DNA of 64,000 nt from Octopus vulgaris (taxonomy: Eukaryota), in the NCBI GenBank assembly GCA_951406725.2, contig OX597826.1:8432001-8496000 (forward strand). The letters run 5' to 3'. Under the pieces are notes generated by a model. The model saw only the letters and a list, made by a program, of their open reading frames with translations. It was not told the DNA's origin and made no database searches. Below, piece after piece: positions 1-64,000 of the stretch. Each line of letters opens with the position of its first letter. Position 1 is the stretch's first letter. The position numbers and the translations under genes are program-made.

Positions 1-674
1 TCAAAATAGAGAGGTTATAAATTCTTCAAAGTTGAATGGAGGGAGGCAATTCATATATCTTTTTCATTGTTGTTGTTGTTGTTGTTGTTCATGATGTTTT
101 TTTTTCAAATTCTAGTTCATTTATATATTCATTTATGACGTTATTTTTTTCTGTAATCCTTCGATTTTTTTTTTGTTTTTTTTATTTCTTGTGTGTGTGT
201 GTGTTTATGTGTGTTGGAGTGATGATGCGGTTATTAAAACTGAAAGTGATGGCGATGGTCTTGGTAATAGCAATTTTGTGAGACGTGTTGATCATAGTAT
301 TGTTGTTGTTGGTGGTGGTGATGGTGGTGGTGGTGGTGGTAGCGGTGCCGGTCGTGGTGGTAGTGTTAGTGGGAAGTGACGTTAGTCGTAAGGAGAATGG
401 CTTTAATAGAGATGCCTTCAGGTGGTAAACTGCTAAATGTCGATGTTGTTGTTTATTCCCAGAGATCAGGTCTTGAGGAGACGAATGATCAATGGCGTTC
501 TGGTTTCATGTTTCTCCGAGGCATTCCGCATCTCACACTACATTGGCCAAATATCTGCCTCACCTTTCGAAATGTCCTGGTTGTACTCTGAGGACAAATT
601 TTGTTCATATTTCAAGGTTGAGCGATATCATAAAGCACTGACTCTCAGTTAACTCGAGTCGGTGATAATAATGA

Positions 675-725
<51 letters not shown>

Positions 726-735
726 CAGCAGCAGC

Positions 736-780
<45 letters not shown>

Positions 781-793
781 TGTTGTTGTTGTT

Positions 794-824
<31 letters not shown>

Positions 825-916
825 AGGGGGACGACTACAGCAGTGGCAACAGATGTAGTGGCAGCAGCAGCAACATCAGTAGTAGTAGTAGTAGTAGTAG
901 TAGTACCAGCAATCCT

Positions 917-982
<66 letters not shown>

Positions 983-995
983 TGTGGTGGTGGTG

Positions 996-1048
<53 letters not shown>
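675..1048. repeat. compound (GTA)n/(GCA)n/(GGT)n microsatellite
   Basis: Direct reading; it produces the poly-V/poly-S pseudo-ORFs. Confidence 0.95.
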
Positions 1049-1499
1049 TGTAATTGTTGTTGTTCTTACTGCTGTTATTGTTATTGCTGGTGATGAAGGT
1101 TGCGATGGTTGTGGCGTTTGTAGTATGGTGACAGTGGAGGTAGTTGTAGGGATTGTGGCAGTGCTGGTGGAGAAGCTATTGGTGGTGGTGGTGGTGGTGG
1201 TGGTGGTAGTCGCTTTGCTTATACATCAAATGATGTGGTAAGCAAGCGATTTTTTTCTAATTTGCTATTCTTATTACCATCGTTGCGATGCTGAACTGGT
1301 TCTTTAGCAGGACGGATAAAATGCTGAGTTCAAAACGTAAAGACCGACGAAATATCGCTTGCACCGTCAATTTCATTTTTCTGTGTGTGTGTGCGTGCGT
1401 GTGTATGTGCGTGCGTGCGTGTGGTGGTGGTGGTGGTGGGGGGGGGGCATAAGTGCTAGAATTTAATATAAACACTCCAAATAGATTTTGATTTTTAAA

Positions 1500-1848
1500 A
1501 CTGCTCTTTTAACCATTTACTTGTTCCAGCCGTGCTGGGGCACAGCTTTGAGGAATTTTAGTCAAAAGAAATGACCTCAGTACTTTTTTAACTCTGATAC
1601 TTATTCTACCCTTACAGGGATGTAAACACACCAACACCGGTTGTCAATCGGCCGTAGGGTAAGCACACTCACTTCTATATATACGATGGGTCCCTTTCAG
1701 TTCCTCTCTCCCAAATTCATTCAAAAGGGTTTGTCCGGCACGAAGATATAGTATAAAAATTGCTTCAGGTGCCACAGAGTGGGACTTAACAGAAGAACAA
1801 TGTGGTTGGGAATCAAATTTCTTACCACACAGCCACAGCTACACCTAT
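1500..1848 (-). mobile_element. degenerate SINE family A copy
   Basis: Diverged reverse complement of the family A copies (cttaccacacagccac, acaccaacaccggttgtcaa). Confidence 0.7.
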
Positions 1849-2584
1849 ATGTATATTATTTATAATATTCATACAAATGTAGAACACCTCTGTAAAATTT
1901 TATATGCAAATTTTATCGCAGGGAAATTTTTCAACAGAGCTCGCTAAGAATGCCATTGGTGGATTGTCAGATATTATGCTTCTTACAATTAAATGAACCT
2001 TTTGTTTATGGATTTCTATATCGGAACATATTTTTTTTTTCGGCTTAGTCCAGAACGTCGAGGATGAGATTGTCACTGACGAAACCAAATGACGTCGAAA
2101 CAGCATGTCATACAATCTGCAAATGATATTGTTTTGTTATAGCAGAATATGTTACATATCAAGATCGTTCGTCAATTAATGATCAACTCATTTATAATGT
2201 TATTCTTCACTCTATAAAGTTATTAACCTGGTTCAATATTTCCTGCCAGTGCTGAAAATTCGTGAATTGCAGGAAGAAATTTTGGAATACAGGAATTATC
2301 TTTATACTAAAATTTTTCTTTGTAGTGATCGTTTTCTTTTACCTTTTTTTGTGGACATTTATCTCCCTTCATACTAAAGTTAAGCATGCTAATGTCAAAT
2401 TAATAAAATACTGTTAATACTATGCACACATACAAACACAGTGATAAAGAGATTTTCCACATCTGTAATTTTATTACACAGTTATTTACAGCTTTACCCC
2501 CTTGAAGCTACGCGCGAATTGGCTGCATCAACTGCACACTGTTATGTGTGCATCTTGGTGTTAATTGTCAATGCCGCTTCGAAG

Positions 2585-2627
<43 letters not shown>

Positions 2628-2667
2628 TACATACATACATACATACATACATACATACATACATACA

Positions 2668-2715
<48 letters not shown>

Positions 2716-2784
2716 AATTTTATTTTGTAATTAGATAAAAAAAAACCTTGGCTGTGTAGATTTTAGAACATTTATATATAGAAG

Positions 2785-2832
2785 GCCTTACAGCTGTTTC
2801 CAGGATATTTATTATATCCCTTCATTGGAGAC
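2785..2832 (-). ncRNA. degenerate minimal type-I hammerhead ribozyme motif
   Basis: Reverse complement reads gtct-CCAATGA-agggatataataaatatcctg-GAAAC-agct-GTA-aggc; the core is mutated. Confidence 0.5.
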
Positions 2833-2976
2833 GGTGTGAGAGGATGGTTAAGAAATAGTTAATTTAGACAAGATATAAAATCGAGATTGAGGTGGAGGAA
2901 ATAAAAGAAAATAGATGTGAGATATGTAGGGTTATTGCATTTGTAGATCCAATAAGCTATTGGAATATTATATGTA

Positions 2977-3456
2977 CCGAAAATCCTCGAGTATATTCCG
3001 CATTTTTTTCCCAAAATTTAAAGGTCAAAATCCCTAGTGCGTACTATATACGAGGTTAAAAATGGAAATTATTTTCTAAGCAATTTCCGAGTCTCTATTT
3101 GCTGTCCGGCAATGTATATTCAGACGCTTTTTGTGATGTCAGGCGCGAAAATACCTTAAATCATCCATAACTTGCAGTTAGCAACATTTATTAAACGTTA
3201 TTACTGTTATTTATTTATTTTCTGCAAACAAAATGCACAAAAAAGCTACACGTTTGCATTATGCTATATATACAATAATAATAAAGGACGTTACCGTATA
3301 CATTTTTACAAACCAAGGACGTTATATAGAACTCCTTGACTCAAGTTAGAGAAAGGACGCGTATTATACATAAGGTTTAGGTTTTTCAGAGGTACGGCCC
3401 CCTAAAAAGCCATTGTGTGTTATACTCAAGTGTGGACTATACTCGAGGATTTACGG
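2977..3456. mobile_element. Tc1/mariner-pogo (Tigger-like) MITE
   Basis: Terminal inverted repeats ccgaaaatcctcgagtatattccgca / tgtggactatactcgaggatttacgg, with TA on both flanks (2975-76, 3457-58). No ORF. Confidence 0.8.
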
Positions 3457-3597
3457 TATACCATTCTGCCTAAAAAATGGATCTACAAAACGCAATATCC
3501 CTACATATCTCACATCTATATTCTTCTATTTCCTCCACCTCAATCTCTATTTTATATCTTGTCTAAATTAACTATTTCTTAACCATCCTCTCACACC

Positions 3598-3645
3598 GTC
3601 TCCGATGAAAGGATATAATAAATACCCCGGAAACAGCTGTAAGAC
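3598..3645 (+). ncRNA. minimal type-I hammerhead ribozyme motif
   Basis: gtct-CCGATGA-aaggatataataaataccccg-GAAAC-agct-GTA-agac: stem I gtct/agac, palindromic stem III ACAGCTGT, GUA cleavage triplet, C instead of U at core position 4. Confidence 0.6.
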
Positions 3646-3735
3646 CTTCTATCTATAAATGTTCTAAAATCTACACAGCCTTGGTTTTTTTTATCTCATT
3701 ACGAAATAAACATTTTATATACACACGCTGACATA

Positions 3736-4069
3736 TGACCAACGTTGAACCCCTTATTCGAATAATCACAGAATCTGGAACACAACTGCGTCCATCTATA
3801 GCACTTATTCAGCATTACCTGACGCCTTTGGGTCTCAATGACACTATTACCTCTCGTAACCTCTATATATATTGTTATGTCGCACGTTCGGATGCCCTCT
3901 GCTCAACTCCTCCGACTGCTACTCTTCTCTACTCCACTCTACTCCGTTCTAGTCTGAACTTTTCTACCGATACTCTCTGTTCTCTCACCGCTGCCCTTGA
4001 CGTCTAGGATTCTCCCTCCATATCTACGTATTGGGCTAGCCTACTTCATTGTCTGGGGGCGTCCACACA
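3736..4069. mobile_element. probable solo LTR
   Basis: 334 bp, starts TG and ends CA, flanked by the 5-bp direct repeat ACATA (3731-3735, 4070-4074). Confidence 0.55.
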
Positions 4070-5380
4070 ACATATATAGAGTTTGTTGTTCCAGCATATA
4101 CATTCCGAGTTCGAATCCGCTCATAGTCAACAGTTAATAGTTGCAAAGTTTAGTTTGGTCGAACCAACACTTGTTGTTTTTCTGTCTCCTCGTTTTATTT
4201 TAATTTTCCGAAACTTTATTCCATATAAAATTTAATTTGTTATTTGTTAAAGATGTCTGCAATACTCGTGTTTCTATTTCATCTTGACTTTGATGTTAAA
4301 AATACATTTTGTTTTCAAACGTTATATCTTTTGAAACTTCGTAAATATATTCCGCAAACTTATGTGTATTGCAGTAGCAGGAAGAGCTAATCACCACACC
4401 TCAATGGTGGTTACAGGAGTAATATTAACACACCCACCAGTCACAAATCTAGGAAAAAATTATAACACATTTCTAAATATGAAATCAGTAAAAAAAAATG
4501 AAAAACATACTTTTAACATCGAAATGATAAACACCAGACAAGACAAGAAAAATAATAACATTACGACAAATAGTGGTGAGAATATTGACTTGAATAATAC
4601 ATGAATCGAAAATGTAAACAAGAAGAAGAATAACGATAATGGCAACAAACATACATTGACGAGAGCCAAGGAAAAACATGGATATTTTAGATTGAAGCAA
4701 AACAACAATAACTACAAAAATAAAGAGAAGAGCAAAGCAGTAGGAGAAATCTTAGAAAGAAATAAAAGCACTTGTTCCACCAACACTTAGTCCAACACCA
4801 CCACCATCACAACTGTTATAAACATCATTGACTTAACACCGTCACTAGCAGAGTAGTTGCTATCAGTTTCTCTAACGGTTTGCTTACGTCCGACACGAGG
4901 TCTAATTCCTGTCGCCACAAGATATAAACGACGGCAAGAATGTGGTAAGTTCAGAAGAAAAATTACCTTAATCGTGTCACAGCCGGTCTAGCAAGCTACC
5001 CTTTTAGGGATCAGAGTACCGTAAAGGGTTGGATTTCAAACAGGAGGTGCTAGAGACGCAAGACCAAGTCGAAAAGTGCCTCAAATCAATTTGGTAATCA
5101 AAATCTACGTGGCTTGACAGAGGATTCGATACAGTTCAGGTGAGGTTTCCAACCGATATCGAAGCCAAGGAATGCTATGTGGCGTTACTCTAAAGTTTTT
5201 TCTCTGGCCCTCGCAGTGGTCTACTTCGGTTATATAGTGGTTGAAACAGAGAATGATTGATGCATCCCAGAGTGCAGAAGGCCAGTTGACACATATGTGG
5301 TACCAACAACCATCTAAGGGATTTCTGTCCACTGTAAAAGAGAGAGGAGGGGGGAGGCCCTACGCAATCGATGCTGTTAT

Positions 5381-5408
5381 CATTATAATAATAATAATTA
5401 TTATTATT

Positions 5409-5446
<38 letters not shown>

Positions 5447-5558
5447 AATGATAATAATATTAATAATAATAACAATAATAATGACAACAACAACAACAAC
5501 AACAATAATAATAATAATAACAATGATAATAATATTAATAATAATAGCAATAATAATG

Positions 5559-5650
<92 letters not shown>
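5381..5650. repeat. (TAA)n/(CAA)n microsatellite, 5' flank of the Dong element
   Basis: Direct reading. Confidence 0.95.
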
Positions 5651-5652
<2 letters not shown>

Positions 5653-7004
5653 GACGAGTTAGATCAATACTAAAAACAGAGCTCAATGCTAAAAACAAGA
5701 TAATAGGTATCAACACTTTAGCTGTCCCAGTTATAAGTTACAGCTACAATATCCTTAACTGGACACGAAATGAACTGTCCAAAATAGATAGGAAAACAAG
5801 AAAAATACTGACAGGATCTAGGATGCATCACCCAAAATCTGACATAGAAAGACTATATATACAACGTATAGAAGGTGGTAGAGGCCTTATACAGTTGGAA
5901 AACTACTATAAAATAACCACCATAGGACTGCAAAAATACCTACTTCAGAAGGAAGGAAAACTGATCCAGATAGCAGCAAAACACGAGCAAAACAAAAAAC
6001 TGTTCTCAGTATTTAAGGAAGCTGACAAATACAAACAAGAAATCATACCACCTAATAAACACAAAGAAGAAGAAGAAGATGATGAAGAAACAACAAAAGC
6101 TATAAAACAAATGAAATCCAAACTAAAAATAGAACAGCAACGAGCCATGATAAAACGATGGCAAGAAAAGCCCCTTCATGGTAAATACTGCACTAAACTA
6201 AACGCAAAAGAAATAGACAAAGAAAAATCCCAGCAATGGTTGAGAAGCTCAGGACTCAAAGCAGAAACAGAGGGATTTTTAATTGCAGCACAAGACCAAA
6301 GCCTCCCCACCAGAAATTACCAAAAACATGTAATGAAACGAAATATTACAAGTAACTGCAGAATATGTGGAGATGGACAAGAAACAATAAATCATATTAT
6401 CTCTAGCTGCCCAGTCCTGGCTAAGAAGGAATATATCCACAGACATGACAGAGTTGGAACCTACATACATTGGAAGCTATGCCAACATTATGGAATAACA
6501 ACAGAAAAAAGATGGTATAAGCAGAAAACGAGAAAGCAACCATACTCTGGGATATGCCGATACACACAGATAGAGAAATTAAGGCCAACAGACCAGATAT
6601 AGTTGTCAGAGATCATGAAGAAAAAAAATGCTTTCTAATTGATGTATCAATACCGGCAGATGACAACGTGTCTCTAAAAGAAATGGAGAAACTCTCAAAA
6701 TACAAAGACCTGGAAATAGAGGCAACTAGAATGTGGAACCTGAAAACAGAAACAATTCCTATCATAGTAGGTGCATTAGGCATGATAAAAAAATATTCAG
6801 ACAAATACATAACAAAAACACCAGGACTTACAAACACATATAACATACAGAAAATTGCACTACTAGGCACTGCACACATCCTACGCAGAACACTTTCCAT
6901 ACAATAACCATCAGAGCATCACAACAAATCACAGCACATACCCAAGGCACACAGAGCTGCGCTCGGTAGTGAAGTGAAAGCACGCTATAAAAATAAAACT
7001 ACTG
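5651..7004 (+). mobile_element. 5'-truncated Dong/R4-clade non-LTR retrotransposon (RT C-terminus, CCHC knuckle, restriction-like endonuclease, 3' UTR)
   Basis: Motifs HPKSDIERLY..R..GGRGL, ETEGFLIAAQDQ, CRICGDGQETINHIISSC, RHD, RPDIVV...IDVS and K..KY.DL. One frameshifting deletion near 6520. (TAA)n on both sides, the known Dong target. Confidence 0.92.
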
Positions 7005-7041
7005 AATAATAATAATAATAATAACAATAACAATAATAATA

Positions 7042-7192
7042 ACATCGAAATTTCCCAAGACACCTGGCGAAGGCTGGAGGGTATATCAGCCGAAACGTTG
7101 TGTTACCAACAAACAAAATGAGGACAGATATCCGTCAAATGTAAATAATGTAAATAATGTACATAGTTCCTCACCTCTTGAATCTAGAACTA
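7042..7192 (+). mobile_element. short hammerhead-bearing repeat (Penelope-like/retrozyme-like); homolog at 35870-36050
   Basis: Homologous to the reverse complement of 35870-36050; starts right after (TAA)n. Confidence 0.7.
7059..7104 (+). ncRNA. minimal type-I hammerhead ribozyme motif
   Basis: GACAC-CTGGCGA-a-GGCTG-gagggtatat-CAGCC-GAAAC-GTT-GTGTT: stem I GACAC/GTGTT, stem II GGCTG/CAGCC, one core substitution. Confidence 0.6.
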
Positions 7193-7242
7193 TAATCTAA
7201 TTATACCGTCTTTTCACCAGCATACATCTTTATTTGCAGAGA

Positions 7243-7800
7243 AGGTTTTGGTCATTGGAAGTTGAAAGTGTCATTCTTGGTGCATAAGGATTACATATAC
7301 CGGTTAACATATTAGTAAAATGGTGGTCGACGGAAGCAATTATGTGAGTAAACATTGGTTGGATGCTCTAAAGAAAAGAATTAGAACAGAGCCGATAGCT
7401 TTAACAAGAAACTAACGATAGAAACGAAATGTGAGTTTGAATTCGCGACTAAATTAGAATTGACAGTTAGGGAACGCAACACAAGAGACAGGTTTGCGAA
7501 GAGAATTGCTCTGGACCATTTCTTCATTGAAAGCGCTAAGGTAAAATTCTTAAAACATGAAGGAACGAAAGTTTTTTGATGGGCCCGTGTGGAAGAGGTT
7601 CTGTGGGGCAATAAATCCATACAATTTAATCCTTGACGGATCGGAACGAGCGAGTACTGTTGGATTCCAACTAGATGTTAGAGGTTTTCCAGCAACAGTG
7701 TTTCGGAGTAAATAGTGAACCAGAAACGTCAGAGGATTTAAGGCCCACCTCAATCGCTTTTCCAATTCTTGGAAAAAGCCGATATGAGCTGAGATATGGA
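7243..7800 (+). mobile_element. degraded L1/Tx1 ORF2 fragment (endonuclease-RT linker)
   Basis: Translates with stops and frameshifts as GFGHWKLKVSFLVHKDY (G.G.WKLN.SLL motif) ... WLDALKKRIRTE ... WARVEE. Confidence 0.7.
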
Positions 7801-8037
7801 TCGCAGTAAATTGTTGTAAAAGACACAATTTGCCTACTTTGGATTATCTATAACGAAACTTGCATTACTTCCGGCTTTGCGATTTGGTTTCACTTGCCGC
7901 CTGGCATAGGGCTTAGTAGCCTTTATCTTTGGGTTCTAATCCAGCTTTATTTACTTTGCCTTTCATTTCTCTCAAGGGTGAATATGAAATTTCTTGGTGA
8001 TAGTTTAATCCACTAATCCTTATCCACAATGACTTAT

Positions 8038-8106
<69 letters not shown>

Positions 8107-8504
8107 GTAGATGTGATCTTATTTCGTTTTCGCTTACGGGAGAAATTCCTTGGAGGGGGGAAAAAGAAAATTACGCTCTTTCATATCTGCGCTGCCTAAA
8201 TATTATTTACACGTAGTGAAGAAGAAAAGAAAGATTATCCAATGTTTGAAAGAAATGAGAAAGGAAGAAAGAAAGAAAGAAAGCGAATAAAAAATACACG
8301 AAGAACGGAAGAAATGATAAAAACGCAAAGAAGAGAAACTATCAAAATACCTTATGTGTAGATGAAATTATGTGGAGGGAAGAGTTGTGCATCAAATGTA
8401 TATAAGAATTAAGGAATTATGGTATCAACGAATGATGGAATAACGGAAATTTGTCATAAGACGAAAAAGCAAAGCAAGGAGAATGCCACCCATCCAAACA
8501 TACA

Positions 8505-8538
<34 letters not shown>

Positions 8539-9263
8539 CATACATACATACACACAAACAGACAGACAGAGTGGCAATAATGAAATACTGCTAAGAAAAA
8601 AATGGAAATAAAGGACTACGTATCAAGACGAATGAGGAAGGAATATTTGATGAACGAGAATAATTATGAAAGAAAGAGAAGACACGTGATTTATAGTTCC
8701 TTCTCATTCGTTGCAACAAAGTTAATTTTTGAATGTCAATATTTCATAATTATAATTTGTAGGGTCGTCAACAGATATATAAATTAAGGTCCCATCATCC
8801 CATAGTGCTTTGATAATGGCGGCTGTAAATTAATTTTATTTCTTTGTTTTGCTTTTTTTTTTGTTGTTTTTGCGTTTTATTTTTCGTTCACCAAAGTGAC
8901 CTGACATCTGTTATATATTTCCTATACATGCTGTGGCCATCATAACTCTTGGAGAGAACTTTATTGTTTCCAAGACAAACTGTCACCTGCAGATATTTCG
9001 CAATCGCGCGCACACGAACTCACAGACACAACACACACGTGTGAAAACGCACATGATTAAGTACGTTCATACATGCATATTTATATACACGATCATATAG
9101 ACACATATGTGTGTGTGTGTGTGTGTGAGTGTCTATATATATAAGTACGTACGTACGCATGTATGTATATATGTATGTATACAGAAAAAACATGCATAGA
9201 GATGAGATATTTTACGTTAATTCAATACGGTCGCTCTCTCTCCATCTCTATCTATTAACCTAA

Positions 9264-9307
<44 letters not shown>

Positions 9308-9601
9308 GAAGAGGGAGCGATACATACATATTTACATAGATATATAATTGTGTCCGGTTGTACGTATGTTTGTGTAAATATGAGTGTACGTACGTATATG
9401 TAAATATATGTAAACACAAGCATACGTTATGTCAATACACATGCCTATTATACATATATAAATATATCAGACACACACACACACACACACATACACACAC
9501 ATTGTGTTACGAAAATAATCCCAAGGTCACATATTTGTGTATGTAATTTATATATATATATATATATATATTGTAAATATATGTGTGTGTGTTTATATAT
9601 A

Positions 9602-9651
<50 letters not shown>

Positions 9652-9681
9652 AAATATATGTGTGTGCGTTTATATATACTC

Positions 9682-9722
<41 letters not shown>

Positions 9723-11234
9723 TATAAATATATGTGTGTGTGTTTATATATATCATATATATATATATATATATATGTATATAATATATATATATATATA
9801 TATAAAATACACACACGTATGTATATACATATATATATACATATATATTCGTGCATGATGTATGCGTATGTACGTATGTACGTACTTTATATGCATCGAT
9901 GTACGTATGCATCTTTACGTGCATATATAGATCACTCTCGTATATTCTCGTATATGAATGCTGCATATACGAGCATTTAACTATGTATTTGTGAGCATGC
10001 GTATTCAAATGCCTATCAGATGGTACGTGTGAGTGTATGCGCGTACGCATGCGTCTTCACGTAATATATTATGATAGGAGTTTAGCTGTCAGTAAAATAA
10101 GGATTTTTCTAGGAAGGAACCTTTGTAATTTTTGTATTATAGAACAATTATAGATTCCTTAAGGCAACACACTATATTTTTTTGAAGCCTGTTCGTTTTT
10201 GTTTGTTTTGTTTTATTTTTACACCAGCTTACGCCATTAATCTGTCATTCTTGTCTTGTTTTATTTCATTATGTGTTGTTTTGTATTTTGTTTTTTATAC
10301 CTAAAGATCCAACTCCCGGAGCAAATGTCGATCAGAAAGAAACTCTCATCATGAGGTTAGATGCGTTGATGTGTCGTTGGGTTGCTGTGGGGACGTGCGT
10401 GTGTGTGGATGTGCCGTTGTGCGATTGTGTAATCGTGCGGTTCGACTGATTATGTGCGTGTGTGCTTACGTGCGACTGCATGCATGTGTGTGTGTGTATG
10501 TGTGTGAGTGTATGTGTGTGTATTTGTTTGTGAGGTTGTGTGTGTGTGAATGTGTGTTAGTGAGGTTGTGAGTTGTGTGATTGCGTAGCTACATGTTTGC
10601 GCTGGTCGCATGTCTATGCGATTGTGTTCTTGTGCAGAGATGTACATGTGCTGTTGTGAGGATATGTAGTGATGTAGACTTGGCTTATATGAGACCGGGT
10701 AGATGTGTGGTTGTGTTAATGTATTGTTGTGTCGTTGTGTCGTTGTGTTGCTGTGAGGATGTGTGAATGTATGCATATGCAATTGTGTGACTGTGCAATC
10801 GTGTTGTTGGTCTGATTATGTACAGTTGTGATTGTGCGCGCGCGTGTGTGCATGTGTGTGAGATTGTGAGGTTGTGTGGATGTGTGGTTGTGAGTTTGTG
10901 TTCATATATAGTTGATGAGGTTGCGTCGTTTCGTTGTTGTGAGAATGTATGGACGTACGGATGAGAGTTGTGTGGCTGAGTGCACCTATGATTTGTGGGA
11001 TAGCGTAAAATACGTGGCTATGAAAGTTATTATGTCTGGATGTATATTTCTGAAAATATATTGATGCGTGGATAAATCTTTGTATTGTGAATATGTGCAT
11101 GCTTGATTGCGCGTGTTTGTATGTGTGTGTGTGTTGTTGTTTATGTGTTGTTATGTGGTAGTGTGGTTATGTGACTGTATGCATGTGTGATAGTGTGGAT
11201 GTGTTCTTATATATATGCTTCTGTGGATGTATTG

Positions 11235-11286
<52 letters not shown>

Positions 11287-11624
11287 GTGTGTGTGTGTGT
11301 GTTTGTGTGTGCTACTTCGTTTGATCTGTGGGCATCATGGTAACATGCTTCCTGAAATGCCTCTATATATCCCCTCCATCTTCAACTTACATCATCAGTG
11401 CAATAATCGTCATCATCATCATCATCATTGTCGTTGTCGTCGTCGTCATCGTCGTCCTCGTTGACGTCATTGTCATCATCATCATCATCATCATCACCAG
11501 GATAATCAGCTTCTCATTCACGATAATCACCGTTAATAATAAGGCTCTTACCATCACCGCCATCATTTATACCGTCAATCCTGACTACCAGCATCAATAG
11601 CACTAACAGCAGCACTATCATCAT

Positions 11625-11664
<40 letters not shown>

Positions 11665-11868
11665 ATTACCAGCGTTATCATCACCATCAACCGTAGCAGC
11701 TGCGCCAACGTCACTATCATCAACAACGTCCCATTATCACCATTATCAGCATCATTATCATCATCGTTACAAGTATCAAAAGCAAACAATATCAATAGGT
11801 TGTCAATATCATTGACAACCTCATCCTTATCCTCATCATCCTCATCGTCCAAGTTTTTATTTCTTTCT

Positions 11869-12346
11869 TATTTCTTTATTGCCCACAAGGAGCTAAATTT
11901 GAACTCAAAACGTAGCCGCAGACGAAATACCTATTTCGTTATTACCCACAAGGGGCTAAACACAGACAGGACAAACATGGACAGACAAAGGGATTAAGTC
12001 GATTATATCGACCCCAGTGCGAAACTGGTATTTGTTTAATCGACCCCGAAACGATGAAAGGCAAAGTCGACCTCGGCGGAATTTGAACTCAGAACGTAGC
12101 GGCAGACGAAATACCTATTTCTTTACTACCCACAGGGGGCTAAATACAGAAAGGACAAACAAGGACAGACAAACGGATTAAGTCGATTATATCGACCCCA
12201 GTGTGTAACTGGTACTTATTTAATCGACCCCGAAAGGATGAAAGGCAAAGTCGACCTGTACGGAATTTGAACTCAGAACATAGCGGCAGACGGAATACCG
12301 CTAGGCATTTCGCACGGCGTGCTAACGATTGTGCGGGCTCATCGCC
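11869..12346 (-). mobile_element. multimeric Meta-domain SINE (family B): one tRNA-like head, two bodies and a partial third unit
   Basis: Reverse complement has gcctttcatc(c/g)tttcggggtcgattaaa...gtaccag twice, joined by gtagtaaagaaataggtatttcgtctg; tail cttgtgggcaataaagaaat. Confidence 0.85.
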
Positions 12347-12348
12347 TT

Positions 12349-12382
12349 AATAATAATAATAATGATAATAATAATAATAATG

Positions 12383-12477
<95 letters not shown>

Positions 12478-12521
12478 AAGAAGAAGAAGAAGAAGAAGAA
12501 GAAGAAGAAGAAGAAGAAGAA
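12349..12521. repeat. (TAA)n-(GAA)n compound microsatellite
   Basis: Direct reading. Confidence 0.95.
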
Positions 12522-12862
12522 GGTGCGGGGGGCAGAAAAGCAGAAGAAGGGGAGGAGGAGAAGCTGAAGACGTAGTAAGGTGAAAGCAAAGACATATGTA
12601 TATAAACGATTTCCCTTTCGTTGCTGAAAGAAAATAAAAACTAGTTTATACAAACTAATTAATTATAATATCTTATATGATAAAAACAATTGAGTACACA
12701 CTGACATACAGACACACACACACGCATACACACACACACACACACTCTCTCTCTATCACGCACACATACACGCCCGCACAGGCACACGCAAACATAGACA
12801 CATATAACAGAGAAGAATGATGCATACACACATCCACAAAAACATGGAAATATTGAAACACA

Positions 12863-12909
<47 letters not shown>

Positions 12910-13084
12910 AGACACACACACACACACACACAGAGGATTCCTGAATGCAAAGCATAAATAGAAATAAACACTGAAGTATTTGTATACACTCACACGCGTG
13001 CGTAAGTGCATATACACGCACACACTGTTATGAATAACACACATTCATACACATATAAAAACTATTATATTCTCATATGGAAAC

Positions 13085-13128
<44 letters not shown>

Positions 13129-13179
13129 CCTGCATACATAGAATAGATACATACATTAGAACATCTTCATACATGCATA

Positions 13180-13390
13180 CACTAATCCGTAGCCATACCG
13201 CGGTTCACCCACCTATCGCGCGTTCAGTACATCGCGGATTTTTCTGGCTAATATATGTGCATTTATATCGAGGAATCCTCTGTAAATCGCGGGTTTCTGC
13301 GGCCGATAGGTTTTTATATTTTTTTTAGGTTTTAATTATTTCTGTGGGAGTTTTTGGAACGTAAAAACCGCGATAGTTGAGGGGTTACTG
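13180..13390. mobile_element. Tigger/pogo-like MITE
   Basis: Ends cactaatccgtagccataccgcgg / ccgcgatagttgaggggttactg with TA flanks; related to 55530-55752 and 15383-15428. Confidence 0.75.
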
Positions 13391-14059
13391 TACACAGAAA
13401 AACTCAAACAGAAAAATTTTGAATATCTGCATACATGCAAAGACACGTACAGACATATACACACATTCAAGCACACTTATTCACATAGGAAACCCGTATG
13501 ACACATGTATATATTTACACATATACACATGAAAATTCAGACAGGTATTAAACACCATAAACACATGTAGACGTGGGCGTCAAATATCACCATAACATAA
13601 CCACACGGTTGCGCACGCAGACACACACGATCACAAACACACATAGACAGATACAAATACTGTAATACACGCGCTCTCAAACACGTGTAATTACACTTGG
13701 GCGTAGGTAAAGAACCATACACTTAAGCGAACATAACCATATGCTTCACTGACACACGTACACACAACCACATATACATACACTCAGAAATACTTGCACG
13801 CATGCGTACAGAAACATAAATACATATACAAATGCAAATACACCTCCCTCCAACCTTCTCTCTGTCCCTCTCCTCTTCCCGTCCCATCTCCCTCACTCTC
13901 TCTTCCTCTTGTAACCTCACTTCTCCTCACTCTCCCTCCTCTCTCTTCCTCTCCCTCTAACTCCCTTCCTCTGTATTCCTCCTCTCACTCTGTCACCTCT
14001 TCCTAATCCCCCCCCTATTTCCTTAGATGCATATACAATTTCTGTCAAAATTAAATATA

Positions 14060-14222
14060 GGCGTAGGTGTGGCTGTGTGGTAAGTAGCTTGCTTACTAGC
14101 CACATAGTTCCGGGTTCAGTCCCACTGCGTGGCACCTTGGGCAAGTGTCTTCTACTATAACCTCGGGCCGACCAAAGCCTTGTGAGTGGATTTGATAGAT
14201 GGAAACTGAAAGAAGCCCGTCG

Positions 14223-14257
<35 letters not shown>

Positions 14258-14378
14258 ATGTGACAACCGACGCTGGTGTGTTTACCTAGCGGTTCAGCAA
14301 AAGAGACGGATAGAATAAGTACTAGGCGTACAAAGAATAGGTCCTGGGGTCGATTTGCTCAACTAAAGGCGGTGCTCC
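14060..14378 (+). mobile_element. SINE family A (tRNA-derived head, internal (TA)n(TG)n), 3'-truncated
   Basis: A-box-like tggctgtgtggtaag, B-box-like gggttcagtccc and ccttgggcaagt core; at least 7 copies in the window. Confidence 0.9.
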
Positions 14379-14839
14379 TTTCATAAAGCCTCTGAATCTC
14401 GTGGGTAGTTGGAAGGAAATCTGCCTCAAATCTGAGACGCAACCCGAACGCTTACGACAAAGTCGATTCAGTTAACGATTACCAGATACGAAATTGTGTT
14501 GTTAAAACCAGGCAACGCATTAACTCTACCCAACCAAGTAGACCACAGCGGGATTCGAACTCTGAACGCAAATTGATAGACCAAATACTGAAATGCATCA
14601 GGTCGGACATGCCAACAGTTCCAACACTCCATCGCCCTGGATTAGTAATTCTTTGAGCATCAATTGCTCCACAGCACAATGTCTTCCTATATCTATCTTC
14701 CACTCATCCACAGAACTTCAAAAAACCCTGGGAAATCTATGATAATTGTATTCTTGATCAGCTTTAGTCTTGATGTTAGTTCCTCCTGCAGAGTGGGTTC
14801 CAAGACGTCTTTAGTAATCCTGACTTTGAGTATGATCGC

Positions 14840-15150
14840 CCGCTATTCCCAGGTAATGCCAAGCTGCTTCAGATCTTCCTTGAAGTTGGCGCAATTTGTC
14901 TTCTTGTGTCTATGTCTCTCTCTCTCTCTCTCTCTCTCGTAATTTGTCCCCTCTGGCATTGTATGTCGTATGTCGTCGTCCATTGTACAGCTGCCTCGAT
15001 GTTCGTCCTTCAAGCAGTCGAAAAACATGCCCTGAAAGTTTCACTCTTCTTTCCGGTACAATCTCGTGCAGGTTGCGCAGATTGACCCTTCTTAGGATTT
15101 CAGAGTTTATAATTCTGTCTTTGTAAGGTAATCATGAGCATTCTGAATCA
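14840..15150 (-). mobile_element. degraded RTE-clade LINE ORF C-terminus
   Basis: Reverse complement translates as DRIINSEILRR...RRVKLSGHVFR...EDLKQLGITWE, the typical RTE post-RT region. Confidence 0.65.
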
Positions 15151-15382
15151 ACCCTTTGATTAAGTCAACCCATAAACTCTTTCCAATATTGGCATTCAAT
15201 AGACATTTTCCAACAATTTTGAAGAGAGGGGTAGAAACCGCTCACATCCACTCCACTGTGAATGTATACATATGTCACACAGGTTTCCTATGTGAATAAG
15301 AGTGTTTGAATGTGTGTTGATGTCGGTATGTGTGTTTGCATGCATATATTCAAATTTTTCTGTGTATAAGTTTTTCTGTGTA

Positions 15383-15428
15383 CAGTAATCCCTCAACTAT
15401 CCCGGTGTTACATTCCAAAACCTCCCAC
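15383..15428. mobile_element. truncated end of Tigger-like MITE
   Basis: ta-cagtaatccctcaactatcccgg matches the terminal repeat at 55530. Confidence 0.6.
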
Positions 15429-15994
15429 ACGTGATGCTCACATCCACTCCACTGTTCAACTGGTACTCTTTTTTATCAACCCCGAAAGGATAAGAGGAAA
15501 ACTTGATTTTGGCAGAATTTGAACTCAGAACACCGAATACCACTAAGAATTTTATCCCACATTCAAATACCTCCGCCAATTCACCTCCAACCCCACCCCG
15601 ATTTATCCTCTTCTGACTCTTCTTCATATCATCTTTCTCCTCTTTGTGATAACTTATTTTGTTTTAAACTTTTTTTGCTTTGTTTTATGTCCTTTCTTTT
15701 TTATCCTTCTTGCTCATTTTTTTTGTTTTATTTGTGTGGTTTTTATCCCCTACAGTCTTTATTTTTATTCTTTTCTCCTTCTTTCGCGTGTTTTATTTCT
15801 TTTTTTTCTTTTCATTTTCCTTTTCAACGTTGTTTCTGTTTAATCGACGTAGTCCCCCCCCCCCACCTCTCCCTTGTCCTCTTTCTCTTTCATTCCCTCC
15901 TCCAATTCACCTCCTTAATATTTCTGCTTTTCTTTCATTATCTCTTTTAACTTCATCCTCATATTAAGCCGCCCACACCGCCGCCGTCGCCGCT

Positions 15995-16650
15995 GCCATC
16001 ATCACCGTCATCGTAGTCGTTATTGTCGTCATTACTTTCACCATCATAACATTATCATCGTCATCATCATCATCATCATCTTCATCGTCATCGTATCAGT
16101 CGGCATCGTTATCTTCATCCATGTATAAGCCAGTAGCAACAACAATAGTATGTTCACGTACGTTGTCATCATCATCTTCATCATCATCGTCATCATCATC
16201 ATCGTCATCATCATCATCATCATCATCGTCATCATCATCATCATCATCTTCATCATCATCGTCATCATCATCATCGTCATCATCATCATCATCATCATTA
16301 TCATCATCAACACCACCACCATCATCATCATCGTCATCGTCGTCATCATCATCATCATCATCATCATCATCAACAGCCCTACTACTACCACCACTACTAC
16401 TACCCAAGAACGTTTTCATTTTCGGATATCAACGTCGTATTTCACCCCTCCTTCTCATCCTCCTCATCCTCATCATCATCAAAATCAGCCTCCTCTTACT
16501 CATTCTTATACACCTCCCTTTTGTCATTTGTAACGTTACCAACACTATCATCATCATCATCATCATCATCGTCGTCGTCGTCGTCGTCTTCGTCGTCATC
16601 ATCATCATCATCATCATTAATATCAACATCATCACCATCAGGAGCAGCAG
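15995..16650. repeat. (CAT)n-rich microsatellite
   Basis: Direct reading. Confidence 0.95.
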
Positions 16651-18057
16651 CAGCATTACCAGAATTTCCATTGCTGTGATTATTCCAATGTCAACAGAAC
16701 CATCTTCTCTTTGCCAAACCACTGTCTACACAACACGCATGCGCGCGCACATACACACACATACACACACATACACACACATATACATATATTTACAAAT
16801 AAGCACACTCACGTATACTAACTCACACAAACAAACATATACTCACTCACACATACGCACATACATACCCAACGCACATAAGCACACAAACACACACACA
16901 TTCATTCGCACACACACACACACACTGCCATCCACGCATACGCACACACACGCACACACACACGCACACACACACACACACACACACTGTCATACGCACG
17001 TACACACAAAGAGTCTTATCTATACTCGGTGAAACACTACTGCTTCCTCTTCATCGCTACTCGATACTCGTGACAGAAAGAAGACTTGAAAGTATGGCTT
17101 CTTCTGTTGATCTTGAAGAAGCTCTAGAAATGTCGGCATAATTTCTAAAACGACACCAGCGATGCCACCACCGTCTTCAGCACCACCAGCCTCTCTGTTC
17201 GCACGCGTCTTATGTGTCTGATTCTGAGAAGCTACAAAGGTAAACACAGCTCCAACTAGCATTATCTCCGCAACGAATATTTGAAATCATGTTTCTCACT
17301 ATAACCACTATTAGAGCTCGCCTTAATAACGAAACTGTTTGTAATAATTCCTGTGTTTGTAATAATTCTGCGGCCAAATGGTTCGAATTATCGACTTATG
17401 ATCATAAAGACTGCGTTTTCAATTCCTAGACTTGGTAGTGCGTTGAATAAGAGACTTCGTTTCAGCTTATTTCATTGTTGTTAGTTGTAATGTGTGTTGA
17501 CTGCAGCCCTCTTCGTCCTGCAACTGTGACATCCTGTTTGTTTGATTTATAATCATAAAGATGATGGGTTCGGTTCTTGGACAGGGTAGGACGTTGAGCA
17601 AAAACACTTTATTGCATGTTGCTCCAGAATTATGAGCAGCGAAGAATCTTACTACAACCCTTTTTCTCTCCAGCTCTTATATCCTAAATGTGCCGCTGGA
17701 TCAAGTAGCGGAAGAGGTGAGAAGGTGCCTGTGTCTACTCGTGACTTCACAAGCACCTGAAACAGTTAGCAACAGCATGGTACATGTTACTAAACCATAC
17801 TTGTTCGTGAATGACGGGTGACTGCATTTCTGTTACTATAATTATCATTACATCCCTTCTCAATCAGCTTAGACCTGGGCTCCTGTGTTTAACCTTAGTC
17901 TCCACCTGGGCCCCCGAGCAAAAAAGCTAAATAGTTGCATAAGCAGCTCAAGAGTACTGATCGCAGACAAGCTAAGCAACAAAATCGGCTACATTTTTTT
18001 CCCTACGTCTGTTATTCATTACTAATTTAACGGGAATCCGTCAGAAATAACGATTAA

Positions 18058-18284
18058 GGCGGCGAGCTGGCAGAAACGTTAGCACGCCGGGCGAAATGCA
18101 TAGCAGTATTTCGTCTGCTGTTATGTTCTGAGTTCGAATTCCGCCGAGGTCAATTTTAACTTTCATCCTTTCGGGGTCGATAAATTAAGTACCAGTTACG
18201 CACTGGGTTCAATGTAGTCGACTTAATCCCTCTGTCCTTGTTTGTCTCCTCTGTGTTTAGCCCCTTGTGGGCAATAAAGAAATA
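18058..18284 (+). mobile_element. Meta-domain SINE family B monomer with target-site duplication
   Basis: Head ggcggcgagctggcagaaacgttag, B box gagttcgaattcc and Meta-like core; TSD agaaataacg(a/t)ttaa at 18043 and 18285. Confidence 0.9.
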
Positions 18285-18404
18285 AGAAATAACGTTTAAA
18301 CTATTTCGGCTTTACCGGGAATACAGTGTGACAGGGATAATAACAAAAATATTATTGTATTCATGTGATCCTCTCTCTTATTACATACACCCGAAAGAAG
18401 ACAA

Positions 18405-18845
18405 GAAGGCAGAATCGTTAGCATGCCAGATAAAATGCTAAAATTTCTTCCGGGCTTTTTACATTCTCAGCTCAAATTCCACCGAGGTCGACTTAGTCTT
18501 TCATTCTTTAGGGTTCGATAAAATCAGCACCAGTCGAGTACGGGATTGATATAATCGGCTAGCCCCTTCCCCATTGCCAAATCTTAGGCCTTGTGCCTCT
18601 GGTAGAATAAATAGACGCATGCATTGTAAAGGCAGTGATATGGTAAAGCTGCTTCAGCGTCAGGTAAATGTCTTGTGGTATTTGATTCGTCCCTTTACGT
18701 CCTGAACTCCGTGCAGCCAACATCAGCTTTGCCTTTTACTCCACCGGAGGTCATTAAAATAAAGTACCAGTCAAGTACTGAGGTCGTTCACATCGACCGA
18801 TTCCCACTCCACACAATTGCTGGTCTTCTGGCTAAAGTAGAAAAT
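18405..18845 (+). mobile_element. two older family B SINE copies
   Basis: Diverged ccgaggtcgact..tttcat..tcgataaaat..accagtc motifs. Confidence 0.7.
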
Positions 18846-18899
18846 GTTATTAAAACCACCCTTACAAAAGACCAGAGCAATCACAGTAATCGTTCATGC

Positions 18900-20335
18900 A
18901 ACTACAATTAGTATTATAGATACCCGTAACAGTCAGATTCCAAATGTAATTTACCGTCGACATTACAACACTCACTGCATCCACCCTTACTAACTTAACC
19001 GCTTTGTAATAACCCTTATTACTAACATCAATATTACAGGTACCCTTAATAAATAAACCATTAGTCTAATCACCCTTATTCCTGCAGCTACTATCAGAGC
19101 TACCCTTAATAAGAAAACTATTATTGTAATCAATGGTATCACTGCTAGAATATTATAGAAGCACTCAATGAACAAATACCATTAGTAATAAATCCGTCAG
19201 TAGAACAACCATCACATCTACTCTTAATTAGCAAACTATCACTGCAATCATCCATTTCGCTACGATCAGAATTACAGCCACCCTTAATAAACAGACTATG
19301 ATTGTAATTACCTTCGTCATTGCAACAGCTGCAATAGCCACCCTTAATAACCAAGCTATGACTGCAATCATCTTGTCACTGTAACAGTCATTACTACCAT
19401 CCTTAATAACCAATCTTTTATTGTAATATTCCTTTATATTGCATCGTTACAATCACCCGTTGTAAGTAAATTTATATATCATGATTATAATGTGTTATAA
19501 TTGCAACTATTATAGCCGCCTTTTACAACCGAACGTTCATTGTAGTCACTCATGTTGCTAGAATCAACAATGCAGCTACCCGTAATACCGAAATTATGTT
19601 TGTAGCTACCCCTGTTCCTCTAGGCACCCTTACACCAATGCTCGGTAAGTAAATTACAATTCATTTCACCCTTATCACTACTACTGCTGTCACAGCTACC
19701 CTTAATAACCAAAATTTCATGATAATCCATCCTATCACTTCACTTTCTTTACTCCACCTGATCAAAGAGACTGTAAATGGTTGGTAGTTTTAGTAGAAAT
19801 AGCAGCCAAATATTCCTCAAATTACAACTTGTCGTCTCATAAAATCACATCACATTGGATAATACAGTCCTAGGTACACTGTCAAGAAAAAAATAGTGAA
19901 TAGTAACGGCTGGAACCTGTTTGATGGTAGATTAGCTACAATAGAGCTTAACTGGGGTTAAATAAAAGCAACAACAACAGCGAAATCAATTTTATCCAGT
20001 TTCAATTACCAAGCTAAATTGAAATTACCATCATCACTACAACCACAAATAAAGCCACCTTTAATAAGAAAGCTACAACAGAAATCACCTTGATCACTTC
20101 AAATACCTTTAAATCCACTCTTAATAATTTTAATTATCCCTATCACTACAGCTCCCACTAATAACCAAACTACAATCGTAATCATCCCTGTTTGTACAGC
20201 CACCAATATAGTTACCCTTAATACCCAAACTGCATTTGCTGTCAATATTATTTCAGGAACAACGTTGCTATTACATTGACTGTAATCGTAATAGTTCTTA
20301 TCGTTACAACCATCATTACAGCCACCCGTAATAAT
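18900..20335. repeat. degenerate ~60-bp tandem array, interrupted at ~19750-19985
   Basis: (t/c)acccttaat-like motif at 19041, 19101, 19219, 19279, 19339, 19398, 19577, 19697, ~20056, ~20115, ~20213 and ~20323. Confidence 0.75.
19755..19980 (+). mobile_element. old interspersed repeat (SINE-like family C); related copies ~20575-20745, ~21150-21260, ~23000-23345 and ~24215-24440 (-)
   Basis: Shared tagcagccaaat..c.t.aa...acattggataat...tcc.aga/gtacact...ggctggaa motifs and a (CAA)n tail. Confidence 0.5.
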
Positions 20336-21554
20336 GAAATTATGGCTATTGTTGATAGCATTGCCTTCATTATGAGGGTTCTAACGATAGAATTTGATTT
20401 TCATTTGTCTCAAAATGATAATAATATGATCAATATTTCCAGACCATTATTTAGATAATTTGAGTATCATAGCAATCAGCATTACAATGATTTCATAATC
20501 ATTACGCCTTAAACTACGAATCAACCATCAAACTGGGAGTCAAATACAGAATCTTTACGTGTTCGTATGACACGTGAGAAACAGTTGCTAAACATCCCTT
20601 AAATCGTTCTTTACAGTGTTTAAAATGGGAAGGACATGATTAGTTCCAGATACACTACGACCAAAAATATCAGGTGATAGATGCAGCCGGAATACTTTTA
20701 ATGATCAATTCAGTTATGACCGTCCAGGCGCGCTAAACTCAACGCAAAAAAGAAATAACAAAGCTGGAATTTAGAGTTATGATAATTAGGATGCTTGCAG
20801 TAAACACAAACTATTCGAGACAGCGTTCAAGACAAAACATTTTAATCTATTATGCTGTCTTACTAGCGCTCTAACTGCGGAACACATCGTAAAATACGCC
20901 ATTACAATTTTGGCTGAAGGTATATTAAGATTACCATCAGAGAGACAAAGAGAAAAGGACGGGCTGAGATAGAGCAATCAATAACTCAAATAGAGAACTG
21001 ACTTACCAGTTTGACAGTTTGCAGAACTATGATACAATGGAATTTTCTCGTAAAACGACCAAAATCACATTGACTACCAAACTTTTCGATAGTGTCGACC
21101 ATTATAAGTATTTGGATGAAAAAAACTTGTTTATGTATGCCAGCGTCGAGGCCACTGATTGGTTGTTTGACATGCAAAACGTAGCAGCCAAATCACCCTG
21201 GAACTACGTCATACTATGTTCAAAGTGGAAAGGGACATGTATCTATCCAGTGTTGAATATACTATTGCTGGGATCATCACGGATTCAACGATAAATGCCT
21301 TTTTACTGTCCTGCAAAAAGAACTGTTTGATTATAGACGAACGATACATGAGAATAAAACTGAGATTCATATAAAGAAGCACGTCTTCGGACACGCTTTG
21401 ATCAAATATATCCGTAAATAGAAGTGACTTGGGTCTAAACACATATTTCATTGTAAAAAGTAAACACCAGTGTGGTTTATGACATTTTTAAATGAATAAA
21501 ATGTCAACTTTCAGTAGCCGAGCTTAAATATACTTTCACTATAACTAAGCTTAT

Positions 21555-21815
21555 GGAGGCGCGTGGCTTAGTGGTTAGGGTGTCTGCACCACGATCGTAA
21601 GATTGTGGTTTCGTTTCCTGGATAGGGCGACGCGTTGTGTTCTTGACCAAAACACTTCATTTCACGTTGCTCCAGTCCACTCAGCTGGCAAAGATGAGTA
21701 ACGCTGCGATCGACTGGCGTCCCATCCAGCTGGGGAACACATAGGCCATAGAAACCGGGAAACCGGGCCCATGAGCCTAGCTAGGCTTTAAAAGGGCGCA
21801 TTTATTTTTATTTTT
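21555..21815 (+). mobile_element. tRNA-derived SINE family D with 13-bp TSD
   Basis: A box tggcttagtggttagg, V-domain-like ctgcgatcgactggcgtcccatccag; TSD tataactaagctt at 21540-21552 and 21816-21828. Confidence 0.88.
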
Positions 21816-22524
21816 TATAACTAAGCTTTATAACAGTATCCCCACATCTAAAAAAAAAACCTAGATTTTGTAATTATTACATATATTTTCCTAAGCTGTG
21901 AAATCATTTCATAATTAATACATGCTTAGCTTGAATTATCCACGAGCATTCATTCGATGCACCGTCATCCTTACGTTTTGCTGCCTTGACAGAAGAAAAC
22001 ACAATGAAGAGTGATGCGCTTGACGTATGCGGAGCTAAAACTGCCTAAATAAACCATTTGAAGAATATCCAGCTACAGTTTCCAGCAGGTCGATTGACCA
22101 TGTTTACTCATACTTATTTCTTCCATTTGCAGTGTAGGGTACCTTGAACTTCTAAACATTGAAGTTGAATTTCTGAAATGCATTTTGTGTGACGCACAAC
22201 TCTTTTTTTTTCTTTGTCGCTTTTATTTTATTCATTTATTTTTTTTTTGTTTACGTTAATTATTTTTCTTTATATTTTCTTTCTTTTTTTTTTTCTGCAA
22301 CTCACTGTCAGGTAAAGAACTTCAATACAGATTATCGTTGATACACGCACTATCAGTAAATGCTGAGTTGAATTAGAAAGAAGTAGGCGAGAGATTTTAC
22401 GCTGAAATTGAATTTTATACATGCCTGATCAACAGGATCGTCGGCTTAACAACTGATTCAGAATCTTATACATACATACATACATACATACATGCATACA
22501 TACATGCATAAGATTATATGCATG

Positions 22525-22557
<33 letters not shown>

Positions 22558-22605
22558 CTATATATATATATGTCTATATATATACATATAATTACTTTAA
22601 TACAT

Positions 22606-22667
<62 letters not shown>

Positions 22668-22718
22668 TTATATATGTATGTATGCATGTATTTATGTATA
22701 TATATATATGCATATATG

Positions 22719-22752
<34 letters not shown>

Positions 22753-23439
22753 TGTATGTATGTATGTATGTATGTATGTATGTATGTATGTATGTATGTA
22801 TGTATGTATATTGAAGTAATTTCTTATAAGAATTTTATCGAATTACTTACACATCAGTACACTATTGATTTCTCAGAGAGAAGGGCTCAAATACCCGTGT
22901 TTATAAGGGTAGATATAGGAGACTGCGTGACATTTATACGTTCTGACAAAAACTAAATTGAAATGCATCCAAGCCAAGGGGAGAGACTCAACAGGATCGC
23001 TGAAATTGCTGGAAATAGCAACTAAAACTCCTTCAAAATCTCATTTTAAATCTTAACTAAAGTACGTTATCTCGTCTTTAAGTGTGAAATAAAGACCCCC
23101 AAACCTTATCGTAAAATTTTAAAAGCTGCTAGCAGTCAAATCTACTTAAAGTCTCATCTGAAAACTTAAAAGATTTAAAATCTGTTCTTTAGAAGCACAG
23201 ATATCAACGAAATGTCCTTCAAATCTTCTGTTAAAGTCTTAAACAAACAAGATAAATTGGAATTTTAGAAACTGATAAAGATATGGTCACAGCAGGACAG
23301 ATTTTGATTATAGGTTTTGCTTATGATGGTTCATCTGTGGCTAAGCATCAAATTATTGACAAATGGATAAATGGTAAACAGAAGAAATAGTAATGAACCC
23401 ATAAACAAGAGCAATTAGATCAAAAGTGAAATATCTACA

Positions 23440-23927
23440 TCTATATATATAAAACTCAACTTGTGTGTCTGTGCGTTTAACTTACCGGCACATCTCTTCC
23501 TAGCCAACAAATCGTAGAACCACCAAAAATGGGTCACTTAAATTTTAGGCGAATGAAAATTGAACGGCGCTATTTCTGTTCCGAAATTCATCTTGCAAGT
23601 GCAAAAATCGATAATGTGTTTGTTTAGGCCTTATCTCATGCATTGAATAGTGAACTTTACTCAGTCAGCTGTTTGACGTGAACTGTGTTCACCACGCGTG
23701 CAAGCATGCGTAAATTGCATGAAAAATAAAAAAAATCAAGATATAAAAACGAATCGCCGTAAACATTGTAGAAATTCGGCAAAGAAATGAATTTTCGGGA
23801 TGTAGCTTGGAGGGTTTTTTTCGTATTAATCGTTTGGACTTTGTGAACACATACCAATTGTTTTCATAACATTTTTAACGCTTTGAATTAAATGTGACCA
23901 TTTTGCAAAGCCGGGCAATACTGCTAG
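23440..23927 (+). mobile_element. probable non-autonomous Helitron
   Basis: 5' TCTATATATATAAAA, 3' gcaaagccgggcaatactgCTAG, inserted between A and T with no TSD; the subterminal hairpin is degenerate. Confidence 0.6.
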
Positions 23928-24720
23928 TTTGTGAATAAAAATTTATTTGCTAACAAGATTAAGTATGAAGCGGTGAAGGCTACTACGTGGCTTTTGGTTC
24001 AAATTGGCAGAGAGACCGGTGGTTTGTTGCAGTTGGGATGAAATCTGGAACTTGGTCAACCGCAACTGGCTCAGGTGAGCGACGGGTGTAATGTTCAAAG
24101 ATCGGATATCATCTAAGAGAGGTGCAAGCCAGAGCATACGTGAGATATTTCTTGGGGCCCCTCGATGGTGTTTACATTCAGAATAGCTCTGGTCGAGCAA
24201 CCCTATTATTAAAAGCAATCCAGTCGTGACACTCCCGTCTTATTTTCATGCCAGATATATTTGTGAGCGACGGGTGTAATGTTCAGAGACTGGATATCAT
24301 CTAAGAGCTCAGGTGCAAGCGAGAGCATAGGTGAGATATATGCCAGATATATTTGAGACCATATAGTTCAATGTATATTTCCTTTTAACTAAGATGGTGA
24401 ATGTGGTATGAGGAAGACTCAGAGGCTACATATTGCAGGATACGCTAAAACATAGGTGATTTTCATTGGTTCTATTACATCAACAAAGTCACAACTAGGC
24501 AAACTAAGGAGTGAACTCAGTCACTATGATTCCACAAACTTAAATAAAATTCACAAAGATACTAATTCAACTAATAATTGATAAGCAAATGTTTCTCCAT
24601 AAACCCAGATGCTCTCTTAAGGATTGTTTCTTGATCCCGGTTTCAAGGTTTTGAGACATATAAATTCTTCTGACATATCATGTTAATTATTTTCAATATT
24701 ATGAACAATATTATAAACAA

Positions 24721-25300
24721 GGCGGCAAGCTGGCAGATTCGTTAGCGCGCCGGGCAAAAAAGCTTAGCAGCATTCCGTCCGTCTTTACGTTCTAAGTTCA
24801 AGTTCCGCTTCCTTTCGTGCCTTCCTTTCGGGGCAACGATAAAATAAGTACCAGTTGAACACTGGGATCGCTTTGATAGACTTAGCCCCACCATCAAATT
24901 TTTTGAATTGGCACATTTGAAACTTATATTATAAACCATCATTAGAAGGCGGCGAGCTGGCAGAAACGTTAGCACGCCGGGCGAAATGCTTAGCGGTATT
25001 TCGTCTGCCACTACGTTTCGTCCTTTCGGGGTCGATTAAATAAGTACCAGTTACGCACTGGGGTCGATATAATCGACTTAATCCGTTTGTCTGTCCTTGT
25101 TTGTCCTCTCTGTGCTTAACGCCTTCTGAGTAGTAAAGAAATAGGTATTTCATTCGTTCTGACGCTCTGGGTTCAAAATCCGCCGAGGTCATTTTTGCCT
25201 TTCATCGTTTCGGGGTCGATAAAATAAGTACCAGTCGAGCACTGGGGGTTGAATTAATCGGCTTCCCTGAACTTGCTGGCCTCGTTCCAAAATATGAAAC
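24721..25300 (+). mobile_element. family B SINE monomer (24721-24925) and dimer (24948-25300)
   Basis: ggcggc(a/g)agctggcaga heads; dimer junction gtagtaaagaaataggtatttc at ~25130. Confidence 0.85.
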
Positions 25301-25734
25301 CAATATTTATTGTGTAGAACCTTCGTCGATCACTGTCCATTTTCATGTGCATGAGAGAGCATTTTTTGTTTCTTGTTTCGCTTTATTTTCGTGGGGCTTT
25401 TTTCTGGTTTTAGCAGTTGCCCGTGCATGCAAGCATCTGCCTCCAATGCAACCGATACTCATCCAAGAGGAAAGACATTGACTTGGAGCGAAACTTATTG
25501 GCACCAGAGTTGCTGCATGTGTTACTGTTGGGAGATTGAATGATGGGGACATATACCACAACATGGGATCTACCGAACAACTGTTTGTTTCGTCAATCTC
25601 CCACTTGAAAATGATGGGGAAAAATTGGCTTCGGAAAGATTTGAATTCGAGGCACAGAAAGTCACAAGAGATGCAGCAAGATATTCTATCCAATATTCTG
25701 ATGAATTCACCAATTTGCAAATTTAATATATAAC

Positions 25735-26130
25735 GAAATATTAGCACGCCGGCAAAATGCTTCTTGGCATTTCCTCTGTCTTTACGTTCTGAGTTCAAAT
25801 TCCACCGGGGCCGGCTTTGCCATTCCTCCTTCCGAGGTCGATAAAATAGGTACCAGTTGAGCACTAGGGTCGATATAATCGACAAGCCCTTCACCCAAAA
25901 TCGCTGGCTTTGTGCCAAAATTTGAAACGTCTATATACAGAAGTTGAAGCAGCGCGTCGACGGTATTCCCTCCGATTCTTTATGTTCTGAGTTCAAATCC
26001 CGCTGAGATCAACTTTGCTTTTCTTCCTTTTGAAGGTCGATAAAATAAATACCAGTCAAGTACTAGGGTCGATGTAATCAAGTTAAACCATTCCCTTGGA
26101 ATTACTAAACTTCTGCGAAAATTAGAAAGA
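25735..26130 (+). mobile_element. two family B SINE copies
   Basis: ttctgagttcaaat...ggtcgataaaata..taccag motifs. Confidence 0.75.
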
Positions 26131-26635
26131 GTATTTTGTGAAAAGAATTCAGAATCTTTTACGAATCGAAACCGTAATACAAGCTGTGAATACCAGTAGA
26201 CTTCCTTTCAATTTTCATCACTCATTCTAATCCACAACTTAACATTCGTCATTCATTTTAGCTGTATATCCAGTGAGGTGATTCTGTCTGAATATTTTAC
26301 ATTATTGATGTCATCAGTCAACTACAGTACCTCACCATTTATCAGTTTCCAAACTCTGTTACCGGTCAACAACACAGATGTCAAGCCAATATATCTGTTG
26401 TTTTGTTTTGCTTTTTGGGGGGATGGGGGGTATCCATTTTGTTTCGTTCGTATCTATTTAGTTTTAGGGGTTCTTATTTTTTCGTTTTTTTTTGTTGTTG
26501 TGATAAATAGTAAATAAGAATAATAATAACAACATTAAGAATAGTAACATATATGTCAGTATCTTGACAGACATAGATTTATAAGTGGTTTATTTGAAAC
26601 GTGCGTGTTTGTGTGTGTTTGTGACTGTTTGTGTG

Positions 26636-27000
26636 GATGTGTGGTAAGTAGCTTGCTTACCAACCACATGGTTCCGGGTTCAGTCCCACTGCGTGGCATT
26701 TTGGGCAAGTGTCTTCTACTATAGCCTCGGGCCGAGTGGATTTGGTAGGCAGAAACTGAAAGAAGCCCGTCGTACATATGTATATATATATATGTGTGTG
26801 TGTCTGTGTTTGTCCCCCCAATATCGCTTGAAAACCGATACTGGTGTGTTTACGTCCCCGTAACTTAGCGGTTGGGCAAAAAGAGACCGATAGAATAAGT
26901 ACTAGGCTTACAAGGAATGAGTCCTGGGGTCGATTTGCTCGACTAAAGGCGGTGCTCAAGCATGGCCACAGTCAAATGACTGAAACAAGTAAAAGAGAAA
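26636..27000 (+). mobile_element. SINE family A
   Basis: Homologous to other family A copies; tail gaaacaagtaaaagag. Confidence 0.9.
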
Positions 27001-27159
27001 GAGAAAGACATATATACAGACATGTTACTAAATGTAAAAATAAACCAAAATATGTAGTGTGTGTGTGTTTGTATGTATATATACATTAATGCGTATGACA
27101 TTGAAATATGCATTTTTGTAAATAAGAACAAAGAGCAGTGATCCGAGAAATGGTAATCG

Positions 27160-27596
27160 TGAACGGTTCGCCATTACCATCTCTCACGCTTGCTGAATCT
27201 TCTCATAAGTGGTGGAGGTTGACTGGCGCCCTGCTCCCTCTTCGCGTGTCACCCTTGTCCCGCCGCTTTTAAACTTCTCGATCCACTCACACACACTTCT
27301 GCGTGGTAGTGCGCTATCCTTGTATTACGCTAAAAGCCTCAGATGAATATGAGTACCTGACACTCCTTCCGACCAGAGAAATCGTACCACTGCTTTCTGT
27401 TCTTCTTTGGTGGACATCGCGAGTGGAGCGGCGATGCTTACTCTCTAAATCCAGAAATCGAAATGACGCGATCACGCTCAAACTTCGATCACGTGACCAC
27501 AACAGTACCAAGTATAAGCACGCATGCACAGAAGGCAGTGTGACAATAATGTTATGATATGGCGAAAGTGTGGATATTTTTTGACTTCCCCTCGTA
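27160..27596 (-). mobile_element. mariner transposon 5' part (terminal repeat plus helix-turn-helix region of the transposase, pseudogenised)
   Basis: Reverse complement starts TACGAGGGGAAGTCAAAAAATATCC and encodes STKEEQKAVVRFLWSEGVSGTHIH...SVCEWIEKFKSG.TRV....GAGRQSTS with stops. Confidence 0.85.
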
Positions 27597-27597
27597 G

Positions 27598-27632
<35 letters not shown>

Positions 27633-27633
<1 letters not shown>

Positions 27634-28040
27634 TTTACTCTTTTACTTGTTTCAGTCATTTGACTGTGGCCATGCTGGAGCACCGCCTTTAGTCGAGCAA
27701 ATCGACCCCGGGACTTATTGTTTGTAAGCCCAGTACTTATTCTATCGGTCTCTTTTGCCGAACCGCAAAATGAAGGGGACGTAAGCACACCAGCATCGGT
27801 TGTCAAGCAATGCTAGGGGGACAAACACAGACAGACAAACACATACACACACACTTATATATATATATGCATATATACGACGGGCTTCTTTCAGTTTCCG
27901 TCTACCAAATCCACTCACAAGGCATTGGTCGGCCCGGGGCTATAGCAGGAGACACTTGCCCAAGATGCCACGCAGTGGGACTGAATCCGGAACCATGTGG
28001 TTGGTTAGCAAGCTACTTACCACACAGCCACTCCTGCGCC
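27633..28040 (-). mobile_element. SINE family A, full length
   Basis: Reverse complement of the family A consensus from head to tail. Confidence 0.9.
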
Positions 28041-28100
28041 TATATATATTGCTAGCCACTACACATTCTTTATTTTCTCTCCCTGTTTCCTTCCGTGTTC

Positions 28101-28137
28101 CTTTCTGTGAAAGACCGTAAGGTCGAAACGTTAAAAA
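28101..28137 (+). ncRNA. degenerate hammerhead-like motif
   Basis: ttt-CTG-TGA-aa-GACC-gtaa-GGTC-GAAAC-GTT-aaa; GNRA-capped stem II, core lacks one A. Confidence 0.35.
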
Positions 28138-28234
28138 CTTTTTCAGTTCCCGAGCGTTAAACTAATACATCTGTCTGTTGTCTACAGCACCTGTCTTCGT
28201 CTTTTTTTGTGTGAATTCTCTTCATACATATTTA

Positions 28235-28468
28235 CATACACACACACATACATACATACATACATACATACGTACGTACGTATATACATACATACATAAT
28301 ACATACATACATACATACATACATACATACATACATACATGCATGCATGCATGCATACATACATATACATACATACATACATAATACATACATACATACA
28401 TACATACATACATACATACATACATGCATGCATGCATGCATACATACATACGTACATACACACATACG

Positions 28469-28502
<34 letters not shown>

Positions 28503-28720
28503 CATACATACACATATGTATACATACATACATACATACATACATACATACATACATACGTACATACATACATACATACTTACATACATACATACATACA
28601 CACATACATACATACATACATACATACATACATACATACATACATACATACATACATACATACATACATACATACATACATACATACATACATACATACA
28701 TACATACATACATACATACA

Positions 28721-28754
<34 letters not shown>

Positions 28755-28765
28755 CATACATACAC
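28235..28765. repeat. (TACA)n microsatellite
   Basis: Direct reading. Confidence 0.95.
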
Positions 28766-28859
28766 TCAGGCATTAATGATACATTGTAACTAAAAAAAGC
28801 ACGCATAAAGTTTTCAATTATGCACAAACCAATGAACGCGTATTAGATACATTCAGTAC

Positions 28860-29720
28860 AGACTTTTTGTAAACTTCCAATAATATTACTATATCGACTC
28901 AAGTATCATAAATTTTGTAAAATATTACAGCTAATGCAAATTTAACTTTCATCGCGTACAAAATGTTAGACACACATATATTTACACAGATTCCAAATAT
29001 CCTACCATAAATTTTAAAACCTTGATTAATAACATCAGTAGAAGAATCGGAAACCTATCATCGAATAAAGAAATATTCATTAATGATGTTCTATAATTTA
29101 ATTAAGCATTAAAATAATATCGGACTGAAAATAAGATCTCATATACTCCTGAGGCTCTGGAATCCAATTTTGTGAAGAACTGCAATGATATAATCTTGTA
29201 CCCTACATTTTCCTTCAATGTTAAGTCTAATATTTCTATCTAGCTTTAATAAATATCATTGCTTGGAATAATAGAGAAATCTATTGTATAGAAATAATTT
29301 TACACAAATTTACAGCTGCACTATCAAGAAAACAAAATTTGATTACATGTAAACGAACGAAATTAACTAAGACTAAATGTATCTAAACAAACACAAACAC
29401 ATGTTCTCTAAAACAATAAGGAAACACTGAAGTAATTATATATTGTGCTCAAATCAGCTAAAGGGAATATTGTAGATAAACAGTATATATGAAAGCGGAA
29501 GGTAAATTGAAATAAACTTACTTCAAATATATTTCGTTTTTGAGAACTAGAGAAAGCGGGAAATTATGTTCTGTACAGTTATATCAGAAGACATGACACT
29601 CATGCAGAAAAGGCGCAAAGAGTTGCGGATTATGTTCAGCTGAAAAGATACGAATACGAAGATTTGTAAATGTCAGAGAAGAAGAATTTGACAAATGTCA
29701 CAGCTTCCAGAAGAAAATTC
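28860..29720 (+). mobile_element. degraded Penelope-like element (RT thumb, linker, GIY-YIG endonuclease)
   Basis: With stops and frameshifts: YIYTDSKYP..FKTLINNISRRIGNLSSNKEIF, IILYPTFSFNVKSNI, CSLKQ.GNTEVIIYCAQI, KQYI, GAKSCGLCSAEKIRI. These follow the Penelope motifs SNHPP..ISRRIS.LSS, WFNPP.S.NVKTNI, C...IY...YIG and C.LC..EK in order. Confidence 0.7.
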
Positions 29721-30702
29721 CGAAACTCAAGGAGATTATTCCCACCACCCGATTGAAAGAATCGAGTCTTAGTTATTTACCAGGTGGATTCGCATGTTCT
29801 TTCCTCCCACTCTCACCCCCTCTCTCTCTCTCTCTTTCTCTCTCTCCCTCTCCCTCTCTTAGCTTCTCTAGTTTTGATAGACTTTCAATCTCTTACGATA
29901 GTTTACAAAAATATTCTCATTAACGTGTTAAAATTTCCAATCCTACAAATGTATAAAATTTCCACCCCGAATGTTTTTTATTATATCCTGCGTACTACAG
30001 TATCTTGTTCTTGAATGTTTCTTCTGTTCTTTTGTAAAATCATACAGGTTTCATATTTCTAACGTTCTAAGCAGGAACGTTGGTCTTCATGTCCATCTTT
30101 CATAAAACTAAGATGGAGACGAACACCAAGGCCCTATGCACAAAATACCTGATTATTGTAAAAAGATATGCCCAGCTGTATCGACCTTTAGCTTTCCCTG
30201 GGACAACGTCAGTAGCATGGAGACGGGAGGCTCGTATGCATGAGCGACTGCTGGTTTTCCCTAAGCAACCGGGGATTTATTTTCGAGGTGCGATCACAAG
30301 GTCATTCATGACCGGGGTAGATCTTTACTTATACTTTACTCTATTACATCGCTCAGTCTTCTCTACAACATTACTTCTCTATTTTATTGACATCGAAAAT
30401 ATACAGGGTTAGTGTGATCTTGGCAGGTCTTGAAGTAAGTGAATAAAACCAGAGCATATGGCCCTTTAACAATTAGTCTTATGCACCACCGTATTACAAG
30501 TATATGCAACTCGGAGAACACACTAAAAGAATCTTTACAAGACTAGTGTGTGATATGATATGTTATAAAGATCTATACACCAATATATTGGAATAGATGT
30601 AGGAATGATGTTATATAATGTCAAAAGACCATGAATTCCCCAGATATATATATATATCGCCCTAAATACATATCTTTGGATAATTATGTTTGCGTGTTTC
30701 TC

Positions 30703-30735
<33 letters not shown>

Positions 30736-30892
30736 ATTTGTGTGTGTGTGTGTGCATTTGTGTGTGTGTATGTGTGTGAGAGAGATAGAGTCCCTTACTG
30801 CTTGAGTGAGTGTGTGTGTATGTATGTGTGTGTGTGTGTGTGTCGGTGTCAGATTTCGTTTTGTGATGTGTGTTTCTGTAGGTTCATGCATA

Positions 30893-31054
30893 GGCGTAGA
30901 AGTGGCTGTGTGGTGAGTAGCTTGCTTACGAACCACATGCTTCTGGGTTCAGTCCCACTGCGTGGCACCTTGCACAAGCGTCTTCTACTATAGTCTCGGG
31001 ACAACCAAAGCCTTGTGAGTGGATTTGGTAGACGGAAACTGAAAGAAGCCCGTC

Positions 31055-31097
<43 letters not shown>

Positions 31098-31342
31098 CAC
31101 ATATATATATATATGTACGTGTGTGTATATGTTTGTGTGTCTGTGTTTGTCACCCCAACATCGCTTGACAACCGATGCTGGTGTGTTTACGTCCTCGTAA
31201 CTTAGCAGTTCGGCAAAAGAAACCAATAGAATAAGTACTAGGCTTACAGAGAAAAAGTCCTGGGGTCGATTTGTTCAACTAAAGGCGGTGCTCCAGCATG
31301 GCCACAGTCAAATGACCGAAACAAGTGAAAGAGTAAAAGAGT
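30893..31342 (+). mobile_element. SINE family A, full length
   Basis: Homology to other copies. Confidence 0.9.
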
Positions 31343-31487
31343 ATTAACCATGAATAGGCAACGTAATGTGTGTGTACAATTGCATGAGTACCCTCTTTTT
31401 TTTGTATTCGTTTCACTGTTCATGCATGCTTTTATTGTGTCTTAACGTGTTTAAATGTGTGTATTTATGAGTGTGTACGCGTGCGTA

Positions 31488-31518
<31 letters not shown>

Positions 31519-31695
31519 GTATGTGTGCATGTGTAGGTCTTGTTTCGCGTGTAACTGCACGTCTGTATGTCTGCACATGCAACTTCGTATGCGAGTACGT
31601 GTGTGTTTAAGACCAGAGTCATTTCCCTAGAATTTGATGGTTATTACTCGCTCTTTTGCCAGATTTATTGGCAGCTGAGGATTCCCACCTGCATA

Positions 31696-31726
<31 letters not shown>

Positions 31727-32147
31727 ACAAATCAAATAGATATTTGCTAAAAAAAAAAGGAATTCAAAAACGAAAAAAAAACACAGATATAACAAAAATA
31801 AATCATATCAGTAAAAAAAAAAACATAAATAAATACACAAGAGCTAAAAACTAAGTCAACCATAGAAAATTGCTCTTGCTTAACAAGGTCCCATGTGAGT
31901 AAGAAAGGGGGAGGAGGAGAGCAGTGGTAGGAGTAAAACGTGAACGCAAGCAGGTTGTGTTTTACCAGTTTAGGTTAATTAACTTCACAACAGTATATTG
32001 ATCATTCCTTGCTGCAAAAATAAAGAAAGGATATCAAAAAGAAACCACCTGTAACAATTATAAGCCTCTCACTCATTATTTTCTCATATTCATTGTTTTT
32101 GGCCTGTTATTTTTGTTTCTTTTCTTTCAATACATATCCCTTTCCTG

Positions 32148-32159
32148 ACTATCTATCTG

Positions 32160-32196
<37 letters not shown>

Positions 32197-32235
32197 ATAT
32201 CTATCTGTCTATCTGTCTATCTATATATCTCTCTC

Positions 32236-32282
<47 letters not shown>

Positions 32283-32330
32283 GTCCATCTATCTGTCCAT
32301 CTATCTATCTATCTGTCCATCTATCTGTCC

Positions 32331-32388
<58 letters not shown>

Positions 32389-32731
32389 TTATTTATTTAT
32401 CTATCTATTTGTCTGTCTATTTATCTATCGTTCTGTCTGATTATATATATCTATCTTTCTATCTATTTGTCTGTCTTTCTCTTTGCCTGCCTGTCCATTT
32501 ATTTATCTGTCTACCTATATATCTATCTATTTACTTATTTGTCTGTCTGTCTGCTTGTTTGTCTATTTATCTATCTGTCTATCTATCTATCTATCCATCC
32601 ATTTATTTACCTATTTATCATCTATCTATCACTCCATCTATCGATCCATCTATTTATCTATCTATCCATCAATCTATCCATCCATATATTTATCAATCTA
32701 TCAATCCATTTATTCATCTATCTATCTCTCT

Positions 32732-32802
<71 letters not shown>

Positions 32803-32910
32803 CTATATATATATATCTGTCTATCTATTTAGCTATCTATCTATCCATCCATCTATTCATCCATATATCTCTCTATCTATCTGTCTTCTATCTATCTATC
32901 TATCTATCTA

Positions 32911-32950
<40 letters not shown>

Positions 32951-32960
32951 CACACACATA
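32148..32960. repeat. (TCTA)n microsatellite
   Basis: Direct reading. Confidence 0.95.
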
Positions 32961-33074
32961 CACACACATCTATCTATTTCTTCAAACTCTTTCACTTAAA
33001 CCTCATTCCCTATCTCTCCTTTTTTCTTTCCTTTTCCTCCTGCTGATTTGTAAACGTCTTCATTTCCATCCATT

Positions 33075-33660
33075 TTATCACCACCACCACCAAGACCACC
33101 ACCACCACCACCACCACCACCACTACCACCACTACCATCAGCAGTAATCGTCGTAGTCATTTACTTACCTCGATTCCAGACGCCGTTGTCCTCGTCGTCG
33201 CCATCATCAACATCCTGCTCATCATCCTCCTCCTCATCATCATCATCATCACCATCATTATCATCCATATCATGATCATCACCATCGTAACCAACATCAT
33301 TATCAATCATCATGATCGTCATCATCATCATCTTCAGCGTGACAACCTCCACTACCAGCAGCAGCAGCATCCTCTATGTCCGTCGTCGGCGTTGTCGGTG
33401 TCATTGACAGCATTCGATATCATGATCATATTTATTCACCCACATCAAAATCATCGATCATTATCAACGGTAGCAGCAGCAACAACGGATTCTACAAAAT
33501 TGTTGTCCTCACAATTGTAAACGGCACCGCCGCCCACCGCCACCATCATCATCATCATCACCATCATCATACCATCGTCGTCATCATTATCATCATCATC
33601 GCTATCATCATCATCATCATCGACATCATCAGCAATACCCTCATCATCATCATCATCATC

Positions 33661-33697
<37 letters not shown>

Positions 33698-33793
33698 CAT
33701 CATCATCATCGTTACTATCACCATCATCATCGTCGTCGTCGTCGTTGTCATCATTATCATCATCATCATCATCAACACACTCATTATCATCAG

Positions 33794-33826
<33 letters not shown>

Positions 33827-34256
33827 TATCATCATCAACACCCTCATCATCATCATCATCATCATTATCATCATCATTGTTATTATCATCATCATTGTTA
33901 TCATCCTCATCATCGTCACCACCATCATCGTCGTCGTCGTCATCATTATCATCATCATCGGTATCATCATCATAATTATCATCGCCGTTGTGGTTGATGT
34001 GTGTCTCCTTTCCATCATCGTCTACTTGGTCATCCGTCTCCGTTTCTTATATTTTTCCTCCTCCGCATTATTATCAGTATCATCAGCATCAACATCATCA
34101 CCACCAACAACATCATCACCAACATCATCATCATCATCCACAACATCAACAACGTCGTTCCCATCACCATCATCATCAGCAGTAGCAGCAACAGCTGCCA
34201 CATCAGCATTATCAACATCATCATTATCATCAGCACCACCTCCACCACCATTGATA

Positions 34257-34332
<76 letters not shown>

Positions 34333-34417
34333 TAATAATAATAATAATAATAATAATTGTTACTATTATTATTATTATAAAAATAATAAAATCAACAACA
34401 ACAACGACAAAAACAGC

Positions 34418-34479
<62 letters not shown>

Positions 34480-35204
34480 TAATCGTTAATTTTTATACAA
34501 GTAGTGATCGTCGTAGCAGCATCATAAATTATCACTCGTCATCATCAAAACTCATTAATAACAATAATTATTACTAATTATAATCATATTAGTCATCTTC
34601 ATCATCTTAATAAGCATAACAATCGCTGTACTCCGCATCATCATCATCATCATCATCCGCGTCATCAGCACACGCAACAGCAGCAACAGCGGCAGCAGCA
34701 GCAGCAGCACCCGAAATGTCTTCGCTATCACAATCATAATGATCGATCTCGTCAGTATAATAACACTCTTCGTCGCTCCCGTCATTCATCACCGTCATTA
34801 TCATCATCATCATCGTCATCATCATCATCATCATCATCATCATCACCATTCACATCATTCATCACCGTCATCATCATCATCATCATCGTCATCATAAACA
34901 TCAACATCATCATTATCATCTCAACCACCATCACCGCCACCACCACCAACACCCCCACTAGAACCACTACCATCATTATCATCACCATCCCCGTTATCTG
35001 CACCCACACCCGAACAACCACCACCTTCACCATCATCATCATCACCATCATCATCATTATCATCACCATCATCATCACCATTACCATCACCACCACCACC
35101 ACCATCATCATCATCATGATCATCACCACCACCATCATCATCATGATCATCTTCGTCATCATCATCATCATCATCATCATCATTGTCATCATCATCATCA
35201 TCGG

Positions 35205-35237
<33 letters not shown>

Positions 35238-35468
35238 TGTCATCATCATCATCATCGGCATCATCATCATCATCATCATCGTTATTGTAACCGTTTTCAT
35301 CATCATCATCATCATCATTGTCATCATCATCATCATCACCATCATCATCATTATCATCACCATCATCATCACCATTACCATCACCACCACCACCACCATC
35401 ATCATCATCATGATCATCACCACCACCATCATCATCATGATCATCTTCGTCATCATCATCATCATCGG

Positions 35469-35501
<33 letters not shown>

Positions 35502-35521
35502 TGTCATCATCATCATCATTG

Positions 35522-35552
<31 letters not shown>

Positions 35553-35600
35553 ATTCATCATTACGATCACTATCTTAATCATTCTCATTAGCATCATTAG
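33075..35600. repeat. 2.5-kb compound (CAT)n/(CAC)n/(TAA)n low-complexity tract
   Basis: Direct reading. Confidence 0.93.
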
Positions 35601-35869
35601 AATTTACGACGATGCAATTTTTACCAGTTTCTCTTTCTTCACTAATGTGTTTATTGCTATTATTTTTTCTGCTTTGCACACCGCCTGTACTTCGGTTCTC
35701 TATTTCGGCCTTGGACCCTTTCCAGTATTCTAAAGTTAGAATATCCTTGAACCCCTACAACTGTCTGTATGAGTTTAGCTTTCTCTCTAGTTTTCAAAAT
35801 GCTTTAACTGCGTCCGCGCAATGTAACGTTTGCGTTCACACATATGTAAGGATATATGTATACATATTA

Positions 35870-36050
35870 CAATTCTATATTTAAGAGATGAGGAATTATG
35901 TACGTTATTTACATTATTTACATTGGACGGACATTTATCCTCATCTTATTTGTTAACACAATGTTTCGTCTGATATACCCTCCAGCCTTCTTCAGGTGTC
36001 TTGAGGAAATTTCGAACCTGGGTTCTCATTCCTAAGGTATTTTTCGATGT
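35870..36050 (-). mobile_element. short hammerhead-bearing repeat, second copy
   Basis: Homologous to 7042-7192 and preceded by (TAA)n on the minus strand. Confidence 0.7.
35955..36000 (-). ncRNA. minimal type-I hammerhead ribozyme motif
   Basis: Reverse complement GACAC-CTGAAGA-a-ggctg..cagac-GAAAC-ATT-GTGTT; intact CUGANGA core, mutated stems II and III. Confidence 0.6.
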
Positions 36051-36095
36051 TGTTGTTATTATTATTATTATAATTATTATTATTATTATTATTAT

Positions 36096-36148
<53 letters not shown>

Positions 36149-36655
36149 TTGAGTCAGAGAGCAGTGCATGCCATCAAAGTGACACTGGGGTAAAATATAC
36201 GAAGCCCAGTATACCCATCATGACTACCCGTCTGATAAGGGTACACTAGGCACATGCATCACAATCATGTGTGCGCGGCATGGTGATCTTATATCAAGAT
36301 AAACAACGTATGACCTTACAGTGGACTCAATTAGAATTTTCTTCTGATCGAGTAGCCCTTCTCGCTCAAAAGTTCCCTGAATAAGGGTTGTTTAAGGATG
36401 TTGAACGAACCACCCATGTTTCCAAAGGTGAATTATCCAAACCTCTAAGAATTCCTTTCAACGCACGGCTATGACGTTTCCCCACTACTTCTGCTCATGA
36501 TCAGAGATGCACATATCGTCAGCCACTAAGGGACATGCTCAGCTGGTTAAGGTCAAACAACTGACAAGCAAATTTGAGGTATTGAGCAGAATATTTGCTG
36601 TAGCCCATCTTTTATACCAAGACAAAACAATGTACATGATAACACTATAATAATA

Positions 36656-36749
<94 letters not shown>

Positions 36750-36759
36750 TCACTGCTTG

Positions 36760-37400
36760 GAATCGAACCATCGACCATATCACAAACGAATGCCCTAGAC
36801 TTGCCCAAAACCACTACAAGCTGTGACGAGACGATCAGGTAGCGAAAGTGATCCATTGGAAACTGTGCGATAAGTGGGTGCTTGGGAGAGGAAAGACGTG
36901 TCATTGGCACAAACCGCAGAAAGTGACGGAGTCGGAGACTGGCAAAATCCTCTGGGACTTCCCAGCCCTAACAGATCAGGTGCTAGATCTTACAGACCAG
37001 ACCTAATGGTGAACGACAAGATGCACATGTACTATATAGTTGATGTTGCATATCCCTTTGATTCACGAATATTCAAGAAGGAAGACGACAATATAGATAC
37101 GACCCTCTTAAGTACGAAATAGCCCGGATATGGAAAATGAAATAGATGAAGATAGTGCCAATTAATGTTGGGTCCTTGGGGACAGTATCAGAAGGCATCA
37201 AGAGGAATATAAAGGATACTGGAATAGCGTGTCCAGTACAAATAGCTTTCCTCCTTGGCACAGCTAGAATAAGCAGGAAAGTATTAGATAGTTGGAAAAG
37301 AATGGATTATATGCTGTCGTAGGCTTCACGTAGCAAGCACGAAACGCATGCAAACCACCAGGAGCTCCAAGAAATCTTGTGATAAAAACAAATATTAATA
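36760..37400 (+). mobile_element. degraded Dong/R4-like 3' fragment, second subfamily
   Basis: ETIDHI-like..ECPRLAQNHYK..DQVAKVIHWKLC...RPDLMV...IVDVAYP; homologous to 60645-61470. Confidence 0.8.
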
Positions 37401-37532
37401 ACGTTAATAGTTGAAGGATGAGTTTCATAAAAGTTTTAACGCATCGCTACGCGCGTTTCGACTAAATTGCATGTTGCTTGTGACCATTATCCGCATGCAT
37501 AGGATGATGACCATATAATAACTAATATCCAT

Positions 37533-37628
<96 letters not shown>

Positions 37629-37884
37629 GTCCTCAGGTCACACGGAAGATTAATTTGAAGAAAACTAAAAGAGCATTTCACATCTTCATATGAAATATCT
37701 TTTAGAATTGACTTAAATTTAAATGTCGTAAACTTACAAAACATACAATAATAATACGTTCACCTTGTTTTATTTATCATGTCTGTGTTTGGCAAAGTTG
37801 CATAAAACGTTTTCTCTAAAAAATCTCACGATTTAGATTTCCAAAGTAGTTTTTTATTGCTTTGAATATCCTTAACAATTTTAG

Positions 37885-38652
37885 CCGGCAAGCTGGCAGA
37901 GTCGTTAGCAGGCCAGGTAAAATTCTTAGCAGCATTTCATCCGTCTTCGCGGTCTGAGTTCGAATTTCTTCCATTATTTCGTGGTCGAAAAACAGAATAT
38001 CGAGTAAGCACTGGTGTCCATGTAATCGCTTTGCCCTCTTTCTCGAAAATGGTGGCCTTGTGCTAAAATTTGAAATCAATATTGCTGCTGTTTAAGGTGG
38101 CAAGCTAACAGAATGGTTAACACGCTGTGAAAAATGCTCAGCATCATTTCTTCCCTCTTTGCGTTCTGTGTTCAAATTCCCCCGAGGTCGACTATGCCAT
38201 TCATCCTTTTGGGGGAAAGTCGATAAATTAAGTACCAGTTGAGCATTGGGATCGATGTAATCGACTTACCCATTCTTCCAAACTCGCTGGTCTTATGCTA
38301 AAATTTTAGACCAATATTCTTAGCGGACTGAGGTATCTGTTGTGGTATATCTTTGGAGAACAACTGAACTTCTGAGTTCGATCTTGAGCAAATGTATTGT
38401 CTGGGATCACCTCATACTTTCTCAATCGATTTTGTTTGGTGGAAACTGTATAGACGCGGCAAGCTGGCAGAAACGTTAGCAAGCCGGGCGAAATGCTTAG
38501 CAGCATTTCGTCTGCCAATATGTTCTGAGTTCAAATTCCGCCGTGGTCGACTTTGCCTTTCATCCTTTCGAGGTCGATAAATTAACTACCATTTACGCAC
38601 TGTCCTTGTTTGTCCCCTCTATGTTTATCCCCTTGTGGGCAATAAAGAAATA
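37885..38652 (+). mobile_element. three family B SINE copies (~37885-38075, ~38096-38310, 38456-38652)
   Basis: Head and Meta-core motifs; the last copy has an imperfect TSD aaactg(t/c)ataga. Confidence 0.8.
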
Positions 38653-39304
38653 GCAAACTGCATAGAATCCCATTGTTTGGATCGTTCTAGAAATTCAAAG
38701 ATATAACTTGGTTTCATTCAGATATTATGACCGATTTATTCTGCTTTAGAATTACATTGACGGTACACGTGACTGTGAAATGCTCAGTCACTTGCACGCT
38801 AATTCAAAAGCCCGTAATTCAGTTGATCCAACGAAGCAGTCCTCGACGTCAAACGACGGATAACCGCCATCATCTGTGGCATATAGGAATTCCATTTTCT
38901 GATGATTCAATGATTTGTACATGAGTCATTAAATACAACAGCGATCTTGTAAATAATAACAAATAAAAATTTGGCTTTAAATAATGTAACAAAACATTCA
39001 TTAAAATCTGCGACAACATTTCCAATATCGAAAAGCAAAAAAAAAAAAAAAAAAAGAAAAGAAATTTGAGATCGCTAAAAGTCAATAGTGTCAAGAAACC
39101 AATATCATCTTATGTTATTTATCAAGGGTTTCCTTCTCTTTTTTTTTTTCTTTTTTGTTATATTTAGTAAAAATTAACGTTCGTTTAAGAATTCACTGTA
39201 GAAAGTCATGCTTTAAATATAAAGATATCGCACAATCTACACATGTGTGTGTGTGTGTGTGTGTGCGTCCGCGCGTGTGTGTGTGTGTGTGCGTGTGTGT
39301 GTGC

Positions 39305-39396
<92 letters not shown>

Positions 39397-39616
39397 GGGG
39401 CTTGGTTCTCTGGTGATCTAAACGAATAGGTACGCTGGGTAAGTGCTGTAAAGGATTATCAGAGTTCGAAGCTCGTTACTCAGACGGGAGCTATGGATCC
39501 ATCTTAGGTTTCCGATTTAACAGATATATATTTGTGAAAGAGGACAACAAACACCGAGGCATAACAAGCATCTCAGCTCACATACGTTATTCTATATTAT
39601 TTCTAAATTAGTTGAG

Positions 39617-39692
39617 GTCTTACAGCTGTTTCTGGGATATCTCGAATGATAGGTGAGTGTGCATGGATATTGGGTATTCCGTCATCAGAGAC
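39617..39692 (-). ncRNA. type-I hammerhead ribozyme motif with intact core and long stem II region
   Basis: Reverse complement gtct-CTGATGA-cggaatacc..(long loop)..gatatccca-GAAAC-agct-GTA-agac; same stems I and III as 3598-3645. Confidence 0.65.
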
Positions 39693-39961
39693 AAGGAGAG
39701 AATATATGAAAGATATAAACATGGAAACATTCAGATAAAAGGTCTAGACTTGGAATTTTCGCAGATAATAAGCTCTAAAATAGATGATTAGAGAGTAAGA
39801 AAATAAGGAAATGAAGTTCACAGTTCATTTTTCAGAGGGTATAGATGTTGGTCCGTATATCCTTAGGTAAAACCGAAGGTAAATCCAGGCAGTATTACAG
39901 CAAAGTTTGACTCGTATGTTCACAGCATAAATATTTATTCATCGATAAAAAAATCCGTCAA

Positions 39962-40141
39962 GGCGGCGAGCTGGCAGAAACGTTAGCATGCCGGGCGAAA
40001 CACTTAGTGGTATTTTGTCTGCCGCTACGTTCTGAGTTCAAATTCCGCCGAGGTCGACTTTGTCTTTCATCCTTTCGGGATCGATAAATTAAGTACCAGG
40101 CCCGTACTAGGTCGATCTCATCGACTGGCCCCCTCCCCCAA
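39962..40141 (+). mobile_element. family B SINE monomer
   Basis: Head, B box and Meta-like core. Confidence 0.85.
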
Positions 40142-40514
40142 AAACATGTCTCAAACAGGTGTCGTGAACCATAATACATTTGTGATTTTTCTTTATGTAA
40201 ACACCATACCTGTAGAGTTTCTTTGTGTTGGATCTGGAACTTATATTGGATCATAAAACTGCATGCCGACTTGCCTGAGTATATAATTTCATGTACATGT
40301 ATATGTAAGTGTAAAAATCTGGGTATATACAGATGTGTTTGTACATGGTGTATACATGGATGTACAGTTCTCGTCCGTTGCTTGGTGTCCTTAATATTAT
40401 ACATACGTACATACATATATACGTACATATATATATAAACTAACGATTTAATTTCACATTACTTAAAGATCTTTGTGCGTAAGACACAACTAACCCGTTA
40501 AATGTTCAGATACT

Positions 40515-40615
40515 TGTGAATGGATTTGGTAGCGGGAAACTGAATGGAAGCCCATTGTACATGTGTTTGTGTCTGTCTGTGTCTGTTTCTGTGTGCGTGT
40601 GTGTGTGTGTGTGTG

Positions 40616-40684
<69 letters not shown>

Positions 40685-40915
40685 TATCTGTCCGTCTTTC
40701 TGCCCGGTTGTCTGTGTTTTTATGTCTGTGTTTGGCCTATCTGCATCGTTTCATTACCGACTTTGAGTCTTTTACAGCTCTGCAATTTAGATTTTCGACA
40801 GAATAAGTATCAGATTTTAAAATATGTACTGGGGTCGATTTGTTCGACTAAACCCTTAAGGCAGTGCCTCATCACGGCCGCAGTGCAAAGACTAAAACCA
40901 GTTTCAACAAGTAAA
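40515..40915 (+). mobile_element. 5'-truncated, diverged SINE family A
   Basis: cttgtgaatggatttggtag..gaaactgaa, (TG)n, ggggtcgatttgttcgactaa. Confidence 0.7.
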
Positions 40916-41059
40916 AAAAACAAAAATTATCTGTTAATAAGATCATAATTGTGCACTTCAGTATACCTTATATACGAACTGATACAGAAACAAATCTATT
41001 CTGAGCTGATTTTACAATACTTGTAGTTTCGGGAGTATGTTGGCCGGTTAGCAGATACT

Positions 41060-41371
41060 TACTTTGTTTGTTTGTTGCTTCTCAAGCCACGCCTGGCTCA
41101 TAACGGCCGGCTTCCCGGTTTCCTTGGCGTATAAGTTCCCCACCTAGACGGGACGCCGGTCCGTCGCAGGTGAGCTGCAAGATGCAGGAAGTAAGGGCGA
41201 GGGAAAGTTGTGGCGAAAGAGTCAGCAAAATTTCGCCATTACCTTCTACCGGAGCCGCGTGGAGCTTAGGTGTTTCGCTCATAAACACACACATCGCTCG
41301 GTCTGAGATTCGAACCCGAGATCCCTCGACCGCGAGTCCACTGCTCTAACCACCAGGCCATGCGTCTCCAC
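41060..41371 (-). mobile_element. tRNA(Arg)-like SINE (family D related) with 12-bp TSD
   Basis: Reverse-complement head ggagacgcatggcctggtggttagagcagtggactcgcggtcg..gggttcgaatc; TSD ttagcagatact at 41048-41059 and 41372-41383. Confidence 0.88.
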
Positions 41372-42091
41372 TTAGCAGATACTATTTCCCAATAATTACT
41401 CTATGAAAGAATTAATGTATTTTAGTTTACATAATATATTAAAAAGTTCATTTCATACCCTGTTCTGAGTTTCTTTAGTATCTTTGTTTTAATTTTGTTG
41501 GTTCATTAAGTTTTCCAGAAACTCATTTGAAAACAAACGAATATATTTCACATGAACTATAGACTATGATATTAAATAAACGTTCAGACAACTGTTGAAA
41601 ACAACATAGAAACAGCTTCTCTGTTTACAGCTTCAGTTAAAATTAAACAGTATTCTGTATATACAATTCTATATTAATGAAACTGAAATGTAATTTCACG
41701 AATCAATATTGATAATAACGGATGCAAGTGTATCTAATTTCGTGGTTCTACTAATCTAAGCAAAACAAGAAAGTGTGTAGGATTATATTGAGGAGAGAAA
41801 ATTAGAGAGAGACAAATGGAGTCGATGAAGGTGAGAGAGTGTGAAAGGAAAACACAAATATTGTAACAAAGAGAAGACAAAAGGGACAGAGCAAAATGTA
41901 ACACAAGTTGGATGCGGAGCACAATAAGGAAAGAAAAAGATATAGACAGTAAAATTTTAACTCACATTTGTAATAATATACGTGTATGCGCGTGTGTGTA
42001 CTTATGTATGGGGGTACGTATGAAGAGTATGTATGTAGATACATGTAGATAAACATATCGGCATGTATTTTCGTATAAATATACATAAAAT

Positions 42092-42248
42092 GATAAACGT
42101 CGCCCTTTTCAAGCCTAGCCAGAGCTTCGTGGAGCTTTTAGGGTTTTTTCGCACAATAAACACACACAACGCGGGGTCTGGGAATCGAAACTACGATTCT
42201 CCGACCGCGAGTCCGCTGCCCTAACCACTGCGCCATTGCACCTCCACT
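42092..42248 (-). mobile_element. internally deleted family D-related SINE
   Basis: Same type of head as 41060-41371, fused to the ggctaggcttgaaaagggcg tail seen at ~21780. Confidence 0.75.
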
Positions 42249-42264
42249 CATAAATGTATATACT

Positions 42265-42319
<55 letters not shown>

Positions 42320-42529
42320 CCCTCCAGTTTCTCGTAACTTATCATCTTACGTTAAATACACTGATAGTTCCGTAGGAATTGAGTACAAACAGGATTGGGC
42401 CGAAACTGACAACTCTCAAAGTTATGAACGGATTCTGATATAATTTTAATGGGGTATCCCTCAGATATTTGCCAACCTAACCTATGAAAATTATAAAGTA
42501 CACTCAATATTTTTATAGTTATATGGGTC

Positions 42530-43835
42530 CAAATCCGTGGCAAATTTGACAAGAAACCACACTTCATAACCCAACCAGAACTCAATGATCTAGTTCGTGA
42601 TCTAACACTTACTAAGCAACAAAGTGATGTCCTGGCCTCACATCTGCAGCAATGGAACTTGTTGGGTAAAGATGCTCGAGTTACAGTATGTAGGACGCGT
42701 TCTGGAGATCTACAGCAATTCTTCACTTTGGAAAACAACTTTACTTACTGTAATGATATCAGAGACCAATTCAATGCCCTTGAGCTGGCCTATGAAACAA
42801 ATGAGTGGAGATTATTCATAGATGCATCCGAAATTTTGGGGGAGGGGGTCAGTCGATTAGATCGACCCCAGTACGCAACAGGTACTTAATTTATCGACCC
42901 CGAAAGGATGAAAGGCAAAGTCGACTTCGGCGGAATTTGAACTCAGAACATAAAAACAGACGAATAGATGCATCCCTTTACAGCATGAAAACGGTTCTGT
43001 TGCACATTGGGAAAACCTTGTTATCAGTTCTAATTGCTCATTCAGTCATGTTAAGAAAGACAGGAGAACCTCGCTTTTATTCTAGACCGCATGAGTTACA
43101 AGGATCGTGAGTGGCTAATTTGCGTGGACTTGAAAGTAGTAGCCCTACTTAATGGGATACAAACTGGACACACCGAGTGTATGTGCTTCTTTTGGAAGTA
43201 GGGCCAGATCAGAATACTATGTACGCTCAGAATGGCCACCTCGGGAAACTATGACGCCTAGATGCCATAATGTAAATCTAGTTAAGAAGAAAATCATTTT
43301 GCTACCACTGCATATAAAACTAGACCTCGTGAAGCAATTTTCCAAAGCACTGCGACATAACAAGCCATGTTTGAAGTACCTCAAGGCGATCGACCCTAAA
43401 ATGAGTGATGCCAAGATTAAAGAGGACGTATTCGTAGGCCCTCAGATTCGTCAGCTTATAGTTGATGAGGACTTTGAGGCGACAATGGATGAAACTGAGC
43501 TAGCGGCCTGGCATGCATACAAAGATGTATGCAAAAGACTTCTGGGAAACACCAAGTGGCCCAGCGAGAGAGTATAGTGGACAGCCTAATCAAGTGCTAC
43601 CAAGTTCTCAGATGCAATATGTCACTGAAGATACACTTTCTTCATTTTCATCTGTCTTTCTTCTCAGAGAATGCAGGAGATGTGAGTGAAGAAAACGGAG
43701 AGAGGTTCGATCATGATATATCTCAATGGAAAACAGGTATAAGAGAAAATGGAGCCTAGCTATACTGGCTGACTTCTGCTGGGAACTGAAGCGTGACACA
43801 CCTGGGACATCTTATAAACAAATAAGTAAATACTA
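42530..43835 (+). pseudogene. Chapaev3-like (CMC, Transib/RAG1-related) DNA transposase pseudogene; element may span ~42359-44105
   Basis: ELNDLVRDL, WRLFIDAS, KTVLLH, CVDLKVV, KIILLPLHIKLDLVKQFSKAL, FVGPQIRQL, MSLKIHFLH..FF.EN.GDVSEENGERF and LADFCW, with several frameshifts. Confidence 0.85.
42830..42963 (-). mobile_element. 5'-truncated family B SINE inside the transposase
   Basis: Perfect 12-bp TSD atagatgcatcc at 42818-42829 and 42964-42975. Confidence 0.92.
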
Positions 43836-45035
43836 AAATGTAGGTTAATACAACATATAATGCTAACAAACATGTCGATTCATTATCTATTAATGAATTA
43901 ATTACAATGAACGTATTTAATCTGACTTTGGGAGCAAAATAAATTTACGGTATCGTGGAAATTGGTATAAATTACATAGTTATTAAGTCGGTGATTTTAC
44001 AAGAAAATGTGAATTTAGTACAAAAAACTTCATAATAAAATGTACCAAAGAACTGTTTTTTTTTCTTGACCCTGAAATTTGTTGTACTGTTTTATTATTA
44101 TAGTGAATTATGTATAATCAACGTTATGACTGATTAGGTTTCATTTAACGTACTTTTGATATCGGTTACATTAAACACAAAAACTGTTTTAACCTTAAAT
44201 GAGATGATAGAACAAAAAAAAAGACGTGTTTACTGAACCTGTTACAATAAAGATAAAGGTTAAGCAAACCGGTTCGATTAAACAGAGATAATATAATTAT
44301 CACTAAAAGAAACGCTAGGCTCAACCCTAACCAAACCTGAAGGCTAAACCTAAAGGGATTATTTAAACTTTGCAGCTGCATTGCCAGAGTAGTTCTAGAA
44401 GATGGGGGATGGGTTGGAAAATTAGTGAAGTTGTAAGGGGTTAGAAGAAGGGGGTTCGGTAGAAGGAACCTTGAGAAAACATCGAAGTCACGATGCTCGA
44501 TCAACTAATTGTAAGTATGCATCATCTTGGCACTTGGCAGCTGCTTCCACGTCATCTTCTTCATAGCCTCAGTCTCGGTCGGGCGTTAGCAGCCTCCTTT
44601 CTGTCTGCCGCATGATTTATAGACAAGCACCGGTAGACAGACAGTCAGGCAGTCAGACACAGAGAAACATAAACACACACGTACACAAGCAGAAGCGTAG
44701 GTATTCGGACGTAGATATATACAGACAGCTGCATATGTATTCATACATACATGCATACATATACAAATACATATATACATACATGTATACACACACATAT
44801 ATATACACACACACACACGCACATACACACATATATATATATATACATATATATGCACACATACACGCACAAATGCGTACATGTTCTTGCTTATGTGATT
44901 GTGTGAAAGCGTAAACATCAGAGTACATCAATAAATAATACAACAACAATAAACACACACTGTATATACCTCACATATAATATGCACCAACACCATATTC
45001 ATACATATATATATATATGTGTGTGTGTGTGTATA

Positions 45036-45101
<66 letters not shown>

Positions 45102-45123
45102 TGTATATATGTATATATATATG

Positions 45124-45154
<31 letters not shown>

Positions 45155-45765
45155 ATGTGTGTATGTATATATATACGTTTACAATTTTACAATTTAGAAA
45201 CACATTACTCATCGTAGCATCTTTCATATATTATCTGTTTCTATCCCCCCCCCCACTCACCCACCTACTCACCCACCCTTCTTGCTCCGCATACAAAACT
45301 TGATTTGTTTCTCTGTATTTCTATTTATGGCCGCTACCAGATACACACACACACATATGTACTCAAACACACACACACAGATGTATATATATGTATGTGT
45401 ATGTACATATATGAATACATACATACGTGTGTTTGTGTTTGTGTGTGTATGCGTGTATGGATAGCCTGTAGACACAAGTCGAACGTCGAACCTTTATTTC
45501 CTGGTTTTTAATCTTTCTTTTAACTCCTTATCTTCACATCTCTGTTGCCAATCTCGTCCTTGGGCAATCTCGTCCATTCATTTATATCATCTCGTATTCT
45601 CATATTCTTTTCGTTCTTTTGTCCACCATCGTCTGCATTCAATTGTAATAATTATTATAAATGTCTTATGATAATGGTTAAAGAATTCACACCACAGATT
45701 ATAAATGTTTAGTTCTTGTATATGGCTTATGAAATTCTTGATGAGGACTGTGTTGTAATATATAT

Positions 45766-46199
45766 TTTGTCGTATCCGGGAGGGTCATTTTTCAAATAAT
45801 AAACACACACTCCGATTGTATTGCACATCTTTAGTTTTTAATTCTTAAATGGTTAACCATTTTACCAATTAGCTAATCGATTGTTTCGTTAATTACTCGG
45901 TCAACAAATCATTCAGCTAGAGTTGCCAAACCGCTTTCGTCGCCATTCGCAAGCGCACTTTATTCCAGGACTGTCCCCAGTCCTGGAATAAAGAAGGCAC
46001 CTCATTGTTGAGGTCACAAATGGCGACGAATGGACTTTGACAAGCCAAGATGATTGATTGACTGATCGCACGATTAATTAAGTAATCAATTAGTTAATTT
46101 GTTAACTGGCAAACCAATTGACAAATAAAAAAACGATGAAGTAAAACAGAACCAAAGCGTGTGTTTATTATTGGCATAATGAGCCTCCCGACATACAAA
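45766..46199. repeat. ~430-bp foldback (long imperfect inverted repeat) with perfect central palindrome
   Basis: Outer arms cgggagggtcat..aataataaacacac / gtgtgtttattatt..atgagcctcccg; inner ttcgtcgccatt / aatggcgacgaa; core ctttattccaggactg-tccc-cagtcctggaataaag (45958-45993). Confidence 0.85.
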
Positions 46200-47198
46200 G
46201 TTTTAGATTTGTACATGATAAGACGTATATAATTGTATTCTTGAAACCATTCCTATGTTTCTTGTCCAAAATTGTGAAAAATCTTTAGGATTTAGTGATT
46301 TTTATCACGTGTTTCCTTATTTTCATTTGCTTTTTAAAAACTATTGTTCACATGTATCCCCACTCAATGTATTTTTATGAATGAAGTAAGACTTTACTCT
46401 TGGATTTGCACCTATCATTTATCTGCGACCATGCTGGAGCATTGTGGTGAATGACGTCATTGCTAAACTTTTAAGTCTGTACTTATGTTACCAATAGTGC
46501 AACTTGGGCTGAATCGCGGGAGATAAGTAAAGCATTAGACACAGACAAAAGCCCATTGTACAACTGTGTCTGTGTGTGTGTGCGGGCGCGCGTGTGTGTG
46601 CGGGTGCGTGTGTGTGTGTTTGTGTGTGTGTGTTTGTGTGTACCTGAGTATTGTTCGTCATATAATAAGTAACGCTGGTGGTATAACTATACCACGGTGG
46701 ATAATATAAGGAAATATGGTATACTGTAGGGTAATTATAATTTTATAATTTGAATTTTATTAAATTTCTTGGTGCTTATACAAAATGATGAAGTGAATAC
46801 TAATATTCAAAAAGAAAAATGTTTATTACCTTACAGTAAAATTAAAACAATATTTAAAAAGAAATAAAAAAAAAAGAAAACCAAATACACGTGTTGAATT
46901 TATTTTATGGAAGTTCACACACATACACACAACTCACTCCTGAACTTCCACTCTCTCTCTCTCTCTCTCTCTCTTTCTATTTCTCTGTTTCTTTCTCCCT
47001 GTTTTCCTTTCTCTCTCGCTCACTAGTAATAATGACGATTTGTTTATTTGCCACAGGGGTATCAGATGAGGAGGAGGCATTACAATAAGAGAATACGGTT
47101 TGTGATGAGGGGGTTACATAAAAGAAGCGAGAAAGAAAGGGAAAAAATAGGGAAATGAGATAAAATTATGCGTAATATACAAAATATGTGAACACATA

Positions 47199-47363
47199 GG
47201 TGCAGGGGTGGCTGTGTGGTAAGTAGCTTGCTTACCAACCACATGGTTCTGGGTTCAGTTCCACTGCGTGGTATCTTGGGCACGTGTCTTCTGCTATAGC
47301 CCCGGGCCGACCAATACCTTGTGAGTGGATCTGGTTGACGGAAACTGAAAGAAGCCTGTCGTA

Positions 47364-47408
<45 letters not shown>

Positions 47409-47628
47409 ATATGTTTGTGTGTCTGTGTTTGTCCCCCTAGCATTGCTTGACAACTGATGCTGGTGTGTTTACGCCTCCGTCACTTAGCGGTTTGGCAAAA
47501 GAGATCGATAGAATAAGTACTGGGCTTACAAAGAATAAGTCCCGGGGTCGATTTGCTCGACTAAAGGCGGTGCTCCAGCATGGCCGCAGTCAAATGACTG
47601 AAACAAGTAAAAGAGTAAAAGAGTAAAG
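47199..47628 (+). mobile_element. SINE family A, full length
   Basis: Homology to other copies. Confidence 0.9.
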
Positions 47629-47749
47629 AGAGATCTATGATACTGTCCTCCTGATACGGAAGAGTCTCCAACTTGAGTCAATCAAGGGACACCCCGATAC
47701 AGGATGACCCTGACCATTAAGGGTACGAACCCACTCTCACATATTTTTT

Positions 47750-47995
47750 CTCTAATCTACAGACGCAAGCCTACAGTAGGTCCATTCACCCAAACCATTT
47801 TTTTCCTCAGTCACTCACCATTTCTGCAAATGCCCGTCTCCACTTTCATTTTCCTTCCGTGCGGAGCATAGAAAAATCAATGAAGGCTTAACCGAAGAAG
47901 ATGGACTTCTTTCATGCTTTCAGTCTCGTCCAGCACACAAACACTTTCACCGCAATCACTTGACACAACATCACCTGCCCTGCTTTCTTAAGCGT
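47750..47995 (-). mobile_element. degraded L1/Tx1 ORF2 C-terminus
   Basis: Reverse complement: VIAVKVFVCWTRLKA..IFFG.AFIDF..RKMKVE...MVWVNGPTVGLRL*; compatible with the fragments at 55030 and 56140. Confidence 0.55.
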
Positions 47996-48400
47996 GCGTA
48001 GTGTTACGATAATCGTGATAGCCGATTTAATCCATCGCTTCCAGTACTTGAATGGCACTGTATTTTATAAACCCCAAATTCACTTCGGCGGAATTTGAAA
48101 GCAGAACATAAACAACCGAAAGGAATGCTGCAAGCATTTTGGCCGAGGTGCTAACGATCCTACCAGGTTTTGTATGGGGTTGGGATCACATCAACCCCAG
48201 CGGTCAGCTGGCATGTCTAGTCGGAAAGGATGAAAGATAAAGTTGTCTTCGACAGAATATGACGTCAGAACATAAATATGCCGAAGAAATACGGCTAAAT
48301 GAAGAAGAAGAACAAAAAGAAGAAGAAGAAGAAGAAGAAGAAGAAGAAGAAGAAGAAGAAGAAGAAGAAGAAGAAGAAGAAGAAGAAGAAGAAGAAGAAG

Positions 48401-48783
48401 AAACTGCTTTCTAATCGATGTATCAATACGAACAGATGCCAATGTTTTTGTAAAAGAAACGGAGAAACTTTCAAAATGCAGAGATCTGGAAATAGAGGTA
48501 ACTCGAATGTACAGCCTAAAAACAGAAACAATTCCAATCACAGCAGGCGTATCATGTATGATAAAAAAAGACATTCAGATAAATACATAACACAAACACC
48601 AGGGCTTACAAAGCATATATAACATACCGAAAATAGCACTACTAGGCACCACACACATCCTACGCTAAACACACTCAATACAGTGAATATAAGAGCACTA
48701 CAACAAACCACAGCACATACCCGAGGCACACAGAGCTGCACTGGGTAGTGCAGTGAAAGCACGTGATAAAGATAAGACTACTG
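48401..48783 (+). mobile_element. 3' end of Dong/R4 element (same family as 5651-7004)
   Basis: Homologous to 6625-7004 (tgctttctaat..gatgtatcaata ... gtgaaagcacg..actactga); followed by (TAA)n, preceded by (GAA)n. Confidence 0.9.
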
Positions 48784-49143
<360 letters not shown>

Positions 49144-49574
49144 GGTCCTTGTTGTGACTTGACAGGTAGTACAAACCCGCGAAAAACAATATCTTCAATC
49201 AACAACATGAGGATATTGGATCCTGTGCGATATCTTTAATAACAACACAATCTTAGAATACACTATACAAAAGCAGAAAAGAAGTGGTTCGAAGGAACGA
49301 TACGCAATGCGCGGTCAGACGTAAACAAACCGACCACGGCATAATTAATAATGTGTATATATATATATGTGTTATAATATTGTTTGTTTTGTTTACGATA
49401 TATGTGTGTGCGTGTGTGTGTGTACATGTACTATTCATATATACATAGATGTATAGATATAAATGTATAAACGAATGTACATATCCATATATATGTTATA
49501 TATATGTACGCATATGAATGAATGTGTCTGTTTCTCTGTTTATTGGCTGTGTTTGTGTAGGTGTGTGTGTGTGC

Positions 49575-49636
<62 letters not shown>

Positions 49637-49732
49637 TAAAGACATTGTATATTTTGAAATTGTATTAAGTACATGGCCATGCTGTTCACTATTTTGAAGA
49701 AACGTTTTATATTTAATTTTTATTCTTCTTAA

Positions 49733-49807
<75 letters not shown>

Positions 49808-49815
49808 CATTATTA

Positions 49816-49849
<34 letters not shown>

Positions 49850-49857
49850 CATCATCA

Positions 49858-49921
<64 letters not shown>

Positions 49922-50015
49922 CAATATTACTATTGTTGTTATCATTGCTCTCTTTCTTGTTTTTGCTGTACTTCGTCTTCTTCTTTATCTGCTATTTCTT
50001 CTTCATCTTCTTCTG

Positions 50016-50095
<80 letters not shown>

Positions 50096-50239
50096 TATTA
50101 TTATTTATTGTTTCGAATATTTATTCTCTTAAACCCAGGGTGACATTTCTATATTTCCATCCCCGCCTTCCTCACCTTATATGGAATGATATCTATTGGA
50201 ATGATAGAATTATTGGTGGTAGTGTTTGATATTAACAGC

Positions 50240-50560
50240 AGCGAATCATAGGATTGGTTCATTGCATCTTCTGTCTTTGATATCGTGATTCTGGATTATA
50301 TAATCATAACCGTTGGTGTCAATGTTAAGCTATGTTATCAGAATATGATATTTGAATTTTATAGTTGGATACCAAAAATCGATTCCATAAGTTGTCTGGT
50401 TTTATGGGGTATTGTGTAGATAAGAATGGTATTGAAGAATTATGTATAGTGATGTGGGGCAATAATCCGCAGGCTAACGTTATGTTCGATAGCGGAAAGG
50501 ACATTTTGAAACTTGTATACGATGCAAAAATTAGATGTGTTACGTTAGTAGATTCCTCTT
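50240..50560 (-). mobile_element. possible Penelope GIY-YIG remnant
   Basis: Reverse complement gives FKMSFRY..ACGL..HI..HNSSIPF and YNPESRY..KMQ, resembling H..SFR...LS.HI..L and YNP....C.LC.EK; very degraded. Confidence 0.35.
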
Positions 50561-51316
50561 TCTTGTAGTTCAGCTTCTGTATGTATATCAATATATGTAA
50601 TCGAAACACTACCAGCGCTTCCTCTCGGTATCTATGAGACTATGGAGTTGTAACTCCTACTTCATGCCATCGTCACCCATTTCTCTGAAGCAACGAAACA
50701 GAATGAGAAGCAAAAACACACCAAAAAAGAGTGATTTTATCAGGTAGAAGAAAATATCGTCTTCTCTTCCTATTGTATCACTATCTTACAATATACCCCA
50801 CTTGTGAGGTGAGTACAATGGATTTTAGCAGGTTTCGGTATTTAAGAAAAGAAATTCCATATGGCCACTTTAATAACGACCATACCTGTGCCTTTCGGTT
50901 GTAAATTGCGAATAGCCACCTTAATAATTTAGAATTCTCACTTCACCATTCTCGGAATCAATCAATCAATGCGTGCGTTCATTACTTGCTTATACATAGA
51001 TTAAGGTGGGTATGTCGATAGGCTACTTAGAAAACCCTCTTGTATATATCCCATAAGAAAGAGGTAATTTACAGCACATTAATAACTATCCAATTTTAAA
51101 ATTTATATGTGTGTAACTACGTCCATCTATGTTTGTGTCAACGTCTGTTCAATTCTATTTTAATTCTTTATGGAAGGAGCTAGATTCTAACGAAGCTACA
51201 AAGGTCCGTCATTCAAATGTAGATTCAAACAAATTCATATTTTGAACTTGAGAAACGGCTTGCATATTTTTATTGTTCCACTTGCACACTGTTTTTGTAA
51301 CGTGCGAATTAGCTAT

Positions 51317-51945
51317 GGCGGCGAGGTGGCAGAAACGTTAGCACGCCGGGCAAAATGCTTAGCGGTATTTCGTCTGCCGGTACGTTCTGACTTCAAATTC
51401 TGCCGAGGTCGACTTTGCCTTTCATCCTTTCGGGGTCGATTAAATAAGTACCAGTTACGCACTGGGGTCGATGTAATAGACTTAATCCCTTTGTCTGTAC
51501 TTGTTTGTCCTGCCTGTGTTTAGCCCCTCTCTTTGTTTAGCTCCTTGTGGGTAGTAAAGAAATAGGTATTTTGTCTGCCATTACGTTCTGAGTTCAAATT
51601 CCGCCGAGGTCGACTTTGCATTTCATAAATATCGGGATCGATAAATTAAGTACCAATTACGCACTGGGGTCGATGTAATCGACTTAATCCCTTTCTCTGT
51701 CCTTCTTTGTCCCTTCTATGTTAAGCCCCTTGCAGGCAATAAAGAAATAAGAAACGTTAGCACGCCGGGCGAAATGCTTAGCATTATTTCGTTTGTCTTT
51801 ACGTTCAGAATTCAAATTCTGCCGAGGTCGACTTTGCCTTTCATTCTTTCAGGGTCGATAAATTAAGTACCAGTTGGGGGTCGATCTAATCGACTGCCCC
51901 CCCTCCTCCAAAATTTCGGGCCTTGTGCCTAGAGTAGAAAAGAAT
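51317..51945 (+). mobile_element. trimeric family B SINE flanked by one 13-bp TSD
   Basis: Three Meta cores; TSD gtgcgaattagct at 51302-51314 and 51946-51958. Confidence 0.88.
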
Positions 51946-52612
51946 GTGCGAATTAGCTGGCTGTTTTCTTTTTCTGGAAACCTTAGCTTTGCCAAATTAT
52001 CCCTTACTCAGAAAACCAAGTGCACCAGTTATTATTATTGGCGATTATAATTTAGGTAGAAATCCCAAGGGTTTCGAAGCAGTTCTCCTTAGATATCCTC
52101 TTTCTCTCTGATTTTCGAAGAGTTATTCATATCAGCAGGGTATGTGTGTGGTATGCATGTGTGTCTCTCACGCGCACTTGCGTGTTCAGTCTATTGCCAA
52201 TGCCGGGTAACCAAAATCATTACGCTTTAAAAAAATTCCTTAAAGTCTCCACACAGTCTTCATTGGCTTGGAGCAGTTCTTTATTCCCTCCTTTTCTTTT
52301 TGTCTTTGACTCCTTTTTCGCTGTTATGATATCTTTTATATAATTCTTCGACAACAGACACTGGTTTAGTACTGCTATGACAAAATATTCAGTTTTATTC
52401 TTTAAAGCTGAACAACGGAGTCTCTGATCTGGTTTTTGCAACTAAGTCTTTGATATTTAGACCCTGACAATATAGCCGTATTTTTTTTTTATTATTCCTG
52501 TCGGCTCTCAAGGTTTTCCTTTTATATCTTTATACATTATCCTTTATTTTATTGATTCTCAACTGTTATTATTATTATCATTATTATTATTATTATTATT
52601 GTTGTTATTATT

Positions 52613-52653
<41 letters not shown>

Positions 52654-52739
52654 GGTTGTTATTATTATTATCATCACCATTATTATTGTTGTTATTGCTG
52701 GTGCTTTCATCATCATCATCATCATCATCATTATTATTG

Positions 52740-52905
52740 CCCCTTTATTAACGCGTCCTTTTTCTTTTGTTGCTCTCGGCCTTTCACTTGATGTAAATCC
52801 CACCACTGTTTTGTTTTTGTTGTGTTTTTGTTTTGTTTGTTCTTTTGTATTTCACGATGGAATTGTACCCAGAGTTTTGTACACTTGTGGCCAATAAAAG
52901 AAATC
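52740..52905 (+). mobile_element. probable L1/Tx1 3' UTR end
   Basis: atgtaaatcccaccact resembles atgtaaaacccgacact in the 56140-56475 3' UTR; ends cttgtggccaataaaagaaat. Confidence 0.45.
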
Positions 52906-52973
52906 ATCGTCATTATTAACGAGTAGTTGTAGTAGTAGGAGGAGGAGGAGGAGAAGGAAGCGGAGTAGCAGCA

Positions 52974-53024
<51 letters not shown>

Positions 53025-53225
53025 AACTACTAATACCATTACTTTTACTACTACTCTACCGAGGTCGACATAGCTCTCCATCCTTTCGGGGTCGATAAAT
53101 TAAGTACCATTTGAGCACTGTGGTTTATCAAACGACTTGCCATTCACCCGGAATTGCAGGCCTTGGGCTAAAATACGGAACTGTCATCATCAACGTCATC
53201 ATCATTAGCATCCTCATCATAATAG

Positions 53226-53276
<51 letters not shown>

Positions 53277-53309
53277 CATCATCATCATCATCATCATCAT
53301 CATAATCAT

Positions 53310-53342
<33 letters not shown>

Positions 53343-53391
53343 TATCATAATAATAATAATAATTATTATTATTATTATTATTATTATCATT

Positions 53392-53435
<44 letters not shown>

Positions 53436-53454
53436 TGTCATCATCATTGTTACT

Positions 53455-53486
<32 letters not shown>

Positions 53487-53584
53487 AATGTTTTTACGTC
53501 CGCTTCCAGTATTAATTGTAATCATGTCAATGAAGTCAGCCTGTTTTGAAATTACCATTTTAGCATTTATTACACTTTCTACGT

Positions 53585-53930
53585 CTCTTGAACCGAGGGG
53601 TGGAGGTGATGCTGGCGAAGAACTACCCGAACCAGGAAGACTTACCAAACAAGTTTAAGAGCCTGACTCTGCTTGATACAAAGTTAAAGATTCCGACAAA
53701 GGAGCGTGCCAAGAATACATTAGGAACTGGTTGTATTAGGATCTGGTTGTCTAAGATTTCGACGCAGGCTGCTGCGCGCTCGCTGTGCCAATGATCTGAG
53801 CTCACATCTCTTGTGAATGATCACGCTCGATCTGGGACAAACAAGTGTTTTGACTGAACATACGGTGGCCAGCCTCGGATACTATAGAGGGACGGTGAAT
53901 GATACGGGTTGCGTTGGTTTTGCTTCGATT
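53585..53930 (+). mobile_element. degraded L1/Tx1 reverse transcriptase (domains 1-3)
   Basis: RGVEVMLAKNYPNQEDLPNKFKSLTLLDTKLKIPTK..AK resembles G.ITLL.K....NFRPITLLN..LKIL.K.LA; DLGQT-KCFD resembles LDQ.KAFD. Confidence 0.65.
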
Positions 53931-54061
53931 CTGAGTACCGAAAAAGAGAGAGAATGGATTATTTCTTTTGTGGAAAATTCAGGTTGAAGTCTAAGGGAAA
54001 TTTCCAAAAGCCTTTGGCCCGACAATTATACAAGTAAAATAGCGTGTGGCTGTGTGGTATA

Positions 54062-55017
<956 letters not shown>

Positions 55018-55029
55018 GTGATGATCCTG

Positions 55030-55340
55030 TTTGAACGACCATGAAATGGATTTGTTTCGAATGTGCGCAAGACGAAGGGTCCGTCACGCATTCATTGTTC
55101 GTTAATTGTTAATGGGTGGGTCGACATCAAATACTGTGGAGATCGAACCACCTTTTAGCAAGGAAGAGCGTGTGGTCTTCCTTTGGCAGAAAAGTGGGGA
55201 AAGTTGTAATAAGGAGACAGTTGAACGGTTTGAGGAAAAAATCTTTTTTTCCTTCAAGCAAACATCTCATTGCTTTCTTCAAATTCCACCTCAAAAAGAG
55301 GGAGGCGGTCACTAAACGGTTACTTTCCAGTAAATTTAAT
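55030..55340 (+). mobile_element. degraded L1/Tx1 ORF2 C-terminal (CCHC) fragment
   Basis: CFECAQDEGSVTHSLFVNC, IEPPFSKEERVVFL, LIAFFKFHLKKR. Confidence 0.55.
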
Positions 55341-55480
55341 GTGTTTACATAGGCCTGCATTATCGAAGTGTCTTTAGGACAGTGCTTTAGTGTAAGAATT
55401 TGGATGTGGGGTTCCAATGTAAAGGATTCTTATATTGTTTGTTGGTCTGTACTTTTAGTGCTATATCTTATGTATATAAG

Positions 55481-55925
55481 GCGCGAGGGTGAGCTGCCAA
55501 AGTGGTTAATGCTCCGGGCATAATGCTTAAGTAATCCCTCGACTATCGCGGGTATGACGTTCCAAAATCCCCGCGATAGATGAAAATCCGCGAAGTAGAA
55601 ACAGTACTGTGTTGTATATTTTTTTTTAATTGTTTTTATAATTTCTATATGTTTGTTTTATTATAAATGCAAAACAGACATCATGGAGGAATCGACGTAA
55701 GCTTAAATAATAAACTGCGATAGGTGAACCGCGATATTGCGAGGGATTACTGTATTTCGTCCGTCTTTATGTTCTGAGTTCAAATTCCACCGAGGTCGAC
55801 ATTGCCTTTCGTCCTTTCAGGGTTGATAAAATAAGGGCTAGTTGAGCACTGGGGACTATTAAATGCACTAACCCACCCCATTCCCACGAAAACCATTTCA
55901 AGCTTTGTGCCTATAGTAAAAAGGA
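55481..55925 (+). mobile_element. family B SINE interrupted by a MITE
   Basis: Head ...taatgctta resumes as tatttcgtccgtctttatgttctgagttcaaattcc after the MITE. Confidence 0.75.
55530..55752. mobile_element. Tigger/pogo-like MITE
   Basis: Terminal repeats agtaatccctcgactatcgcgg / ccgcgatattgcgagggattactg, followed by TA. Confidence 0.85.
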
Positions 55926-56139
55926 TATATTTATATCTATATATAGTGTCACTTTTGTTATTAGTGATCATCGACATTTTACTCAGTGTGGATACTCCGG
56001 TTTCTTGTATTTTTGGCATTTCGGCTTTCTATTGTACTCAAAGATATGAACCCTTTAGACTCATACTAACAATGTCGAGACAGAGTCAGACGAAATACTT
56101 TATAGAATTTAATTCGGTTCTATATTATATGGATTTAAA

Positions 56140-56475
56140 TTCTGCTGAGTGAATTTATTGAAAGGTGGGTGAAGGTTGCGAAAAAAGCAAGAATGGATGG
56201 AACCTCTCTAAGTGTAGACCTGTGAGTCGGAGAGAAGGATTTGGAGAGGGCACTTGCTCATAGGGTTTCAGCGATGTATCGGAAGGTGGGGTTCCTCGAT
56301 TGTACCTAGAGGCGTTCCTGTATCGGGAGCGCGACATCTCTATCACCCTCCCCTGCATACTTTGTTTTTTTAATTATTTATTTATCATTTCATTATTATA
56401 TGTAAAACCCGACACTTTATGTCTGTCTCTGTATTGTCCCCCTCAACTTTCGCCGTCGTAGTAAATAAATGAAAG
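56140..56475 (+). mobile_element. L1/Tx1 ORF2 terminus plus 3' UTR
   Basis: LLSEFIERWVKVAKKARMDGTSLSVDL*, then a UTR ending aataaatgaaagc before (TTA)n. Confidence 0.55.
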
Positions 56476-56499
56476 CATTATTATTATTAGTAGTAGTAT

Positions 56500-56574
<75 letters not shown>

Positions 56575-56646
56575 CATTATTATCATTATTATTATTATTA
56601 GTAGTAGTAGTAGTAGTACTAGTGGTATTATTATTATTATTATTAT

Positions 56647-56684
<38 letters not shown>

Positions 56685-56740
56685 CTAGTAGTATCATTAT
56701 TATTATTATTATTCATTATTATTCATTATTATTATTATTA

Positions 56741-56795
<55 letters not shown>

Positions 56796-56821
56796 CATTA
56801 TTATTATTATTATCATTATTA

Positions 56822-56858
<37 letters not shown>

Positions 56859-56881
56859 CATTATTATTATTACTATTATTG

Positions 56882-56921
<40 letters not shown>

Positions 56922-57081
56922 CATTATATTATTATTATCATTATTATTATTATTATTATCATTATTATTATTATTATTATTATTATCATTATCATCATCA
57001 TCATCATCATTATTATTATTATTATTATTATTATCATTATTATTATTATTATTATTATCATTATCATCATCATCATCATCA

Positions 57082-57178
<97 letters not shown>

Positions 57179-57231
57179 TACTATTATTATTATTGTTATT
57201 ATTATTATTATTACTATAATTATTAATATTA

Positions 57232-57262
<31 letters not shown>

Positions 57263-57275
57263 TATTATCATTATA
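56476..57275. repeat. (TTA)n/(GTA)n/(TCA)n microsatellite
   Basis: Direct reading. Confidence 0.95.
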
Positions 57276-57506
57276 GTATTAAAAATACCATATTGAGATC
57301 ATAAATTCGTTGATCGTTAAACCATTCTACTATCACAACAGTGTTGATTGTTCAAACAACGATCATCATAGACGTATGTAGACACATCGAAGCAAGCACA
57401 CACATACATTCCTGTTCGCAATTCACACAAACACACACACACACACACACACACATCTGTACACACAAACACACACAAACACACGCACTCACATATGTAC
57501 ACACAT

Positions 57507-57578
<72 letters not shown>

Positions 57579-58100
57579 AAGCGCGCGTTGTGACACAACG
57601 CAACACTCGAATACAAATTACCCTAGTACACAAACATACGCATACCGCTACATCTGCAGACATCCGACCTAACAACAAACACAAACACGAGGATAATTCT
57701 ACAAAATTTGCATAAATACACTTCATACACATGACACACATAACTAATAGACCCATAAAATTATCATACTATTATATGAAATACCATGAAACTATATAAG
57801 CTTCGAAAAAGCAAAAAGAAGTAAAGAAAAATAAGCCAGCAGATCGCTACTGCTTTTCCATATTATCTTGTGTGTATTTGTTGTTTGGCATCTGTTCGTT
57901 TCTCATTATTTATTTATAATATGCATATATACATACATACATACATACATACATACATACATACAGACATACATTTGCGCACTTACCACTTTATACTGTT
58001 ATTCAATGGGCCTTTAAAATTTCATGATATTCAACACAAAACAAACATACCACCATAATGTGTGTGTACGCTTGTGTGCACATACATAAATATAAATATA

Positions 58101-58153
<53 letters not shown>

Positions 58154-58172
58154 TTGTGTGTGTACGTATGGA

Positions 58173-58222
<50 letters not shown>

Positions 58223-59219
58223 CACGTATACATATACACACACGCCTGTGTGTTTATACATAACACGCAAACAGACACACGCTCGCTCAAATTTTTATGT
58301 GTGCGTTTTTACAGCTTTTTGATCTTCTTGTCTATAGAAATGGTAAAAAAACTGAAAAAGAAAACAAACAACAAAACACACACAAATAAAAAGGAACGTA
58401 ACATACACTACAAAAAAAAAATAATAATAATAATAAACACTAAGAAGCAAAGGAAGAAGAAAAGGGAGAACGGAAACAAAAGATGAAGAAGAAAGGTGTA
58501 ATAAAGTTCTTTATGGTTGAATTTAAAGTCGGTTTAATGAGATTCCTCAGCAGACTAATAAATTAGTGACGTAATAACAAAGTCGCAACTATCTCACTTT
58601 TCTAACTACTACTACTTCTGCTGTTACAGCTACTACTACTACTACTACTACTACTAACACTGTTGCTGCCCTTACAGCTTCTAATAGTATAATTGTTCCT
58701 AATGCTTCTGCAGTTCTTACTCTCGTTATACCTCTCACCTTCACCAGTATAGCAGCCATCATCATCATCATTGTCAATATCTTTATTAAAGGATTATTGT
58801 CATCATTGTCGTCATCATCATTGTCGTCATCCATCACCATTGTTGTCATCATCATCATCATCATCATCAATATCATCATCACAATGGTCGTGATGATCCG
58901 CATATCATCATTTGTTACTGATCTTCGATAATGATATGGAAATTTAAAAAATATATATATTATGAGCATGCTTTACTAACCGTAAAATTGATTTAAGTTT
59001 TTACAGGAAACGGAAATGATACAATCCAAGCTTCGCCGAATGATTACTAAATTAACGGTTTCAAATCTTCCAGCAATGGCTAACAAAGTGTATGGGGTTG
59101 GGATCACATCAACCCCAGCGGTCAACTAGCATGTCTAGTCGGAAAGGATGAAAGATAAAGTTGTCCTCGACAGAATAAGACATCAGAACATAAAGATGTC
59201 GAAGGAATGGGGCTAAGGA

Positions 59220-59705
59220 GTGGCTTGTCTGGAAAGTTCGTACCGATTTTTAAAGGTCAATAAATATTTGCCATTACATTTTTAATCAATCAAATATGAG
59301 CCATTTTGTTGCACAATGCGTCTCCATCTTTCCTTTAACTTGAAAATACCTTCTTCCCAGAATTGAGGTGGTTTCATAGCAAAGAATTCATCAAGGCATC
59401 TTTTTACGTCATCCAAGGAATTGAAATTTTTACCATTAAGACTATTCTGTAGAGACCTGAATAAGTGGAAATCCGAAGGAGTAATATCTGGTGAATATGG
59501 AGGGTGGAGTAACACATCCCAGCCGAGCTGCAGCAATTTTTGTCTGGTTCCCAAAGCATCAAGTGCCGAAAATGAACTTTCTTATCTTCCATTTTAAAGG
59601 GTTACAGAATTAACACAGGTTATAGGAACATAAACCTTCTTCCATGAAAAGAAATCATAAACTGTGGTCTAAATGGAGGTGTAGTCAAATCCTATTTTAT
59701 GGACC
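59220..59705 (-). mobile_element. internally deleted mariner element
   Basis: MEDKKVHFRHLMLWE start fused to TRQKLLQLGWDVLLHPPYSPDITPSDFHLFRSL...NGSYLID*; terminal-repeat-like gcttgtctggaaagttcgtaccgatttt. Confidence 0.9.
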
Positions 59706-59741
<36 letters not shown>

Positions 59742-59950
59742 TTCCACTAAAGGTACAATGCCTAAAACGTTTGGGTGGGGTACTAGTCGATTACATCAAC
59801 CTCAGTGTTTCACTGGTACTTAATTTATCGACTCCGAAAGGATGAAAGGCAGAGTGGAACTCGGCGGAATTTGAACTCAGAACGTGAAGATGAACGAAAT
59901 ACTGCTAAGCATTTCGCCCGGCGTGTTAATGAATCTGCCACCTCGCCGCC
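59742..59950 (-). mobile_element. family B SINE monomer
   Basis: Reverse-complement head ggcggcgaggtggcag and Meta-like core. Confidence 0.85.
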
Positions 59951-59971
59951 TTAATCATCATAAAAGTAATG

Positions 59972-60643
59972 AGAAGAAGTAGAAGTAGAAGAAGAAGAAG
60001 AAGAAGAAGAAGAAGAAGAAGAGGAGGAGGAGAAGAAGACGAAGAAGAAGAAGAAGAAAAAGAAGAAGGAGAAGAAGTAGAAGAAGAAGAAGAAGAAGAA
60101 GAAGAAGAAGGAGAAGAAGAAGAAGAAGAAGAAGAAGAAGAAGAAGAAGAAGAAGAAGAAGAAGAAGAAGAAGAAGAAGAAGAAGAAGAAGAAGAAGAAG
60201 AAGAAGAAGAAGAAGAAGAGGAGGAGGAGAAGAAGACGAAGAAGAAGAAGAAGAAAAAGAAGAAGGAGAAGAAGAAGAAGAAGAAGAAGAAGAAGAAGAA
60301 GATGAAGAAGGAGAAGAGAAGAAGAAGAAGAAGAAGAAGAAGAAGAAGAAGAAGAAGAAGAAGAAGAAGAAGAAGAAGAAGAAGAGGAGGAGGAGAGAAG
60401 AAGAGAAGAAGAAGAAGAAGAAGAAGAAGAAGAAGAAGAAGAAGAAGAAGAAGAAGAAGAAGAAGAAGAAGAAGAAGAAGAAGAAGAAGAAGAAGAAGAA
60501 GAAGAAGAAGAAGAAGAAGAAGAAGAAGAAGAAGAAGAAGAAGAAGAAGAAGAAGAAGAAGAAGAAGAAGAAGAAGAAGAAGAAGAAGAAGAAGAAGAAG
60601 AAGAAGAAGAAGAAGAAGAAGAAGAAGAAGAAGAAGAAGAAGA
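59972..60643. repeat. ~670-bp (GAA)n tract
   Basis: Direct reading. Confidence 0.97.
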
Positions 60644-60644
60644 A

Positions 60645-61469
60645 TTGCTCAACAAGGGACTAAACAGTCAATTCCATGTAGCCACAACAGAAACTGATGG
60701 GAAAAAAATAGGTGGGATTGGCTGATGAAAGGAACACTGAAAAAAGGGTGACCGAGAGCACTATATTGGCAGCACAAGACCATGCTTTGGTCACGAACTG
60801 GAGAGTCAACCGTAGAAATGAGCAAGGGACTCTGCTGTGCCGCATCTGCAATAGAGAGGATGAAACCATAATCCATATCACGAACGAATAACCTAGACTT
60901 ACTCAAAACCCCTACAAAGTGTGGCCGCACGACCAGGTAGCGAAAATGCTCCATTGGAAGCTGTGCGAAAAGTGGGGGCTAGAGAGGGGTAAGACGTGGT
61001 ACGAGGACAAACGGCAGAGCGCGGAGGAATCTGAGGCTGACAAATTCCTCTGGGATTTCTGAATCCAAACAGATCAGGTGCTAAATCATAACAGACTGGA
61101 TCTAATGGTGGTCGACAAGATGCACATGTGCCATATAGTTGATGTTGCATGTCTCTTTGACCCATAAATAGTCAAGAAGGAAGGCGAAAATATAGATAGA
61201 TGCCACCCTCTTAAGTACGAAATAACCCAGATATGGAAATGAAGAAGGTGAAAATAGTGCCAACTATTGTTGGACCCTTGGGGACAGTATAAGGAGGCAT
61301 CAAGAGGAATATAAAAGAAATTGGAATAGAGTACCCAGTAGAACTGTTACAAAAGGTTTGCCTCCTTGGCACGGCCAGAATAATCAGGAAAGTATGGGAT
61401 GACTGAAAAGAGCGAATTGCATGGTACCGTAGGCGGCTGGTAGTAAGCCTGTTTCGCATGCAGTACTCC

Positions 61470-61470
<1 letters not shown>
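60645..61470 (+). mobile_element. 5'-truncated Dong/R4-like element, second subfamily
   Basis: TESTILAAQDHAL..CRICNREDETIIHI..HDQVAKMLHWKLC..LWDF..RLDLMVVD; ends into (TAA)n. Confidence 0.85.
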
Positions 61471-61515
<45 letters not shown>

Positions 61516-61566
61516 TTTTCAAATTTTTCCACAAGGGCAGCAATTTGAGAGGAGGGGATACAGTAA

Positions 61567-61961
61567 CATGTATCATACATCAAAATGAAGCTGGTCCTCT
61601 GTGGATCACATCCCTACCAACATAGTCACCGTTTCTCTCAATAGCAATGTTCCACTTTCGAATGAGAGTGTGTATCCTTGCTCCGTAAAATTCTGTTGAC
61701 TGTTCTTTGAGCCACTTCTTCACTACAGTTTTCTCTTCCTCGTCACTGGAATAATTTAACGCATTCAGACTATAATCTCTTCGACCCTATGAAAGAGGGT
61801 TTGAGAGGCAAACATTATTCCAGTGACGAGGAAGTGAAAACTGTAGTGAAGATGTAGCTCAGAGAACAGACAACAGAATTTTGATGTATGATACATGTCC
61901 CTGTGTTGGTAATTATACGTGCCCTAAACAAAATGGCATTACTTTTTGACTCACCCTCCTA
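61567..61961. mobile_element. two mariner 3' fragments in inverted orientation
   Basis: Minus: YSSDEEEKTVVKKWLKEQSTEFY..IRKWNIAIERNGDYV. Plus: SDYNLFDPMKEGLRGKHYSSDEEVK, ending in the terminal repeat ggcattactttttgactcaccctc. Confidence 0.8.
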
Positions 61962-63049
61962 TATTAATGACCCCAAACGAGGAAAAACAAAGTTTACCAA
62001 TGCAAGATTTGAACTCAGTACGTAAAGAGCTGTAGGGAATACTGCAAATCATTTTTCCCAGGCTGTAATGATTCTGACTTAAATAACTTCCAGTTTAGGC
62101 ACAAAATCAGTAATTTTGATGAGAAGGTATTCGTGCTTCTCCACATTAATCGTTGATCCTATCATCGCCTCACGTTTGTTTCGAAAACGAGCCAACCACA
62201 CCAACTTAAGTTTTTGTTGGTCACCGTTATGGTGACGTTGACCACATATGCCATCATGGTTTCCCAACGACCCAGTTCAAGCAGGATGCCTATTAACAAC
62301 TCCAGTTTTTGCGGCAAAACTCGAGAATCAGTACACAAATAAGAGATAGAAAGGCATCGCGTGAAATGAAATTACTGGTAGGGAGGCATTTAGCCTGATA
62401 CTGAATAGGTTCCATCTGTTACTGTTAAAGACTTACCAATCTGTTACTGTTAAAGACTTGCCAATCTTTAAAGTCTTAGTTCGCATGCCTTGGTCAGCCT
62501 AGCCTATCGAACGGTTTTTGTCCCTCAATGTCTAAGACGCTAAACACTAACTTCGACCTGTCTGGTTGATGAAACTTCTGCAAAAGAATAGAGTCTGGAA
62601 ACGAGTTTGTTGTTATCATTATTATTTATGGTGCCTTATGTCATAAATTCATTACAGTTTCTTGTAAATAAATGCATTCTGCTAAGGAAGTGTGTTTTCT
62701 TTCTTCTTATTTTTTCTCATGTCTGTAAAAACAGGTTTGTCTTCGTGAGAATGTTTTCTTTTCTTTTTTTAAATATGCAAGTTTTAAACGCTGCAGACAT
62801 TCACTTTGTTTACGAGTGATAGATGTGAAAAAAAAATTCTTTCGGAAATTAAAATGTTTTTCACCAAGCGAAACTTATTAAAACAAAATTAAATTTCCAC
62901 AGTTCTATTTTCGAATGCATCATTTAAAAAAGTATATTTTTCGTACACTAGTAATCCATAGTACGAGAGAATCGGAGGAAATACGTCCGAATATCTCATA
63001 GCAGATAGCATAAAAACAGTAGCAGCAACAACATTAATAATAATCTTTT

Positions 63050-63455
<406 letters not shown>

Positions 63456-63469
63456 ATTTCATCTGTCTG

Positions 63470-63760
63470 TTCACACGCAGGACTACCAAATCCCCATCTG
63501 GGTCCAGGAAGATGGCGCTTATCTTGGGATTCACACCTTTCCAGAACAATACCACAGTTCATTCCCTATTCCTGGTTGATATGGCGATAAGTAAATCTCG
63601 TGTATACTGACAATTAGAATGAAGGCTTGGCGGTTGGAAGGTCCGGTCTCACTGATAGCCACGGTGTCTATACTTAATGACCTTAGGCCAGTGTGTAGGT
63701 GGTCCTGTTTCCAGTGCAACCCCATGTCGCGTGTATTTATATTGTCTTTTTCTTTAATCA
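63470..63760 (-). mobile_element. L1/Tx1 ORF2 N-terminal APE endonuclease remnant (element probably continues to the window end)
   Basis: INTRDM..WKQDHL..LRSLSIDTVAISET...TVVLFWKG..KISAIFLDPDGDLVVLRV resembles APE motifs N.RG..K, D...I.ET and D..GR..V. Confidence 0.72.
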
Positions 63761-64000
63761 CCAGGATTCATTCTGGTGGTTTTTCCCAAACTGCTTTCCT
63801 AACTAAACGAATTTTCACCGTCGGAGACATCTGTGGTAGGGGCAAAAATATGTCTGCACAGTCGTGCATTTCTAAGCTGGGGGTCGGGTCGATTGGCGTA
63901 GGTGAGGCTTCTTTTGTGTGCGGTGGTGAAGCTTATATTTTTGTTTTTCTCGGGTGAGGTACCGGTGCTTGCTGCCGACGTTGTTAGGAAGTCGGGGACA

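Follow-up and report, generated by a model that had tools for sequence, protein, structure and literature searches.

A tRNA-like head, an internal TAA tract and a predicted minimal hammerhead in the terminal repeat of a decayed, high-copy Penelope/Poseidon-type element of Octopus vulgaris

Two related repeats in one window

What are the two short hammerhead-bearing repeats that stand directly behind TAA tracts in this part of the Octopus vulgaris genome, and what ties them, if anything, to the mobile elements that end in the same tracts? The window, by which we mean the whole 64,000-nt stretch analyzed here, holds one repeat at 7041-7196 on the plus strand (copy 1) and one at 35870-36052 on the minus strand (copy 2). 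They align with 132/153 identical bases (86%, E 5e-49), and both open with aacatcgaaa directly 3' of a TAA/CAA tract. A sequence-only reading of the window had described them as a non-coding, retrozyme-like element whose TAA tract is a landing pad for Dong-type LINEs. Its description of the copies themselves holds: they are related and follow the tract, one lacks about 30 bp, their defects differ, a merged consensus has an intact core and stems, and a Dong 3' end and a second block lie where it placed them.

By alignment, copy 1 is a fragment of the terminal repeat (pLTR) and ORF 5' end of a Penelope/Poseidon family, with a long 3' end. The roughly 30 bp missing between its two tcgaaa words include the family's start codon, so copy 1 has none. 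Its hammerhead words, at 7059-7104 (+), form by sequence a minimal type I hammerhead with a 5-bp helix I, a 6-bp helix II and a palindromic 2-bp helix III, and the cut is predicted after 7099; the stems are intact and one core base (A6) is altered. Copy 2 is a complete pLTR tail with a long 3' end, a start codon at 36029-36027 and a minimal hammerhead at 36000-35955 (-), in which the core is intact but base pairing is broken at one place in helix II and at the middle pair of helix III. In the majority sequence of 92 arms, the hammerhead core and stems are complete. Rfam at the gathering score gave no matches across the 64,000-nt window, and no target duplication was seen by eye around either copy. 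A different set of hammerhead-like words, unrelated in sequence to this family, lies at 2066-2112 (+).

Upstream of copy 1, the TAA/CAA tract at 7005-7042 (+) is both the family's internal tract and the 3' side of an insertion. A 5'-truncated LINE at 5650-7004 (+; zf-RVT, E 5e-6), which we take to be of the Dong/R4 clade on the strength of restriction-like endonuclease motifs, terminates at this tract and sits inside it as a bystander, with the tract's 5' side at 5385-5649 (+). The tRNA-like head described below was looked for upstream of copy 1 and not found; a candidate inverted stub before the Dong fragment (5368-5384) is too short to call. At copy 2, a nested repeat of about 500 bp from a separate TAA-targeted family (36150-36648, -) terminates at the 3' part of the internal TAA-type tract (36056-36148, -), and the 5' part of the tract follows at 36656-36745 (-). 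Beyond it, at 36746-36768 (-), is the B-box half of a tRNA-like head (96% to head positions 59-81), and because this remnant lies on the far side of the block, the block is nested inside the element. The remnant is adjoined by a decayed second R4/Dong-like LINE fragment at 36769-37330 (+).

The repeats are ends of a Penelope/Poseidon-type element

A genome search returned 4664 first-look candidates, of which 40 were scored. The flanks of 30 loci from tail searches and 30 from head searches showed a single layout: a head of about 80 nt, a TAA/CAA tract of variable length and a 183-nt tail, the tail being the part seen in the window copies. Among arms unselected for upstream sequence, the head stood directly upstream of the tract in 31/58. 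Some heads have more before them, and the upstream sequence common to three of these (L075, L080, L094) encodes the end of an endonuclease. Loci with this endonuclease end run on into the head in 27/30 cases and into the tail in 26/30. Walking upstream from the endonuclease end leads to a Penelope/Poseidon-type reverse transcriptase (RT), before which the tail recurs; in L239 the same tail is present both 5' and 3' of the ORF. Put together, 29 nt follow the ORF stop and lead to the tRNA-like head, which bears the A and B boxes; behind it come the internal (TAA)n, the start codon, the hammerhead and lastly a tail of 30-40 nt.

The majority frame has 838 codons, starts with an ATG at tail position 21, reads through the hammerhead and bears RT and endonuclease motifs; the head begins 29 nt past its stop. 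Pfam RVT_1 matches the frame, 72 full-length-type homologues were found, and the C-terminus of the frame aligns with the GIY-YIG region of P0066 (E 2e-13), although the Pfam GIY-YIG model gave no score on the family's own fragments. On inspection of the translation, the Neptune zinc-finger linker is absent. We take the Penelope/Poseidon clade name from motifs; our tree contained no named reference. One locus (L418) is a true partial tandem, and another (L404) begins at the head and continues into the ORF. Every copy seen is broken, and the best is 97% identical to the majority sequence.

The window repeats are therefore fragments of a Penelope/Poseidon-type pLTR that includes the 5' end of an RT-endonuclease ORF. 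The sequence-only reading had missed that the element continues upstream of the tract and that the tail is the start of a reading frame. It was right that the repeat is mobile and bears a hammerhead, but with a tail that is the 5' end of an ORF, and short units that are not in tandem, the element is not a retrozyme.

Two other candidate arrangements were rejected. The TAA tract is not translated as poly-Asn, since the ORF starts 3' of the tract and in that frame a stop precedes the tract. The genome's own set of Pfam GIY-YIG matches, mostly Neptune-type, was considered as the partner and has no sequence in common with the hammerhead family; a PDB search with the Neptune-type protein returned nothing useful. 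That Neptune-type PLE family, present at L037, L042 and numerous further loci of this genome, is itself young: many of its 781-aa frames are open, and its 3' repeat carries a minimal hammerhead of the U3-A8 variant.

Three relatives with 56-57% identity (P0019, P0076, P0094) retain in their N-termini a peptide shadow of the hammerhead at the start of the ORF, and from these sequences the overlap of ribozyme and ORF seems to be conserved among them.

Copy number and insertion footprint

We sampled 1.4 Mb as 140 stretches of 10 kb at even spacing on contigs C1-C30, with small contigs contributing fewer, and found the family at 16 loci, which corresponds to about 32,000 loci genome-wide (95% range 18,000-52,000). 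Short copies dominate, with at most 52 nt of ORF sequence upstream of the head at 14/16 sampled loci; the proportion of ORF copies relative to head copies is taken from these genome samples.

Copies insert in head-to-head pairs, and 39/42 of the pairs combine a long arm, ending at tail position 176-183, with a short arm ending at position 161 or earlier, mostly 140-158, the tail-search loci having been selected for one long arm. The family has two 3' ends, at about +120-138 and +163 from the ATG. Flanking duplications of at least 6 nt were found in 25/41 pairs, compared to 1.5 in shuffled pairs. Taken together, the long/short pairs and the duplications match the inverted partner and the 30-40 bp tail described for PLEs (PMC8557442). 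Neighboring copies on the same strand were seen at only two loci (L029 and L082), and no tandem arrays of short units were found among the extracted loci.

The TAA tract and the Dong LINE

If the ribozyme element and Dong depended on each other, Dong 3' ends should be more common upstream of the element than at other TAA tracts, as had been proposed. We scored 221 TAA tracts in the 1.4-Mb sample, 10 belonging to the element and 211 others. A Dong 3' end was upstream of 0/10 element tracts versus 12/211 others, and the 500-bp block upstream of 0/10 versus 19/211. All 12 sampled Dong ends were followed by a TAA tract and none by the hammerhead element. With the search loci added, Dong was found at 2/58 arms (Fisher P 0.74) and the block at 1/58 (P 0.09); over all 138 arms the counts were 2 and 5.

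The idea of a non-coding retrozyme in mutual dependence with Dong-type elements does have in its favor the nested insertion in both window copies and further Dong 3' ends at three loci (L020, L026, L067). Against it, the tail codes for protein and is continuous with a Penelope ORF, the short units form no tandem arrays, neither Dong nor the block is enriched at the sampled scale, and Dong is known as a generic TAA targeter (PMC3812793). We regard this explanation as highly improbable. The landing-pad idea survives in part, in that TAA-targeting elements do land in the tract. Dong and the 500-bp block sit there because the tract is TAA, and with the tract internal to the element and Dong unenriched, a dependency between ribozyme, microsatellite and LINE is unsupported. 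That both window copies carry a nested insertion is a coincidence, in a genome where insertions abound.

The block at 36150-36648 belongs to a repeat family of about 550 bp that has 19 3' ends in the 1.4-Mb sample, is flanked on either side by TAA tracts and starts at a fixed 5' position, about 50 nt past the start of the window copy; it is likely a non-autonomous TAA-targeted element. A hammerhead-like word in this block was dropped as a candidate, as another block copy (L400) does not keep it. A second, more diverged Dong 3' fragment lies in the window at 48394-48784 (+) and matches the first at 84%; the TAA tract behind it has no hammerhead element. At another locus (L400/L259), a near full-length ORF copy is preceded by a single internal TAA tract that contains the 500-bp block as well as 70 nt of a Dong 3' end.

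The hammerhead

The family's motif fits the minimal hammerheads of PLEs, with a short helix I, an extra base before helix II, a G10.1-C11.1 pair and a palindromic helix III. Three of the four PLE hammerhead traits listed in PMC4209133 are found here, while covariation is visible only across families. Within the family, stem covariation does not exceed that of shuffles (269/500; 12 arms), as expected of copies in neutral decay. The core is intact in 59/102 short-class arms, and the whole motif in 25/102 short-class and 8/48 ORF-linked arms. The same fold with other stems occurs on the sense strand behind the ORF in 10/32 distant Poseidon loci, which represent about five distinct families, six of the loci belonging to one; on the antisense strand of these loci, and in 100 shuffles, there were none.

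The palindromic helix III has two pairs and needs a dimer. Because the motifs of a head-to-head pair are on opposite strands, a dimer within one transcript is impossible there. Folding of the monomer gave weak z-scores (-1.7, +0.3 and -1.8), and an unconstrained dimer fold did not yield the form with swapped helix III; neither result bears on activity. No pile-up of read ends at the predicted cleavage site was seen in one RNA-seq run of an ill-suited library type. One contig and two reads run from end to start as a circle would, and tandem copies in DNA would look alike. Rfam at the E-value level called no hammerhead or tRNA family in 8 element loci, in L116:2195-2520, in 6 metagenome loci or in the head of L329, a distant relative discussed below. 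Other short families with minimal hammerheads and C3-G8 or U3-A8 cores are present (L127, L141, L167, L116:8667-9029 and L118), some as inverted pairs and with no visible tRNA-like head.

The tRNA-like head

The head is collinear with tRNA-Thr/Arg genes of the same genome, with scores of 38-40 versus at most 25 for shuffles (against a set of 30 tRNA genes of about six isotypes). Its A and B boxes are near-perfect and 44 nt apart (score 24, shuffle maximum 14.5). The head does not fold as a tRNA and has lost the acceptor stem; ARAGORN called no tRNA in 30 element loci, and the Rfam tRNA model (RF00005) did not call the head. From the sequence, the head is likely a promoter and the source of most short copies.

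The 5' ends of the copies point in the same direction. For arms that reach the head, 34/57 end at -6..+5, 19/57 at -7..-18 and 4/57 extend into the ORF, so that 53/57 stop no more than about 25 nt from its start; among 28 arms unselected for the head, the same classes hold 17, 9 and 2. The -7..-18 class consists mostly of mirror junctions at a small palindrome, and many of the ends within -2..+3 abut either unrelated flanking DNA or a partner arm that was cut at another place. A hairpin of -9.6 kcal/mol lies precisely at the start of the head and could itself cause stops and fold-back there.

This hairpin is one reason to consider that the element is an ordinary Poseidon whose 3' UTR contains a defunct piece of a SINE or tRNA and which Pol II transcribes from a pLTR promoter, its short copies being 5' truncations that pile up at the hairpin, which coincides with the break point. 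PLEs are indeed mostly 5'-truncated, and in two studied cases they have pLTR promoters with introns (PMC8557442). Fold-back leaves unexplained, however, the ends at -2..+3 that join unrelated flank or an elsewhere-cut partner. It also has to accommodate two boxes that are near-perfect though the acceptor stem is lost, the L404 copy that starts at the head and enters the ORF, and a second Poseidon with boxes in the same place. We consider this explanation rather unlikely, though it deserves to be kept in mind.

A further indication comes from terminators. Over its 2826 nt, the unit's sense strand lacks any stretch of four consecutive T (T4), where about 3 are expected by codon shuffles (P 0.024) and 2.6 by dinucleotide shuffle (P 0.051). 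By comparison, the Neptune-type element of the same genome has 6 T4 over 1791 nt, the 36 distant Poseidon frames together contain 178 versus 151 expected, and distant ORFs without T4 number 0/15 among those of at least 600 aa and 6/36 overall, all of them shorter than 480 aa. The signal in this family is weak, and a P that reaches only 0.02-0.05 is again compatible with an ordinary Poseidon, as is the lack of variants specific to short copies. At the one variable site compared (N7), T:A is 77:21 in short arms and 35:12 in ORF-linked arms, so no variant there marks the short copies as a separate lineage.

The distant relative L329 (2815-2995 of a metagenome contig) is a tandem Poseidon with a unit of 2796 nt and 38% identity to the family. 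Between its stop and a minimal hammerhead it has a short TAA run with boxes, and its unit has two T4 and no T5. Such A and B boxes between stop and hammerhead were found in only this 1/35 distant loci (score 22, shuffle maximum 14.9). In a tree of 26 sequences, L329 falls in the same broad clade as the family with 99% support and is not its sister, and relatives placed between the two lack the boxes. The boxes of L329 may mark a Pol III promoter captured a second time.

RNA-seq counts, as far as it goes, against Pol III transcription from the head. In 7595 reads from one raw run (about 6% of the run), the two strands were covered equally, 80% of reads continue into unlike sequence, and starts and ends were concentrated at no place along the element, the library type being poorly suited.

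The peak of 5' ends at the head, the boxes, the absence of T4 and the boxes of L329 together suggest Pol III transcription and a SINE-like spread of solo ends. It may be that Pol III makes the solo-repeat RNA only, as a tRNA SINE that arose in the pLTR and is mobilized by Penelope, with Pol II or read-through supplying the mRNA. Such an arrangement accounts for the 5'-end peak and the excess of short copies without translation of uncapped RNA, and overlaps in part with the explanation that we favor; it leaves unexplained the absence of T4 across the whole frame and the L404 copy, and we judge it unlikely. The strongest form, in which Pol III transcribes a protein-coding element end to end, starting at a tRNA promoter that the element captured, with Pol III terminators cleared from the coding strand and solo ends that serve the element as a Penelope-mobilized SINE of its own, and with the same capture in L329, we put forward only tentatively, as a possibility that is doubtful as a whole; it would also call for translation of an uncapped RNA, which counts against it.

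A possible mechanism

Overall, we think it probable that the window repeats come from a decayed, high-copy Penelope/Poseidon terminal repeat with a likely Pol III tRNA-like head, an internal TAA tract, and behind it the start codon and a minimal hammerhead as predicted from sequence. What is observed here is how the unit is laid out, its connection to an RT-endonuclease frame, head-to-head insertion with one long and one short arm, duplicated target sites, and 5' ends that cluster at the head. The steps that would connect them begin with transcription from the tRNA-like head. In a tandem, Pol III would read through the T4-free 2.5-kb frame into the next repeat, while a solo repeat would give a SINE-like RNA of about 300 nt that still has the protein-binding and priming region and could be copied in trans by the element's enzyme. 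The enzyme would cut both DNA strands, and reverse transcription would start at two internal sites about 30-40 nt apart, from which mirror-image pairs would result. Cleavage by the hammerhead would require a dimer or assistance from protein, and in dispersed copies the motif decays. Dong and the 500-bp block would enter the internal tract simply as a TAA tract.

Several of these steps have precedent in Poseidon of the green anole, which in vitro shows two internal starts of reverse transcription and cutting of both strands, and whose hammerhead needs protein (PMC11167929). Like our family, Poseidon_Ac has one frame with RT plus a GIY-YIG-type domain at its C-terminus, a hammerhead that overlaps the start of the ORF, a pLTR that takes in the first part of the ORF, and two 3' ends 30-40 nt apart (PMC11167929). 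It differs in the position of the ATG, which is inside the hammerhead core in Poseidon_Ac and 34 nt before the core here; in the TAA tract, which our family has between head and ATG; and in that the available part of its description includes no tRNA-like head or Pol III boxes (PMC11167929). The ribozyme itself, by sequence, does not differ from the minimal hammerheads of metazoan PLEs, which share the short helix I, the extra base, G10.1-C11.1 and a palindromic 15.2-16.2, and which are also mostly single or on opposite strands (PMC4209133).

Other systems resemble parts of the family. The SINE-like repeats of schistosomes are short mobile repeats with a Pol III promoter followed by a hammerhead, the order that we infer here, but they are non-coding and in tandem, whereas ours is an autonomous-type coding element with dispersed and inverted short copies (PMC6765202). 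The TRIMs Cassandra, Helenus and Ajax likewise have a Pol III promoter derived from a small RNA in their terminal repeats; they are non-autonomous LTR elements, in contrast to a Penelope-like element with its own RT and endonuclease (PMC10886601). Animal non-LTR retrozymes share with the family a type I hammerhead and a Penelope-like link, but are non-coding tandem repeats with canonical hammerheads and circles (PMC7229834; bioRxiv 10.64898/2026.07.22.740005). The family, unlike these, has a coding pLTR, a minimal hammerhead and short units without tandem arrays. Dong LINEs of the R4 clade target TAA (PMC3812793) and have no tie to the hammerhead family here.

In the accessible parts of the literature, we found no tRNA-derived promoter in a PLE repeat, which suggests that the tRNA-like head is the new feature, while the hammerhead, the head-to-head insertion and the TAA preference of Dong are known. 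The main text of an octopus repeat annotation, in the portion available, makes no mention of ribozymes (PMC13282606), and the family may already be in a repeat library under another label.

Significance

The two-start model of Penelope insertion, developed in vitro, could be tested on this family in the genome, since its copies number in the tens of thousands, their 3' ends fall at two fixed places and their target duplications can be measured. If the head is a promoter, this is an autonomous retroelement that makes its mRNA by Pol III and must translate uncapped RNA, and a single locus would show a SINE arising from the end of its own partner. In practice, such copies will be mislabeled as SINEs or retrozymes.
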